From the NCBI GenBank assembly GCA_049512655.1, contig JBEKWW010000030.1, positions 12,731 through 76,730 on the forward strand: DNA of 64,000 nt, in the 5' to 3' direction. Every line of letters starts with the position of its first letter. Positions within the stretch are counted from its first letter, which is position 1. The position numbers and the translations under genes are program-made. Source of the DNA: Candidatus Sulfotelmatobacter sp. Its GTDB lineage: Bacteria; Acidobacteriota; Terriglobia; Terriglobales; Acidobacteriaceae. Below are positions 1 to 64,000 of this stretch, piece after piece. Below the pieces are notes generated by a model, which had not been told where the DNA came from, did no database searches, and saw nothing but the letters and a program-made list of their open reading frames with translations.

Positions 1-221
1 CCACGACGGCCACAGCGTCTGATTTTCTGGCTAAACTCCGCGCCCGCCTCCATGACCCGGAACGATCTCGCGACACAATCTGGTCGATACCGTATCCGGC
101 ATTGCGCAAGGATGGCGCGAGAGCCGTTGCAAGATTCCCTGCCCCAACCAGCGCGATCCGCAGCTTTGTCGGCCTCTTACCCGGCATGCCCGGCAGAATA
201 GCAGACTCAGTTTGGAAGTAA
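1..221 (+). CDS. 3' end of an unidentified CDS entering from the left edge (partial)
   Basis: Frame 3 is open from the edge to TAA at 219-221 (...DFLAKLRARLHDPERSRDTIWSIPYPALRKDGARAVARFPAPTSAIRSFVGLLPGMPGRIADSVWK*). Third positions are G/C-biased. No family recognised. Confidence 0.3.
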   Translation, partial: TTATASDFLAKLRARLHDPERSRDTIWSIPYPALRKDGARAVARFPAPTSAIRSFVGLLPGMPGRIADSVWK

Positions 222-294
222 TGTAACCTAGTGGCATTCCTGGGCGAACTGGGCAAGATATGTTCCGATCAATTCGGAGAGTAAACGGATTCTT

Positions 295-2748
295 ATGGAC
301 ATGAATCGGCGGGATGTTTGCAAATTACTCGGTGTTGCCTCGTTGTCGGGTTTAGCCCGTGCTAAGGCCCCGCGGGCTGATGCGGCGACGGATGTTCGCG
401 TCCCTGTTCAGGCTCATCTCTTCAAACTTTCTGAAGTTCGATTGCTCGACGGACCCTTCAAACATTCGCAACAACTCAACACGGAGTATTTGCTCAAGCT
501 GGATCCTGACCGCCTTCTGGCATGGTTCCGCAGGGAGTCCGGCTTGACGCCAAAGGCGCCGGTTTACGGAGGATGGGAGTCCGAAACCGTTTGGGGAGAT
601 CATTACAGCCTTCCCGGTGCGATTCTCGGCTTTTATCTTTCGTCCATGGCAAACAGTTACCAGGGCACTGGCGACGAGCCTACCCGGAAACTGATATTGG
701 AGCGCCTTCGCTATACCGTCGATCAACTTGCCGAGTGTCAGGCGGCATTTGGAGACGGTTATCTGCTACCCACCAAAAATGGCCATCAAATTTTTGAACG
801 CGTCGCGCGTGGCGAGATCGTCACTTCGAATCCTTTGATCGACGGCGTTTGGGAACCAACCTATGTTCTAAACAAGCTGACGCTCGGCTTGGTCGATGTC
901 TACAACGGCCTGGGAATTGAGAAAGCACGAAGTGTATTGCTCGCTGTCGCCAATTGGTTTGGAACGGCCGTGCTCAACCGGCTCGACGATGCCCAGGTGC
1001 AACAGCTTCTGGTGTGTGAACACGGATCGCTCAGCGAATCGTTTATCGATTGCTACCGCTTGATGGAAGACCCCAAATATCTCGATTGGGCTAAGCGCCT
1101 CAACGATCACGCCATGCTCGATCCTTTATCCCAAGGGAGAGACATTCTGGATGGCTGGCATGCGAACACGCAAATTCCCAAGTTCACTGGCTTCCACAAC
1201 GTCTACCTCTACACAGGCAATCCCCAATATAGAAAGGCAGCATTTAATTTTTGGCAAATCGTTACGGAAGATCGATCATGGGTGAACGGAGGCAATAGTA
1301 CCGGCGAACACTTCTTTCCGGCCACGCAAACTCGAGAACGCATGCTCGCCTCCGCCGGTCCGGAAAGTTGCAACACGGTCAACATGCTGAGGTTGACCGA
1401 AACTCTTTTCACGGACTCGGTAGACGCCAGACTCGCCGATTTCTACGAACGCGCTCTCTACAACCACATTTTGCCAGTGCATGAGCCGAAACGAGGTATG
1501 CTTTCCTACTTCACTTCAATGCGACCGGGCCACTACCGCACCTGCTCCTCGGAGTTTGAATCGTTCTGGTGCTGCCTGGGAACCGGCGTTCAGGCCGCCA
1601 GCCGCTACGGCATGTTTATTTACGCGAAGGGCGATCAGAAGCTCTACGTCAATCTCTTCATTCCATCGGAAGTGTCCTGGGAAGAAATGGATACGACGAT
1701 TCGACAGGAAACCTCGTTCCCGGATCAACCTTCGACTACCTTTACGATCCTGACGAAAAAAGAACGCCGGTTCTCCCTAAACCTGCGTCATCCCGCGTGG
1801 ATCAAGTCTGAATCTCTTAGCCTGAGAATCAATGGGGAAGTCCAACAACTGGCTTCGCGTCCCGGTTCCTACGTCGAAGTCAATCGTAGTTGGAAGAATG
1901 GAGATCGAGTCGAACTCTCGCTTCCGATGGAATTGACTTTGGAAGGCCTTAGAAATTCAGATCAGTATGGCGCAATTTTGTATGGCCCGATTCTGCTGGC
2001 GGGGGAATTGGGAGCTAAAGGAATTACCGAGGATGAGTTCGATCAAAAAATGGACCATTCCGCAGTCCATACAATTTCTCTCGCGGAAACGCCTGTATTA
2101 TCCGGTTCCCCCGCGCAGATTCTTTCCAGCTTGCAACGGCGCGAATCCGAAACTATGTCGTACTCTCTAATTTTCCCTGATCAAAAGACTCCGATTTCGC
2201 TCATTCCACTCTATCGCTTGCACTTCCAGAGATACGCGATCTACTGGCGCATCGTCCCCACAGAGCGCGAGCGTCTGGCTTATAGGGAGGCACTGCAAGA
2301 TATTGAGGGAAAAATTGCACATGCGGGTAGTCTGGCCTTGGATAGTGTGATCATTTGCGATGACGAATCCGAAAAGGCACATGGATTTGAATCGGTAAAT
2401 TCGACAACCGGCACCGATGATGAATGTAAGTGGCGACGGGCCGCTAAAGGTGGATGGCTTAGTTACCTTGTGAAGGTGCAGCAGGAAAAAGAGAATTTTC
2501 TTTGGGTTGAATATCACGGCGCCGAGATCGAACCGAACCAGTTTTCGATCCTGATCGACGGACATCGCGTCGCATCGGAAGCCGACCTCAAGAACTTCGA
2601 CTTGCCTGTCATCTACGGAAAAACCTATCGGATTCCCCAGGAATTGACTTCCAACAGAAGCTCCGTGACCGTCAAGTTTCAGTCTAATTGGCCTTACGTC
2701 ACTCCTCGAATTTTTGCCCTTCGCACAATGCGTCTCGATGTTACGTAA
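295..2748 (+). CDS. Glycoside hydrolase family 127-like protein (DUF1680 / beta-L-arabinofuranosidase family) with a Tat-type signal peptide
   Basis: 817 aa ORF. The N-terminus MNRRDVCKLLGVASLSGLARA looks like a twin-arginine signal. Length and overall sequence resemble GH127/DUF1680 proteins (WHANTQIPKF, SWVNGGNS, CNTVNML, FWCCLGTG). About 170 aa extend beyond the usual core. Confidence 0.75.
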   Translation: MDMNRRDVCKLLGVASLSGLARAKAPRADAATDVRVPVQAHLFKLSEVRLLDGPFKHSQQLNTEYLLKLDPDRLLAWFRRESGLTPKAPVYGGWESETVWGDHYSLPGAILGFYLSSMANSYQGTGDEPTRKLILERLRYTVDQLAECQAAFGDGYLLPTKNGHQIFERVARGEIVTSNPLIDGVWEPTYVLNKLTLGLVDVYNGLGIEKARSVLLAVANWFGTAVLNRLDDAQVQQLLVCEHGSLSESFIDCYRLMEDPKYLDWAKRLNDHAMLDPLSQGRDILDGWHANTQIPKFTGFHNVYLYTGNPQYRKAAFNFWQIVTEDRSWVNGGNSTGEHFFPATQTRERMLASAGPESCNTVNMLRLTETLFTDSVDARLADFYERALYNHILPVHEPKRGMLSYFTSMRPGHYRTCSSEFESFWCCLGTGVQAASRYGMFIYAKGDQKLYVNLFIPSEVSWEEMDTTIRQETSFPDQPSTTFTILTKKERRFSLNLRHPAWIKSESLSLRINGEVQQLASRPGSYVEVNRSWKNGDRVELSLPMELTLEGLRNSDQYGAILYGPILLAGELGAKGITEDEFDQKMDHSAVHTISLAETPVLSGSPAQILSSLQRRESETMSYSLIFPDQKTPISLIPLYRLHFQRYAIYWRIVPTERERLAYREALQDIEGKIAHAGSLALDSVIICDDESEKAHGFESVNSTTGTDDECKWRRAAKGGWLSYLVKVQQEKENFLWVEYHGAEIEPNQFSILIDGHRVASEADLKNFDLPVIYGKTYRIPQELTSNRSSVTVKFQSNWPYVTPRIFALRTMRLDVT

Positions 2749-2802
2749 AGTATCGACTCAGCTGGCCCGCCCCTGCAGACACATAGATCCACGGCGTGCT
2801 TT

Positions 2803-3420
2803 ATGATTGTGGAGATGCCCCAGTCTAAGAAATCCAAACCCGTCGCAGTCCGCAAGCGCGGTTCCTCCAAAGCCCGAGTGATTTCTTCCCGCACGGTTTA
2901 CCGCGGACCTGTGTTCTGGGTGACCACCGACGAAGTGCAGGAACCCGGCGGAGTTCGGGCTCGCCGCGACGTAATTCATCACACCGGCTCAGTTGTAATC
3001 CTGGCAGTGGACGAATCGCAGTCGACTCCGCATGTGCTTCTGGAGCGCCAATACCGCCATGCGGCGAATAGCTATCTCTGGGAACTTCCCGCGGGACGCA
3101 TCGACTCCGGTGAACAGCCGCTGGCGGCAGCGCGCCGCGAGCTTCTTGAGGAGACCGGCTACACCGCGAAGAACTGGCGGCGCATATTTCATTTCTATGC
3201 CAGTCCGGGGTTCGTGGCGGAAACCATGTCTGTATTTCTGGCTACCGGGCTGCGGCGCGGCAAGGCTCAACCGGAGGCCGACGAAGTAATCCAGATGCGC
3301 ATGGTACCGCTTGCGACGGCCACTGGCATGGTATTGCGGGGTACCATCCGCGACGCGAAGACGATCGGCTCCATTCTGTGGCTCGAGTATCAGCGAAATC
3401 ATCGGATTCCTTTGACCTAA
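2803..3420 (+). CDS. NUDIX hydrolase (ADP-ribose pyrophosphatase-like)
   Basis: Complete Nudix box GRIDSGEQPLAAARRELLEETGY (Gx5Ex7REUxEExGU). Confidence 0.85.
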   Translation: MIVEMPQSKKSKPVAVRKRGSSKARVISSRTVYRGPVFWVTTDEVQEPGGVRARRDVIHHTGSVVILAVDESQSTPHVLLERQYRHAANSYLWELPAGRIDSGEQPLAAARRELLEETGYTAKNWRRIFHFYASPGFVAETMSVFLATGLRRGKAQPEADEVIQMRMVPLATATGMVLRGTIRDAKTIGSILWLEYQRNHRIPLT

Positions 3421-3468
3421 GGTAGAAACCTCATCCGCCCAGAGGCGTTATATCCCCAAAGGAACGGT

Positions 3469-3645
3469 TTGACTTTGTGCCCGCTGTGACTTAGCTTTGT
3501 CCGATGGCGTACATTAGCCACGCAACCCGCCATTCTCTCCCTCCTAATCATTCCATCCTAATTTCCGTAGATTGCATCCTATTTTTTAGTCACGTCTCAG
3601 GGGTCTCTTCCTAAATGGCGTGCAGATTTAGGGGGTACGTCGAAA
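3469..3645 (+). promoter_or_regulatory. Putative sigma70-type promoter plus long 5' UTR of the cold-shock gene
   Basis: TTGACT (3469-3474), 17 nt spacer, TAGCTT (3492-3497). This leaves a leader of about 140 nt before the csp ATG, as is typical of cold-shock mRNAs. No cold-box motif verified. Confidence 0.3.
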
Positions 3646-3846
3646 GTGAAAGGTACCGTGAAGTGGTTCAACAATGCAAAAGGTTATGGGTTCATCGGAC
3701 GAGCGGATGGTCCCGACGTTTTTGTTCACTACAGTGCCATCACATCCGAGGGTTATAAGAGCCTTCAGGAGGGTGACGAAGTGGAATTTGAGATTACCGA
3801 GGGTCAAAAGGGTCCGCAGGCGGCCAATGTATTGAAGGCTTCCTAA
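3646..3846 (+). CDS. cspA: Cold-shock protein, CspA family
   Basis: 66 aa. [17 protein letters not shown] and VFVHYSAI carry the RNP1/RNP2 motifs of the CSD fold. Confidence 0.95.
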
Positions 3847-3984
3847 GCGACTTGGTCCACCAATTTCGGCTGGGCACTTGGGCACCCCCTCCAATTAGTC
3901 GGTAAGCCGAGGGCAAAACCTACGCCAGAAACATACTGTTCGGCTCCGCTGGCGCTGAATTTCATTCTTGTTTAATCTTTATCC

Positions 3985-5727
3985 GTGGACAATAAATCCA
4001 TCGCCACGGTCCTCTATGACACCGCCGACCTGCTGGAAATCGATGGCGCGGACTCGTTCCGAATCCGCTCTTACCGCAATGCCGCGCAAGCCATCGAAAA
4101 TCTGAGCGAGCAGATCAGAGATCTCATCGGCGAACCTAAGAAGGTTCTCGCCATCCCTGGCATTGGTAAAGGGATGCTCTTGAACCTGCAGGAACTCTTT
4201 CGCGAGGGCCGCCTCAGCATGCAGGCTGAGCTGCTGAAGAAATATCACCCCTCGATGCTGCAATTATTGCGGATTCAGGGGCTCGGTCCGAAGTCCATCG
4301 CGTTAATCTGGAGCGCCTATCAGATTTGCGATGTGGATGGCGTGGAAAAACTGGCGCGGGAAGGCAAGATTCGCGAACTGCCGCGGATGGGCGAGAAGCA
4401 CGAGCAGAAATTGCTCAAAGCCATCGAGGACTTCCGCCGGATTTCAGGACGCTTTCTGATCGATGCCGCCGAAACCGAGGCTACAAAGCTCATCGACTAC
4501 CTGGCAATGTTCCCAGGCTTCGAGAAGATCACTCCGGCCGGCTCGTTGCGTCGCGGGCGGGAAACAGCGGGTGATCTCGATATTCTCGTTACCGGTCCGG
4601 GTTGTTGCAGTCCAGAAGAACGCGCCCAGGCCGTGCAGTACGTCGCACAGTATCCGCCGCTGATGGACATCATCGCCCAGGGCGACAACAAGATCAGTTT
4701 CCGCCTCCGTAGCGACCTGCAGGTGGACGTGCGCTTGTTGCCTCCCGATTCTTTTGGCGCGGCCATGCAGTATTTCACCGGATCGAAGGCGCACAACGTT
4801 GCCCTGCGGCAGCGCGCCCTGAAAATGGGTTACACGCTGAACGAATATAGTCTGGCCGATCTTAAAACCGGCCAGGCAGTCGCAGGAAAAACCGAGGAAG
4901 AGATTTATGCCAAGCTCAATCTGGATTACATCTCTCCCGAGCTGCGGGAGAATCTGGGCGAGATCGATGCCGCGGAAAAGCATACGCTTCCATCATTAAT
5001 CACGCTGAGCGATCTTCAGGGTGATGTGCACATGCATACCGTGGAGACGGACGGCCGGAACACCATCGAAGAAATGGCGGAAGCGGCCAAGGCGCGCGGC
5101 TACAAATACATGGCGATCACGGATCACTCGAAGAACCTGGCGTTCGCCAACGGACTTGACGATGCCCGCGCAGTTGCCCATGTTAAGAAAATCCGCGAAG
5201 CCAACGATAAAATCGGCGGGATCAGGATTTTTGCCGGGATTGAAGTGGACATTCTTGCCGATGGAGATCTGGACCTTTCCGACGACGTTCTCGCCCAAAT
5301 GGATATCGTTATCGCGAGTGTTCACTCGGCATTCAATCAGGAGGCGGCGAAGATGACCGAGCGTTTGCTCAAGGCGATCGGTAATCCGCACGTTTCTCTG
5401 ATCGGCCATCCTACCGGCCGCATCCAGCTTCGTCGTGACGCTTACCAGTTCGATATGGACGCTGTTCTTACCACGGCTGCGAAAAACAAAGTTGCTATGG
5501 AATTAAATTCCTATCCCGACCGGCTTGATTTGAACGACGTTCATCTTCGTCAGGCGAAGCTGCGGGGCGTGAAGATCGTGGTCAATACGGATTCTCATCA
5601 CACGTCGCACCTCGATAAAATCCGGTTCGGAGTTTTACAGGCGCGCCGTGCGTGGCTCACCAAGAATGATGTGTTGAATGCGTTGCCGGAGAAGCAATTT
5701 GCCAAGGCGATGAAGCATGAATGGTGA
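3985..5727 (+). CDS. polX: DNA polymerase/3'-5' exonuclease PolX (family X polymerase fused to a PHP domain)
   Basis: 580 aa with a GTG start. Helix-hairpin-helix motifs (IPGIGKGM, IQGLGPKS). Pol-beta-type catalytic aspartates in TAGDLDILV and DLQVDVRLL. C-terminal PHP motifs (GDVHMHT, ITDHS, NTDSHH). Confidence 0.9.
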   Translation: MDNKSIATVLYDTADLLEIDGADSFRIRSYRNAAQAIENLSEQIRDLIGEPKKVLAIPGIGKGMLLNLQELFREGRLSMQAELLKKYHPSMLQLLRIQGLGPKSIALIWSAYQICDVDGVEKLAREGKIRELPRMGEKHEQKLLKAIEDFRRISGRFLIDAAETEATKLIDYLAMFPGFEKITPAGSLRRGRETAGDLDILVTGPGCCSPEERAQAVQYVAQYPPLMDIIAQGDNKISFRLRSDLQVDVRLLPPDSFGAAMQYFTGSKAHNVALRQRALKMGYTLNEYSLADLKTGQAVAGKTEEEIYAKLNLDYISPELRENLGEIDAAEKHTLPSLITLSDLQGDVHMHTVETDGRNTIEEMAEAAKARGYKYMAITDHSKNLAFANGLDDARAVAHVKKIREANDKIGGIRIFAGIEVDILADGDLDLSDDVLAQMDIVIASVHSAFNQEAAKMTERLLKAIGNPHVSLIGHPTGRIQLRRDAYQFDMDAVLTTAAKNKVAMELNSYPDRLDLNDVHLRQAKLRGVKIVVNTDSHHTSHLDKIRFGVLQARRAWLTKNDVLNALPEKQFAKAMKHEW

Positions 5728-5816
5728 AGCATAATTGCAGTTGAAACGGACTCCGGCTCCAGACTGGCTGGAGATCCCCGCAAGACGTCGAAAGTAAAAT
5801 CGGAGTAGCCTAGCTC

Positions 5817-6422
5817 ATGCCCGATCAAACGCCTAATCCGGTTCCAAGTTCTGCAGCACCGGCAGCGAACGCCGCAGCGCCCGCTTCGCAACGCGGCCCC
5901 ACCATTCGCATAGGCGACGAGTTCGGCACCGCCAAGCGCAATCTGCCTCCGGTCAAGATCTTGTTATATGCGCTAGCCGGCGTGCTCGTCGTTGCGGGGA
6001 TGGTTTCCTTCGTTCAGCGCGCCAAGCCACAGGGTTCGGGATCGATTGATAACGTCGCCGCCGTGCAGATTCCGGGGCAGGACGCTACGCTGGTTGCGCT
6101 CACTTTCACCCTGCACAATTCCGGCGAAAAGCCGCTCTGGGTTCACAACATCGAAGGCAAACTGCTGACCGCAGCGGGGGAAAATACAGCGGACGCGGTT
6201 TCCGCAATTGATTTCGACAGATATTATCAAGCGTTTCCATCTCTGAAAGAAAACGCTCAACCACCGCTGGTTCCGGAGGACAAACTTCAGCCGGGGCAGG
6301 AAGTGAAGCGCACCATAATTGTCAGCTTTCCAGTAAATCTAGACGGGTTCAACCAGCGACGAAGCGTAAGTGTCGTGGTTCAACCTTACGACCAACCACT
6401 GCCGCTCACACTCACTAAGTAA
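5817..6422 (+). CDS. Hypothetical single-pass membrane protein
   Basis: Pro/Ala-rich N-terminus, one TM helix (ILLYALAGVLVVAGMVSFV), then a beta-rich ectodomain. No family recognised. Confidence 0.55.
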   Translation: MPDQTPNPVPSSAAPAANAAAPASQRGPTIRIGDEFGTAKRNLPPVKILLYALAGVLVVAGMVSFVQRAKPQGSGSIDNVAAVQIPGQDATLVALTFTLHNSGEKPLWVHNIEGKLLTAAGENTADAVSAIDFDRYYQAFPSLKENAQPPLVPEDKLQPGQEVKRTIIVSFPVNLDGFNQRRSVSVVVQPYDQPLPLTLTK

Positions 6423-6676
6423 GTCGCTGGGCTTATGGGAGTGATTTTCTCGGCAATTTAGAGGATGGCGGTTGCGATGCGCAATGATAAACGCGTGCCG
6501 GACAGCTGGGCTAACTTCCCATATCGCTTCAAGGCCCCCCGGACCTCAACGCCCGGCACGCGCGGAGAAGAACAATGAAGTCAAGTTAACACGGCGAAGG
6601 TCGCGCCGGACGCGGATATTCCGCATAAGCGCATCGGATTTTTTTCTAATTCCGAATGGCGATATCCCTCAGAAAA

Positions 6677-6940
6677 TTAAGCCTTGGATTTCGCTTTGAT
6701 CTTTGGTTTTTGGCGCGGTTTTTTGGCGGGCGGCTTCACGGAGTTCGGCTTTTTACTTGCCTTTTTCTTTGAGGCGGATTTTCGTTTTGCCCGCGCGCTT
6801 TTTGTCGGGGTCTGATTTAGCGGTGAGGCAGAAGATTTATTGCTGGGAAGGTTATGAGTTGCGCTGGCGATGAGCCCGGCGGCTCGGCCTACGCGCCGAG
6901 CCAACCGGTTGAGCAACGGTGTATCCTCCGTGCCTTTCAT
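6677..6940 (-). CDS. Small basic protein with a Lys/Ala/Pro-rich histone H1-like tail
   Basis: 87 aa. GAGGA lies about 10 nt upstream of the ATG. The C-terminal half is KSARAKRKSASKKKASKKPNSVKPPAKKPRQKPKIKAKSKA. Confidence 0.55.
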   Translation of the reverse strand: MKGTEDTPLLNRLARRVGRAAGLIASATHNLPSNKSSASPLNQTPTKSARAKRKSASKKKASKKPNSVKPPAKKPRQKPKIKAKSKA

Positions 6941-6984
6941 CGCTCGCTATCCTCAGTTGTGAATTCAATCGACCGTGTAGCCGG

Positions 6985-7137
6985 TTATAAGCGACCCATT
7001 ACCGCCAGGATCACCACGATCAGCAATACCAAGCCCAATCCGCCGCTAGGGTAGTAACCCCAGCCCGCGCTGTAGGGCCAGGTTGGCAGCGCACCAAGGA
7101 GCAACAAAATCAGGACGATCAATAATATTGTTCTCAC
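6985..7137 (-). CDS. DUF3309 family small membrane protein (50 aa, below the ORF-track cutoff)
   Basis: GTG start preceded by AGGAGG. Translation (M)RTILLIVLILLLLGALPTWPYSAGWGYYPSGGLGLVLLIVVILAVMGRL matches the remembered DUF3309 pattern (LLLGALPTWP.S..WGY.PSGGLGLVL...GR). Confidence 0.7.
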   Translation of the reverse strand: MRTILLIVLILLLLGALPTWPYSAGWGYYPSGGLGLVLLIVVILAVMGRL

Positions 7138-7217
7138 AGTACCTCCTTAAGCTAGAGTCACCAAATTAGATTGGCGCTTCCATTCTTTCGAACCCTCGCA
7201 ATACAACCAGGCAATCC

Positions 7218-8294
7218 CTAGCGAGGCCGATCATCTGCCCTTGGAGCCGGAGACATTCTCTGCTGCAACTGCTGCGTTTGTTGCTGGTGCCTTTGCTGCA
7301 TTTGCTGCGTCTGTTGCTGGTGGCGCTGTTCTACCTGCTGTTTTGCTGCATCGTTATTCTGTCTCGCGACTTTTGCGTCTTCCTTGTCCTGCTGGCTCTG
7401 CAGTTTCTGCCGTTCTTTCTGCTGTTCCGCATATTGCTTGTTCGCTTGTTTCTGATATTGCTTGTCCAGCTTGGGGTTTCCCGTATTCTGCGGCGCTGGA
7501 CGTTCGGCTGGAGGAAGATCGCGAACGTGATTGGCGGGCGCCGCTCCTCGACCGGCAGGAGCAGTGTAATGCCCGCCAGCCTCTCTGGCTGCAATCACCC
7601 CACTCCCTTTAAACTCTCCGGGTTTCGCCGTGGCTGCGATGGGTGGCCTGCCCTGATTCGCCGAAGCGCGCAGCTGCGGATTAGATCGCGCCTGCTGCAC
7701 GTGGTCGGTCTGTGCGGCCACTGGTCCAATATGTCTGTCGTGAGCCGCTGCTTCTTCCTGCGGAGTCGGTCGTGCAGTGACCCCTCCATTTCCGCCGTTG
7801 TAGCTCACATGATTGACGACGGTCACGTTCGTAACCCGGTCTTCGTAGACATTATGAATTTCCGTCACATTCACATTGAAAACCGCGCGGTTATAGAAGA
7901 ACTGATTGCCCTGCCAGCGTCCGCCGACAAACCCGACCCCGAAATAGCCGAAGCCGTAACCGATACCACCGTAGAAACCAACCTGCGGGCCCCAATATCC
8001 GTCATAGAAAACAAAGCTGCTGCCACCCCATCCCCAATAAGGAGGAGTCCAAAGCAAGCCGGGCTCTGGACCTAGCACCCACGTGCCGGGCACCCAATAG
8101 TAGTCGTTGAAATCGTCGCCCCAGGCCCAGTAGCCAGGCGTCCAAAGGTAGTCGTCGCCGGGACAAACCGGCTGGTCATAGACGGGAAGCGCAGGCGGCG
8201 CGATGGTAATCGACACCCCGATTTGCGCGAAAGCTGCTGCCGAAAAGCACATCACTAAAAGGCCGAACAACAGGGTCCGAATGGAACGATGCAT
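7218..8294 (-). CDS. Secreted Trp/Gly/Tyr-rich (YxWGxW-like repeat) protein with a Gln-rich coiled-coil tail
   Basis: Start moved to the internal ATG at 8294 (GAGGAAAG RBS; MHRSIRTLLFGLLVMCFSAAAFAQ signal peptide). Core is LWTPGYWAWG...YYWVPGTWV...WTPPYWGWGG...YWGPQVGFYGG. The C-terminus is a K/Q-rich helix. Confidence 0.7.
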   Translation of the reverse strand: MHRSIRTLLFGLLVMCFSAAAFAQIGVSITIAPPALPVYDQPVCPGDDYLWTPGYWAWGDDFNDYYWVPGTWVLGPEPGLLWTPPYWGWGGSSFVFYDGYWGPQVGFYGGIGYGFGYFGVGFVGGRWQGNQFFYNRAVFNVNVTEIHNVYEDRVTNVTVVNHVSYNGGNGGVTARPTPQEEAAAHDRHIGPVAAQTDHVQQARSNPQLRASANQGRPPIAATAKPGEFKGSGVIAAREAGGHYTAPAGRGAAPANHVRDLPPAERPAPQNTGNPKLDKQYQKQANKQYAEQQKERQKLQSQQDKEDAKVARQNNDAAKQQVEQRHQQQTQQMQQRHQQQTQQLQQRMSPAPRADDRPR

Positions 8295-8579
8295 AGTCTT
8301 TCCTCTGCTCGCCATCCTTCGCTTGCTCGTTACTGATTTGCCTCTGCGAGTTGCGCGGATGGAGCATGTATTGACTGCCTTCAGTTTCAAACCGGGTTCG
8401 GTTCCACGAGCGCCGTACTCACCGTGCGCTGCCGATGCAAGACTACACTGCGTCCGCTCTTCGGCTATCAGGGTAATGCTGTACTGGAGAAAAATCGTGC
8501 TGGTAAGTAGGGGCGCAGGTCGACGGACGCGGACCGGGTCCAGGGCGCGCGTATGCCGATTGAGACTCCCGCTGAGAGA

Positions 8580-8738
8580 CTACTGGCCCACAGACCCGTC
8601 CCAACGGTACCGACCGCCTTCATGAAAACGATGACGGGCCATGGTCTGCCCAAGCACAAAAAAAACGATTGCCAGGACTACGATGAACAGGAACCTGCAA
8701 ACTCCAACCCAAACTGAACGTGGGAAGATAGTTTTCAT
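8580..8738 (-). CDS. Possible 52 aa membrane peptide (not in the ORF track)
   Basis: ATG preceded by GGAGG about 12 nt upstream. Translation MKTIFPRSVWVGVCRFLFIVVLAIVFFVLGQTMARHRFHEGGRYRWDGSVGQ* has one TM helix. It starts 45 nt after the receiver gene stop. Confidence 0.3.
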   Translation of the reverse strand: MKTIFPRSVWVGVCRFLFIVVLAIVFFVLGQTMARHRFHEGGRYRWDGSVGQ

Positions 8739-8782
8739 TGGAATCTCGGCCTCCATCCTGCACCTCTGAAAAAGATCGACTG

Positions 8783-9118
8783 CTAGTCTCCGAGTTCGGC
8801 CCCGACTTTTTCCATGTCATGCAGATAAGCGTCGAAGAAGCGCAGCATCACGGGAGTTTGGCTGCTTGCGCCATCGAACAATAGGACGGGAACATGGGGC
8901 CGCATCCTCTTCATTTCCGCACGTAGGCTCGTCCCGGGCGCATCCGCCAGGTTATATTCCAGCAATATCCCGTCGAATGGTTGCTTCGAGAGCAGCTCGA
9001 TTGCCTGCCCCTTGCTGCGTGCCGGGATTACGTCATATCCGATGCCTTCGAGCATGGCTGTCAGAATCGCCATGTAGTCAGAACGATCCTCGACACACAA
9101 AATAGTCAATCCGCTCAT
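8783..9118 (-). CDS. Stand-alone response-regulator receiver domain protein (atypical active site)
   Basis: Start at ATG 9118 with GGAGGG 5 nt upstream. MSGLTILCVEDRSD...FDGILLEYNLADAPG...PVLLFDG fits the CheY-like fold. See the finding on its degenerate residues. Confidence 0.8.
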   Translation of the reverse strand: MSGLTILCVEDRSDYMAILTAMLEGIGYDVIPARSKGQAIELLSKQPFDGILLEYNLADAPGTSLRAEMKRMRPHVPVLLFDGASSQTPVMLRFFDAYLHDMEKVGAELGD

Positions 9119-9203
9119 TTTTGCCCTCCAGGGTTCGTCACACGTGGACTGCTTCGTGGGCGAGAGCACACAAGGCCCCGCGCTCCTTTTGGGGGGAGTA
9201 GGC

Positions 9204-9563
9204 TTAGCGTGTCGGAGGAGGGCGATTGAAGTGAAAACCACAAGAGAAAAGGCGGGGGACACGAGGCGCCGGCGGGAGTAGCTCGGCCACTCGTTCCAGT
9301 CGAGGGAAGAGATTGAATACCGCAGCGGGTGCCGTCCAGGCTACGGTATTGAGATTGAAGCGCGGTCGCTGCTCGTGTTGAGAACCTGCGCTGAAAGAGT
9401 GGGAATCTATTGCTTGCAGAAGGGGCGGGACCGATCGCGCCGCAAACAGGGCCACGAGCAGGAGGGACGCAAGAGCGGCTCGTACTCCAGACGCTTTAAC
9501 CGGTGCGCTATTGACGAGAGGCCTCAAGCTGCAACCTTCAGACCGCCAAACTATGATGACCAC
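9204..9563 (-). CDS. Hypothetical protein (uncertain)
   Basis: 119-codon ORF with a GTG start and an internal signal-like stretch (ALASLLLVALFAARSVPPLLQA). No clear RBS and no family recognised. Confidence 0.3.
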   Translation of the reverse strand: MVIIVWRSEGCSLRPLVNSAPVKASGVRAALASLLLVALFAARSVPPLLQAIDSHSFSAGSQHEQRPRFNLNTVAWTAPAAVFNLFPRLERVAELLPPAPRVPRLFSCGFHFNRPPPTR

Positions 9564-9650
9564 GAGGGCCGTTTGGTTTCCAAGTGTGCCGCGTAAAGAT
9601 CTGCCCCTAAACGAACCGGGACTTGACGGGACACGATGGATCCACTGCGC

Positions 9651-10604
9651 TCAGCGTGTACCGGCCAGAACGTAAACCTTGTGCGCCGCCACCAATTCGG
9701 CGTTCGGCACCTCGGTCGTGAGCTTTACCGGCTGTAAGCCGTTTTTCTTTTGGGGCTGGGGAACGAAAGCCAGCAAGTATTGGTGGCTGAGCGCACGCTC
9801 CATATCGCTCAAATAAGGACTAAAGCTGACGGGTGGTCCCTGGAATCCGATGTAATATCCTTCTCCGCCGGTTTCATCGGCCAGCTTTGCAAGATAGAGC
9901 TGACCCCAGTAAGACTGCCAGTAATCATGACTGAAATGTCCGACACCGGGCGTGTAGATGGCATACACGACGACGCCAGCCCGCTGCGCATCCGCGATCG
10001 CAGCATCCAGATACGGATCCTGTAAATTCTCCTCGCCGTAGTAACGATCAATTCCGCTGGAAACCATAAGAACTTCCCGGCGGGCGGTGGACGACGGCCA
10101 ACGTTTGACGAGATCGGTTAGAGAGAAATAGGGGCTACCATTGATTCCCGCAACTCCCTGGGGAAGCCTGAGAGATTTCGCAGCCAAGTCGTGATCGGCG
10201 GTCAGATCCTGCTGCATTCTGGCGATGCCATTCTGCATGTAGGCGACGGCAATTTTGGTGGAAGCGGGCTGCGACTCCATGAACTTCCGCAATTCTTCCA
10301 GTTCCGTGCCCACGCTGAAATTCGACGAATCATCCATCAGGATGACCAACTCGAGCGCTGCGTTATCGCCTTGCGCCGGCACCCAGTTCGTAACCTGGTC
10401 GCGATTGCGCCGTTCGAACACCATCACATCCTGGCGGCCGACCTCTGGCACGTCGGAACCGTGTCGACCTTCAACCGTGACCACCATCTGTGCGGGAGCG
10501 CTCTGAGCGTCCGCCGTTGGCACAAAGCCTTGGGTCAAGAATGCCGACAGACCTAAGCCGAAGATGAAAAATAGACAGAGGAACCGATTCCTGGACTGAT
10601 TCAT
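9651..10604 (-). CDS. Secreted von Willebrand factor type A (VWA) domain protein
   Basis: AAGGAG RBS. Signal peptide MNQSRNRFLCLFFIFGLGLSAFLTQGFVPTADA. MIDAS-like LVILMDDSSN followed by a Rossmann-like alternation. Confidence 0.75.
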   Translation of the reverse strand: MNQSRNRFLCLFFIFGLGLSAFLTQGFVPTADAQSAPAQMVVTVEGRHGSDVPEVGRQDVMVFERRNRDQVTNWVPAQGDNAALELVILMDDSSNFSVGTELEELRKFMESQPASTKIAVAYMQNGIARMQQDLTADHDLAAKSLRLPQGVAGINGSPYFSLTDLVKRWPSSTARREVLMVSSGIDRYYGEENLQDPYLDAAIADAQRAGVVVYAIYTPGVGHFSHDYWQSYWGQLYLAKLADETGGEGYYIGFQGPPVSFSPYLSDMERALSHQYLLAFVPQPQKKNGLQPVKLTTEVPNAELVAAHKVYVLAGTR

Positions 10605-10776
10605 GTAATCTCCTTAGCGGTCGGCTATTACATCAGGCCGGGCCTGAAATATTCAAATTACCTCTAATAAACTAGATGCGCGGGAAAGGTTTGGAGGTTC
10701 CCGCTCAGTAATTATCGGAGAAGAAAAGCGGAGCGCGATTCGCGCCCCGCTTCTGGTTAGTTGACTTTCAACCGCT

Positions 10777-11880
10777 TTACCGTCCCCCCGCGTGACCTCC
10801 GCCACCACCGTGGAATCCACCACCTTCGCCGCCGTGGAACCCACCGCCAACTGCGCCGCGGGAAGCCATTACTGCGCCGGAGTGGAAAGCTCCTCGGTCA
10901 GCGCCCGCGCCGGTGTAAACCCCGTGAGCGAAGTGGCTGCTGGTCGCATAATGCGGGCCAGTTCCCCAGGCACGGACATTGGCTGCGTTAAACGTATGGT
11001 AGAAGTTGCCTGGGTAAAACGGAGCCCGGAACGCCAGACCCGGTGAATAAAATCCCCATCCAAACGGGCTGTAGAATATTCCCCCCACCGGCATGAACGT
11101 ATAGGCCGAGAACCAGGGATCCCAATACCAGCCGCCCCAGCCCCAACCCGGTCCCCAGAAACCAGCGCCCCAATAAGGACCCCAGCCGCCAACGTAGTTA
11201 GCTTCCACGAGGCGGGCTGCGTTCACATTGGCTTCCGCTTCATAATCCGATCGCAGGCTGCTCCAGCGGTAGAGATCGTCCCCGTTCTCTGCATTCTTAT
11301 CGAACTTTTGCGTCTTATCCGGAGCGCCCGCGGCTACCGCCAGTTGGTGATCGCCTTTCAGCTTGGTCTCCCACCCGCCGACGTTAACGTTAGCTTCGCC
11401 ATCGAAAACGCGCATTTGAGTCTGCTGCAAATTGAAGTCATACAGGCCGGGCTTCAGAATTCTCGCAGTGGCGTTGCCTTCGTCAATGCGCAAGTCATTC
11501 TGCGGATAGATCTGGTCCACTTCAACGATCGCATGGCCCTGAACCAACCGCACTTCCGTGTTTTCAAGTCCCGCCGCAACCATCGTCACCGAAGAGTTGT
11601 CACCCACCCGCAGAAACACGCCCGGAGTCAGCAAAACTTCGACCTTCCCCGATCCGGTGTTGAGCGATTGCCCAGCTTCAAGAGCTGTTTTTCCCATTGA
11701 GTTTTTGTCGAGCGTCTGATCAGCCACGGAAGCCTGACCTTCGACATAATTCACCGTGCCCGGCACCGCTGCATTCGAGCTCGCATTATTACTTGGGACA
11801 TCATTGTTGGCCCATGCGGGCGCCGATAAAAGCGCTGCCAGGACCAAAGTTCCTAATCCATGAATATTTGACAGCTTCAT
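10777..11880 (-). CDS. Secreted FecR-domain protein with an aromatic/Gly-rich region and a Gly/His-rich C-terminal tail
   Basis: AGGAGG RBS and signal peptide. FecR-like beta region (LLTPGVFLRVGDNSSVTMV...VRLVQGHAIVEVD). Then GGWGPYWGAGFWGPGWGWGGWYWDPWF. It ends GGGFHGGEGGGFHGGGGGHAGGR. Confidence 0.7.
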   Translation of the reverse strand: MKLSNIHGLGTLVLAALLSAPAWANNDVPSNNASSNAAVPGTVNYVEGQASVADQTLDKNSMGKTALEAGQSLNTGSGKVEVLLTPGVFLRVGDNSSVTMVAAGLENTEVRLVQGHAIVEVDQIYPQNDLRIDEGNATARILKPGLYDFNLQQTQMRVFDGEANVNVGGWETKLKGDHQLAVAAGAPDKTQKFDKNAENGDDLYRWSSLRSDYEAEANVNAARLVEANYVGGWGPYWGAGFWGPGWGWGGWYWDPWFSAYTFMPVGGIFYSPFGWGFYSPGLAFRAPFYPGNFYHTFNAANVRAWGTGPHYATSSHFAHGVYTGAGADRGAFHSGAVMASRGAVGGGFHGGEGGGFHGGGGGHAGGR

Positions 11881-12206
11881 AAATCTTCCTCCTTACCAAT
11901 CCAACTTTCCCAAGCTCTTCACCGCTTTCAATTAGTCGATTAGATGATCCAATGAATGCGCAAGATGCTTGCAAGCTACTGAATAGGAGAGGGTTAGCTG
12001 GTTGAAATTCACCAGTTGGTTGAAATCAGCCGGTCGGCGTTGACACATCTTTACCCCCGAGAAGAATCGCCAGTTGCCGACTAGAAATCGGAAATTGGAA
12101 CGATGGCTCGGGAATGAGCAGGATCCATCCGTCCACTTCTCGCATAGGAGGCGAGAAATCGGCACCCGGCGGGAGTGGGCTGAGTGAAACTCCCGCGACG
12201 TCAAAC

Positions 12207-13562
12207 CTACACCGGCACGCCCTCTGTACCATGCGGCAGCACTGGTCCGGATTCAGCCTGGCTGAGTTTCCACGTCTCGTCGGGATTGGTGGAGAGCAGA
12301 GGCCATCCCTTTGAAAGCACGAAGCGCAACCACGCTCCTGCCATCTGCGAAGTGACTACGGCGGTGATGACGAGTGTCGTATAGAAGGGTGCGTTGATGA
12401 TGCCTGCATCATAGGCCACGCTTGCCAGGACGATGCCCGGGCCTCCGCGTGCATTTGTAGTGATCGCAATGTTGAAGACATCAAGCCCGCGAAATCCGCC
12501 GAGCCATGCCGCTAGTCCTGCTGAAAAAATCGAAATCAGCGACGAGCCAACCAGAAACACCAGCAGAATCGCGAACGAGAACTGCCGTCCGAACACGAGC
12601 TTGTAACCAATAATTCCGAAGTAGATGGGCACGAAAACACCAAACGAAACTTTGGAGATGGCGTCAATCGGTGCGGAGAAGCGCTCGCGCTGGGTTCCGT
12701 AAAGCCCTCCAACGATGCCGTAACCAGCCAGCAATGCGGCGAACTGCAGGTTTACCTGGAAGATCGCAGCGATCGCGCAGTAGGTCATCAGCACGGCCAT
12801 TGCGTAACCCACGGGAGAAGCTTTATAGAGCACATTCGAATTTGCATTGCTGAGCCGCTTCAGCAGCCCCGGCGCAATGAACAGTCCGGTTAACGTATAG
12901 ATCAGAGTACCGATCACGTGTGACGTGACAGTGCTGGCGACGTGCTGCTGTGCCAGCGTCGCCGACGTAGCGATGGCGGTAGCAAACGCCAGCACGACCC
13001 AAAGAGCGAGGTCTTCCAGTAGCGCGTAACCCAGGATCAGGCTTACAAAACGCGTCCTCATGATCCCAAGGTCCCAGAAGATGCGCGAAATTACAGGAAT
13101 AGAGCAAACTGCTGTAGCAATCGCCACGATGAGTAGGGTCGAAGTCGACTGACCGGACGTGCCGGTCAGCAAGTGCAGCGGGATCAGGCCCGCGAAACCC
13201 AGCCCTAGCACCAAAGCAAAACTGGCAAGATCGGAAACCGTGAGCAACAGGAAGGTATTGCGCCGGTTCTCCTTGGCCAACAGACGGCGGGTCTCGGCCC
13301 CGGAGCAGAACATGAGCAGGATCAATCCAAGCTGGTAAAGGAAGCCTAGGACCGTACTGGCGCTGGGCGAGAACGAAAAGAGCTTGGCGAATGCGGAGGG
13401 TGCCAAAAGATTCAGTACAAATGGTCCGAGTAGAATGCCGGCCAGGATTTCTCCTACGATGCGTGGCTGCTTGAGCCGTTCGGCAAGATAGCCCAAACCG
13501 TGCACCGCAACTAGCAGTATGGCAATGGTGAGCACAAAGTGACCGAACTCGACGGCTGACAT
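12207..13562 (-). CDS. Cation:proton antiporter (CPA2 / Na+/H+ exchanger family)
   Basis: Polytopic membrane protein. The N-terminus ...LGYLAERLKQPRIVGEILAGILLGP is typical of Kef/NapA-type antiporters. Start set at ATG 13562, 5 nt after GGAGG. Confidence 0.85.
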   Translation of the reverse strand: MSAVEFGHFVLTIAILLVAVHGLGYLAERLKQPRIVGEILAGILLGPFVLNLLAPSAFAKLFSFSPSASTVLGFLYQLGLILLMFCSGAETRRLLAKENRRNTFLLLTVSDLASFALVLGLGFAGLIPLHLLTGTSGQSTSTLLIVAIATAVCSIPVISRIFWDLGIMRTRFVSLILGYALLEDLALWVVLAFATAIATSATLAQQHVASTVTSHVIGTLIYTLTGLFIAPGLLKRLSNANSNVLYKASPVGYAMAVLMTYCAIAAIFQVNLQFAALLAGYGIVGGLYGTQRERFSAPIDAISKVSFGVFVPIYFGIIGYKLVFGRQFSFAILLVFLVGSSLISIFSAGLAAWLGGFRGLDVFNIAITTNARGGPGIVLASVAYDAGIINAPFYTTLVITAVVTSQMAGAWLRFVLSKGWPLLSTNPDETWKLSQAESGPVLPHGTEGVPV

Positions 13563-13873
13563 TTCTACCTCCAACAAGGGGAAAAATGAGATGAGTGGGA
13601 GGGGGGTTCCGTTGCTCGGGAGAGCTACCTAGCCCAGTACTTTATCAAACGTAATATTTATTGTCTACCACATTGGTAGTGATTACAGGCCAGTAAAATC
13701 CGGGAGCATACCCTTCAAGAACAAACTGATGTGAGAGTCCGAGAAGGGCTCCAGAAACGGCGTTCAAAACTTCTCTACTCTGCTGCGTTGACAATTCCCT
13801 GCTCTCACAGGCAAACTACCGCATCAGCTGCGTGCGGACTGCAGCGACGCCCTACGGGGAATTCTGAAGACAG

Positions 13874-14341
13874 GTGCAGGTTCAAGTCGTAACTATCACC
13901 ATGGAGCAACAGGTCTCCTATACGCTCGATTCCACGCTGGATACGGTGGACCACGCGGAAGAAAGCGCGACTCGCATTGCCACCGAGTTGGGCTTCGCGG
14001 AAGATGAAGTCATGCAGATTTCCATGGCGGTGCGCGAGGGAGCCGTCAACGCAGTTTTGCACGGCAATAAATATGCGCCCGACAAGAAAGTTACTTTGGC
14101 TTTTGAACGAACCCCGGAAGACCTGGTCATCACCATTCGTGATCAGGGTCCGGGGATAGATTTGAGCGGGATCCCGAATCCGTTGGCTCCGGAGAATCTG
14201 CTCAAGACGTCCGGCCGCGGTATTTTTTTAATGCGTTCTTTTATGGATGCGGTGGAAATCCGCCCGTCCCAGACCGGTACAGAAGTGAAATTGATCAAGC
14301 ACGTTCGCGGGTCATCCGCGGGCAACAAGGAGCGTTCCTAG
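13874..14341 (+). CDS. Anti-sigma factor serine kinase (RsbW/SpoIIAB-like HATPase)
   Basis: N-box [12 protein letters not shown]1 box RDQGPGID and G2 box SGRGIFLM. The start is uncertain (GTG 13874 or ATG 13901). Confidence 0.8.
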
Positions 14342-14685
14342 TGAGCATGAAACTTAGCATTCGGCAGGTGGATGGAGTCACCATTGTGGACTGCAGTGGC
14401 CGTATCACTCTGGGCGAAGGTAGCGTGACGTTGCGCGACACCGTCCGCGACCTGCTCGCCAAGGGCAATAAGAAGATTATCCTGAACCTCGGCGACGTCA
14501 ATTACATTGACAGCTCCGGCATCGGCGAGCTGGTCAGCGCCTTCACCACCACCAAGAATCAGGGCGGCGAGTTGAAGCTGCTGCACCTGACCAAGAAGGT
14601 GCACGATCTCTTGCAGATCACCAAACTCTATACGGTGTTTGACGTGAAGGATGACGAGGCCGCCGCAGTGAAGGGATTCAAGTAG
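14341..14685 (+). CDS. STAS-domain anti-sigma factor antagonist (RsbV/SpoIIAA-like)
   Basis: 114 aa. Conserved phosphorylatable Ser context [15 protein letters not shown] 14341 shares its G with the upstream TAG, and AAGGAG lies 8 nt upstream. Confidence 0.9.
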
Positions 14686-14762
14686 CCACTCTTGCTCCAT
14701 CGGCGACTGATTGAGAAAACCTGATAACAAAACATCGATTAGCAGAGCATGGATTAACAAAA

Positions 14763-14786
14763 CATGGGGGCCGTTCGGTCCCCATG
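14763..14786 (+). terminator. Possible hairpin terminator after the STAS gene
   Basis: CATGGGGGCC-gttc-GGTCCCCATG (10 bp stem including one G-U pair). No immediate U-run, only a T-rich stretch about 15 nt later. Confidence 0.3.
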
Positions 14787-14880
14787 CGTCTTATCGCGCT
14801 GCTTTTTCTTCCATTCCGGGAACCGCTTTCTAGATAATTCTCCGCGCGTCGCTTCCCTTCCGGTCTTCCGGCCATAGACT

Positions 14881-15405
14881 TTGGAGATGCAGCGCGCATC
14901 TCTCCTTACTTTGCTTGCAGTTGTCCTTTTTGCCTCCGCGCACGTTCTCGCTGCTTCCGATTGCATTCCGATTGGCGAAGCCAGCGAGCACGTCGGGGAG
15001 AACAAGTGTATTGTCGGCAAGGTATTGCGGGTGAAGGTCGGAACCAAAGGTGTTCATTACCTAGGATTCTGCGCAGAGCATGCCGCGTGCCCGTTCTCAG
15101 TGGTGGTATTTCCTCATGACCTCAAAGATGTGGGCGATGTTCGCCGGCTCGAAGGGCGGGTCATCGAGATTCATGGACCGGTAAAACTTTATGACGGTCG
15201 CGCCGAGATCATCCTGACTCGCGTAAATCAAATTACGGGCGGATCAACGTTGATCCCACCCATGCCAAAGAATTACGACGTGGAAAAACAAGGCCACTAC
15301 AGCGCGGGACGCATGCGGCCGCCGAAAAAGCTGAAGACCGCCAAAATACCTGTGTCGCCGTCCACGATTTATGGGGATGATGTCGAGGGAAACGAGCTTC
15401 CGTAG
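14881..15405 (+). CDS. Hypothetical secreted protein
   Basis: Signal peptide ASLLTLLAVVLFASAHVLAA, then a Cys-containing beta-rich domain. No family recognised. The start is either TTG 14881 or ATG 14887. Confidence 0.55.
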   Translation: MEMQRASLLTLLAVVLFASAHVLAASDCIPIGEASEHVGENKCIVGKVLRVKVGTKGVHYLGFCAEHAACPFSVVVFPHDLKDVGDVRRLEGRVIEIHGPVKLYDGRAEIILTRVNQITGGSTLIPPMPKNYDVEKQGHYSAGRMRPPKKLKTAKIPVSPSTIYGDDVEGNELP

Positions 15406-15441
15406 GGTGGACTCATTTCTACTTGAGCGCACTGTGAAGCC

Positions 15442-16677
15442 CTACACCATTCCCTTCCTCAACTCCTCCAGCGGATACCGCGTCCCTCGCCAAATGATCC
15501 CATCGTTCCATAGCGCATGGGCCATCGATAGCAACAACGTGTAGATAAAAAGTGTGGCGCTGACCGGGTGCAGCAGAAAGTAATACATCGGTACGCCCGA
15601 ACGCCGCGACATGCCGATATAAATCGCGAACATAGATCCCAGCGCGATCGCGTAGGGCAGCCGAGCCCATCCATGCGCCAGCCAAATTCCAAAGAACGGC
15701 ATGAGGTTGAGAAACGCGAGCCCAAAGGCGGAGAGAATCGTCCGCGGCCACTGGAATGACAACACCGCGAAAAAGTTCTTGGTGAGATTGTTCACCACTC
15801 CCATGGCGCCGTTGGCCCAGCGGATGGAAATCAGATCTCCGCCAAAAACATTGCGCTGCGCGAAGCCGGCGTTCTTTACGACTTTTCCCAGCTTCATATC
15901 GTCGACCACTTCCATGCGCAAGGTTTTGTAGGTTCCGATGGAATCATAGGCGGTGCGGCGAATCAAATTAAATGCACCCACGCCCATATGATCTTTTGTC
16001 TTGGGGTCAGCTACCTTCCATGGGCGGTGGCCGAAGGTAAACATGGTCTGGAAAAAAGCGATCATCATGTACTCGCCGGGGCGCTTCATGATCATCTGGG
16101 GGAATACCACGACGTGATCGGCATGCTCGGCTTCGGCGTAGACGATTGCGCGGCGCAAAGAATCGGGCTTGAAGAGAACGTCGGCATCGGTAAACAGAAT
16201 CCAATCGCCGGTTGCCTGGTTCGTTGCCGTCCACATGGCATGCGTTTTCCCCAACCAACCTGCGGGAAGTTCTTCATGATGAAGCACCCGCAGCGTAGGA
16301 GAAGAATGTGGGTGCCCCACGTCTTTCGGCCTTTGCGAGAAAGTTTGCCCAGAGCTTGCCGAAGGGTGGGTTTCGGCCACATGTTCCATAATCTTGCCGG
16401 TTCGATCCGTGGATCGATCGTTCACCGCGATTACTTCGTAGTTGTCGTAATCGAGCTCCAGCAAGTGGATGAGAGATTGTTCGATGTCGGCTTCTTCATT
16501 TCGGGCGGGGACAACGATCGACACGCGCGGACTGGATGAGCCGCCTGCTTCCCGAGTGCGACCCCACTCCGGGCGCGAAATATCTCCGACGCTCGGCATG
16601 CCGAGGGCGGCATCCACGATGCGGGAAAACCACGCCAGCGCCAGAATCGTACCCGCAATCCAGTAAAAATAAGTCAT
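15442..16677 (-). CDS. Membrane-integrated family 2 glycosyltransferase, ceramide glucosyltransferase/HpnI-like
   Basis: True start is ATG 16677 (MTYFYWIAG...), overlapping the upstream stop as ATGA. Motifs: VVPARNEE, AVNDRSTD, the DxD in LFTDADV, VDDMKLGKVVKNAGF and ISIRW (Q/RxxRW-like). TM helices flank both ends. Confidence 0.85.
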   Translation of the reverse strand: MTYFYWIAGTILALAWFSRIVDAALGMPSVGDISRPEWGRTREAGGSSSPRVSIVVPARNEEADIEQSLIHLLELDYDNYEVIAVNDRSTDRTGKIMEHVAETHPSASSGQTFSQRPKDVGHPHSSPTLRVLHHEELPAGWLGKTHAMWTATNQATGDWILFTDADVLFKPDSLRRAIVYAEAEHADHVVVFPQMIMKRPGEYMMIAFFQTMFTFGHRPWKVADPKTKDHMGVGAFNLIRRTAYDSIGTYKTLRMEVVDDMKLGKVVKNAGFAQRNVFGGDLISIRWANGAMGVVNNLTKNFFAVLSFQWPRTILSAFGLAFLNLMPFFGIWLAHGWARLPYAIALGSMFAIYIGMSRRSGVPMYYFLLHPVSATLFIYTLLLSMAHALWNDGIIWRGTRYPLEELRKGMV

Positions 16678-17912
16678 CCCTGCTCGGCTGATTGGGAATG
16701 TGCCGCTTTGGCCTGAATGGGTGCGAACTTCATCCCATAAAACAGTATGGCTGCCGAGGCGATCATCGCAATGACCGGCAGGACGAAAGCTGCTTGCAAC
16801 GTGCGCTTGTCGGCGACATAGCCCATCAAAGTTGGCGAGGGAACGTCGCCTAGTAAATGAAAAACGAAAATGCTGATGGCAATCGCGGTGGCTCGGATAC
16901 CTGCGCTCACCGAATTCATGACTGCCGCGTTCAAAGGCGAAGTGTTGAGCAACAGAAAAAATGCCGCCAGCGCGATGGCCGGCACCATCACCGGACCACT
17001 TGTAAACAGAGCGACAATCATGAACGGTACACCGAGGGCCATGCTCGCCGCAGAGACAAAGTAGTACGCGCCCTTCATGCGCGGCAGCAGGTAATCTCCC
17101 AGCCAGCCGCCAGCGAGGGAGGCCAGAATTCCGTCCACGACAATGATGATGCCGAACATAAAGTTGGCGGATTCGAGCGAGTAGCCGCGGGCGCGCGACA
17201 GGAAAGTCGGCATCCAGACTTGGATTCCACCCAGGGCAAAGGTCATCATCGCCATGCCGAGCGTGGAGGTCCAAAATGCTGGATTATGCGCCAGGCCAAT
17301 CAACGTGGCCCGCTCCGGAGTTTCCTGTTCGAGATCGAACTGTCCGCGCTTGGGTTCGCGCAGGAAAAGTACGGCCAGCGCGAGCAGAAACCCCGGCACC
17401 GCCGCCACGTAGAAAGGAAATCGCCAGCCGTAGTGCGGGCTGAGATGGCCGCCAAGCAAATATCCTGCCGCAGTTCCAACAGGAATCGCCAGGTAGAAGA
17501 CTCCCAGAATGCGGCCACGCTTTTCTTCCGGAAACAGATCGGCAACGAACGTTGGAGCAATCGTTACGAATGTTGCTTCGCCAATTCCCACCAGCGTGTG
17601 GCGAATCAATAACTCGGTGTAAGTATGCGTGACCGCGGTGAGCAGGGTCAGGCCGCTCCAAAAGATGGCGCCTCCGACGATGATTTTCTTGCGCGAATAA
17701 CGATCGGCTAGAGGCCCCACAAAGGGTGCGGCCACCATATAAAACAGAAGGAACGCGCTGGTAAGATAACCGACCTGCGTATTGCTCAGCTGGAACTCGC
17801 TCTGCACCAGCGGTTGCACCGCAAACAGCACGGAGCGGTCGACATAATTCAACAGATTCAGCGAGGTTAGAAGAACCAGCGCGGTGCGCGGATAGAGTTT
17901 CGCGGAGTCCAC
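16674..17912 (-). CDS. MFS transporter, Spinster-like (Spns) subfamily
   Basis: 12-TM profile. The N-terminal motif LLNYVDRSVLFAV resembles the LNYMDRFTVAGV signature remembered from Spinster proteins. Also PLADRYSRKK in loop 2-3. Confidence 0.85.
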   Translation of the reverse strand: MDSAKLYPRTALVLLTSLNLLNYVDRSVLFAVQPLVQSEFQLSNTQVGYLTSAFLLFYMVAAPFVGPLADRYSRKKIIVGGAIFWSGLTLLTAVTHTYTELLIRHTLVGIGEATFVTIAPTFVADLFPEEKRGRILGVFYLAIPVGTAAGYLLGGHLSPHYGWRFPFYVAAVPGFLLALAVLFLREPKRGQFDLEQETPERATLIGLAHNPAFWTSTLGMAMMTFALGGIQVWMPTFLSRARGYSLESANFMFGIIIVVDGILASLAGGWLGDYLLPRMKGAYYFVSAASMALGVPFMIVALFTSGPVMVPAIALAAFFLLLNTSPLNAAVMNSVSAGIRATAIAISIFVFHLLGDVPSPTLMGYVADKRTLQAAFVLPVIAMIASAAILFYGMKFAPIQAKAAHSQSAEQG

Positions 17913-18007
17913 AAGTCTTGCGAATATAGCATGGCGGCTAGCTGAAAAAAGTTGCTGGTGCGGCTATGATAAACAGCTCAAGCTAGTTCAATGCCGGCGC
18001 GCCAACC

Positions 18008-18190
18008 ATGAAAATTACCGCCCAAGGCTCTTATCTTTATATCTTTGTGTTGGTGTTGCTGTTGTCCGCCTGCCATGCGATCGCGGAAGAACGAGATTGC
18101 AAGCAGAACCGCGTGGATGGCACCACACCGGCGCCAACCACTTCGTTCCACTTCAGCATTGACGCCTCGCGACAAATGTCGCTACAATAA
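18008..18190 (+). CDS. Possible small lipoprotein (60 aa, uncertain)
   Basis: MKITAQGSYLYIFVLVLLLSAC has an h-region plus lipobox L-S-A-C. Third positions are G/C-biased. No obvious RBS. It ends 7 nt before the antitoxin ATG. Confidence 0.3.
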   Translation: MKITAQGSYLYIFVLVLLLSACHAIAEERDCKQNRVDGTTPAPTTSFHFSIDASRQMSLQ

Positions 18191-18197
18191 GCGACAA

Positions 18198-18635
18198 ATG
18201 GTAAACGAACTGCGAGCGGTGGTGAAGGAGTTGGGGGGGCGAACTATTCTTGGACGAAATCTCGCCAGCCAGCGAGATCTCTGCAAGGCAATCCGGGAAG
18301 GCTTTCCCCACGCGGTGGTGGAAGAGGTGATGAAATCTTCCGGCCTTACCCTTAAAGAATTAGCGGAGTCTCTCGATCTTTCGCCGCGCAGCTTGCAGCG
18401 CAGGCGCCGTAGCGGCCGCCTGGCGCGCTTTGAATCGGATCGCCTCTACCGCCTCGCCAGGATCGTAGCTCTGGCGCAACAAAGTCTGGGAGACCGTGAC
18501 AATGCGGTCCGTTGGCTCAAGCGCTCCAATCGCGCGCTGGGTGGGATCGCCCCGGTTAGCGCCATGGATACGGAGCTCGGGGCGCGGCAAGTGGAAGATG
18601 TACTGGGACGAATCGCCTTTGGCGGAATCAGTTAG
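18198..18635 (+). CDS. Type II antitoxin, Xre/MbcA/ParS family (DUF2384)
   Basis: Start taken at ATG 18198. The C-terminal RWLKRSNRALGGIAPVSAMDTELGARQVEDVLGRIAFG is the typical DUF2384 signature. It lies immediately upstream of a RES toxin. Confidence 0.85.
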   Translation: MVNELRAVVKELGGRTILGRNLASQRDLCKAIREGFPHAVVEEVMKSSGLTLKELAESLDLSPRSLQRRRRSGRLARFESDRLYRLARIVALAQQSLGDRDNAVRWLKRSNRALGGIAPVSAMDTELGARQVEDVLGRIAFGGIS

Positions 18636-18658
18636 CCGGCGTGCAGTCAAAGTAGATC

Positions 18659-19210
18659 ATGCAGAAGATTCACCAGCCTCTTTTTACCAAGCTCCCTTTA
18701 AATAGGGTTTACCGGGTTCTGCGCAAGGCCTACGCGGCTTCTCCGCTCGATGGGGAGGGTGCGTTTCTGTACGGTGGCCGATGGTCGAGTCCAGGAATTC
18801 GCTTGGCGTACACCTCCGAACATCAGTCGCTGGCAATGCTCGAATATTTTGTGCACCTTGATGCTGAGGCTGCACCTGCAGACCTGGTCCTGGTCACGGC
18901 TGAAATCCCCAATGACGTTTCGAAGCTGCAACTCTCACTCGACCAACTTCCGTCACGTTGGCGGATGTTCCCCGCGCCCGCTGAGCTCGCAACATTCGGA
19001 GACGAATTTGCGCGCAAGAACGAGCGCTGCATATTGATTGTTCCGTCAGCCCAGGCGCCCGGTGAGAACAACTGGCTGCTGAATCCGCAGCACTCCGAGT
19101 TTCGCAAAGTGGTTGTGTCAGGCGTTCAACCACTCAGATACGATTCAAGGATGTTCGAATCGAAGTCCAAGATGTTCAAGGCGCACCGAAGAACTCGCCC
19201 TCGGACGTAA
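18659..19210 (+). CDS. RES-domain toxin (MbcT/ParT/Res NAD+-targeting family)
   Basis: GGRWSSPGIRLAYTSEHQSLAMLEYFVH and IVPSAQAPGENNWLLNP carry the conserved Arg, Glu and Ser. Confidence 0.9.
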   Translation: MQKIHQPLFTKLPLNRVYRVLRKAYAASPLDGEGAFLYGGRWSSPGIRLAYTSEHQSLAMLEYFVHLDAEAAPADLVLVTAEIPNDVSKLQLSLDQLPSRWRMFPAPAELATFGDEFARKNERCILIVPSAQAPGENNWLLNPQHSEFRKVVVSGVQPLRYDSRMFESKSKMFKAHRRTRPRT

Positions 19211-19221
19211 GCCAGTCGCGT

Positions 19222-19629
19222 CTACTTACTACGACGATTGGCGCGCGGCCATCGAGCCACCACGGTGGTCGAAATCCCCCCTCGCGGACGGAAGTCGCCC
19301 TTCACTTCAGCCCACACCGGCTTGGCCCAACGCACCACATCCTCCAGTACGCGGTTGACGACATTCTCCTGGAAGATTCCGAGATTGCGATAGGTGTGCA
19401 GATATTCTTTGTAGGATTTCAATTCCAGGCAAACTTTATTTGGTTGATAACGCAGGGTAATTACTCCGAAATCCGGCAGCCCGGTCTTCGGGCAGACAGA
19501 CGTGAACTCAGGATCATCGATGATAATTTCGTAGCCCGGAAACTGGTTTGGCCAGGTCTCAATCTCCGGAAACTCGGCGTCCAGTCCAGCGGCGGCGTGC
19601 TCGGAGGTGTATCTTGGTGGCTTTGACAT
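19222..19629 (-). CDS. queF: NADPH-dependent 7-cyano-7-deazaguanine reductase (type I QueF)
   Basis: 135 aa from ATG 19629. Contains EFTSVCPKTGLPDFG (catalytic Cys) and the QueF motif E(L/S)KSYKEYL. Confidence 0.9.
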   Translation of the reverse strand: MSKPPRYTSEHAAAGLDAEFPEIETWPNQFPGYEIIIDDPEFTSVCPKTGLPDFGVITLRYQPNKVCLELKSYKEYLHTYRNLGIFQENVVNRVLEDVVRWAKPVWAEVKGDFRPRGGISTTVVARWPRANRRSK

Positions 19630-19826
19630 ACTGTATTGTAACGGCTCTTTAAGCTGGCGGCGGGAGGTCGCCGCAGGCACTCGACGAGTATACAAACTCG
19701 CATCCACGGTTGTGGCCGCGCATCTAAGGAAGCAACGGCTTGGGAGGTCGCGATGTGGCTTGCAATCTCCGCAGTGATAAATTAATCCTTGCAGTTGTCT
19801 CTGCCGCATCTTGAAAAGAAAAGCGC

Positions 19827-21077
19827 TTGCCTTCTAATAACAATTCGAACGGTCATCCGCCCAAGGGCAAACGCCGCACCTGGATTGCGGTAGGAGTGCT
19901 CGCCTGCTTGGTACTTATTCCGGTATTCAGTCGTCAGGCGCCGCTTAAAGTCCGCACCACTACAGTCGAGCGCGGCCCGATTCGCAGCCTGATCTCTACC
20001 AACGGAAAGATCGAGCCCATTCAAAACTTCGAGGCTCACGCACCCATCCCTACTACGGTCAAGCGTTTGCTGGTGAAGGAAGGCGATCACGTTCATAAGG
20101 GGCAACTTTTGTTGCAGCTCGACGATTCCGATCTTCGCAGCCAGGCTTCACGCGCGCGCGCTCAAATTAGCGCCGCGCAGGCTGATCAAGCGGACTTAAG
20201 TACGGGAGGCACTCGGGAAGAAGTTCTCACGCTGGATTCCGATCTAATCAAGGCACGCGCCACGCGCGACAATGCCCAGCGCAATCTCGACTCCATGCAG
20301 CGGCTTCAGAAGCAGGGCGCAGCCTCCCCCGGTGAAGTACAGCAAGCTGAACAGGCGTTGCAGCGTGCGCAAACCGATCTCACTCTGCTCCAGCAAAAAC
20401 AAAAAGATCGCTACTCCCAGCCCGAAGCGGCAAAAGTAAAGGCCCTAGGCGCCGAGGCGCAAGCCGCCTACGATGCGGCCGAAGATGAACTCGATAAATC
20501 CACCGTGCGGGCACCGTTTGATGGCATCGTCTATGCCGTTCCAGTCAAGCAAGGCGCTTATGTGCAGACCGGAGATCTTCTCTTGCAGGAAGGCGATCTC
20601 TCGAGGATGATCGTACGCAGCTTTGTGGACGAGCCCGATATTGGCCGCCTCGCTGACGGTCAAAAAATAGAGGTAACGTGGGACGCCATGCCCGGACGCA
20701 TATGGGATGGCACGGTTAGTTCTGTTCCTGCGACCGTGAAGCTGCACGGCTCGCGCAATGTTGGCGAGGTTACTTGTTCGGTGGATAACCAGGATCTTCG
20801 CCTTTTACCGAACGTGAACGTGGGCGTCACCATCATCACCGCCGAAAAAAGCGACGTTCTTACGCTTTCACGCGAAGCCGTCCGCAACGACGATTCTCAA
20901 CCTTATGTATACCAAGTGCTGGATGGCAGACTCCAGCGCCGAGATGTGCAAGTTGCATTGCAAAATCTGACCCGTGTCGAAATCACCGGCGGGATCCCCG
21001 ATCATGCCCAGGTCGCTCTTTCGACAATCGACTTGAAACCTCTCACCGACGGGGCCCGCGTTAAGGTGGTTCAGTAG
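19827..21077 (+). CDS. Efflux transporter periplasmic adaptor subunit (HlyD/MacA-like membrane fusion protein)
   Basis: N-terminal TM anchor, lipoyl-like halves (VKEGDHVHKGQLLLQLDD ... VYAVPVKQGAYVQTGDLLL) separated by a long coiled-coil hairpin, and a C-terminal beta-barrel. Confidence 0.85.
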   Translation: MPSNNNSNGHPPKGKRRTWIAVGVLACLVLIPVFSRQAPLKVRTTTVERGPIRSLISTNGKIEPIQNFEAHAPIPTTVKRLLVKEGDHVHKGQLLLQLDDSDLRSQASRARAQISAAQADQADLSTGGTREEVLTLDSDLIKARATRDNAQRNLDSMQRLQKQGAASPGEVQQAEQALQRAQTDLTLLQQKQKDRYSQPEAAKVKALGAEAQAAYDAAEDELDKSTVRAPFDGIVYAVPVKQGAYVQTGDLLLQEGDLSRMIVRSFVDEPDIGRLADGQKIEVTWDAMPGRIWDGTVSSVPATVKLHGSRNVGEVTCSVDNQDLRLLPNVNVGVTIITAEKSDVLTLSREAVRNDDSQPYVYQVLDGRLQRRDVQVALQNLTRVEITGGIPDHAQVALSTIDLKPLTDGARVKVVQ

Positions 21078-21080
21078 CTC

Positions 21081-22145
21081 ATGCCGCAGCGTAATCCTTA
21101 TGCAGTCTTTGAATGCGACGGTTCTCGCCGTCCGGAGAATGCCCAGGGCAGAGCCGCAAGATCTAGCTTTGCTCGGAGAGATATTTGGCGAGGCCTTCCG
21201 GCGCTGGCTTTGATCTTCTTGACATTTTCTTTTGAAGCGTTCGCCGTCGCTTCCGATTCGCCCCAGACGCTCCTCGCCGCCGGGCAAGTGGATCATGCGA
21301 TGCAAACTCTCGACCGCCAAATTCAAACTCAACCGACGGCCGAAGCCTACAACCTACTGTGCCGCGCTCACTTCGATCTGGAGGAGTGGGACGCCGGAAT
21401 ACCGGACTGCGAAAAAGCGGTCAAGCTCGCTCCTACGAATGGCCTCTACCATCTTTGGCTGGGCCGCATCTACGGCGAGAAGGCGGATCACACCAGCTTT
21501 CTGAAGGCCGCCGGCCTCGCCAAGAAAGTCCGAGTTCAATTTGAAATGGCGGTCGAGTTCGCCCCAGATAACTGGGAGGCGCACACCGATCTCGCCGAAT
21601 TTTATTTGGAGGCTCCTGGCTTTGTTGGCGGCGGCGAAGACAAGGCGCTGGCTCAGGCCGCTATTCTGCAAACGCTCAATCCCCCTATGGCCGATTGGGT
21701 AAGAGCACGCATCGCGCAAAAGAAAAAAGACAACAGTGTTGCCGAGCAGAACTACCAAGCCGCCATACAGTCCAGCCATGGAGGCGCGCGCGCCTGGGTG
21801 AATCTCGCGGGATTCTACCGGCGCACTGGACGCCGCGACGACATGGAGCAAGCCCTCCGTACCATGGAATCCCGTCCAGTCGACCGTCCGGCCGCATCCA
21901 TGGACGCCGCGGATATGTTGTTCACCACCGGCCGCGATATTCCTTTGGCAATCCGCCTTGTACGGCGCTATCTCGCCTCGGGCACCGTCGAAGAATGGCC
22001 GGCGTTTAAAGCGCACTACCTCCTCGGTGAGCTCCTGCAAAGAGAAGGCGACCTGCAAGGAGCGATGGAGCAATATCATGCCGCTCTTTCCATGGCGCAG
22101 AATTTTCGCCCCGCGCAGGAAGCATTAGATCGCGCTTCGCGGTAA
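21081..22145 (+). CDS. Tetratricopeptide-repeat protein
   Basis: Starts 4 nt after the adaptor stop. Signal/anchor LPALALIFLTFSFEAFAVA, then several TPR-like helical pairs. Confidence 0.7.
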   Translation: MPQRNPYAVFECDGSRRPENAQGRAARSSFARRDIWRGLPALALIFLTFSFEAFAVASDSPQTLLAAGQVDHAMQTLDRQIQTQPTAEAYNLLCRAHFDLEEWDAGIPDCEKAVKLAPTNGLYHLWLGRIYGEKADHTSFLKAAGLAKKVRVQFEMAVEFAPDNWEAHTDLAEFYLEAPGFVGGGEDKALAQAAILQTLNPPMADWVRARIAQKKKDNSVAEQNYQAAIQSSHGGARAWVNLAGFYRRTGRRDDMEQALRTMESRPVDRPAASMDAADMLFTTGRDIPLAIRLVRRYLASGTVEEWPAFKAHYLLGELLQREGDLQGAMEQYHAALSMAQNFRPAQEALDRASR

Positions 22146-22292
22146 CCATGTAGGCACAGCCGTCCGGCTGTCCAGTTCGATCTATTTGCCAGCGCCACCA
22201 ACAATCCTAGTGTCGCTCCCACTCAATCACTCGTTCCTTTGTTACATTAGTAGGTTCTTAACTTAGGGCCAAGACGCCTTATCGGAGCCTTC

Positions 22293-24389
22293 ATGAAACT
22301 TTCTTCTCGACTTGCCATATTCAATTGCTGTGCTGGAATTTTTCTTCTTACGTTCGGCTTGGTTGCACCAGCACAAGACATGAGCAAGACTGGAGATAGT
22401 AAAGCTAATCCCGAAGACACTCACGGCATTTCCATCGCCAACATGGATCCTTCGGTCAAGCCGGGCGACGACTTCTACGGATACGCCAATGGCGGCTGGA
22501 TCAAGCGTACTGAAATTCCTCCTGATCGCTCCCGGATCGGCGTCTTCAGCAAGCTTGCCGACCTGAGCAACAAACGCACCGCCGTACTGATCGAAGAGAT
22601 TGCTAAATCGAACGCACCTGCTAGATCTTCCGACCGCAAAGTGGCCGACCTCTACAACTCTTACATGAATGAGGCAGCTATCGAATCCGCAGCCCTGGCC
22701 CCGATTCGCCCGCACCTGGACGCCATCGCGGCAATTCATGACGCCCATGAGCTGGCCCGAGCCCTCGGCGGGACTCTTCGCGCCGACGTCGACGCGCTCA
22801 ACAACACCAACTTTCACACAGTCAATCTTTTCGGCCTGTGGGTCGCTCCCGGATTTAACGATCCCGACCATTACACTGCGTATTTGCTGCAAGGTGGATT
22901 GCAGCTTCCCGATCGCGAATATTATCTGAGCGACAATGAGCACATGCGCGCTATCCGCAGCCAATATCAGGCGCATGTCTCGGCCATGTTCAAGCTTGCC
23001 GGATTTAACGATCCCGATGCGCGCGCCGCTCGTGTAGTCGAACTCGAGCACGCGATCGCGCAGACCCATCGCACTCTGGCCGACAACGAAGAGATTCACA
23101 AAGCCGATAACACCTGGTCGCAAGCTGACTTTGCCGCCAAGGCCCCAGGGTTGGATTGGGCCGAATATTTTCGCGGAGCCGGACTCGCACAGTCCAGATA
23201 CATTGTTTGGCAGCCGGAAGCCTTCACCGGTGAATCCGCATTGGTGGCATCGACCCCACTCGATTCCTGGAAGGACTGGCTGGCCTACCATTTGATTGAA
23301 AAGTATTCTTTCGTTCTGCCCAAAGCTCTGGCGGAAGAACATTTCGCCTTTTTCGGCAAAACGCTTTCCGGAGCGCAGCGAGAGCTTCCGCGCTGGCAGC
23401 GCGGGGTGATGGTGGTCGATGGCCTGCTCGGCGATGCGGTTGGCAAAGTTTTTGCCGAGCGCTATTTTTCTCCGCAAGCCAAAGCCGAAGCACAAGCCAT
23501 GGTCGCGAACATCATCGCGGTTTATCGCACGCGCATCGAGGCGCTTTCCTGGATGGCTCCGGCAACCAAGGCTGAAGCCGAGAACAAACTGGCAAAGCTT
23601 TATGTGGGAATCGGCTATCCCGAAACCTGGCACGATTATTCTTCTTACGACATCAAGCCTGGCGACATTTTCGGCGACATCTGGCGCGGCAGCCTCGCCT
23701 ATTACCACTGGCAGGCCGGGCGCCTGGGTAAAACCGTCGACCGTCACGAGTGGTCAATGACCCCGCAAACGGTGAATGCCGTGAACCTGCCGTTGCAGAA
23801 TGCGCTGAACTTCCCTGCCGCTATTTTGCAGCCGCCATTTTTCGATCCGCTGGCGCCGCCGGCAGTGAACTATGGAGCCATCGGGGCGGTCATCGGCCAC
23901 GAAATCAGCCATACCTTCGATACCGAAGGCAGCACCTTCGATGCCCAGGGACGCTTGCGCAACTGGTGGACGCCCGCCGACCTGGAGCACTTTAACGCCG
24001 CAACTGCCAAGCTCGCCGCCCAATACGACACCTATAAGCCCTTTCCAGATATCTCAGTCAATGGCAAGCAGACCCTGGCCGAGGACATCGCTGACCTCGG
24101 GGGTGTGTCTGCGGCCTACGACGGCTACCATGCCGCACTCAACGGCAAGCCCGCGCCGGTGCAGGACGGCTTTAGCGGCGATCAGCAATTCTTCATCGCC
24201 TTCGGACAGAACTGGGCGTCGAAGACTCGCGACGCCGCACTGCGCCAGCAGGTAATGACGGACCCGCATGCCCCCGCGGAATTCCGTGCTGCCACCATCC
24301 GCAACGTCGATGCGTGGTATGCAGCTTTCAACGTTCAGCCGGGCGAGAAACTTTACCTCGCTCCGCCCGAGCGGGTACGGATCTGGTAG
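22293..24389 (+). CDS. M13 family zinc metallopeptidase (PepO / endothelin-converting-enzyme-like)
   Basis: GGAG RBS and a signal peptide. Zinc motif VIGHEISHTFD, downstream ExxxD (LAEDIADLGG) and an NAYY-type motif (NAVN). Confidence 0.9.
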   Translation: MKLSSRLAIFNCCAGIFLLTFGLVAPAQDMSKTGDSKANPEDTHGISIANMDPSVKPGDDFYGYANGGWIKRTEIPPDRSRIGVFSKLADLSNKRTAVLIEEIAKSNAPARSSDRKVADLYNSYMNEAAIESAALAPIRPHLDAIAAIHDAHELARALGGTLRADVDALNNTNFHTVNLFGLWVAPGFNDPDHYTAYLLQGGLQLPDREYYLSDNEHMRAIRSQYQAHVSAMFKLAGFNDPDARAARVVELEHAIAQTHRTLADNEEIHKADNTWSQADFAAKAPGLDWAEYFRGAGLAQSRYIVWQPEAFTGESALVASTPLDSWKDWLAYHLIEKYSFVLPKALAEEHFAFFGKTLSGAQRELPRWQRGVMVVDGLLGDAVGKVFAERYFSPQAKAEAQAMVANIIAVYRTRIEALSWMAPATKAEAENKLAKLYVGIGYPETWHDYSSYDIKPGDIFGDIWRGSLAYYHWQAGRLGKTVDRHEWSMTPQTVNAVNLPLQNALNFPAAILQPPFFDPLAPPAVNYGAIGAVIGHEISHTFDTEGSTFDAQGRLRNWWTPADLEHFNAATAKLAAQYDTYKPFPDISVNGKQTLAEDIADLGGVSAAYDGYHAALNGKPAPVQDGFSGDQQFFIAFGQNWASKTRDAALRQQVMTDPHAPAEFRAATIRNVDAWYAAFNVQPGEKLYLAPPERVRIW

Positions 24390-24475
24390 AGGGAGCTGTG
24401 CACTACCCTGTTTGAAGCAGTCCACCCGCGATAATATTTCTGTTTCCAGTCTCGTTGAAATTAGGAGCCTCCAGC

Positions 24476-25783
24476 ATGTCAGCATCGACTGAATCGCAAG
24501 CTGGCTTTCTCTCGCGCCGGCGGTTCTTTCGCTGGGCCAGCTCGCTGGCCGCGGCTCTGGGCGCAGCGCCTCTGCTTTCCTCCGCCAAAACTCTTTTATC
24601 GCCGATGGCATCGCCGGACGGTGATGGTGAGGACTATTATGCGAAGCTCGGGGTCGCGACGATTATCAACGCCGCCGGCACTTACACCACGCTAACGGCA
24701 GCCTGCATGCCCCCAGAAGTTCTGGCCGCGGTGCAGAAGGCCGCACTCCATCCTGTCCGTCTGCGCGATCTGCAGCAGAAGGCAGGCGAGTATATTGCGC
24801 GCCGCCTCAAATGCGAGGGAGCGGTCGTGACTTCCGGAGCTTCGGGAGCCATCAGTCTCGCGGCGGCCGCCTGCCTGCAATACGCAAACAACATCGATAT
24901 TCTCGACATGCCGCAAGCGATCGACGGGAAGAAGAACCAGGTCATCGTACAGCGCGCACACCGCTATGAATATGACCGCGCGATGTATCTCTGCGGGGCG
25001 CGGGTGACCGAGGTGGTCACCCTCGACCACTATAAGCGCGCTTGCGCAGCCGGCAATGCCGTGATGACGAATTTTTTCAACGCTGCGGAAGATGAGGATG
25101 GAATTGCCGGCAGCGCGCAGATCGGTCGGGAAGAGTGGCTACAAGTGGCGCACGAGTACAAGATTCCGTGCCACCTGGACGCAGCCGCCGACATGCCACC
25201 CATCTCGAATCTATGGAAGTACACGGGCATGGGTTTCGACCTGGTGGCATTTTCCGGAGGTAAAGGAATGCGCGGTCCGCAAAATGCCGGCCTGCTTCTG
25301 GGCAAGAAGGTTCTGACGGACCTGGCTCAGGAGAACAATAACCCAGGAGACGGAATCGGCCGCGGCATGAAAGTAGCCAAGGAGCAGATTGTGGGTATGG
25401 TGGCGGCGGTCGACTGGGTTCTTTCGCACACAGAAGAGTCTATGCAAGGCGACTACCAGAAGCGAGCCGATCTAATAGCCAGTGCGGTGAAGGGCATTCC
25501 TTCGGTCCGGACGGAGACCGTGGTGCCGAGAATCGCCAACCATGTTCCGCATCTCCTCATACGGTTTGATCCGGCGGTAACGGGCGTCAGTACGGGCCAG
25601 ATCGTCGAAGCTTTGCGCAAGGGGACGCCTTCGATTGAACTGAATCCGAACACCGGCCAAAAGCCCAACCAGGGCATTCCATCGGATGCAAATACCCTCG
25701 TGGTTGGAGTATGGATGTTACAGCCCGGCGAAGATGCGATCGTCGGCCGGCGGGTACGCGCGGCCCTGACCAAGCACGTCTAG
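24476..25783 (+). CDS. SelA-like (L-seryl-tRNA selenium transferase-related) PLP-dependent enzyme with a twin-arginine signal peptide
   Basis: AGGAG 8 nt upstream of ATG 24476. Tat motif SRRRFFRW, h-region and SSA cleavage-like site. FSGGKGMRGPQNAGLLLGKK resembles the E. coli SelA PLP-Lys region FSGDKLLGGPQAGIIVGKK. Confidence 0.75.
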   Translation: MSASTESQAGFLSRRRFFRWASSLAAALGAAPLLSSAKTLLSPMASPDGDGEDYYAKLGVATIINAAGTYTTLTAACMPPEVLAAVQKAALHPVRLRDLQQKAGEYIARRLKCEGAVVTSGASGAISLAAAACLQYANNIDILDMPQAIDGKKNQVIVQRAHRYEYDRAMYLCGARVTEVVTLDHYKRACAAGNAVMTNFFNAAEDEDGIAGSAQIGREEWLQVAHEYKIPCHLDAAADMPPISNLWKYTGMGFDLVAFSGGKGMRGPQNAGLLLGKKVLTDLAQENNNPGDGIGRGMKVAKEQIVGMVAAVDWVLSHTEESMQGDYQKRADLIASAVKGIPSVRTETVVPRIANHVPHLLIRFDPAVTGVSTGQIVEALRKGTPSIELNPNTGQKPNQGIPSDANTLVVGVWMLQPGEDAIVGRRVRAALTKHV

Positions 25784-25934
25784 ATTTCTCGAGAAATGGG
25801 CATTGATTGTTGACAAACGGAAGTTAGCGCTCAAATCCTCTCAATGTGTTCTATGGCGATTTATCGCAAACGATAATGGCCCCGTGGAAGCAGGCAGGAG
25901 AAGTGAAGCAAAGCTGCAGCATAAGGTCAGCCCC

Positions 25935-26198
25935 TCACTTCCGTCTTAATTCCAGCGCCAGAGCCGGTGCCTGATGCAGACCCGAGCAAGGAATCTGGTT
26001 CACAAACCTCAGGGTTCCCTCGGCGTCCTCGAAGCCTAAACCGTAGCTTGCCGATGCACCTTTGTACACGCCCCAATCGGCAGGAATATAAGCGACGCAG
26101 GGTGTCTGAATCTGAGCGCTGACCTTCGCTGGCTCGTCCGAGGACGCTACCAGCAGAAACCCGCAAACCAAAGACAACGTAATTGCGATTCTTTTCAT
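25935..26198 (-). CDS. Small secreted hypothetical protein
   Basis: AAGGA RBS 8 nt upstream. Signal peptide MKRIAITLSLVCGFLLVASS. Two Cys residues in the mature part. Confidence 0.55.
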   Translation of the reverse strand: MKRIAITLSLVCGFLLVASSDEPAKVSAQIQTPCVAYIPADWGVYKGASASYGLGFEDAEGTLRFVNQIPCSGLHQAPALALELRRK

Positions 26199-26368
26199 AA
26201 TGGAATCCTTTCGGCCATTGTGACCTGCCTCAATGCTGTACTCAGGCCATAGCGCCCATTAATCTGTCGATGAGTATAATCGCGATTTTTCGTCATCTGA
26301 AGTTCGTGAATCGCGATTTTTTCGCCAACAATCGTTTGAAAGTAGCACTGCGAACTCCGCGCCTTTCA

Positions 26369-26397
26369 TTGACTTGCCCGTTTCGCAGACGTAAGAT
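26369..26397 (+). promoter_or_regulatory. Putative sigma70 promoter of the kinase gene
   Basis: TTGACT (26369-26374), 17 nt spacer, TAAGAT (26392-26397). The ATG lies only 9 nt after the -10 box. Confidence 0.45.
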
Positions 26398-26406
26398 TTG
26401 CCACGA

Positions 26407-29400
26407 ATGATCGGCCAAACTGTCTCGCACTACCGCATTGTCGACAAACTCGGTGGTGGCGGCATGGGAGTGGTCTACAAAGCCGAAGACACGCGGCTGC
26501 ATCGCTTTGTCGCCCTGAAATTCCTGCCTGACGAAGTTGCCAAGGACGCGCAAGCGCTGGCCCGCTTTCAGCGCGAGGCCCAGGCCGCGTCGGCGCTGAA
26601 CCATCCCAACATCTGCACGATTTATGACATTGGCGAGCAGGACAGGCAGGCGTTTATCGCCATGGAGTTTTTGGATGGCCTGACGCTGAAACATCGCATC
26701 GCAGGACGCCCGATGGAGATCGAACAGATTCTCTCGCTCACCATCGAGATTGCCGACGCGCTGGACGCGGCTCACTCCGAAGGCATCGTCCACCGCGACA
26801 TCAAACCTGCGAACATCTTTGTCACTAAGCGCGGGCACGCCAAGATTCTGGATTTCGGATTGGCCAAGGTCATGGTTGCAGCGAGTTCTTCCAGCAAGAT
26901 TGGGTCTCTTAACACCCAGACGGGTTCAGTGGACGCGGATCATCTGACCAGTCCCGGCTCGACGCTCGGAACCGTCGCCTATATGTCGCCGGAGCAAGCC
27001 AAGGGCAAGGAACTGGATGCTCGCACCGATCTGTTTTCGTTCGGGGCGGTGCTGTACGAGATGGCGACGGGCACCCTGCCATTTCATGGCGAGACTTCTG
27101 CGCTGATTTTCACTGCCATCCTGACTTCCGATCCGCAGCCAGCAGTTCGGTTCAACCGCGACGTGCCATCAGAATTGGAACGGATCATCTCTAAGGCGCT
27201 GGAGAAGGATCGCAATCTCCGCTACCAGAATGCAGCCGACATGCGAACGGACCTGCAAAGGCTGAAGCGAGATACGGAGACGGGACGAGCCAAGGTTGCG
27301 AGTTCCATTATGGTAGAAGTCGCACAGAAAAACGGTGTTGGAATTGCGCAACCCACGATCTCCCAATCGCCGTCGCCAGCATCTGGCTCTACTGCCGCGC
27401 ATGCTCCGTCTGCGTCATCAAGCGCAGTGAAAGTCGCAGAGGTTCCCGTCGCGAGCAAGAAGCGCAGGAAGGTCCTGGTTCCCGCCGCCGTGATACTTGT
27501 CACGGCGGCAATCGCGGGAATGTTCTACTATCGCTCCCGGCAACGCACTGCGCAAGCCCTGACCGACAAAGACACCATCGTTCTCGCCGATTTTGCCAAT
27601 AGCACGAGCGATCCGGTGTTCGATGACACACTCAAGACGGCACTCAGCGTATCTCTGAGCCAGTCGCCGTTTCTGAATGTGCTCTCCGATAACAGGGTGA
27701 CAGCGACGTTGCAGCTGATGACCCGCGCACCGGACACGAAGCTCACGCCCGACCTGGCTCGCGAACTTTGCCAGCGGGCAGCCAGCAAGGCCTACATTGC
27801 CGGATCGATTGCCAGCCTAGGCAGCCAATACGTGCTGGAACTGAAAGCGGTGAATTGCCAGAGCGGCGATACGGTGGCGCAAGAGCAGGCCACGGCAGCG
27901 GCGAAAGAGAAGGTGTTGGACACGCTGGGCGAGGCCGCATCGAAACTGAGAGGCGAACTGGGCGAGTCGCTGGCTTCCGTGCAGAAGCTGGATGTTCCGT
28001 TGGAACAGGCCACCACATCCTCGCTCGAAGCACTCCAGGCCTACAGCCTAGGCAGAAGGGCTCTTGCCGAAAAAGGAGAAGCCGCCGCTGTGCCTTACTA
28101 TCAACATGCCATCGAACTCGACCCAAATTTTGCCGCGGGTTACCTGGCGCTGGGCGATGCTTACTACAGTATGGCTGAGGTGGGACGCGCGAGCGAATAT
28201 CTCAGCAAAGCCTTCCAGTTGCGAAGTCATGGTAGCGAGCGCGAAAGGTTTACGATCGCCGCCCAGTATAACCACCTTGTGACCGGAGACCTGGAGAAAG
28301 CGGCACAGGCTTATCAGGAATTGATCGCCGGCTACCCACGAGACGCCGCAACCCATAACAGTCTCGGCGGCGTTTACACCTCGCATGGACGGTATGACAA
28401 AGCGGCGGAAGAGTACCGCGAAAGCATGCGGCTCGCTCCAGAATACGGGGGCGTATACATCAATCTCGCCTTTAGCCTGCTAGCTTTGCACCGGTTCGAT
28501 GAAGCAGTGCAGACGATCCGGCAGGCACAGGAACGGAAACTGGAGTATGGCGGGTACCCTGAAATTCTTTACGCTGTGGCTTTTCTTCGGAGCGACTCTT
28601 CAGCCATGGCGGAACAGCAGCGATTGTCTGCAGACAAACCCGAAGAGAACCAAATGCTTTCTCTCGCCTCCGACACCGAGGCATACGCAGGTCATCTCGG
28701 CAAGGCGCGGGAATTGACGAAGCGCTCCCTCGACTCGGCGGTCCGCGCCGACAGCAAGGAAACGGGCGCCTTTTGGCTGGAGAATTCCGCGTTGCGCGAA
28801 GCTGGCTTTGGCAACCTGTCCAATGCCAGGCAGGTGGCGGCGGAAGGATTAAAGTTGGTTCCGGCGAGTCAAGGTGTGGAAGTCGAAGCCGCTCTTGCCG
28901 ACGCGATGGCCGGCGACAGGACGCGTTCTCAATCGCTGGTGCAAGATCTTAGCCATCGATACCCGGCAGATACGCGAATGCAGTTACTATGGTTGCCCGC
29001 GATTCGAGGGCAATTACTGCTGAACCAAAACAATCCGGCTGGCGCTCTCAATGCCTTGCAATCTGCCTCCGCCATTGAATTGGGCGAAATCGAGTTTTTC
29101 ACGAATCTTTCTTGCCTCTATCCCACCTACATTCGCGGCCAGGCGTATCTAGCGGCGGGGCAGGGCAAGGAAGCCGCTGCCGAGTTTCAGAAAATCATCG
29201 ATCACAACGGAATCGTCTGGAACTGCTGGACTGGAGCCTTGGCGCATCTGGGCGTGGCGCGAGCGAATGCGCTCGAAGCCAAAAACTCGCAGGGCGCGGA
29301 TGCCGATGCCGCCCGCGTTCGGGCGCTTGCTGGCTACAAAGACTTCCTCACCCTCTGGAAAGACGCCGACCCAAGAAGCCAAGGCCGAATACGCGAAGTT

Positions 29401-29445
29401 GCAATAACCGGGGAAAGCTCTCCGAAAAATGACGTTATCGCATAA
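26407..29445 (+). CDS. Ser/Thr protein kinase with a TM segment and a C-terminal TPR array
   Basis: Hanks kinase motifs [27 protein letters not shown] and YMSPEQ, then a TM helix ([20 protein letters not shown]) and TPR repeats. The 3' end looks frameshifted (see findings). Confidence 0.9.
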
Positions 29446-29684
29446 GTCAAGCTGAGGTCTTCAGTAAGGGTTACTGATCGAAGCTTAAGTAACTTGTCGA
29501 GCCGAATCAAGATCTTAGAATTGACTAAGACACCTCTTAGTATGTTCGACGTTTGTTATCGAAGGTGCCATCGCGCAGCGACGGGTGGGCTTCCTTTTTC
29601 CCGTTTGGGCGAAGTACGTTTCCACAAAACTATTAGGCCTGGGAACGTTCCGGGAAGGATTGCCAGAAATCACGCTGAAACGCG

Positions 29685-31322
29685 ATGCCCGTCGAACTAA
29701 AGACCAAAGTAAACTTTGCGCTTAGCCTAGCTTTGGTGGCACTGGCCGGCATAGGCTGGCTCTCGCTGCGGCAGAGCCAAAACTTAACCGAGGCCGATCG
29801 ATGGGTTTCCCACACGCGCGATGTGCTTGAGACAAGCGAATCATTTCGCTCGCATCTTTCCGAGGCTGGCATAGCGCGACGAGTTTTTCTTCAGGGTGAC
29901 AGCAAACAAATCGACGTGTTCAACGCTGCGGTTAGCGCTTCCCTCGCTGACTTCAAAACGTTGCAAGCCCTAACGGCCGACAACCCGGAACAACAGAAGA
30001 GACTCGATCGTCTGGAACCCATGGTGCACGAAAGGCTCTCCGCTCTGGAGAAGTCCATTGCTGCTCATAGGCTGGCCGCAAATGATGAGGCTCTGCAGAA
30101 TAATGTAACGAACCAGCAGACCAGCGTGGTAGCTCAACTTGCCGAACAGACGCGAGAGTTCCAGAACGTTGAGAGAGAGCTTCTCAGGCAGCGCTCGAGC
30201 CAAGTGCGGGAGAGCGCTCAAAGAACATCCAGAGACAACAGCATCCTGAGCCTGGCTGTAATGTGTTTTATCGTAATCGCCGCGGCAGGGCTAAATCGTG
30301 AATTATCCCAGCGCAAACAAACAGAGCAGGCAATCGCTCAACAAAAGTCGTTATTGCAGTCCATTCTCGATACCTGCAACGATGCGATCATCGTAGCCGA
30401 CGGTACGGGAAAAATCATTTTGCGCAATCCTGCCGCTTTGCGGATGCATAGTGATCTGGTGGACCGCGTGGGGGAGGAGGTTCCCAGTAAGCTGGGATAC
30501 TACAGGCCGGATACAAAAACGCTATTCCCTTATCAAGACCTTCCTCTCTCCCGAGCCTTGCAGGGAGAGCATGTAGACAACGTGGAGATGTGCCTGCATC
30601 CCGCATGTGAGCCGGAGGTTCGCTGGGCGCTGGGGTCCAGCCGTCCTCTAATCAACGAGGAGAAGATTCTCGGTGCGGTCGTTTTCTACCGGGACATTAC
30701 CGAGCGGAAAGAATTGGAAAATAAGCTGGCGAGCTACACCGAGGAATTGAAGGCCTCCAATGTGGAATTGCAGAAAGCCCAGGTGGCGCTTGAGCAACTG
30801 GCCTCGGTTGACGAACTCACCGGTCTGCACAACCGGCGAGGGTTTCTCGCGCTTGCGGCCCAAAGCATTAAGCTTGCGCATCGCTCTCAAAAATCCTTTG
30901 CCTTGGTTTTTGCGGATTTAGACGGTCTGAAAAAGATCAACGATACGTTGGGACATGCCGACGGAGATCTCGCCATTAGCGATGCGGCACATGTCCTGAG
31001 CGACAGTTTTCGACACTGTGATGTATTGGGTCGTCTAGGCGGCGATGAATTCGCGATTCTGATGAGCGATGCCGATGAGCAGAGCGCCCAAATTGTAAAA
31101 AAGCGACTGGCTGACAAAGTCGACAAGCTTAACGCCGAACGCCACCGTCCTTATACTCTGTCGCTCAGTGTCGGAATGATGATCTGCAACTCTGACGAAA
31201 AAGTATCCCTGGAGGTTTTGCTCAGCAGAGCCGACGCACTCATGTACGAGGAAAAGAAAAAGAAGGGTGCGAATCGGGCGGTTTATGTGGCGGGGAACAG
31301 CTTCGCTCGGAACAGAGGTTAG
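29685..31322 (+). CDS. Sensor diguanylate cyclase (CHASE3-like periplasmic domain, PAS, GGDEF)
   Basis: N-terminal TM, then a helical sensor (WVSHTRDV is typical of CHASE3), a second TM, a PAS-like region and a GGDEF domain with an intact GGDEF. An RxxD I-site (RHCD) sits 5 residues upstream. Confidence 0.9.
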   Translation: MPVELKTKVNFALSLALVALAGIGWLSLRQSQNLTEADRWVSHTRDVLETSESFRSHLSEAGIARRVFLQGDSKQIDVFNAAVSASLADFKTLQALTADNPEQQKRLDRLEPMVHERLSALEKSIAAHRLAANDEALQNNVTNQQTSVVAQLAEQTREFQNVERELLRQRSSQVRESAQRTSRDNSILSLAVMCFIVIAAAGLNRELSQRKQTEQAIAQQKSLLQSILDTCNDAIIVADGTGKIILRNPAALRMHSDLVDRVGEEVPSKLGYYRPDTKTLFPYQDLPLSRALQGEHVDNVEMCLHPACEPEVRWALGSSRPLINEEKILGAVVFYRDITERKELENKLASYTEELKASNVELQKAQVALEQLASVDELTGLHNRRGFLALAAQSIKLAHRSQKSFALVFADLDGLKKINDTLGHADGDLAISDAAHVLSDSFRHCDVLGRLGGDEFAILMSDADEQSAQIVKKRLADKVDKLNAERHRPYTLSLSVGMMICNSDEKVSLEVLLSRADALMYEEKKKKGANRAVYVAGNSFARNRG

Positions 31323-31601
31323 AGGGTGCTGTTGCCTCAGGTGCGGAGAATTCATCTTATCTCTAAGCCTTCGCAAAGTACCGCGTCAACAGCCTGCGCA
31401 ATAACGCCTTCGACTTGGCTGACCTAAATCCAGCAACCCAGTACACAGCAACCGTCAATTACTCAGGTCATACGCGAGGTAGGCGGGGCCTGGTTCAGTT
31501 CTGGAAAACTTTCGCAAACAGCGATTACATGTCCCGAGCTTAGGGGAGCGGCAACTGCCTATACGTCAATCCGGTCGAACGTGTATGCAAATTCCTTCAC
31601 G

Positions 31602-31630
31602 TTGACAAATATTGTCATCGGATGCAAACT
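31602..31630 (+). promoter_or_regulatory. Putative promoter upstream of the S53 peptidase gene, overlapped by a palindrome
   Basis: TTGACA (31602-31607), 17 nt spacer, CAAACT (31625-31630). The inverted repeat TGACAA-ata-TTGTCA (31603-31617) covers the -35 box. Confidence 0.35.
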
Positions 31631-31770
31631 TTTGGCCCGGTCCCACGACGAAATCCAAACGTTTCCCTGGTGCCGGTTTATTCAGCCACGTGTTGATTCC
31701 AGCCCACAATCCCGCGTCGCCGCCAGCAGACCGGCTAACGCGTTAACGCAGACTGCAAAGGAGAAAGATC

Positions 31771-33813
31771 ATGACAATGCAGGGTTCGCTAAGACTCGGG
31801 GCGTTCCTTTTTTTGATCGCCCTCTTTACTGTGGGAGGCGGTTTGACCTCCGCACAGGCATCCTCATCCAATGTGTCTCCCGGCATTCGCATTTCGAAAG
31901 ACCTGGGTCGAGTCAACGGATCGACCGAGATCAACATCACAGTTCATCTTCAACTCACCGATAAGGCCGCGTTCGACAAGGCTGTCGATGCACTCTACGA
32001 TCCGACTTCGCCGACTTATCACCAGTGGATGAGCAACGCCGATTTACAGAAGTACGCACCCGCGAAAGAGCAGCGCCAGATCGTGCTCCAGGAGCTGGAG
32101 AAAAATGGACTGACGATCCTTTCGACGGACACCATCGGCTTCACCGTCCGCGCCCACGGCACGATCGCCAACGTGGAGAAGGCCTTTAACACCGAGATTC
32201 ACCAATTCCAATACAACGGAAAACTTTTCCGCGCCAATGTGCGCGATGCGCGGTTAAGCGGAGAAGCGGGAGGTTATGTCTACTCCGTGGCCGGCATTGA
32301 AAGCCACCAGATACGGCCGCTCGCGACGCGCGCAGTGAACCCACGCACACAGCAGCCACTTCCCTCCATCCCGCTGAGCGCGAATGCAACGGGATTCCCC
32401 GCGGGAAGCACCACCGACTGTCTGGCTGCACCGGAAACCCAAACCTTGCAGGGATCGTCGGCGCTGCCAGTCGCCACCTACACCGGTACTGTATACACCA
32501 CCGATGGCGGCGGCCTCACGTGCGCCTATCTCCCCAGCCAGCTATGGGACGCGCTGGGCCTGAACGATGTTTTCGCTTCGGGATACAACGGCAAAGGGCA
32601 GACAATCGTTCTCGTAGAAGGCTATGGCTATCCCACGATGGAGAAGGATGCCAACACGTTCTACAAGCTGGCGAATCTGCCTCAGCTCAACTCCTCGAAC
32701 TTTAAGATTGTCTACCCGGAGGGTTACGTCAATCCTGAGTTGGGCATTCTGAGCGGTTGGAACATTGAAATCGCGCTGGATATGGATTCCTCCCATACCA
32801 CAGCTCCGGGGGCGAACCTGGTAGTCGTTGCTACCAGCGGTCAGGACAGCGAAGACTTTCAGCAGTCGATCCGCTACGTGGCTGAGAACAGTCTGGGCAA
32901 CTCTGTTTCGAATAGCTATGAAGAAGATTTAGACCTTCTGGCGGGGCGTGATGAACAGGTCTCCTGGGACGATACTCTGGAGATTGCAACGGCAAAGGGT
33001 ATCTCGGTGAACTTCTCTTCCGGCGACAGTGGAGATAATGGAGTGGGCAGTCCTCTAGGCGCGCCGGGCGTTCCGTCGGACGCTCCCCATGCAACTTCGG
33101 TCGGCGGCACTTCCATCCTGAATGATTTGAGCAATCCGGGAGGGACGATAACCACATCCTGGGGAGACACGTGGGCATTCCTGGAAAGCGGGGACACGGT
33201 TTATGACCCGCCAGCGCCATATGGCCTCTACGGCGGCGGCGGTGGCGGCGAGAGCATCTTCTGGCCGAAACCCAGTTGGCAGAGCTCCCTCCCTGGCACG
33301 GGCCGGCAGACGCCCGATGTTTCCGCACTGGCCGATCCTTTTACCGGTGTCGGGATCGTGATCACCAGTGGAACAACGCAGTACGTTCAGTACGGCTGGG
33401 GAGGCACGAGCTTAGCGTGCCCCATCTTCTCGGGTTTCTGGGCAATCGCCAACGAGAAGGCTGGCGAGGCGCTGGGTCAAGCGGCACCGTTGATCGCTGC
33501 TCTGCCATACGGTGGCGTTCAGGACGTGCTGGCTAGCACCGATAGTTCGCCGAACAACGTGACGGGGAAGATTACAACCTCAAGTGGCACCCGGACGTTC
33601 AAGGCTGGCGAAATCTTTGGAGGCAGCTTGCTCGAAGGCAACAAGAGCTTCACCAGTACGCTTTGGAATGCTGGAGGGGGCACCATTTTTGACTTCGGGT
33701 GGGGACTGGATAGTTCCCTTACGGCCAACAAAGGCTGGGACAATGCTACTGGGTGGGGCACTCCTCACGGCCTCGCCTTCATCGACGCGGTAGTGGCGGC
33801 GGCATTCAAATAA
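31771..33813 (+). CDS. S53 family serine peptidase (sedolisin/kumamolisin-like) with a pro-domain
   Basis: AAGGAG RBS and signal peptide. Pro-kumamolisin-like N-terminal region, IEIALDMD and SSGDSGD motifs, and catalytic Ser in GGTSLACPIFSGFWA. Confidence 0.85.
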   Translation: MTMQGSLRLGAFLFLIALFTVGGGLTSAQASSSNVSPGIRISKDLGRVNGSTEINITVHLQLTDKAAFDKAVDALYDPTSPTYHQWMSNADLQKYAPAKEQRQIVLQELEKNGLTILSTDTIGFTVRAHGTIANVEKAFNTEIHQFQYNGKLFRANVRDARLSGEAGGYVYSVAGIESHQIRPLATRAVNPRTQQPLPSIPLSANATGFPAGSTTDCLAAPETQTLQGSSALPVATYTGTVYTTDGGGLTCAYLPSQLWDALGLNDVFASGYNGKGQTIVLVEGYGYPTMEKDANTFYKLANLPQLNSSNFKIVYPEGYVNPELGILSGWNIEIALDMDSSHTTAPGANLVVVATSGQDSEDFQQSIRYVAENSLGNSVSNSYEEDLDLLAGRDEQVSWDDTLEIATAKGISVNFSSGDSGDNGVGSPLGAPGVPSDAPHATSVGGTSILNDLSNPGGTITTSWGDTWAFLESGDTVYDPPAPYGLYGGGGGGESIFWPKPSWQSSLPGTGRQTPDVSALADPFTGVGIVITSGTTQYVQYGWGGTSLACPIFSGFWAIANEKAGEALGQAAPLIAALPYGGVQDVLASTDSSPNNVTGKITTSSGTRTFKAGEIFGGSLLEGNKSFTSTLWNAGGGTIFDFGWGLDSSLTANKGWDNATGWGTPHGLAFIDAVVAAAFK

Positions 33814-33847
33814 AATAGCTGTCGGTGCATCACCGCATGTAGTTGAC

Positions 33848-33883
33848 GAGCCGGAGCGGATTCGCTCCGGCTCGCTTTCTTCT
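33848..33883 (+). terminator. Rho-independent terminator of the S53 peptidase gene
   Basis: GAGCCGGAGCG-gatt-CGCTCCGGCTC (perfect 11 bp stem) followed by GCTTTCTTCT. Confidence 0.75.
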
Positions 33884-33925
33884 CGCCCCTTTCGGGACAG
33901 ACTCCCACGATCTTTTGGCTCCCCA

Positions 33926-33954
33926 TTGACAATTACCCACTCACATTCTAGAAT
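33926..33954 (+). promoter_or_regulatory. sigma70-type promoter of groES-groEL
   Basis: Consensus TTGACA (33926-33931), exactly 17 nt spacer, TAGAAT (33949-33954). Confidence 0.65.
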
Positions 33955-33980
33955 TAGCACTCAGTAGGCAAGACTGCTAA
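33954..33980 (+). promoter_or_regulatory. CIRCE operator (HrcA binding site)
   Basis: TTAGCACTC-N9-GACTGCTAA against the consensus TTAGCACTC-N9-GAGTGCTAA (one mismatch). It starts at the last base of the -10 box. Confidence 0.85.
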
Positions 33981-34058
33981 CAGTCTGCCGAAATCCAAAC
34001 AATCATAAGTTTTGCTCCAACAACCTTCTAACCAACTTTTGAAAGGAGTTGCGAAACC

Positions 34059-34394
34059 ATGGCGAAATTCAGTCCCCTACATGACCGCATTCTGGTACGT
34101 CGCGTGGAGGAAGCATCCACCACTCGCGGCGGAATCATCATCCCTGACAGCGCAAAAGACAAGCCGCAGGAAGGCATTGTTATTTCCACCGGCAAAGGCC
34201 GCACCAACGACGAGGGTAAGACGTTCCCTCTGGCAGTTCACGAGGATGACCGCATCCTGTTCGGCAAATACTCCGGCACTGAGATCAAGATTGACGGCGA
34301 AGACTACATCATCATGAAAGAAGATGAAGTACTCGGCATCCTGACCGGCGCAGCCGCCCCGGCCAAGAAAGAACTTGCCGGCTCAAAGCGCTAA
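34059..34394 (+). CDS. groES: Co-chaperonin GroES
   Basis: [34 protein letters not shown] is the canonical GroES sequence with its mobile loop. A short Ala/Lys-rich C-terminal extension follows. Confidence 0.97.
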
Positions 34395-34441
34395 CGACTC
34401 CGGGTCTTCCCTTGTGAACCCCTGTGTCCCCTGTGTGTTAA

Positions 34442-36148
<1,707 letters not shown>

Positions 36149-36187
36149 GACTGGCCGTCAGGCAGACGCGCCTCGGCGCAAAACCAG

Positions 36188-36219
36188 AAGCCCCGCTCGT
36201 GAGAGCGGGGCTTTTCTTT
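36188..36219 (+). terminator. Rho-independent terminator of groESL
   Basis: AAGCCCCGCTC-gtga-GAGCGGGGCTT followed by TTCTTTC. Confidence 0.75.
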
Positions 36220-36248
36220 CCGTCGTGCTTCATCCGAGGAGAAGAGTT

Positions 36249-36277
36249 CGGGAAGGGCACGGCTTTAGTCGTGCCGC
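36249..36277. repeat. REP-like palindromic element, copy 1
   Basis: CGGGAAGGGCACGGCTTTAGTCGTGCCGC. This is the near-exact reverse complement of 36538-36567 (one substitution and one loop indel), with an internal hairpin GGCACGGC/GTCGTGCC. Confidence 0.6.
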
Positions 36278-36301
36278 TAAGGCGTTTTACGTTACGCGGC
36301 T

Positions 36302-36505
36302 TTAGCCGCTGAGGGCCAAGCTATCTAGTTTGAAGCCAGGATAGGCCGAGCAATAGCGAGAATTCGACGCACACTCGACTAGCCCGCGCTTCACTGGGTT
36401 CTGGTGTACATACTCTCGATGCGTTTCGAAATCCGCAGTATCGCGGATGCGATGATCGGTGAATCCTCGTTGCCATACTTCTCCCTTTCGACCCTCCACT
36501 CCCAA
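36302..36505 (-). pseudogene. C-terminal remnant of a REP-associated tyrosine transposase (RAYT, IS200/IS605 TnpA-like)
   Basis: VWQRGFTDHRIRDTADFETHREYVHQNPVKRGLV resembles the C-terminal third of RAYT proteins (WQRGF.DH.IRD....I..YI..NPV..GLV). The HUH and catalytic Tyr region is absent, and there is only a TTG start. Confidence 0.6.
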
Positions 36506-36537
36506 AGCAGCTGAAGCCGTTATCCGGCCAGTTTAAT

Positions 36538-36567
36538 GCGGCACGACTGAAAGTCGTGCCCTTCCCG
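36538..36567. repeat. REP-like palindromic element, copy 2 (inverted relative to copy 1)
   Basis: GCGGCACGACTGAAAGTCGTGCCCTTCCCG with the perfect hairpin GGCACGAC-tgaaa-GTCGTGCC. Confidence 0.6.
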
Positions 36568-36828
36568 ATCTAATTGTCTCTAAAGGTGTGCCGATCCAGG
36601 AGAAAACCCTGTGGTCGCCGGAACCACAGCTAGGGAAGCTGAAATTCTTTGCCTAATGTAGCCGGAAGTTTGCGCAAAATAGGGAGATTACAACAACCGC
36701 AGGGCTAGTTTTCTCAACTAACCCTTTGTGTCTGCAACTGGCCGCCTTGGCAGGCCAAATGCTGGTTAGAGTGAAGTGGTAAGCCAGAATGGGCATGTTT
36801 GCCGGTATTTGATCGTTCGAGGTAGATC

Positions 36829-37476
36829 GTGGCGAAGCGCTCTATCGAGATCGTTTTGGTGGTATTGACGACGATTTACCCCGCGCTGTGCCAGAGCGGC
36901 GATCAATCCCTTCCCGACTGTCCTTCGGCGCAGGTTGCGAGACAGATGCCAAAATGGTCTGGAGTCAATTCCTTGGCATCTATCGCCCCGGAAAGAAATG
37001 CCTCCCTGGTGCGCATTTTCCAGATCCCTAATTCCGACCAAACTCAAGAAGAGATCAGCCGGATGCGCAAATGGTTTTACCCAGCAGGGGTTAAGCGGTC
37101 GATTGCGAACTCCCCATCGGATGCCGACGATTTGCTGGGACGGGCCGCCCGAGCGGCATCTCAAACCATTCTAACAAGAGACGATTCAGGAAGAAGCCGG
37201 CTGAACACCGCCTATCTGCTGCGGACGCTGACTTCTGTCGCTGCGGATAGTGCGGCGAAGCCCTACTGGAGGCGGTCTCCTACCGATCCTGCCGGTAACT
37301 TCGGCTCCGCTGTCGGTAACGATGCGGGAACGAATCTTTGGCACGAGTTTGGGCCGGGTATCGAGCATGCGATGAAGAGTTATACGCCGAAATTCCTGAC
37401 CCGCATCGTGGAACGCTCGGGGGCGTCGAATGCTGGAAACAGAGATGCCGGAATCCCGTCGCAAATGCCGCGTTGA
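36829..37476 (+). CDS. Hypothetical secreted protein (uncertain)
   Basis: 215-codon ORF with a GTG start and signal-like IEIVLVVLTTIYPALCQS. No family recognised. Confidence 0.4.
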   Translation: MAKRSIEIVLVVLTTIYPALCQSGDQSLPDCPSAQVARQMPKWSGVNSLASIAPERNASLVRIFQIPNSDQTQEEISRMRKWFYPAGVKRSIANSPSDADDLLGRAARAASQTILTRDDSGRSRLNTAYLLRTLTSVAADSAAKPYWRRSPTDPAGNFGSAVGNDAGTNLWHEFGPGIEHAMKSYTPKFLTRIVERSGASNAGNRDAGIPSQMPR

Positions 37477-37528
37477 TCGCTGGCGGATAAATCCGATGCC
37501 GGCAATCATACCGACTTTAATCCATTAG

Positions 37529-38506
37529 CTATTCGCTTCGACTGTCTCGCTTGTAAGAGCGAGGCTTTTTTGTGCTTCCTGAACGGAGAACCGCGCCAGA
37601 TGCGATGGAGGTCAAAATCAATTCGGCGGGCTGGCGTGCGCTGGCCAAGTGGGCGGATATGGCTTTCCGGGCTTGCCGGGCAGACGACTTGGGGTCCAGA
37701 AAAATCACGACTGAGGGCCCCGCGCCGCTGAGGGCAACTCCGAGCACGCCGTGTTTTCCGGTTAGTTGCTGCAGGCATGGCAACAGCGGGCAGAGTTCGG
37801 CACGGTAGGGCTGGTGGATGTGATCTTCGAGCGCAGGGGCGAGCAAGTCATGGCGGCCTTGCAGAAACGCTGCGAGCAATAACATCGAGTTCTGAATGTT
37901 GGCCACTGCATCAGATCGCGAGTATTGATTGGGAAGAACGCGGCGGGCTTGTTCCGTGGGTAATACCTGGTCGGGCACGGCAAGAAGCAGCGGCCACTTC
38001 CCTTTCGGCTGGAGGCAGATGACCTGCGCGCCGGTTTTACCATCCATCCGGGCTACCGTAAGGCCGCCCATCCAGCACGCGGAAACATTATCGGAATGGT
38101 GCTCGCGGCGGGATGCCTCGGCAATAATTTCCGAATCTTTCCAGCGCAGTTTGCCGAAGTGATTGGCAAGGGCAATGCCGGCCAAACGTGCAGCGGCAGA
38201 CGAACCGCAGCCTTTGCCGATGGGAATGTTGTTTCGGATGCGTAGAGAAAGCGGCGGCACCTCGGCGCTTTGCTGTTGCAACACTTCGCGGTATGTAGTG
38301 AGGATAAGGTGGTTCTCAAGGTTTCCGCAGACTGCGGTATCGCGGCCGCTGGCTTTGATTGCGAACGTCGCCGAGGGACGGGCATCAATCTCGATATAGA
38401 GATTCATGGCCAGGGCGGCCGCGTCGAAAGCAGGACCAAGATTGGCCGAAGTCGCAGGTAGCGCCAGGTACAGAGATGCGGGCGGGGAGCTTTTCTTTTT
38501 TGGCAT
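37529..38506 (-). CDS. thrB: Homoserine kinase
   Basis: GHMP kinase motifs PATSANLGPAFD and PIGKGCGSSAAA. It lies immediately downstream of thrC. Confidence 0.9.
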   Translation of the reverse strand: MPKKKSSPPASLYLALPATSANLGPAFDAAALAMNLYIEIDARPSATFAIKASGRDTAVCGNLENHLILTTYREVLQQQSAEVPPLSLRIRNNIPIGKGCGSSAAARLAGIALANHFGKLRWKDSEIIAEASRREHHSDNVSACWMGGLTVARMDGKTGAQVICLQPKGKWPLLLAVPDQVLPTEQARRVLPNQYSRSDAVANIQNSMLLLAAFLQGRHDLLAPALEDHIHQPYRAELCPLLPCLQQLTGKHGVLGVALSGAGPSVVIFLDPKSSARQARKAISAHLASARQPAELILTSIASGAVLRSGSTKKPRSYKRDSRSE

Positions 38507-38550
38507 GATCTTGCTAGGCCTTGATCTTGCAGGTATCAGCTTGCGTTGTG

Positions 38551-39948
38551 TCAGATTTTTTCAGCCTGCTCCAGGGTTCCGACTACGGCGTCCAACGTGG
38601 CATCCAGAACAATAGGCGGATGGCGTAATTTCGCGAGAGAAGCGGATTGCAGGGTATTCAGCTCTTCAGACGGAAGCTCGCCTTTGTGGAATTCCATGGT
38701 GAAGTCTGGATCTTTCAGCAGGTTTCCGGTAAGAATCAGGACAACCCTCTCTTCGCGCTGCACAAAGCCTTGCCTTACGAATTTTTTTAAGCCCGCGAGC
38801 GTGACGGCGGAAGCGGGTTCGCATCCAATGCCTTCGGCGCCGATCTCGGCCTTGGCTTGCGCGATTTCGAATTCGCTGACTTCTTCGCAAGTGCCACCCG
38901 TGGCGCGAATCACCTTCACGGCCTTTTCCCACGACGCGGGATTTCCGATGCGGATGGCCGTAGCTCGGGTTTCGGGCTGGACCTTGATCAGACGCTTGCC
39001 GTCAGTTTCCCGCACAGTGCGGACCAAGGCATTGGCCCCCTCGGCCTGAATTACCGACAGCTTTGGAAGACTTGAAATCAATCCGATTTCCCGCATTTCC
39101 AGCAAAGCCTTGCCGATCGCGGAGCTATTTCCAAGATTGCCTCCGGGGACGATGATGTGGTCCGGCGGCTGCCAGTCCAACTGTTCGAGCAGTTCGATCG
39201 CCTGTGTTTTCTGGCCTTCCAGGCGAAAAGGATTGATTGAGTTCAGTTGATAGACCGGAGCGCGCTTCACCAGTTGCTGCAACAATTGCAGGCAACCGTC
39301 GAAATCGGTGCGGAGCTGGCAGGTCAGGGCGCCATAATCTAAAGCTTGGGAAAGCTTGCTCCAGGAAATTTTCCCTTCCGGCACCAGCACCAGGCTGCGC
39401 ATTCCGGCGCGTGCAGCGTAAGCTGCCATCGATGCCGAAGTGTTTCCGGTGGACGCACAGGCTACCCAGTTGCATCCGGCCTGGCGCGCAAAAGTTGCGG
39501 CCACGGTCATGCCAGTGTCTTTGAACGATCCGGTGGGATTCAGTCCCTGATGTTTGGCGAAGAGGCGAGGAACACCGGTGAGCCGCGCGCATCGCGGCAA
39601 TTCGTATAGAGGGGTATTGCCCTCGCGGAGGGTGACGACGTGATGTGCTAGTGCGGGGTTCGGCAGGAGTTCGCGGTATCGCCACACTCCGCTTAAGTCG
39701 AGCGCCTCGTTTGAAGAACGCCGTGCGCGCCAGGTAGATTTCAAAATATCCGCTTTCACGGCAGATGAGGTCCATGCAGGGCTGGTGATTTCGAGCAAAT
39801 TTCCGCAGTGCGCACACCGGAAATCCTGGGCTGCCGTCGGAGCTGTTGCATCGCAACCAATGCAGCGAAACATGCAGGACGCATCCGCTGCGGCGGATTG
39901 CGATGTTTGCTGGTTCGAACCCAAGTCAGAGGCGGCAGAAAGAGGCAT
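38551..39948 (-). CDS. thrC: Threonine synthase (with N-terminal zinc-ribbon)
   Basis: CxxC...CxxC ribbon (CIGCD...CAHCG) and PLP lysine in NPTGSFKDTGMT. The exact start is uncertain; the first ~25 residues are low-complexity. Confidence 0.9.
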   Translation of the reverse strand: MPLSAASDLGSNQQTSQSAAADASCMFRCIGCDATAPTAAQDFRCAHCGNLLEITSPAWTSSAVKADILKSTWRARRSSNEALDLSGVWRYRELLPNPALAHHVVTLREGNTPLYELPRCARLTGVPRLFAKHQGLNPTGSFKDTGMTVAATFARQAGCNWVACASTGNTSASMAAYAARAGMRSLVLVPEGKISWSKLSQALDYGALTCQLRTDFDGCLQLLQQLVKRAPVYQLNSINPFRLEGQKTQAIELLEQLDWQPPDHIIVPGGNLGNSSAIGKALLEMREIGLISSLPKLSVIQAEGANALVRTVRETDGKRLIKVQPETRATAIRIGNPASWEKAVKVIRATGGTCEEVSEFEIAQAKAEIGAEGIGCEPASAVTLAGLKKFVRQGFVQREERVVLILTGNLLKDPDFTMEFHKGELPSEELNTLQSASLAKLRHPPIVLDATLDAVVGTLEQAEKI

Positions 39949-39959
39949 GGCTTCTCGGG

Positions 39960-40439
39960 TTACTTCTCATTCCGAAGATATTGATCGGTGCGGTTGATCC
40001 AATCGGCGCGAGGAGGGGTGAAGACGTCGAGGTCAACTGTATCTTCGAGCGCCTCGGCTTTGTGCGGCATGTGGGCCGGAATACAAAGTACTTCGCCGGC
40101 GTGCACCACGATCTCCTTGCCATCGATCCAGAATTTCAGGGCGCCATCCAGAATGTAGGTGACCTGCTCGTTGTAATGGCTGTGCTCGGGAACGATACAG
40201 CCTTTTTTGAGCAACACCCGTGCCAGCATAATTTCCTGGCCGACTACGAATTGGCGCTGCAAGAGTGGGTTCAACTCCTCCAGAGGAATGGTGTGCCAGG
40301 GAACGTACTGCAGGGAAACTTTAGTGGCCGCGGGTTGGGCGATGATGCGCTTGACACGCGGACGAGCTTTCGTAGTTTTCGCTTTGCCGGCCGTCTTTTT
40401 GCCAACTGCTGACTTTTTCGTCTTTATTTTGTTTGCCAT
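39960..40439 (-). CDS. Cupin domain protein with a Lys-rich N-terminal tail
   Basis: Cupin motifs PEHSHYNEQVTYILDG and HAGEVLCIPAHMPH. The N-terminus is MANKIKTKKSAVGKKTAGKAKTTKARPRVKR. Confidence 0.8.
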   Translation of the reverse strand: MANKIKTKKSAVGKKTAGKAKTTKARPRVKRIIAQPAATKVSLQYVPWHTIPLEELNPLLQRQFVVGQEIMLARVLLKKGCIVPEHSHYNEQVTYILDGALKFWIDGKEIVVHAGEVLCIPAHMPHKAEALEDTVDLDVFTPPRADWINRTDQYLRNEK

Positions 40440-40441
40440 GG

Positions 40442-41788
40442 TTAGTGGACTCTACCTTCGTATAGCCTTACGGCAGTGTCGTGCAAATAAGCGCGAGCCA
40501 ATTCCAGCGCGTGAGCTTCGGTGATTTCATTCTCTGAAATCATCTCGGCCAAGGCAGCAGCCAGCGCGGTGCGCGCTGACATCGCGCCAAGCCAGTAGCT
40601 CTCTTCTGCGCCCAGCACTTCATTGTAAGGGAAAGCGTCCGTACCGAAAGTGATCTTATCGGGGAAAGTTTCCAACCACATCTTTAAAATGTCTTTAAAC
40701 GCAGATGGATATTGCACCAGCTCTTCGAAAGAGGAATCGAGATATACATTCTTCGCAGCAGTAAGCCAAATGGCCTCTCGTTCCAGTGGATAACCGCCGT
40801 GAAGCATCACGAAGGTTGTGCTGCGATAGCGTGGATCGCGCAGTACGCTTTCAAAATTCATAATGTTGCTTTGTGACAGATTAAAGTAATCGCCGATTCC
40901 AACCGCCGAATGAATGTGCACGGGAAGATGCAGGCGGCCACCTTCCGTAATGAGGTAACGGAAAATATAGTCCTGGAACGTGCGGTAATCCTTTTCGCTG
41001 GGAATGCCGCCGGTAATATAGCGCGCATAAAGATCGGCGGCTTGATCGTGCGTGGGATCTCCGAAGCTGGTCGGACGAAAATAGGCGACTTCAAACTTAA
41101 TGGCGATGCCGCCTTTGTTGCGATTGTCTTCCAGCACCTGGCTGATGAATTTCAGATAGCCGTCAAAATCAGGCGGAAGCTTTGAGACATTTTCTTGTTG
41201 CATCCAACGGTGCAGCATTTTTTCCTGCAGCGGAATGTAGACTCCGTCATCGGAATTGCGCGCAGTCTCACGCTGGTTGTTGAAGGGCCACATAAAAGAA
41301 TCAACAAAAAAGACCCAGGGGAAGCGCTTGGCATCGAGGTAATCCGGCATCATGGCGCGATTCGCAGCAGAACTCTCAGTGTTGATCTTGTCGAGAATCA
41401 TGTCGAAGTACGCGGTGCCGGGATATTGCTTTCTTAACTCCGTTTTCTTGGCAACCAGCCATTTGGCATGTTCCGGTGACAGATCGGCATAGGGATATCC
41501 GAACAGAGCTTTCGCTGCGACGATGAGTTCAGGATTGTCGTCGCGCGTGCGTACCGCCTCGCTGAACTCGGGCGGGGCGGCCATGGCGTCGACATCAGGA
41601 TCATCGGCGAAACCAGGGTGAGCGTGGTGATCAAAGGCAGGAATCTTTTCGATCTGGGGAAGAAGGCGCTGGTAAATCTGTTGTACGTCGGGACCGGGCA
41701 GGGGACGGGCTTGGGCCGCAACGAAAATTGCCGACCCAGCGATGAGAGACAGCAACAAAACAAGGAATGTTTGATGTGTAAGTCTCAT
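40442..41788 (-). CDS. Secreted amidohydrolase-family (TIM-barrel metal-dependent hydrolase) protein
   Basis: Signal peptide MRLTHQTFLVLLLSLIAGSAIFVAAQA. Metal-ligand-like FDHHAHP near the N-terminus, LPVHIHS, MLHGGYP and FGTDAFP. Confidence 0.75.
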   Translation of the reverse strand: MRLTHQTFLVLLLSLIAGSAIFVAAQARPLPGPDVQQIYQRLLPQIEKIPAFDHHAHPGFADDPDVDAMAAPPEFSEAVRTRDDNPELIVAAKALFGYPYADLSPEHAKWLVAKKTELRKQYPGTAYFDMILDKINTESSAANRAMMPDYLDAKRFPWVFFVDSFMWPFNNQRETARNSDDGVYIPLQEKMLHRWMQQENVSKLPPDFDGYLKFISQVLEDNRNKGGIAIKFEVAYFRPTSFGDPTHDQAADLYARYITGGIPSEKDYRTFQDYIFRYLITEGGRLHLPVHIHSAVGIGDYFNLSQSNIMNFESVLRDPRYRSTTFVMLHGGYPLEREAIWLTAAKNVYLDSSFEELVQYPSAFKDILKMWLETFPDKITFGTDAFPYNEVLGAEESYWLGAMSARTALAAALAEMISENEITEAHALELARAYLHDTAVRLYEGRVH

Positions 41789-41871
41789 ATATGTCCTCAG
41801 AAGCTAAAGCTTTAAAAAAGAATTGGCATCATCGCAGCTGAAGAGCTGCGTCACCCGGTGAGACGAAGGTG

Positions 41872-43059
41872 TTATTTCTCCACCAGACTTCCCTGCCAGG
41901 CCGCCGAGACTTTCATAATGCGGGTTGCAGCCTCACGCAGATTTGCGACCGATGAAGCGAAGGAGAAGCGCACGAAATCCTTGCCCGTGGGGCCGAAAGC
42001 GGCGCCGGGGATGGCGGCAACGCCGGCATCATCGAGAAGAATGCGGCATATCTCTTCAGCGCTGGCGCCGGTGCCGCGGATGTCGACCCAGGCGTAGAAC
42101 GCGCCTTCAGGCGGCTGGCAGAGAAATCCGGGGATCTGGTTCAGATCACGAACAAACTGCTCGCGGCGGCGGGCAAACTCCGCAACCATGCGCGGGGTGT
42201 TCTCTTCGCGATCGCGTAGGGCATCGATGGCGGCATACTGGGCAAACTCGGCGACGCAGGTGTAACTATTAACGGCCATCAGGGCGAGCGCGGGAATCAC
42301 TTCGGGCGGCGCAACTGTATAGCCCAGGCGCCATCCCGTCATCGCGAAACTTTTTGAAAAGCCGTCGATAATCAGGGTTCGTTCTTGCATGCCGGCATAT
42401 CTGAGCATGGAAAGATATTCGCCGCCGTAATTGATGCGCGCGTAAATCTCATCCGACAAAACCCAAAGATCATGTTTCACGGAAAGTTCCGCAAGACCGC
42501 GCTGAACGGCATCCGTATATACCGTGCCGGTGGGATTGCCCGGAGAGTTGGTAATGAGCATGCGCGTGCGTCGGGTAATCTTCTTTTCGATCTCCGAAAG
42601 ATCCGGCTGGAACTGATTACGAGAGGAAAGTTCGAAAGGAACTGGGACCGCGCCCAGACCGAGCGTGATGGAAGGATAGCCGGGAAAGCCAGGATCGGGA
42701 TATAGAACTTCATCCCCGGGTTCGAGAAGCGCCATCATGGCGAAGAATAGAGCGGCTTTGCAGCCGGGCGCCATCACAATGTTGGCTGGAGAAACATCGA
42801 TGTTGCGCGTGCGCTGTAGATATGCGGCGATTTCGTCGCGCAGCGCGGGAAGCCCAGTGACGGGGCAGTAACGATCTTTACCTTCCGCGAGAGCCTTGGC
42901 GGCAGACTCGATCACGGAAGCACCGGGATGAAAATCTGGCTCGCCCAGCTCGAGATGGATAATGGAGCGGCCCTGGCTTTCCAGTTCTTTGGCGTGAGCG
43001 AAGACTGCCAAGGCTCCTTCGCCGCTCATAACCGACATACGGGATGCTATCGATCGCAT
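41872..43059 (-). CDS. PLP-dependent aminotransferase, class I/II (aspartate aminotransferase-like)
   Basis: NSPGNPTG, and FSKSFAMTGWRLGY with the PLP lysine. Confidence 0.9.
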   Translation of the reverse strand: MRSIASRMSVMSGEGALAVFAHAKELESQGRSIIHLELGEPDFHPGASVIESAAKALAEGKDRYCPVTGLPALRDEIAAYLQRTRNIDVSPANIVMAPGCKAALFFAMMALLEPGDEVLYPDPGFPGYPSITLGLGAVPVPFELSSRNQFQPDLSEIEKKITRRTRMLITNSPGNPTGTVYTDAVQRGLAELSVKHDLWVLSDEIYARINYGGEYLSMLRYAGMQERTLIIDGFSKSFAMTGWRLGYTVAPPEVIPALALMAVNSYTCVAEFAQYAAIDALRDREENTPRMVAEFARRREQFVRDLNQIPGFLCQPPEGAFYAWVDIRGTGASAEEICRILLDDAGVAAIPGAAFGPTGKDFVRFSFASSVANLREAATRIMKVSAAWQGSLVEK

Positions 43060-43074
43060 TTACTCTCCAAAAAT

Positions 43075-43863
43075 CTATAAACCTTTATACATGCCGCCAT
43101 CCACTAGGACGGTTTGTCCTGTGATATAGGACGCCCGCTCTGAGGCGAGCCAGACAATAGTCTCCGCCACTTCGCGTGGTTCGCCCAGGCGTTTGAGCGG
43201 AGCATCCGCCGCCCAGCTGTCAAACATTTCCTGCTCGGTTTTTCCGGAAGCAGACGAGCGAGCCACGGCCAATTCTTTTAAGCGATCCGTTGCGGTAAAA
43301 CCAGGGCCAACGTTGTTGACCAGAATTCCGTCCTTGCCGAATTCATTTGCCAGGCTCTTGACCAGGCCAACTACTGCGGCGCGTACAGCATTCGAGAGAA
43401 CCAGATCCGCGACCGGCTGCTTGGTGGTAATCGAGGTCAGCGTAATGATTCGTCCCCATTTCTTTCGCTGCATGTGAGGAATGACCTCGCGAGCGAAATA
43501 GACGGTGCTAAGGAAATTCAGATCAAGGGCGCGCCGCCATTCTTCCAGACTGGCGGCGAGAAATCCCTTGGCGGGTGGTCCGCCGGCATTCGTGACACAA
43601 ATATCGACGCCGCCGAACTCTTGCGCGACTGCGGCGACGAAACGGTTGACAGCAACCGCATCGGTCACGTCGAAGGCTTGGGCAAGGACCTCAACTTTAT
43701 ACTGCGCTCTAATCTTGTCCGCAGCGGCTTGCAAGGTCTGTGGATTGCGGGCGCACATGGCCACGCGGCAACCTTCCGCCGCAAAAGCTTCCGCCGTAGC
43801 ACGGCCAATTCCCTGACTGGAGGCGGCAACCAGCGCGACACGATCTGTCAAACCTAGATTCAT
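43075..43863 (-). CDS. SDR family oxidoreductase (3-oxoacyl-ACP reductase-like)
   Basis: Start at ATG 43863 (MNLGLTDRVALVAASSQGIGRA carries a TGxxxGIG-type NAD(P) motif). Also NNVGPG and YITGQTVLVDGG. Confidence 0.9.
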   Translation of the reverse strand: MNLGLTDRVALVAASSQGIGRATAEAFAAEGCRVAMCARNPQTLQAAADKIRAQYKVEVLAQAFDVTDAVAVNRFVAAVAQEFGGVDICVTNAGGPPAKGFLAASLEEWRRALDLNFLSTVYFAREVIPHMQRKKWGRIITLTSITTKQPVADLVLSNAVRAAVVGLVKSLANEFGKDGILVNNVGPGFTATDRLKELAVARSSASGKTEQEMFDSWAADAPLKRLGEPREVAETIVWLASERASYITGQTVLVDGGMYKGL

Positions 43864-43968
43864 GAATGAAAGATTAATAGCTAGAGCAGGAATTATAAAT
43901 GGTGCACAGCGAATACTGCACTTGCTGGAGATGTTCCCCGCAATTAGTCTGTGTGCAGCGAGGCGACA

Positions 43969-45180
43969 ATGAAGAAGCAGTCTCAACACCCGGAAACCGC
44001 AGCGGTGCGCGGCGCCGCAAATCTGGATAAAAAGAACGGGCCGGTTGCCATGCCCATCTATCAGACTTCTACTTTCGAAGTCACTGATAATGACGAGCAA
44101 CTGCGGACGACCGGCAGCGACCGCTATTACACCCGGTACGGCAATCCAACGAACACAGCGGTGGAAAAGACCGTTGCGGCGCTGGAGGGCGTGGATGCGG
44201 CTCTGACCTTCGCCTCGGGCATGGGTGCGGTTACGACTACGCTGATGGCTCTGCTCAAAAGCGGAGACCATATTGTGGCGCAGCGCGACATCTACGGCGG
44301 CGTGAACAAGTTTCTCTCGCAATGGCTGCCGAAGATGGGCATTGAAACCACATTTGTGGATACCACCCATTATGAGCAGCATGCGCGGGCGATTCGTCCC
44401 AACACCAAGTTGCTCTATCTCGAATCGCCGACGAATCCTACCTTGCGCGTAGTCGACTTCCGAAAAGTGGCTGCAATCGCGCGGGAGCACAAGCTGATCA
44501 GCATGATCGACTCGACGTTCGGAACGCCGATCAACCAGCGGCCAGCGGAGTCTGGCATTGACTTAATCATGCACTCGGGCACCAAGTATCTAGCGGGGCA
44601 CACGGATCTGATTTGCGGAGTGATTGCAGGTCGCCAGGAGTTGATCGATCTTATACTGCAAACGCGGACCACGCTGGGAAACTGCATGGACCCGCATGCT
44701 TCATGGACTCTGCTGCGCGGGCTGAAGACGCTGGCGGTTCGTGTAGCGCGTCAGAATGAGAATGCGCAGCGCGTCGCGGAATTTCTGCTGGAGCACGCCA
44801 AAGTGCGAAGTGTGCATTATCCGTTCCTGAAAAATCATCCGCAGCACGCCTTAGCGAGGGAGCAGATGAGTGGCGGCGGAGGCATGGTCACTTTTGAAGT
44901 GGAGGGTTCCGGCGAAGATGCTCGCCGCGTCACCGAAGCGATGAGGCTGTTCACACTTGCGCCGAGCCTGGGCGGAGTGGAATCTCTGGTCTCGATTCCA
45001 GTGCTTACTTCGCATCTCACGGTCCCAGCCGAGGAACGTCGCAGAATGGGCATCACCGAACAGATGATCCGTCTGTCGGTAGGAATTGAAAATGCAGACG
45101 ATTTGATCGCTGACCTGCACCACGCACTGGAAGCGATCGGAGCGTCGGAGCATGCACAGATCAGTAGCACACTTCGCTAA
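43969..45180 (+). CDS. Cys/Met-metabolism PLP enzyme (cystathionine gamma-synthase / methionine gamma-lyase family)
   Basis: YTRYGNPT, and HSGTKYLAGHTDL with the PLP lysine, then SLGGVESL. Start taken at ATG 43969. Confidence 0.9.
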   Translation: MKKQSQHPETAAVRGAANLDKKNGPVAMPIYQTSTFEVTDNDEQLRTTGSDRYYTRYGNPTNTAVEKTVAALEGVDAALTFASGMGAVTTTLMALLKSGDHIVAQRDIYGGVNKFLSQWLPKMGIETTFVDTTHYEQHARAIRPNTKLLYLESPTNPTLRVVDFRKVAAIAREHKLISMIDSTFGTPINQRPAESGIDLIMHSGTKYLAGHTDLICGVIAGRQELIDLILQTRTTLGNCMDPHASWTLLRGLKTLAVRVARQNENAQRVAEFLLEHAKVRSVHYPFLKNHPQHALAREQMSGGGGMVTFEVEGSGEDARRVTEAMRLFTLAPSLGGVESLVSIPVLTSHLTVPAEERRRMGITEQMIRLSVGIENADDLIADLHHALEAIGASEHAQISSTLR

Positions 45181-45264
45181 ACAAGAATCCCCGGTCTCTT
45201 TCGGAGTGATTTGCTTGCCGGCCTTGTCTGCGATCCGGCGTCACCGCGTCCGGAGTGAATACGT

Positions 45265-46311
45265 TTACAGGAGAGCCCGCGTAGAGTCTCGCACGACCAG
45301 TTCCGGCGGCACTTTACCGTGCTGTGCCGCCACTTCGCGCTTTTCAAGCACCGCTTTGATGCCTTCGAGCACGACTCCCACGGCCCCCGCGCCCATGGCC
45401 TGCATAGGCTGACGTACCGTGGTGAGCGATGGCGTCCCCAACGCCGATGCCGCAACATCATCGAAGCCGATGACCGAACAATGGTCGGGAACGCGCATTC
45501 CGTTTTTGCTGAGGGCGCGAATCGCACCAAAGGCGGTCATATCATCGAAGGCGAGAATCGCGGTGAATTCCCGTTTCTGGTTGATTAGATCTTGGGTCAG
45601 TTTCTTGCCGGCCTCAAAGCTGGAGATGGGATCGCGAGATTCGGGCAGCTCGACGATCAATTTTGGATCCAGATCAAGCCCGTATTTTTTCGCGCTGCTG
45701 CGAATGCCGCGCCAGCGTGGAGAACTGTCGAACAGACTCTTCGGGCCGCGTATAAATGCAATCTTGCGATGGCCAAGCGCGTAGAGATGTTCGAGCGCCA
45801 GCGATCCGCCGACTTCATTGTCCACTGTGACGGAGCTGATCGCATCCCCTTTAAGTTCGCATCCGATGATAGCGGTGGGGATACTGTTTTTTTCCAGATC
45901 GGCAAGCAAATTAATATTCAAGAATAGCCAGTTTGCCAGAACGATTAGGCCTTCGATGCGGCGGTCGAGCAGCATTTCGAGATACCGCTCGAAACGACTG
46001 CGTTCGTTCTGCACGTCGGTAAGAATGGGCAGGTACGACGCTTCGTAAAGTGTATTCTCGATGCCGCGCAGTACCAAAGGACAATAGGGGTCGGTCATAT
46101 CGAAGACCATGACCCCAACTGTGTGGCTGCGTTTGCTGCGCAAGGATCGCGCGAACTGGTTCGGGCGATAGCCTAATTTTTCCGCGGCGCGCTCAATACG
46201 CTTCTTGGTGACCAGCGGGATATACCGTGCCAGCGGCGCGTCATTAAGGACGATCGAAACCGTTGTGGAAGAAAATCCACTCTCCTTGGCCACATCGCGA
46301 ATCGTCACCAT
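45265..46311 (-). CDS. LacI family transcriptional regulator
   Basis: N-terminal HTH MVTIRDVAKESGFSSTTVSIVLN...YRPNQFARSLRS plus a periplasmic-binding-protein-like core. Confidence 0.9.
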   Translation of the reverse strand: MVTIRDVAKESGFSSTTVSIVLNDAPLARYIPLVTKKRIERAAEKLGYRPNQFARSLRSKRSHTVGVMVFDMTDPYCPLVLRGIENTLYEASYLPILTDVQNERSRFERYLEMLLDRRIEGLIVLANWLFLNINLLADLEKNSIPTAIIGCELKGDAISSVTVDNEVGGSLALEHLYALGHRKIAFIRGPKSLFDSSPRWRGIRSSAKKYGLDLDPKLIVELPESRDPISSFEAGKKLTQDLINQKREFTAILAFDDMTAFGAIRALSKNGMRVPDHCSVIGFDDVAASALGTPSLTTVRQPMQAMGAGAVGVVLEGIKAVLEKREVAAQHGKVPPELVVRDSTRALL

Positions 46312-46429
46312 GAATCTTGCCTTTGCCTGCCTATCGTGTCGCAGTAAGTCCGCGGCTAAGTTTCTGACTGCATCCTGCCGCTTGATTTCATCGCGGAGGT
46401 TGGCGACACTACAGCAGAGACGAACCCGA

Positions 46430-47641
46430 GTGTCAAGCGTACAAATTCGATCCGCAATTTCAGTTTGCCTTTCTTTTGCCTGTTTGGCGTTAGCCGCCGC
46501 GGCACAAGCGCCTGCTCAAAGCGCGTCAGCGGCCCAGCCGGCGACCGATCCGGCGGCGGTGTTCCGGGCCGGCCAGGACGCGCTGAATGCGAACCGGCTC
46601 AGCGATGCGGAGCGCGACTTCCGCGAAGTTATTGCCGCCAACCCCCACGCGGGCGAAGCTTACGCGAATGTTGGCGTGGTCTATATGCGCCGCAAACAGT
46701 GGACGAGTGCTCTCAAGATGCTGGAGAAAGCCCAGCAACTCATGCCACAGGCCGCCGGAATCCGCTTGAACATCGGTCTCGTTTACTTCCGGCAGAACCA
46801 ATTTCTAAAAGCGATTCCTCCTCTCGAATCGGTAGTGCGGGATCAACCCGAAGCAGTCCAACCGCGCCATCTTCTGGGCCTGTGTTACTTCTTCGCCGAT
46901 CGCTGGGCGGATGCCGCTAATACGCTCGAACCGCTGTGGGGCCAGGAATCCAGCCAGTTGAGTTACTTATACGTCCTCTCCATAGCGGCGCACCGTTCCG
47001 GCCTGAAAGAACTCGACGACCGGGCCACTGCTCGCCTCATTGAGACTGGGGATGGCTCGCCCGAATTTCATTTGTTCATGGGCAAGGCTCATCTCAATCT
47101 TCAGCAGTATGAGTTAGCACTGGCAGATTTTCAGGCTGCCGCAAAGGCGAATCCCATGTTGACTTTCGTTCATTTCAACCTGGGACTTACCTACTTGAAG
47201 AAGCAGGATTACGAGCATGCGCGCGATGAATTCCTTGCCGACGCAGCCGTCGAGCCCGATCTGGCCTTCAATTACGACGAACTGGGGGACGTCTACGCTC
47301 TCATGCAGCAGGATGGCAACGCGGAGAAGAGTTACCGCGATGCGCTACGGCGCGATCCGCGTCTGGTGAATCCCTACATGGGTCTCGGCAAGATTTATCA
47401 ACGAGAGCAGAAATACCACGAGGCACTCGCGGCCATCGATTCCGCTGATAAGCTGGATCCAGACAGGACCGACATCCACTACTTACGTGGTCAGATACTG
47501 CTGCGGCTCGGCCGCAAGCAAGAGGGCCGCAAAGAGCTCGAAACCGCAGTCCACATCGATAATCGAGACCGTGCTGAAAGGCAGAAGCAGGTGGAAAGCG
47601 GGACGATTCCCTCGCCAGAACTGCTTCAAATCGACCAGTAA
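46430..47641 (+). CDS. Secreted tetratricopeptide-repeat protein
   Basis: The track ORF starts at 46205 but overlaps the divergent LacI start. In-frame GTG 46430 gives a signal peptide (SSVQIRSAISVCLSFACLALAAAAQA). Multiple TPR units follow. Confidence 0.7.
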   Translation: MSSVQIRSAISVCLSFACLALAAAAQAPAQSASAAQPATDPAAVFRAGQDALNANRLSDAERDFREVIAANPHAGEAYANVGVVYMRRKQWTSALKMLEKAQQLMPQAAGIRLNIGLVYFRQNQFLKAIPPLESVVRDQPEAVQPRHLLGLCYFFADRWADAANTLEPLWGQESSQLSYLYVLSIAAHRSGLKELDDRATARLIETGDGSPEFHLFMGKAHLNLQQYELALADFQAAAKANPMLTFVHFNLGLTYLKKQDYEHARDEFLADAAVEPDLAFNYDELGDVYALMQQDGNAEKSYRDALRRDPRLVNPYMGLGKIYQREQKYHEALAAIDSADKLDPDRTDIHYLRGQILLRLGRKQEGRKELETAVHIDNRDRAERQKQVESGTIPSPELLQIDQ

Positions 47642-47726
47642 AGTCTTCCTCCCTGATCACGTTTTCACTATGTTATTACTTTGGTAATCTAAGCTGGATT
47701 TTGATTAAGATCGCTGCGCGATTTGG

Positions 47727-47755
47727 TTGACAATCGCCGCGTTCAACGCCATACT
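47727..47755 (+). promoter_or_regulatory. Putative promoter of the SBBP-repeat gene
   Basis: TTGACA (47727-47732), 17 nt spacer, CATACT (47750-47755). The inverted repeat ATCGC-tgc-GCGAT (47710-47722) sits just upstream. Confidence 0.35.
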
Positions 47756-47888
47756 CGCGAACGAGCAGCCGAGAACGTTAGAGCGAATTCCCCGTCCGGC
47801 GGACCTGCACTACCCGCTGCATTTAGCCGGCTCGCATCAAGATCTTTGAACAATTTGAGTTTTGCCGAGTCATTCCAGGAGGATGTTC

Positions 47889-50726
47889 GTGTCGAAATCA
47901 TCTGCCTCGACCCGCCGGAGATATGCCCTTTGCAGCGCGTGTGTTATTGCCCTGGCTGTCATCGCCGGCGCGATTTTAATAGTTTCTCCCGCTCATCGCG
48001 TGGGAGCCAAATCTGATTCTTCACGGGCGGGTGCATTTTCCGCGAAACCAATTCAGGCTTCCTTTGCCGCTCTCCCACTCGTCTTCGAACAGAATCAAGG
48101 GCAGACTGATGCGCAAGTGAAATACGTGGCGCGGGCAAATGGCTACCAGCTTTTCTTGACCAGCCATGATGCCGTCTTCTCCTTGCACTCGAAATCTTCG
48201 TCCAGTGAAGCGGCTGCGCGCCGCGAGTCCCGAACCCCACAACTCGAAAACAGAAACTTAGGCGATCATCGGAAAAGTCGATCCTCCGCAGTTCGGATGC
48301 GGCTGGTGAACGGAAACGCCGACGCCACGGTGACCGCGGCGGACCCGTTGCCAGGGAAATCCAATTATTTCATCGGCAATGATCCAAAGAACTGGCACAC
48401 AAACATTGCGCAGTTCGCGCGCGTTTCCTATAAGAATATTTATCCGGGCATCGACCTGGCTTATTACGGCGAGCAGAGCAAGCTGGAGTTCGACTTCATC
48501 GTCGCCCCGCAATCCGATCCTGCAGCTATCGATCTTGCATTCACCGGCGCCGAACGGTTGGCCACGGACGCATCCGGCAACCTCGTCATATCTTCGGCTG
48601 CCGGGGATGTCCTCCTTCACAAGCCGATTGCTTACCAGCGGCAAAGCGGCGCTCGCCAGCTTGTCGACGCTCAATTCGTGCTCAAACCTCACAACCAGGT
48701 TCAGTTTCACTTGGGCGAGTACGACCGCAGCCGTGAATTAGTCATTGATCCAACAGTTACCTACGCCACTTATTTAGGCGGCAACGCCGAGGATGATGCC
48801 TACGGGATCGGCTTTGACGGGAGCGGAAATGCTTATCTGACGGGGCAGACGGAATCCACGGACTTCCCTGGGACTGCAGCGAACACTTATGACGCGTCCT
48901 TCGATGTTTTTGTTACCGAGATCGCCGCGAATGGAGCGAGCCTGGTCTACTCAACCTATGTTGGCGGCAGCCGCGCCGATAGCGGAAATGCGTTGGCCGT
49001 GGATCCTTCTGGCGATGTATTTGTGGCGGGAGGCACCAGTTCGCCCGATTTCCCGACGACCGCAGGGTCCTTCCAGCCGAGTTTCGGTGGTGGAACCCTT
49101 AACGCGTTCGTATTCGAATTGAAGCCTGGCGGCGCGGCTCTTACTTACAACACGTATCTTGGCGGCACTGGGATGGACTACGCCAACGGCATCGCGATCG
49201 ATAGCACTGGCGCATATGTGATCGGGTCGACAACCTCGGCTGACTTCCCTGCGCCGGCACCATTATTTCCGTCGGCACTGTCTGGGAGCAGTAACGGCTT
49301 CGTGACAAAGTTAAATCCAACCGGAACCGCCTTGCTGTATTCCACATTCCTCGGCGGTTCGGGCGATTTCGCTTCAGCCGTTGCAGTGTTATCAAATCAA
49401 GCCTACGTAACCGGGACAACACAGAATACGACATTCCCCACAACCAGTCAGTCATTTCAGAGCACTTGCGCATCCTGTAGTTCCACCTCAACTGACGCTT
49501 TCGTTACTGTCTTCAATTCATCCGGAACCGGACTCGTCTATTCAACATTCCTCGGAGGCTCGGGCACAGACGCTGGCCTGGGTATTGCGGTCGATTCTTC
49601 TGGAGACGCCTACGTTACAGGATTCACCCAGTCGGCGGACTTCCCCGTGCAATCTCCCTGGCAGAAGACTATCGGCAGCACGCAAGCTCCGCCGCAAAAT
49701 GCCTTCGTTAGCAAATTGAATCCGTCTGGAAGCTCACTGGTGTATTCGACATATCTTGGCGGTAACTCGAGCGACGGCGGCAACAGCATCGCAGTAGATA
49801 CAAATAACAACGCCTACGTTACCGGCCAGGCTGGATCGCCTAACTTTCCCTTGGAGCAACCGACTCAGGGAACATTGGGAGGGGGAAATGATGCGTTCGT
49901 GAGCTTATTCAACTCTTCTGGATCGTTGTTCTTCTCCACCTATCTTGGTGGGTCGCAGAACGAGAATACCTACACTTCCGGAGCGACGGCTCCCCTCGGT
50001 TCGATTGCGGCAGATGGCAAGGGGAACGTTTACGTAACCGGAAATACCTTCTCCACGGATTTCCCGACAGCGGCCGCGTCTGGGACCGAAGTTTTCCAGA
50101 CGGCTTGCGCGTCGTGCGGAGCGGCCACGCCCACGCCCGACGCATTCCTAGCAAAATACTCCGTGCCTAGCACCGGCGATTTTTCCGTGACCGCGACCAC
50201 GCCCGCATCGGTGAATGCTGGCTCGTCCGGGAGTTCAACCGTGACGCTGGTTTCAATCAATGGCTACAATTCGGCAGTGAACCTGAGTTGCAGCGTGACC
50301 GGATCCGGATCGCCGTTGCCCGCTTGCGCCGGGGCAAGCAGCTTCAGTCCAAACCCCGCCACGCCAACAGGAACTGGTGCAAGCTCAACTCTTACCATTA
50401 CCACCACCGGTTCGACATCCGCGTTGGTTCGGCCGGCAAAATTCTTCTACGCGATGTGGCTGCCGCTCGCAGGCATATCGCTGGCAGGTGTAGGATTCGG
50501 ATCTCCTCGTACCCGTCGAAAAAAGCTTCTGAGCCTGCTGATGATCGGCATAGTGATGGCAGTTCTTTTCCTGATGCCAGCTTGCGGCGGCGGCAAGAGC
50601 GGCGGTGGTGGCGGCGGCGGAGGCACCGGAACTCCGGCTGGCTCGTACACGGTTACGATCACGGCTACGGGAACCGATTCAGGAGCGACCACACATTCCA
50701 CTACCGTGACTCTGAAGGTCAATTAG
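47889..50726 (+). CDS. Large secreted SBBP (beta-propeller) repeat protein ending in Ig-like domains, the last one split by a TM-hairpin insertion
   Basis: AGGAGG at 47877-47882 favours GTG 47889 (ATG 47883 and TTG 47862 are alternatives). About 10 repeats of the type YSTYLGG.G.D.G.GIAVDS.GNAYVTG.T.S.DFP. For the C-terminus see findings. Confidence 0.85.
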   Translation: MSKSSASTRRRYALCSACVIALAVIAGAILIVSPAHRVGAKSDSSRAGAFSAKPIQASFAALPLVFEQNQGQTDAQVKYVARANGYQLFLTSHDAVFSLHSKSSSSEAAARRESRTPQLENRNLGDHRKSRSSAVRMRLVNGNADATVTAADPLPGKSNYFIGNDPKNWHTNIAQFARVSYKNIYPGIDLAYYGEQSKLEFDFIVAPQSDPAAIDLAFTGAERLATDASGNLVISSAAGDVLLHKPIAYQRQSGARQLVDAQFVLKPHNQVQFHLGEYDRSRELVIDPTVTYATYLGGNAEDDAYGIGFDGSGNAYLTGQTESTDFPGTAANTYDASFDVFVTEIAANGASLVYSTYVGGSRADSGNALAVDPSGDVFVAGGTSSPDFPTTAGSFQPSFGGGTLNAFVFELKPGGAALTYNTYLGGTGMDYANGIAIDSTGAYVIGSTTSADFPAPAPLFPSALSGSSNGFVTKLNPTGTALLYSTFLGGSGDFASAVAVLSNQAYVTGTTQNTTFPTTSQSFQSTCASCSSTSTDAFVTVFNSSGTGLVYSTFLGGSGTDAGLGIAVDSSGDAYVTGFTQSADFPVQSPWQKTIGSTQAPPQNAFVSKLNPSGSSLVYSTYLGGNSSDGGNSIAVDTNNNAYVTGQAGSPNFPLEQPTQGTLGGGNDAFVSLFNSSGSLFFSTYLGGSQNENTYTSGATAPLGSIAADGKGNVYVTGNTFSTDFPTAAASGTEVFQTACASCGAATPTPDAFLAKYSVPSTGDFSVTATTPASVNAGSSGSSTVTLVSINGYNSAVNLSCSVTGSGSPLPACAGASSFSPNPATPTGTGASSTLTITTTGSTSALVRPAKFFYAMWLPLAGISLAGVGFGSPRTRRKKLLSLLMIGIVMAVLFLMPACGGGKSGGGGGGGGTGTPAGSYTVTITATGTDSGATTHSTTVTLKVN

Positions 50727-50747
50727 CCCACTAGAAATGCCTTCCAC

Positions 50748-50779
50748 GGCCGCCTTGTACCAAGGCGGCCCTTGCTTTT
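50748..50779 (+). terminator. Rho-independent terminator of the SBBP gene
   Basis: GGCCGCCTTG-tac-CAAGGCGGCC (perfect 10 bp stem) followed by CTTGCTTTT. Confidence 0.75.
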
Positions 50780-50962
50780 GGAGGAAGTTTTCCACGGTCA
50801 GGATTGGCGCAATGGCTGTCTCTAGTCTAAGATTCTTCTTCTGACAATTTCTTTCTGCAACTTGCACAACTTTGTTTTTTCACAACCCGCAAGGGATAGT
50901 TTCCCGCGCGGGCAGCGTTTGCGCCATTGGAGGAATCGAACGTAGTGAGTTCTAATCCATTC

Positions 50963-51961
50963 ATGTTGAATGCCAGGCAGATGCTACGGGCTACTGTATT
51001 TTTGGGGTTACTCTGTATTTTTCCGGTGTCCCAGACGGCTTTTGCTCAAACGGCGACGTTCAGCCTCACCGCGTCTGCGTTCTATCCGACTTCCATCATT
51101 CCGGGAAGCACGGCAACGGCCACACTTGACCTCAGTGTAGGCACGGGCACCTCGGGTCCGGTTGCGTTGAGCTGCACCGTGTCCCCGGCAGTCACCACTG
51201 GAGTTGCTCCGTCGTGTCTTGCCAGTCCGTCGTCCGCAACGCCGGGCGCCACTCCGTCTCTCACGGTAGCGACCACCGCAGGCACCGACGGTACTCCGGC
51301 AGGCTCATACACGTTTACAGTGACCGGCACGGACAGCTCAGGGTATACCCAAACGGCTACGCTTTTCCTGACCATCGTTGATGTTCAGCCGAATTACACC
51401 CTGACGATTTCTACGCCGCTGAGTCCGGGCACAGTAACCGCGGGGAATGGAGCGACCGCTTCGATTCTTGTGACGCCGCTTGCCGGCTACACTGGCAGCG
51501 TAACGCTATCGTGCTTATCAGTTACTCCGGTGGTGACCGCGCCCCCCATCTGCACGTTCTCTCCGCAGCCGGTGGTGATTGTCAATGGTCAGGGGCCTCC
51601 TTCCACCCTGACGATTTCGACCTACGGGACAACGACGGAGCCGGTTGCGAAAGTCTGGACTCCACACATCTTCTACGCCTTCTGGCTGGCCGTACCTGGG
51701 TTGGCGCTGATGGGCGCTGGCGCGACTTCGAAGCGAAAGGGAAAGACCAGACGCACTCTCATGGGATTTTTCTTTCTGATGGCGCTGGGCAGCAGCCTGC
51801 TTTTGCTCCCTTCGTGTAGTTCCACGAACCAGGTGGCAACCAGCACTCTGGTAACGCCCAAAAATACTTACACGATCACTTTAAACGGAGTCGATTCCAG
51901 CGGAGTCTCGCCCAGCAACACGAATACTGCCCTGGCAACCGTCAGCCTCACTGTGAACTAA
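50963..51961 (+). CDS. Secreted protein with two Ig-like domains, the second split by the same TM-hairpin insertion
   Basis: ATG 50963 gives the signal peptide MLNARQMLRATVFLGLLCIFPVSQTAFA. Domain 1 is intact (...PSLTVATTAGTDGTPAGSYTFTVTGTDSSGYTQTATLFLTIV). Domain 2 is interrupted (see findings). Confidence 0.75.
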   Translation: MLNARQMLRATVFLGLLCIFPVSQTAFAQTATFSLTASAFYPTSIIPGSTATATLDLSVGTGTSGPVALSCTVSPAVTTGVAPSCLASPSSATPGATPSLTVATTAGTDGTPAGSYTFTVTGTDSSGYTQTATLFLTIVDVQPNYTLTISTPLSPGTVTAGNGATASILVTPLAGYTGSVTLSCLSVTPVVTAPPICTFSPQPVVIVNGQGPPSTLTISTYGTTTEPVAKVWTPHIFYAFWLAVPGLALMGAGATSKRKGKTRRTLMGFFFLMALGSSLLLLPSCSSTNQVATSTLVTPKNTYTITLNGVDSSGVSPSNTNTALATVSLTVN

Positions 51962-51974
51962 GGCCAGTGCCGAT

Positions 51975-52796
51975 ATGGCTGCGGACGATCCGGTCTTCTG
52001 CACGCCCCGGCGGCCTTGGGGGAAAGTTTCGAGCGTGCGGACTCTATTGCAATCGATCTCGCGCCGGGCAGCGGCGGCCATTCTTATAGTCGTCCCACTT
52101 CTAGTCATCACTCCAGTCGTTTTCGCCGCGCCAGCCACAGGCACCGCCGACAAGCACGGGCCTCCAGTTTTACGCTGGGACGATTCGCAACCGGGCTGCA
52201 CCTTTTCCAAAACCGCGGACGGTAAATACAGTTACGCGATCTGGTCGGGGGACGTGGGGGTAATCATGGCGGTGGATGCTCGCGAGGTGCAGATCATCCG
52301 TCATCGCATCGAGCCTATTTTCGGCCTGTTGCTTACCATCCGCTACCGCGGCGATTCCGGCCTGGACTTGGCGACTAATGGAATCACGCTTCAATTCATG
52401 AAACACTTCAAGATCGTGCAACCCGCGCTTGACCCCGATGGTTACACGGAAAAAATCCAGGCCGATGCGGATAATATTGACGATGAAACCAGACGGATTG
52501 ATGAAAGACATCCGGAAAAGAAAGAATCGCGTGAAGCCCGCGAGCAGGATTATCAAAAATCGATCACGGAACTGATTGAGTTTCTGGCTAAGCATAGCCT
52601 CCGTCCGGAGCGACTTGACCGCGCACATCCCGAAGCAACCGGCTGGGTATTCTTCAATACCGCAAACAAGTGGCTGGGAGGATGGAAAGCTCAGGAGGAT
52701 TTTGTTCTGCGCGTGCCGTTGGATGGAAAAATCTTTGAATTCCCTTTTAAACTTCCCCCCCAGCCGGGCGAACTCCTGCTGCGAAAACGCGAATAA
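51975..52796 (+). CDS. Hypothetical exported/anchored protein
   Basis: Starts 13 nt after the previous stop (an alternative GTG at 52035 lies before AAAAILIVVPLLVITPVVFAAPA). A beta-rich region is followed by an acidic/basic helical segment. No family recognised. Confidence 0.55.
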   Translation: MAADDPVFCTPRRPWGKVSSVRTLLQSISRRAAAAILIVVPLLVITPVVFAAPATGTADKHGPPVLRWDDSQPGCTFSKTADGKYSYAIWSGDVGVIMAVDAREVQIIRHRIEPIFGLLLTIRYRGDSGLDLATNGITLQFMKHFKIVQPALDPDGYTEKIQADADNIDDETRRIDERHPEKKESREAREQDYQKSITELIEFLAKHSLRPERLDRAHPEATGWVFFNTANKWLGGWKAQEDFVLRVPLDGKIFEFPFKLPPQPGELLLRKRE

Positions 52797-52821
52797 GACA
52801 GAAATAAACATATAAATAATT

Positions 52822-52850
52822 GGGAGCGGCCGTGAGGCCGCCCCTCGTTT
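52822..52850. terminator. Hairpin between convergent genes (likely bidirectional terminator)
   Basis: GGGAGCGGCC-gtga-GGCCGCCCC (9 bp with one bulged A). T-rich flank on the minus-strand side and TCGTTTG on the plus side. Confidence 0.55.
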
Positions 52851-52869
52851 GAATCGTGGCTGATTAAAG

Positions 52870-53448
52870 TTAGAACCGGAACTGCGGGCCCAGCGTCACC
52901 CGCAAATTATTGTGGGCTCCATTCTGGAAGTAGATATCATCACCCGCCTCGCCGCGAATGCCAATGGGACCGGCAAAGGCCTCGAAACCGCCGCCCGGAT
53001 AAATTGCAAACTGCGTGGTGCCGGTAAGGCCAACCGCTTTCGTGAATCCGGCGGTCGGGTTGCTATTGGTAATTGAAAAATTCTCAAATCCTACTTTTCC
53101 GGTCACAAACACCCGGAAGGCCCCCGACCCTGTCTGAAATTTCGGCCCAAAGTATCCGTGCAGCGGGCGCAGTTTGGAGGGCACGAGTTCAGTGGATATG
53201 CCGTTGCTATAAGTTTGCGTAAAGCTGCGCTTGAAGTCGTAGGCCATCTCTGCTTCTATTTGAATACTGGGGCGAATGGCTACCGCGAAGCGGCCGCCAA
53301 TACCGGCAAAGTTCTCGACCGGCGTGGTAGTGCTGAAGCGGAAGTAATCGGCAAATGCGCCGACCTCAATGTGGTCAGAATTTTGCGCGAACAGCGCGGG
53401 TGCTGCAAATATCAGCATGGAAATGGTGCCCAACAAAAGTCGTTTCAT
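52870..53448 (-). CDS. Outer-membrane beta-barrel protein (OmpW/OmpA-like small porin family)
   Basis: AAGGAG RBS and signal peptide. Alternating amphipathic beta strands and a terminal aromatic ...LGPQFRF. Confidence 0.8.
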   Translation of the reverse strand: MKRLLLGTISMLIFAAPALFAQNSDHIEVGAFADYFRFSTTTPVENFAGIGGRFAVAIRPSIQIEAEMAYDFKRSFTQTYSNGISTELVPSKLRPLHGYFGPKFQTGSGAFRVFVTGKVGFENFSITNSNPTAGFTKAVGLTGTTQFAIYPGGGFEAFAGPIGIRGEAGDDIYFQNGAHNNLRVTLGPQFRF

Positions 53449-53631
53449 ATTTCAACTTCGCTCCTTGCGCGTGATTAGTTCCGGCGCACTTCTCTTGGCA
53501 GCCAGAGAACCAAAAATGCTGCGAGAACTTGCCACTCAGATGAGACACGATGTTTGAAAGGTTGCTGAACGCGCTGGAGTGGCGCGGGGCGCAGCTAAAC
53601 AGCGCAACAACTTGTTGAGCTTGGCCTGGAT

Positions 53632-54033
53632 TTACTGTAGATGATTCAGGTGTATGGGACGAGCGTCCCCTGTGGTTTCACTCAGCGGCATTACCGCGAT
53701 TACGGTATATTCGCGCTCTTTCGAGTCAACACCTTCCGCTCGAAGCAGGAACTTATTTTTTTCGGCTCGAAACTGCACTCGTTCGCCGACCGGAAGAAGA
53801 ACGGTACGCTTCGGATTCCTGGACCGCACGCGGTAAACCACTCGATCCGTTTGAAGGGTATATTCCTGGCAACGCGATTCATGAGCTTTCACGCCATTCG
53901 CGTCGCTCTGCTGCGTGCCGCACTGTACAGACTCCATCTGCGAGATGGTGCCCGCTTGATAAGCCTTGGGCGTCTGGGCGATGGCGGTTACGGCCAGAAA
54001 GATCGACGCGGCGATGGGCAAATGATGACGCAT
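53632..54033 (-). CDS. Hypothetical secreted protein
   Basis: Signal peptide MRHHLPIAASIFLAVTAIAQ and a beta-rich mature part with two Cys. No family recognised. Confidence 0.5.
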   Translation of the reverse strand: MRHHLPIAASIFLAVTAIAQTPKAYQAGTISQMESVQCGTQQSDANGVKAHESRCQEYTLQTDRVVYRVRSRNPKRTVLLPVGERVQFRAEKNKFLLRAEGVDSKEREYTVIAVMPLSETTGDARPIHLNHLQ

Positions 54034-54182
54034 AAATTTTCAGACGAAAGCGTACACAAATCGCCAGGGTCTGCTACCAGTTAGTATTTCTTAATCTAGT
54101 GTTTCGCAATCCGTGAAGGGTAGTTAGATCACAACAGTCATCGAACTGAGGTAACTTCGGCTGTGGGAACGCGATTGGTGGA

Positions 54183-55493
54183 CTATCGTTTGACGAGGGT
54201 TTCGAGCCTGGAGAAAAAATCCGGGTAAGAAATTGCTGCGCATTCGCTGCCGTGTATTAATGTCTCTCCCTTGGCGCGCAGCGCGGCCACGCTAAAGGCC
54301 ATGGCAATGCGATGATCGCCAAAGGATTGAAGTTCGGCGCCATGCAGTTCCTGCCCTCCCGGAATCGATAACCCATCTTCGCGCTCTTCAACCTGCGCAC
54401 CCATAGCGCGAAGATTAATGGCAATCGAGGCGATCCGGTCCGATTCTTTCACGCGCAACTCCTTGGCGTCATGCACTTCAATTCCACCCTCGGTGTAGGG
54501 AGCGATGGCGGCCAGAACAGGAATCTCATCGATCAGAGCAGCTGAGGTCTGCCCGGAGATTCTTATTCCTTTGAGTCTTCTTCCCTGGGCTTGTATCGAG
54601 CCAACTAACTCGCCGTGAATATCCTGCAAGCGCGTGACTGAAATCTCCAGGCCCACCTGCATGAGAACATCGAGCAAGCTAGCGCGCGTAGGGTTCATCA
54701 ATAAATTTGGCAGCGTCAACTGTGAGCCGGGAAAAAGCGCGGCCGCACATAGAAAAAAAGCGGCACTTGAAATATCTCCCGGGACTGTAGCTTCAATACC
54801 CCTCAGGCGCTGTCCCCCACGTATGCGAACTTCGTTCCACTTGCGGTCAAGCAGTTGGCTATCCACGTCGGCGCCAAATGCGCGCAGAGCCACTTCTCCA
54901 TGATCCCTTGTGCGCAACGTTTCGACGATGTGCGTCTCGCCTTCTGCCTGCAAGCCGGCGAACAGCAGACAAGTCTTCACCTGGGCGCTTGCCACAGGCA
55001 TCTCGTAATCGATCGCTTTCAGATTGCCGCCCTTGATGTGGAGTGGAAGGCGTCCGTCGTGCGATTCAATGTTTGCGCCCATGGCCGTGAGCGGCTTAAT
55101 CACTCGCTCCATCGGACGCCGCGCCAAAGATTCATCGCCCGACATTTCGCTTACAAACTTCTGCCCGGCAAGAATTCCACTCAACATTCGAATTGTGGAT
55201 CCGGAGTTGCCGCAATCCAGAGGTTCGGTAGGCGCGGTCAGGGTTAAGTCAGTTCCCTGCACTTCGATCGCGTTGCTGAGAACATCCTTACGCTCCCACT
55301 TCACGCCGAGTGAACTAAGGCAGCCAAGCGTACTGGCGCAGTCGGCTCCAGTGGAGTAATTGGAGAGCCGCGACGGGCCCTGGGCAATCGCCGCCAACAT
55401 GGCATAACGGTGCGAAATGGACTTATCGCCCGGCAGATTGACGCTGCCGCGCACGTCTTTTGCCGGAAGAATCAGCTGCGAGGCATTTTTCAT
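54183..55493 (-). CDS. aroA: 3-phosphoshikimate 1-carboxyvinyltransferase (EPSP synthase)
   Basis: LPGDKSISHR, GNSGSTIRML, and ...DHRIAMAF near the C-terminus. Confidence 0.95.
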   Translation of the reverse strand: MKNASQLILPAKDVRGSVNLPGDKSISHRYAMLAAIAQGPSRLSNYSTGADCASTLGCLSSLGVKWERKDVLSNAIEVQGTDLTLTAPTEPLDCGNSGSTIRMLSGILAGQKFVSEMSGDESLARRPMERVIKPLTAMGANIESHDGRLPLHIKGGNLKAIDYEMPVASAQVKTCLLFAGLQAEGETHIVETLRTRDHGEVALRAFGADVDSQLLDRKWNEVRIRGGQRLRGIEATVPGDISSAAFFLCAAALFPGSQLTLPNLLMNPTRASLLDVLMQVGLEISVTRLQDIHGELVGSIQAQGRRLKGIRISGQTSAALIDEIPVLAAIAPYTEGGIEVHDAKELRVKESDRIASIAINLRAMGAQVEEREDGLSIPGGQELHGAELQSFGDHRIAMAFSVAALRAKGETLIHGSECAAISYPDFFSRLETLVKR

Positions 55494-55625
55494 GTTGAGA
55501 ATTAATATAACGGAAGCGACCGGCGGAGCAGGAAACCTGATTGACGATTAAGGATTGAGGATTGTTGATTTTTCTGATCGCGGATCTAAGAACCGGACCA
55601 TGCACTCAATTCGATTCGAGGCCGT

Positions 55626-56033
55626 TTAGGGCGACGACTTAGAGCCAGCCCCGACCTCATGCAATATATCCGCCGGAACCTCTTTTATCTTCAGGCTGAA
55701 TTCAAACATCGGTGTCTCCGAGCCACGACCCCAGCGTGCCAGGTCCCAGTGCGCGCGGATGAACTTCGCATCGCTGTGCGCGGTCAGATCGAGCAAGAAT
55801 GGATACTCACCACGATAAAACTTTTGCGGATAGGACACGATGGGCTTTGCTCCCCACGCTGCCCCATCCGCCGAACCAAAGATACTGAGTTCGAGCGCTT
55901 CCTGCTCGACGATGTTCGAGATCTCAAGCGTAAGCAGAAAGATTTGACCTGACGCACCGCTCAGATCAACGGCAGCTCCATCGCCTTTGGCATTTACCAC
56001 GGTTTTTTCAGGAACCAAAAAAGTTTCAAGCAT
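55626..56033 (-). CDS. Hypothetical protein
   Basis: Start moved to ATG 56033 (GGGGAGGG RBS 4 nt upstream), which avoids overlap with the upstream VOC gene. Beta-rich, no family recognised. Confidence 0.5.
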   Translation of the reverse strand: MLETFLVPEKTVVNAKGDGAAVDLSGASGQIFLLTLEISNIVEQEALELSIFGSADGAAWGAKPIVSYPQKFYRGEYPFLLDLTAHSDAKFIRAHWDLARWGRGSETPMFEFSLKIKEVPADILHEVGAGSKSSP

Positions 56034-56077
56034 AGATCCCTCCCCTTCGAGTGCGAACACAAAAACAGCACGCCATC

Positions 56078-56983
56078 CTATTCCGAAGGATGCGGTCCGG
56101 TGAAATCCGAGCAACACGGCTTCTCCGAAGGCTTGAAGTCCATCAGCTCAATCCGCGTCAAGTCTGGGTCGAACAGGTTCAACTGCCATTTACCATCTTT
56201 GCCCATCTGCGCCTTCTCATTTCCATGCGGCCTCCAGCCGTGGGCTTCGAGTATGGCTTGGGCTTTTTTCATGTCGGCTACGCCCAGCGAAATGTGATCG
56301 AGCACACCCATGATTCGCAGATCGGGATGCTCAGGCTGGTTCAGCATATATTCCAGCCAGTCCGTACCGTCCGGAACCTGCATAGCTGCCCAATCGGTGC
56401 GTCCCGGTTGCATGCCGCCGTGCCAGTAGAGGTGAAAGCCAAGCACGTCGCGGTAGAAGCGATCTTCCGCATCGCGATCATGGACGAGAAATCCGGCGTG
56501 AATCATGTGGTGCGAAACCGCCGATTCGGGTGGTGTTGGAGAAGCCTCGCCTCTGATCCGTTCGACAAACTGAATCCGGTGCCCATCGGGATCGGTAAGT
56601 AAAAAGCTGGCGCTACCATCTCCGAGTTTTTCGATTTTTTCAACTTTTATATTTTTGGAGATTAAGTACTGTCGCAAAGCAGCTGCGTCATCCGTGGCGA
56701 AGGCCACGTGATCCATACGGTTCGTCGATTTCGGGTCGGGGTCAGCGCCAAAGCCAACCCACTGCTTTCCCACCCAATATCTGGTTAGTTCGCCAGATTC
56801 GACCGGCGCGGCAGCAACCAGGCCCAATGTGCCACTGTAGAGCGCCTTCACCCCGTCGGGTTGGGTGGTGTAAAACGCGACGTGGTCGATTCCCAGAATG
56901 CGGGGCCGCTTCACCGCCTGCTCTTGAGACTGAAGGAATACTGCCAAAGTAAGAAAAGGCACCAGAGCCAAAGCGCTTCGCAT
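56078..56983 (-). CDS. Secreted VOC family protein (tandem glyoxalase/bleomycin-resistance/dioxygenase domains)
   Basis: Signal peptide, then two repeats of the VOC pattern (GIDHVAFYT...DHVAFAT and HHMIHAGFLV...LDHISLGV). Confidence 0.8.
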   Translation of the reverse strand: MRSALALVPFLTLAVFLQSQEQAVKRPRILGIDHVAFYTTQPDGVKALYSGTLGLVAAAPVESGELTRYWVGKQWVGFGADPDPKSTNRMDHVAFATDDAAALRQYLISKNIKVEKIEKLGDGSASFLLTDPDGHRIQFVERIRGEASPTPPESAVSHHMIHAGFLVHDRDAEDRFYRDVLGFHLYWHGGMQPGRTDWAAMQVPDGTDWLEYMLNQPEHPDLRIMGVLDHISLGVADMKKAQAILEAHGWRPHGNEKAQMGKDGKWQLNLFDPDLTRIELMDFKPSEKPCCSDFTGPHPSE

Positions 56984-57038
56984 ATGGCACCGATTCTAGC
57001 GCGAACCGGGGGCCTGGCGCGAACTGGTCCTTCGGGAT

Positions 57039-57836
57039 TCAAATCCCGTCCAGAAATCGGCGGAAGAGTTTTCCGGCCTCTTCCGGCTGCTCCCAGGGAG
57101 AGTAATGGCCGGCCTTCGGAATCACGCGAAGTTCGCTGCCGGAAATATGCTGGCGCATCAGGTCGGCTTCTTTTATGCCGGTCAGGATGTCTTCGTCGCC
57201 CGTGACCAGCAAAGTGGGTACATCGATTGTGTTGAGCGTCGCTACCGAGTCCGCGCGTTCGGCCATACCGCGCTGCACTTGTGCAACGTCTTCGGCAGAC
57301 ATCTGGCGCATCATCCGCAGAGCCCCCTCGACCAGATCGGGCCGCATCTCGCGAGTGGTGACGCCGAGCAGTCGGGGGATCATGGTCTGAAAAAACGGCT
57401 CTGTGCCGCGTTCCAGAACATCGGCCGCTGCCTGTAAACGTCCGGCCCGCGCATCGGGAGAGTCTTCAGCGGCTTTGGTATTGCAAAGAACGAGCGCGGT
57501 AAAACGGTTTCGGTGGCTTTGCCAAAACTCGAACAAAATATACCCGCCAATCGAAACTCCGATCAACGGCGCGCGTCCGACTTCGGCATCGTCCATTACG
57601 CGCGCGAGATCGGCGGCGTGCTTTTCCATGGTGGCTGGACCATCGCCAACGCTTGAGTCTCCATGCCCGCGCAGATCGGGCAGGATAAGGCGATAGCGCG
57701 TTTCGAGCGCCTGAGCCGCCGGCAACCAAAATTCATGATTTGCGGGGAAAGGGTGCAAAAGGACCACTGGCGGACCCTGTCCGTGGACACGGTAGACGAT
57801 CTCGGCGTCGCCGCTTTTGATTTCGTGACGATCCAT
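57039..57836 (-). CDS. Alpha/beta hydrolase
   Basis: Start at ATG 57836. VVLLHPFP, RGHGDS, nucleophile elbow GVSIGG, and a C-terminal GHYSPWEQPE containing the catalytic His. Confidence 0.85.
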   Translation of the reverse strand: MDRHEIKSGDAEIVYRVHGQGPPVVLLHPFPANHEFWLPAAQALETRYRLILPDLRGHGDSSVGDGPATMEKHAADLARVMDDAEVGRAPLIGVSIGGYILFEFWQSHRNRFTALVLCNTKAAEDSPDARAGRLQAAADVLERGTEPFFQTMIPRLLGVTTREMRPDLVEGALRMMRQMSAEDVAQVQRGMAERADSVATLNTIDVPTLLVTGDEDILTGIKEADLMRQHISGSELRVIPKAGHYSPWEQPEEAGKLFRRFLDGI

Positions 57837-57895
57837 TTTTTGCCGCTGGATTTCGTGACAGGTCGATGCTCGTGACGATCTATCTGCTGCCCAAG

Positions 57896-58210
57896 CTATG
57901 AGGTCGGAACTCGCTGAGCCCCAACCGGCGGCGCCAGAAGCAAAGGCTCTTCGGGCATCACCACCCAGGCGATCGGATAGGAGATGAAGCCAATCACCGT
58001 CATGAAAGAGGCGACGAGCCACACCAGCCGTACGGCGGTGACATCGATATCGAAATATTCGGCGAAGCCCAGGCATACGCCTGCCATCTTCCGGCCCTGG
58101 CGCGGGCGCACCAGCCGCTTGCGCGCGATTGATGAACCAATGCGAACGCCGCAGTAGGCGCAAACCGCGGCATCGTCCTGAATTACCTTTCCGCAATAGT
58201 TGCAGTACAT
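57896..58210 (-). CDS. PspC-domain membrane protein with an N-terminal zinc-ribbon
   Basis: CNYCG...CAYCG ribbon, then KMAGVCLGFAEYFDIDVTAVRLVW (PspC signature) and a TM helix. Confidence 0.85.
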   Translation of the reverse strand: MYCNYCGKVIQDDAAVCAYCGVRIGSSIARKRLVRPRQGRKMAGVCLGFAEYFDIDVTAVRLVWLVASFMTVIGFISYPIAWVVMPEEPLLLAPPVGAQRVPTS

Positions 58211-58462
58211 GGCGTCACCTCGCAGCTTCCTTTAACAACATACGTAATTGTATGCCGAAAGTTCCACATGAAACGAGCTGCTGGTGCCGTCTTAAGGCTA
58301 TGCGACTCTCATCTTTTTCCGGCAACCATCCCAGCGAGACTGTAGTCCTCCCTAAACAAGCTTGTAGAACCGAGGTAGAAATCAATGTCTTGCAACCGCC
58401 GCTTAATGCCTGGGCATCTAGTCTGCACGCAGTTCTACTGCACAGATCCCAGGAGTAACGAT

Positions 58463-59647
58463 ATGACACGCCACTTCACATTCGTCTGCTACCTTGTGGC
58501 CACATTATGCACGGAGATGGCATTCGGTCAGTTCGCATCCGCACAAGTTGCCCTAAAAGTTCCAAAGGTAGCCCCCGGTTCGCCCATCGCATACCTGTAT
58601 GTTTCCAGCAGTCCGAGCAGCGGCAAGAACGAAATCAACGCTTATAGCGTCTCGACGGATGGAGCGTTGACTGTGATCGCGGGTTCCCCATTGGCCGCGA
58701 ACGTGCAATACATGGCTGCCAATGGAAAGTATCTTGTCGGCAGCAATGGAACCGATATCGATTCGTTCTCCATCCAGTCCAATGGAGCGCTGAAAGAGGA
58801 AGGCACCATCAACGCTCAGGCGTTTAATACCAGCGACTGCGGAGGTCCGTTTGCCCTGTTTTTCGATCGGAGCGGCACGACCTTGTACGACCTGGACCTG
58901 TACAGCGATTGTGCTAACAACGCCTACCAGTTCTTTGATATTGCCGGTTCCCAGGGCAGGCTGAATTATCTAGGAATGACCAGCGCCTCCAGCCCGGTGT
59001 TCGACGTGCCGTTGCGCTTTATTGGGAACAATCAATACGCTTATGGATCGCTCTGCTATCAGTATGATCCAAGAATATTCGGCTTCCAACGGGGTAGCGA
59101 CGGCGCGCTAACCTTCACGAACTTCAACGCACCAATTCCGGATGCACCCAGCGGCGGCTTTTACTGCCCCAACATGGCCGCTGCCGATTCAACGAATCAC
59201 GTGGTGGTCCCGCTCGAACCCTTCAACTCCGACTGGGAGCCCAGCGGCCAGACGCGGCTCGCGACCTATACCGCGGATAGCTCGGGGAATCTGACCTCGG
59301 CCAGCACCGCTTCAAATATGCCTACGACTTTGGTCACGAACAAGTCAAACATCTGGGTCGCGGATATTTCGATCTCTCCCTCAGGCGAGCTGCTGGCGGT
59401 TGCGGGAGCCGGTGGGTTGCAAATCTTTCATTTCAACGGCGCTAACCCCATCACCCACTACTCCGGATTGCTTACTACGGATGCGATAAGCCAGCTCTCT
59501 TGGGATAGTGCTAACCATCTTTATGCTATTAGCCAAACCTCGGGTAAGTTGTTTGTATTTTCGGTGACCCCCACCAAGGTGAGCCAGGTAACAGGCTCGC
59601 CTCACTCAATTTCCAGTCCCCTAGCCGTGGTTGTGGTTGCTAAATAG
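58463..59647 (+). CDS. Hypothetical secreted beta-propeller-like protein (lactonase-like repeats)
   Basis: AGGAG RBS before ATG 58463 and a signal peptide. Repeated beta-rich units with S.DG..L-type motifs. The family call is tentative. Confidence 0.6.
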   Translation: MTRHFTFVCYLVATLCTEMAFGQFASAQVALKVPKVAPGSPIAYLYVSSSPSSGKNEINAYSVSTDGALTVIAGSPLAANVQYMAANGKYLVGSNGTDIDSFSIQSNGALKEEGTINAQAFNTSDCGGPFALFFDRSGTTLYDLDLYSDCANNAYQFFDIAGSQGRLNYLGMTSASSPVFDVPLRFIGNNQYAYGSLCYQYDPRIFGFQRGSDGALTFTNFNAPIPDAPSGGFYCPNMAAADSTNHVVVPLEPFNSDWEPSGQTRLATYTADSSGNLTSASTASNMPTTLVTNKSNIWVADISISPSGELLAVAGAGGLQIFHFNGANPITHYSGLLTTDAISQLSWDSANHLYAISQTSGKLFVFSVTPTKVSQVTGSPHSISSPLAVVVVAK

Positions 59648-59655
59648 CATGCAAA

Positions 59656-59680
59656 AGGGCTGGGATCTTATCCCAGCCCT
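59656..59680. terminator. Hairpin between convergent genes
   Basis: AGGGCTGGGA-tctta-TCCCAGCCCT (perfect 10 bp stem). Only short T/A runs flank it. Confidence 0.55.
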
Positions 59681-59707
59681 TCGTCGCCTGAAACAGAACT
59701 TCAACTT

Positions 59708-61000
59708 CTATTCCCGATAGGCTTCGCGAATGTGCTTGCGGGCCATCTCCGCGGGCGCAGTACCTGCATTTTCGGCGAGCACGATTTCGTATTTCTTTAC
59801 CGCCAAGTCGCGTTTCTGGAGCAAGTCGTACATTTCTCCGGCGGCCAGGTTCGCCTTTTGCAGCATCTCCGGATCTGGCTCGGCCACCTGACTGACCAAC
59901 TCATAGGCGCCTGCTGCTTCTGAGAAATCCTTTTGAGTGCGCAGCACATCACCCAGGCTGAGCGCGCTAACTTCATAATGTAGCGTTCCATACTTCCCTG
60001 CGCGGCCGTTTTGCCAGACCGCGCGATACGCGTCAGCAGCCTTTTGAATATGACCGCCGGCGCGCAGCAGATTGGCTTCTTCCAGCGGGAACAAATAATT
60101 TCTGGAATAGCGCGCGCTCAATTCACGCATCAGAGCGCTAGCTTCGTCATAGCGGTGCTCGCGGCGCAGAAACAGGGCCAGCACCACCTTGCCATCAACG
60201 CTGGTTTCGCCGCTGCCATGGGCGACTTGGCGCAGATATTCGAGGCCTTTTTCCTTCGACCCGCTCAAGCCGAGTAAGGCGACGGCAGCCTTTACGCTCC
60301 AGGGCAGGCTGCCCGTCACATAGTTGTGTGCACCCACCACCAGCTTCGCATCCAGATATTGAGGGTCGATTTCCAACACCCGTTCGTGATCGCGGCGAGC
60401 GCCAACCGCGTTGCGCAAAGCGGAGAGCCACGCCCGCTCCACCAGCGCCGTGTAAAGGGCGAACTGGGCACGAGTCACGCCCCGAGCGTAGAGCGCATCT
60501 ACATCATTAGGATTAGATTTTAGCCGCTGCTCTTCTACCGTCTCCGCCCGGGCGACCAGATTTTTGATTTGCTCCTTGATTTTTGGATCGGCGGGGCGAT
60601 GGGCTTGCCCGATAAAGCTATCGTTGGAATACTCTCCGGTGTTCATGGCGCCCATGCGGTAAAGTTCATGCATCAGCGTGGTCGCGAGGAGATGGTTTAC
60701 TGCCGAGGGATCATTCGGATGACGATCCAGGACTTTCTGAAACTCCTGGACGGAGTGCTCGAAATCCATGTTGTAGAAATGGTCAAATGCAGATTCGACC
60801 AACGGATCATGACCCGCGGAGTGCGTCTCGAGATCCGTCTCGGAGTTTTCAGAGGCCGATAATCGGGCTATGCAGCCGGAGGACAAGAGGGTGAGCAGAA
60901 TAAGAATGCTGAAAGGAATCGACCGCCCCGCGAACGCTCGGCTTGCAAATGATTGCCCCAAGAATATCCGGCTCAACTGCATCCCCACTCTTCTGATCAA
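59708..61000 (-). CDS. TPR-repeat lipoprotein
   Basis: Signal peptide with lipobox LLSSGC, then TPR-like helical repeats. The start could instead be the internal ATG at 60982. Confidence 0.7.
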   Translation of the reverse strand: MIRRVGMQLSRIFLGQSFASRAFAGRSIPFSILILLTLLSSGCIARLSASENSETDLETHSAGHDPLVESAFDHFYNMDFEHSVQEFQKVLDRHPNDPSAVNHLLATTLMHELYRMGAMNTGEYSNDSFIGQAHRPADPKIKEQIKNLVARAETVEEQRLKSNPNDVDALYARGVTRAQFALYTALVERAWLSALRNAVGARRDHERVLEIDPQYLDAKLVVGAHNYVTGSLPWSVKAAVALLGLSGSKEKGLEYLRQVAHGSGETSVDGKVVLALFLRREHRYDEASALMRELSARYSRNYLFPLEEANLLRAGGHIQKAADAYRAVWQNGRAGKYGTLHYEVSALSLGDVLRTQKDFSEAAGAYELVSQVAEPDPEMLQKANLAAGEMYDLLQKRDLAVKKYEIVLAENAGTAPAEMARKHIREAYRE

Positions 61001-61247
61001 AGTCCAGTCTAACGGAACTCTGAAAAACTTGAACTCTCAGATGGTCCATATGCAAACTTTCGTTAGTACAGGAAGGTCCGCGACATCTTTACTCGAACTT
61101 CAGAGTAATAATTGCGCGGACTCGGCTTCACGATCTCGCTTAGATTTTGCAAGTGGCTGAGTTCAGAGCTGGTTAGCGTGCGGGACGTTTGGCGCTGGAG
61201 TTGCGAATGCAAGAGACAACCTCCCCCCCAGGAAGCGATTGCGGATT

Positions 61248-61838
61248 ATGGCTGACCTAGTTCACGATGCACAGCGAGAGTTTTGGCGTCCGCCAGCAGT
61301 AACGCCTGCCACCGCATCGTCTTTATCTTTATCATCATCATCCCAGGCACCCTCCCCAGCCGCAGCCCTCGCAGATGTTTGCGGGGGCTGCGGCGCTGAA
61401 TTTATGATTGCGGCACATTTCTGTCATGCCTGTGGACGACGGCGAGGCGTAGTTTATCCATCGGTTTCGCCTGCCGTCTTCGCCAGTGATTCTCTTGGAA
61501 TCCAAGAGCTTTGGAACCAGATTGTCGAGATGGTGAGTGACGGAATGCTGCGCGCCGCGGCAGCGTGGGACAAAATTTCCTTTCCATCCTGGCTGAAGTA
61601 TCTGCATTTCCACGAAATCAAACGCGGTGTGGGATTGCCGACTGGCTCTCTGATCGCTTTCCTGATTGGCTTAGGATGCGTGGCTGGAGCTATCGGAGTG
61701 AGCCTGTTTTACCGGGCAACGAATCTGGCTGAATTCCAGGCGATTCAAATGTGGCGGATGGAATGGCTGCTCGGAGCAACCGCATCGTTCGTCGCCGGGA
61801 TTCTGTTGCGAACCCCATCGGACAGCGAACGCAAATAG
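61248..61838 (+). CDS. Zinc-ribbon membrane protein (hypothetical)
   Basis: CGGCG...CHACG ribbon followed by two predicted TM helices. ATG 61248 chosen over TTG 61239. Confidence 0.55.
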   Translation: MADLVHDAQREFWRPPAVTPATASSLSLSSSSQAPSPAAALADVCGGCGAEFMIAAHFCHACGRRRGVVYPSVSPAVFASDSLGIQELWNQIVEMVSDGMLRAAAAWDKISFPSWLKYLHFHEIKRGVGLPTGSLIAFLIGLGCVAGAIGVSLFYRATNLAEFQAIQMWRMEWLLGATASFVAGILLRTPSDSERK

Positions 61839-61892
61839 CTCGATCCAGTCTTTCCCCAACCTAGTCTTTCCCCAATCTAGTCTCTGCGCGCC

Positions 61893-62762
61893 CTAGTCCC
61901 TCAAAGTCCAGTCTTGATCTTTGCTGCCCACTGCCACCGCGCGCCGCTGCTGGTTCATCCGATAGAGATGGTTCACCGGACCGTTTCCCCGGCCCAGCGG
62001 ACGCCCTGCGGCAATCGCGGCGGTGACATAGGTTTTCGCGAGCAGAGTTGCTTCGGCTAACCCGCGGCCAAGCGCTAAGTGGCAAGCCATGGAAGTCGAA
62101 AACGCACAGCCCGTCCCATGCGTTGCATTGGAATGTAACTTCTCTGTTTTAAACACTTCCTGCTCAATCCCTCTTGCGGTGGTAAAGCTTAATAGGTCAA
62201 TCGCTTTATCCAGGTGCCCACCGGTGACTACTACGGCTGTGGATCCCATTTCGTGCAGGCGGCCCGCCGCCAACCTCATTTCCTCGATATTCGAAACCTT
62301 TAATCCGGTCAGGGAGGCGGCTTCGTCCACATTAGGAGTGAGGACTGTTGCTAAGGGGATCAGCTTATCGATTAAAAGCTTGGAGCCCGCTGCTTCGAGC
62401 AGGTCGGCTCCTGAAGAAGATCTAAGCACGGGGTCCAGAACAATATTTGGCAATTTGGCCTTTCCCGATGCTGCCAGGAACTCAGCCACAGCTCGGACCA
62501 CCTTGCCGGACCCGAGCATTCCTACATGCACTGCGTCAATGGAGACGTCTTTGGCGATCTCCTCAAGGGTTTCCGCGATCAGGCCCGGATCGACGGCCTC
62601 TACCCTCTTCACTCCCGCCGTGGACTGAACTGTCAGGGCAGTAACGCAAGCCACCCCGTAGCAGCCGTGAGCCGCAATCGTCTTAATATCGGCGGTCACA
62701 CCGGCTCCGGATGAGGGGTCAAAACCGGCAATCGTAAGAACTACGGCCTGCGCATCGGTCAT
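61893..62762 (-). CDS. thiD: Hydroxymethylpyrimidine/phosphomethylpyrimidine kinase
   Basis: VLTIAGFDPSSGAGVTADIKT, VVVTGGH and ATHGTGCAFS are typical ThiD/PfkB motifs. Confidence 0.9.
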   Translation of the reverse strand: MTDAQAVVLTIAGFDPSSGAGVTADIKTIAAHGCYGVACVTALTVQSTAGVKRVEAVDPGLIAETLEEIAKDVSIDAVHVGMLGSGKVVRAVAEFLAASGKAKLPNIVLDPVLRSSSGADLLEAAGSKLLIDKLIPLATVLTPNVDEAASLTGLKVSNIEEMRLAAGRLHEMGSTAVVVTGGHLDKAIDLLSFTTARGIEQEVFKTEKLHSNATHGTGCAFSTSMACHLALGRGLAEATLLAKTYVTAAIAAGRPLGRGNGPVNHLYRMNQQRRAVAVGSKDQDWTLRD

Positions 62763-63071
62763 AGTGTTCCGAACCCCTAAGAGCTCTGATTAGTGTTATA
62801 GGCCAGATAATTGGAAAATAAAAAATAGCTTGGGCAGGCAACCCATTCTGCAACTTACTGACGCCAAAGCAAGTTAACACATATTCCGCGTAAGCCGCTG
62901 AGAACATTGATGATGAAAATACCTCTCGCCATAAGGATTCCACCTATTTACTGTTTTATAAACAGATAAGCTCAATGTTTTGAGCGACATCAACAATATG
63001 TAGTATGATTAACAATGGGTTACGTGAGATATCGATAACTATCCAATCATCATAAGCCGGGCTTTTTCGGA

Positions 63072-63100
63072 TTGACAACCCCTCCCCGGCTCTCTACCAT
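63072..63100 (+). promoter_or_regulatory. Putative promoter of rlpA
   Basis: TTGACA (63072-63077), 17 nt spacer, TACCAT (63095-63100). Confidence 0.35.
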
Positions 63101-63162
63101 TTACAGAACGTTAACGAAAATCTGGCCAGGACGAACTTTTTTGAGTATGCGAGGAGAACTGA

Positions 63163-63666
63163 ATGCGAAGACGTTTAGCTCATGGACTGATGATCGGGTT
63201 ATTGATCATTGGGCTGGGAGCAGCTCAGGGTCCAAACAACTCGGAGGCCCGTTCCGCCCCAAGTAGTTCAGCCCAAATCAAGCCCGAAAACCAGAAAGTA
63301 GCCAAGAACAAGCCGTTTGAGGTTGGTACGGCTTCATGGTATGGCGAGGATTTCGAAGGTAAGCCTACCGCTAGCGGCGAAGACTATGACATGTACGACA
63401 TGACCGCAGCCCACCCAACCCTGCCGCTGGGGAGCTATGTGCGGGTCACGAACCTGCGCAACGGACGAGCGGTGGTAGTAAAGGTAAACGACCGGGGCCC
63501 CATCGTTCCCGACCGGATTATCGACCTATCTTACGGTGCTGCCGAGGCGTTGCAGTTTCAGCATCGCGGCCTCCAAAGGGTGCGCCTGGATCTGGTAAAG
63601 CCACGGGGACAGCAAAGGTCCTATGAGACCATCGCCTACAACCACCCCTTGGCGGAGTTTCACTAA
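63163..63666 (+). CDS. rlpA: Septal ring lytic transglycosylase RlpA family protein (DPBB domain)
   Basis: GAGGAG RBS. Contains [59 protein letters not shown]. Confidence 0.85.
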
Positions 63667-63684
63667 CCGATTACACTGCCAGAG

Positions 63685-64000
63685 ATGCTAAGCGAAACTG
63701 TCATCTCTGGCAGCGCAAAACCTGCCTCCGATTCCCGCGAAAAACTCATTGTAGCGCTCGATGTCTCCACGGCTTCAGCTGCGGAGAAAATTGTGACCGC
63801 TCTTGGCGACTCGGTTCTCACCTACAAGGTCGGGATGCAGCTTTATACTGCGGAGGGTCCGCGGATCGTGCGGGATTTGGTGGCCTCCGGCCGGCAGGTC
63901 TTTCTCGACCTGAAGTATCACGATATCCCCAACACTGTGGCATCGGCGGTTCGCGAAGCCGCACAGCTCGGTGCCAGCATGATGACCGTCCACGCCCTCG
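63685..64000 (+). CDS. pyrF: Orotidine 5'-phosphate decarboxylase (5' part, runs off the right edge)
   Basis: LIVALDV...YKVGMQLY...VFLDLKYHDIPNTV carries the PyrF active-site motifs DxKxxD. The frame is open to the window end. Confidence 0.85.
   Translation, partial: MLSETVISGSAKPASDSREKLIVALDVSTASAAEKIVTALGDSVLTYKVGMQLYTAEGPRIVRDLVASGRQVFLDLKYHDIPNTVASAVREAAQLGASMMTVHAL

Follow-up and report, generated by a model that had tools for sequence, protein, structure and literature searches.

Two Adjacent Genes of Candidatus Sulfotelmatobacter sp. End in an Ig-like Domain Split by a Predicted Membrane Hairpin with a Lipoprotein-like Signal

Introduction

What is the role of a protein tail that carries, inside an Ig-like domain, a hydrophobic helix, a basic loop and a second hydrophobic helix ending in a lipobox-like motif? 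The question is raised by two adjoining genes in a 64-kb stretch of contig JBEKWW010000030.1 from Candidatus Sulfotelmatobacter sp., and this whole stretch is hereafter called the window. The tails of the two genes are referred to as copy 1 and copy 2. Judging from its sequence, this tail, named invert_tail in NCBIfam, probably anchors the C-terminal end of a secreted protein by means of a lipid.

Results

Two Adjacent Genes End in the Same Layout

The features of both genes are listed in Table 1. In the 954-aa product of the first gene, an N-terminal hydrophobic signal found by hydropathy (aa 19–49) is followed by DUF7948 (aa 75–298; Pfam, 1.2e-69), SBBP beta-propeller repeats (Pfam, 1.9e-38), Ig-like domains and the invert_tail. 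Exactly three hydrophobic peaks were detected in this protein, and these corresponded to the N-terminal signal, helix 1 and helix 2. The 19-residue Kyte-Doolittle mean of helix 1 was 1.58, a marginal value, and the mean for helix 2 was 2.61. The RTRRKK cluster is followed by 19 uncharged residues, i.e., a basic n-region and an h-region within ~7–22 residues. The order helix 1, RTRRKK, helix 2, L-M-P-A-C, linker and strands that the initial annotation had described for this gene was exact to the base. The same annotation had taken the next gene as an uninterrupted copy of the domain; its 344-aa product does contain one Ig-like domain without interruption, downstream of a signal peptide, but a second Ig-like domain with its own invert_tail had been missed. 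The lipoprotein-like signal begins at about aa 883 of 954 in copy 1 and about aa 269 of 344 in copy 2, and is thus internal rather than N-terminal.

Table 1. Coordinates of the two genes and of the elements of their tails within the window.
Feature	Positions	Strand	Details and basis
Exported-protein gene (first gene)	47862..50726	+	954 aa; ORF list
Last Ig-like domain, N-terminal part, four strands, ending ...ASSTLTITTTGSTS	50172..50420	+	aa 771–853; AF2, profile positions 1–62
Helix 1, FFYAMWLPLAGISLAGVGFG	50442..50501	+	aa 861–880; Kyte-Doolittle, AF2, motif conservation
Basic loop, SPRTRRKK	50502..50525	+	Sequence; family median net charge +4
Helix 2, LLSLLMIGIVMAVLFLMPA (h-region), and lipobox L-M-P-A-C	50526..50585	+	Cys at 50583–50585
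Gly-rich tether, GGGKSGGGGGGGGTG	50586..50630	+	15 residues; family composition, pLDDT <50
Two C-terminal beta-strands of the split domain, TPAGSYTVTITATGTDSGATTHSTTVTLKVN / TPAGSYTVTITATG...HSTTVTLKVN	50631..50723	+	AF2; profile positions 131–164
Adjacent gene (second gene)	50927..51961	+	344-aa protein; ORF list, NF058595.1 46.9 bits
Second hairpin	51668..51817	+	Sequence pattern, hydropathy
Copy 2 helix 1, IFYAFWLAVPGLALMGAGA	51668–51724	+	Part of second hairpin
Copy 2 basic loop, TSKRKGKTRR	51725–51754	+	Part of second hairpin
Copy 2 helix 2, ending L-L-P-S	51755–51814	+	Cys at 51815–51817
Copy 2 Ser/Thr-rich tether and last two strands, TPKNTYTITLNG...ATVSLTVN	51818..51958	+	Sequence

The Tail Belongs to a Conserved and Strictly C-Terminal Family

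Copy 1 matched the NCBIfam model NF058595.1, "invert_tail" (lipo-invert putative C-terminal anchoring domain), with 92.7 bits against a cutoff of 37, and the match covered aa 840–954 and model positions 1–113 of 113 (E 1.8e-26). Copy 2 matched the whole model as well (aa 226–344, with the score given in Table 1), and so did all 38 of the diverse relatives that were scanned with it. These profile matches place the ends of both genes in NF058595, a curated but uncharacterised family, and since this model describes the layout, the claim in the initial annotation that no named system has it is outdated. Compared with the NF058595.1 relatives, the window copies are alike in layout, C-terminal position and acidobacterial source, with no difference in kind. 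A literature search for a publication or an experiment on the lipo-invert module found none; one published mention of a "C-terminal lipoprotein signal" was rejected as a slip for an N-terminal one.

A loose pattern of helix, basic cluster, helix and Cys was found at only two sites in the six-frame translation of the 64 kb, and these were copies 1 and 2. This observation, the full-length NCBIfam match and the retention of the tail in 58 of 59 related loci indicate that the tail is not due to chance. In a scan of genome contigs, run with the alignment of the close relatives only, the tail was detected in intact ORFs of more than 50 species-level genomes, and therefore an assembly artefact absent from relatives was rejected. 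The labels of these genomes were almost entirely Acidobacteriota/Terriglobia, a taxonomic range restricted by the search pattern because close relatives alone were used. The family is large, as a tail-only profile retrieved 620 clusters (90% identity) at E ≤ 1e-5 among 8000 candidates scored, and a second homologue search and a cluster look-up returned neither taxa outside Acidobacteriota nor functional names. The tail is strictly C-terminal: both window copies reach the stop codon, and 110 of the 111 tails used for residue statistics stop no more than 6 aa short of the C-terminus. The passengers contain varied surface-type domains (FG-GAP, SBBP, NHL, TIG, choice-of-anchor), and 45 of 52 have an N-terminal signal and no further TM segment. 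This pairing of two tail-bearing neighbours is conserved at 45 of 58 loci.

The Hairpin Is Inserted in a Single Ig-like Domain

When the insertion was removed, the flanks aligned end to end across the junction with the next gene's uninterrupted domain (41% identity, E 2e-11). Moreover, in the tandem-repeat relatives P0033, P0034 and P0117, every uninterrupted repeat matched profile positions 1–62 and then directly ~131–164, and in P0031 and P0032 the last repeat matched positions 1–164, insertion included. The C-terminal repeat carries an insertion of ~68 profile positions. By these alignments, the insertion flanks are homologous to the two halves of one uninterrupted Ig-like repeat, as had been annotated, and the present analysis establishes at the level of sequence homology the split Ig-repeat origin of invert_tail. 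The module is an Ig-like beta-sandwich in which a predicted membrane hairpin replaces the connection between the fourth and fifth strands.

In agreement, the AF2 model of the tail displayed four strands (model residues 3–8, 19–29, 36–44 and 70–77), two helices, of which helix 1 spans residues 91–105, and two further strands at residues 157–167 and 174–183 with pLDDT of 84–90. The Gly-rich tether had pLDDT <50. A Foldseek search against PDB gave weak matches (E ≥ 0.06), nearly all of them Ig-fold and with alignments covering the whole query. Based on pLDDT, homology and the span of these alignments, the last two strands are predicted to pack against the first four. The spliced domain, modelled with AlphaFold2 in a single-sequence run, had the expected all-beta layout at low confidence (pLDDT 54.7). 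The segment of the last strands includes T, P and Y residues that are invariant across the family, and some variants carry an entire additional domain between tether and terminal strands, such as P0017, where it is an fn3 domain (PF00041). These variants support that the region after the Cys would be exported and folded.

The Second Helix Resembles a Lipoprotein Signal

Across the 111 tails, the Cys was present in every sequence, position −1 was occupied by A (81), S (17) or G (10), together 108 tails, and position −3 by L (67) or M (23), together 90. Gly was found at position +2 in 100 tails, and positions +2 to +13 were 92% G/S/T/N/P. The uncharged run upstream of the Cys had a median of 19 residues, and it was preceded by a median net charge of +4. 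The strict PROSITE-type lipobox [LVI]-[ASTVI]-[GAS]-C was matched by 55 of the 111 tails and failed by 56. Both window copies failed through Pro at −2, which occurs in 41 of the 111 tails; positions −1, −3 and the Cys fitted. A looser G+LPPv2-type pattern fitted 91 of 111. The invariant Cys, the small residue at −1, L or M at −3 and the Gly/Ser tether support, at the family level, the signal-peptidase-II-like signal proposed initially. The helix 1 motif F-Y-A-x-W-L-P-x-x-G-x-x-L-x-G-x-G showed a conservation of 2.5–3.6 bits, higher than that of helix 2.

Discussion

The explanation that we favour, with a probability of roughly 0.6, is that the NF058595 tail comprises a stop-transfer helix, a cytoplasmic basic loop, an internal signal-peptidase-II signal and a lipid-anchored split Ig-like domain. 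We infer a membrane topology, a lipidation, a cleavage and a non-covalent strand complementation that would proceed as follows. The passenger would be exported by its N-terminal Sec signal, and transfer would be halted by helix 1, a putative stop-transfer helix oriented from outside to inside. The RRKK loop would be kept in the cytoplasm and would also provide the n-region of the internal signal. Helix 2 would then be re-inserted from inside to outside, acting as an internal lipoprotein (type II) signal peptide. In the lipoprotein pathway, LspA acts after Lgt; here, diacylglycerol would be added to the invariant Cys by Lgt, and LspA would cut directly before this residue. The lipidated fragment of ~46 residues, composed of the Cys, the Gly tether and two strands, would stay or become part of the last Ig-like domain, and would therefore tether the C-terminal end of the passenger to a lipid. 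Relative to the usual lipoprotein anchor, which is N-terminal, this arrangement would be inverted, and it would need the housekeeping lipoprotein machinery alone. Against this explanation, Pro at −2 breaks the strict lipobox, and the hydrophobicity of helix 1 is marginal.

An uncut chain is a rival that we consider unlikely. The tail would then be a plain helical-hairpin anchor holding the last Ig-like domain to the inner membrane, with the Cys lipidated at most and no two-chain product. Such a hairpin would suffice for anchoring, and the basic loop does part two hydrophobic segments; moreover, Pro at −2 is atypical in LspA substrates, and the higher conservation of helix 1 could mean helix-helix packing. 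However, a plain hairpin has no need of the invariant Cys, the small −1 residue, L/M at −3, Gly at +2 or the Gly/Ser tether, and these features combined are the signature of an Lgt/LspA substrate.

If the favoured LspA cleavage takes place, the passenger keeps helix 1, the loop and helix 2 after the cut, and because of this what the lipid adds is left unexplained, unless the hairpin is removed in a further step. A two-step "C-terminal lipidation by proxy" would provide that step, although we hold it to be rather improbable: LspA would split the Ig-like domain, the chains would be held by strand complementation, and an intramembrane protease would then cut helix 1. The presumed cut site in helix 1 (F-Y-A-x-W-L-P-x-x-G...) is unusually conserved and rich in Pro and Gly. 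If this were true, a large passenger would be held by a small lipopeptide clasp alone, and through the Lol pathway it could travel piggy-back to the cell surface or the outer membrane. Within this two-step reading, paired adjacent tail-bearing genes might exchange terminal strands.

It is less probable still that helix 1 and the basic cluster are a sorting signal in the style of PEP-CTERM, GlyGly-CTERM or MYXO-CTERM, handled by a dedicated intramembrane protease or transpeptidase, with the lipobox being secondary. The order of motif, helix and basic cluster is that of such signals, the motif is better conserved than helix 2, Pro and Gly are abundant in helix 1, and choice-of-anchor domains occur among the passengers. 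When helix 1 and the basic cluster were scanned alone, a PTPA-CTERM match was obtained with copy 2 only, at 15.6 bits against a cutoff of 29. Known sorting-signal models all remained below threshold, though, and none of the curated ones matched the tail at E ≤ 1; in line with the initial annotation, these included the PEP, LPXTG, GlyGly and PGF families. Known C-terminal sorting signals end at the basic cluster, whereas about 70 conserved residues follow it here (66 in copy 1 and 68 in copy 2). Exosortase-, rhombosortase-, CPBP- and rhomboid-like genes were absent from the 64-kb window, as was any dedicated sorting enzyme, the polytopic membrane proteins there being only a Na/H exchanger and an MFS transporter. 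Finally, a sorting signal leaves the invariant lipobox unexplained. Among the neighbours, the conserved genes gave no family match and no PDB match, and an upstream TPR protein considered as PrsT was rejected as having a generic likeness only (96.9 bits against a cutoff of 312).

That the segment from the basic loop on is a small conventional lipoprotein, made by internal initiation or from its own gene and fused by an annotation or assembly artefact, is highly improbable: public gene calls do include many 81–105-aa "proteins" with a Met start inside or just before helix 1, and in 60 of 111 tails a Met precedes the final basic residue of the loop by no more than 20 residues. However, from helix 1 to the basic loop the window has no in-frame ATG, GTG or TTG, the Val in this interval being encoded by GTA. 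The short calls were artefactual: L003 proved to be a single continuous ORF, and L001, L002, L059 and L060 to carry frameshifts or minus-strand miscalls. Moreover, an unbroken ORF joins the tail to preceding Ig-like domains or to a whole passenger in most of the 58 loci.

Returning to the favoured reading, the tail resembles the lipoprotein signals handled by Lgt/LspA/Lnt in its basic n-region, uncharged h-region of ~19 residues, L-x-[ASG]-C motif, invariant Cys and Gly/Ser tether. In contrast to these N-terminal signals, that of the tail lies ~890 residues into the protein, after a Sec signal and a putative stop-transfer helix; Pro at −2 is common, and the "mature lipoprotein" would consist of just two beta-strands (~46 aa). 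The tail is also reminiscent of sortase/exosortase-type systems. With LPXTG/sortase, PEP-CTERM/exosortase, GlyGly-CTERM/rhombosortase, MYXO-CTERM and PGF-CTERM/archaeosortase it would share, by analogy, the job of C-terminal anchoring of exported multi-domain surface proteins. Its first half has a similar motif, helix and basic cluster order, and passenger families such as choice-of-anchor domains are common to both. Unlike those enzyme-handled signals, the tail continues past the basic cluster and matches none of their models, and the general lipoprotein pathway, rather than transpeptidation, would supply its lipid. The GAIN domain of adhesion GPCRs and the SEA domain of mucins are cut internally and their halves held non-covalently, and chaperone-usher pili use donor-strand complementation. 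The proposed product would be analogous to these in that a beta-sandwich is completed by strands of a separate, membrane-tethered chain; however, GAIN and SEA undergo autoproteolysis inside the domain, whereas the tail would be cut outside the domain by a membrane signal peptidase.

If the mechanism holds, Acidobacteriota would anchor the C-terminal ends of large surface proteins with ordinary lipoprotein machinery, through an internal signal-peptidase-II site within a split Ig-like domain. Such a principle would be distinct from those of sortase, exosortase, rhombosortase and type IX secretion, and this would be a rare natural case of a two-chain domain made by a signal peptidase. The tail occurs in abundant bacteria of soil and peat, on passengers of many types, and a more modest, practical use of these data is the annotation of such proteins with NF058595. 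Four candidate stand-alone genes of 93–105 aa (P0006, P0023, P0227 and P0311) were rejected, as the DNA showed continuous ORFs or frameshifts. The numerous "hypothetical proteins" of 81–105 aa called from metagenomes are large-protein tails that were mis-called.

Two copies of a catalogued C-terminal tail

Six-frame translation of the 64-kb window was searched with a loose helix/basic cluster/helix/Cys pattern, and only two sites were matched: the tail of protein 1 and the C-terminus of protein 2, encoded by the adjacent gene (table). For protein 1, our re-reading of the sequence agreed exactly with the layout in the initial annotation. Protein 2, treated there merely as an uninterrupted comparison, was found to carry a tail of its own. 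The body of protein 1 is composed of DUF7948 and SBBP beta-propeller repeats, and only three hydrophobic peaks were detected in it: the N-terminal signal (aa 19-49), helix 1 and helix 2, the last two with Kyte-Doolittle means of 1.58 (marginal) and 2.61, respectively.

Features of the tails and of the genes around them
Feature	Content	Position	Strand	Basis
Upstream gene	TPR-repeat protein	46205-47641
Protein 1 ORF	954 aa	47862..50726	+
Helix 1	FFYAMWLPLAGISLAGVGFG	50442-50501	+	ORF translation
Basic loop	SPRTRRKK	50502-50525	+	ORF translation
Helix 2 and lipobox	LLSLLMIGIVMAVLFLMPAC	50526-50585 (Cys 50583-50585)	+	ORF translation
Gly-rich linker	15 residues	50586-50630	+	ORF translation
Last two strands	TPAGSYTVTITATGTDSGATTHSTTVTLKVN	50631-50723	+	ORF translation
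Protein 2 ORF	344 aa	50927..51961
Second tail (protein 2)	IFYAFWLAVPGLALMGAGA, TSKRKGKTRR, TLMGFFFLMALGSSLLLLPSC, Ser/Thr linker, TPKNTYTITLNG...ATVSLTVN	51668-51958
Downstream gene	273 aa, N-terminal hydrophobic segment	51975-52796

Both tails almost certainly belong to the NCBIfam family NF058595.1 ('invert_tail', 'lipo-invert putative C-terminal anchoring domain-containing protein'). This model scored 92.7 bits against protein 1 (aa 840-954, model positions 1-113 of 113) and 46.9 bits against protein 2, with a curated cutoff of 37 bits, and it was matched by all 38 diverse relatives tested. The initial claim that no named system has such a layout is thus contradicted; the curators' name carries essentially the interpretation proposed there, labelled putative. 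What we add are further members of a family that was already catalogued, with a putative anchoring role. No paper on the module was found in a full-text literature search.

An Ig-like domain interrupted by the hairpin

The proposal that the hairpin, i.e., helix 1, basic loop and helix 2, lies inside a split Ig-like domain was supported by several comparisons. Once the insertion had been cut out, protein 1's last domain could be aligned over its full length, junction included, with the first domain of protein 2, which has no interruption (41% identity, E 2e-11). Tandem-repeat relatives were then compared with profile A1, whose 164 positions cover the Ig part and the tail. All the uninterrupted repeats (~100 aa) of P0033, P0034 and P0117 matched positions 1-62 and then directly ~131-164, and in P0031 and P0032 the last repeat matched positions 1-164 in one piece; therefore, the tail is a further repeat of this type into which ~68 positions have been inserted. 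The AlphaFold2 model of protein 1 aa 771-954, built on an 18-sequence alignment, placed the first four strands at model residues 3-8, 19-29, 36-44 and 70-77, helices at 91-105 and 115-134 followed by a disordered linker, and the last strands at 157-167 and 174-183 (pLDDT 84-90). Foldseek matches in the PDB were weak (E>=0.06) and almost all of Ig fold (nanobodies, RbmA, macroglobulin domains), with alignments covering the whole query. For the spliced domain, modelling from the single sequence gave the same all-beta layout with low confidence (pLDDT 54.7). From these data, we infer that the last two strands pair with the rest of the Ig-like domain.

A lipoprotein-like signal inside the tail

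When 1.84 billion cluster representatives were searched with a profile, 19,166 matched at E<=0.001, many of them in the Ig part alone, and 287 at E<=1e-30. The pool analyzed comprised the 150 best profile matches plus close homologues, and 111 of these proteins had a hairpin-spanning match, which ended within 6 aa of the C-terminus in 110. Cys was present at the lipobox position in all 111, preceded at -1 by A (81), S (17) or G (10), at -2 by P (41), A (22) or V (17), and at -3 by L (67), M (23) or Q (10), while G stood at +2 in 100. The uncharged run before Cys had a median of 19 residues, with a net charge of +4 ahead of it. Pro at -2 breaks the strict PROSITE-type lipobox, a pattern that fits 55 of the 111 tails; a looser G+LPPv2-type pattern fits 91. 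After Cys, 34-55 residues follow (median 45), the first twelve being 92% G/S/T/N/P. Some members (P0017, P0112, P0153 and P0164, and loci L037, L040 and L044) bear an extra domain of ~90 aa, fn3 in P0017, between this tether and the last two strands; therefore, the region after Cys behaves as an exported, folded polypeptide. A separate C-[ST]-G-C motif, which might form a disulfide or bind a metal, directly precedes the conserved TPAG that begins the penultimate strand in many relatives (P0004, P0006, P0008-P0011, P0013, P0015, P0018-P0026) and is present in neither window copy.

In the best-supported reading, which upholds the initial interpretation apart from its claim that no named system has this layout, the passenger would be exported by Sec, helix 1 would act as a stop-transfer segment, and the basic loop would remain cytoplasmic, as the positive-inside rule predicts. 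Helix 2 would then serve as an internal type II signal, with the invariant Cys lipidated by Lgt and the chain cut before it by LspA, and the Ig-like domain would keep the lipidated two-strand fragment. The out-in-out topology is very probable; the alternative, with the last strands in the cytoplasm, is at odds both with the homology of these strands to those of exported repeats and with the variants that bear fn3. Putative lipidation of Cys is likely, putative cleavage before it somewhat less so, and putative strand complementation afterwards has an even chance. The benefit of the lipid is puzzling, since the passenger would still hold the hairpin after cleavage; one speculation is that a second cut in the conserved Pro-/Gly-rich helix 1 frees the passenger onto a lipopeptide clasp. 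The main rival reading is a hairpin anchor that is never cleaved, leaving the lipobox-like signature with its invariant Cys to be accounted for.

Another rival takes helix 1 as a dedicated sorting signal. In the family alignment, helix 1 has the motif F-Y-A-x-W-L-P-x-x-G-x-x-L-x-G-x-G (2.5-3.6 bits per conserved position), and helix 2 is generically hydrophobic and clearly less conserved (1.0-2.1 bits), a hint that helix 1 is specifically recognized or engaged in helix packing. Models for PEP-CTERM, GlyGly-CTERM, MYXO-CTERM, LPXTG or similar signals did not match the window tails even at E<=1; the sole match, sub-threshold, was PTPA-CTERM with helix 1 and the basic cluster of copy 2 alone (15.6 bits, cutoff 29). 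No candidate for a dedicated sorting enzyme was found within the 64-kb window. The last rival, a small lipoprotein made by separate translation, is contradicted for the window, where no start codon in the reading frame separates helix 1 from the basic loop. The tail design is an unusual one, whose layout the NCBI curators recognized earlier and whose chemistry is putative here.

Distribution and genomic context

Across one genome per species, a scan limited by its search pattern gave 54 tail loci, labelled almost all as Acidobacteriota/Terriglobia (Ca. Sulfotelmatobacter, Ca. Acidoferrum, Acidobacteriaceae); all named cluster members were acidobacterial. Two MAG loci are labelled otherwise, one as Ca. 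Aquilonibacter (L026) and one as Acidimicrobiaceae (L052), which could reflect mis-binning or a wider distribution. A hairpin-spanning match was present in 58 of 59 loci, and 45 of these had two, adjacent in nearly all, as in the window. The conserved gene order was DUF7948/SBBP tail gene, Ig tail gene, unassigned gene of ~250-270 aa, CBS and EPSP synthase. The third of these, directly downstream of the tail pair in the window, encodes a protein with no Pfam, NCBIfam or PDB match, and L001-L004 have a 252-265-aa gene in the same position. The best NCBIfam match of the upstream TPR protein was PrsT of the PEP-CTERM system (96.9 bits, far under the cutoff of 312), and a TPR gene also lies upstream of the tail locus in L059. 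Passenger domains were varied (FG-GAP, SBBP, NHL, TIG, choice-of-anchor). Among 52 longer Met-starting members, 34 had an N-terminal hydrophobic signal and 45 no further TM-like segment.

The many 'proteins' of 81-105 aa in public gene calls were judged from the locus DNA to be artefacts. In L001, L002, L003, L004, L059 and L060, these calls fragment large genes and list the tail as a 93-105-aa 'hypothetical protein', because of assembly frameshifts or because genes were wrongly called on the minus strand across the Ig region, which is rich in Thr, Ser and Gly. L003 contains one continuous ORF, and frameshifts or minus-strand miscalls were seen in L001, L002, L059 and L060. In L060, an ORF at ~900-1500 (+, frame 1), upstream of the frameshifted tail gene, looked reverse-transcriptase or maturase-like by eye (...FDFLGYAF...) and may mark disruption of the locus by a mobile intron or retroelement.
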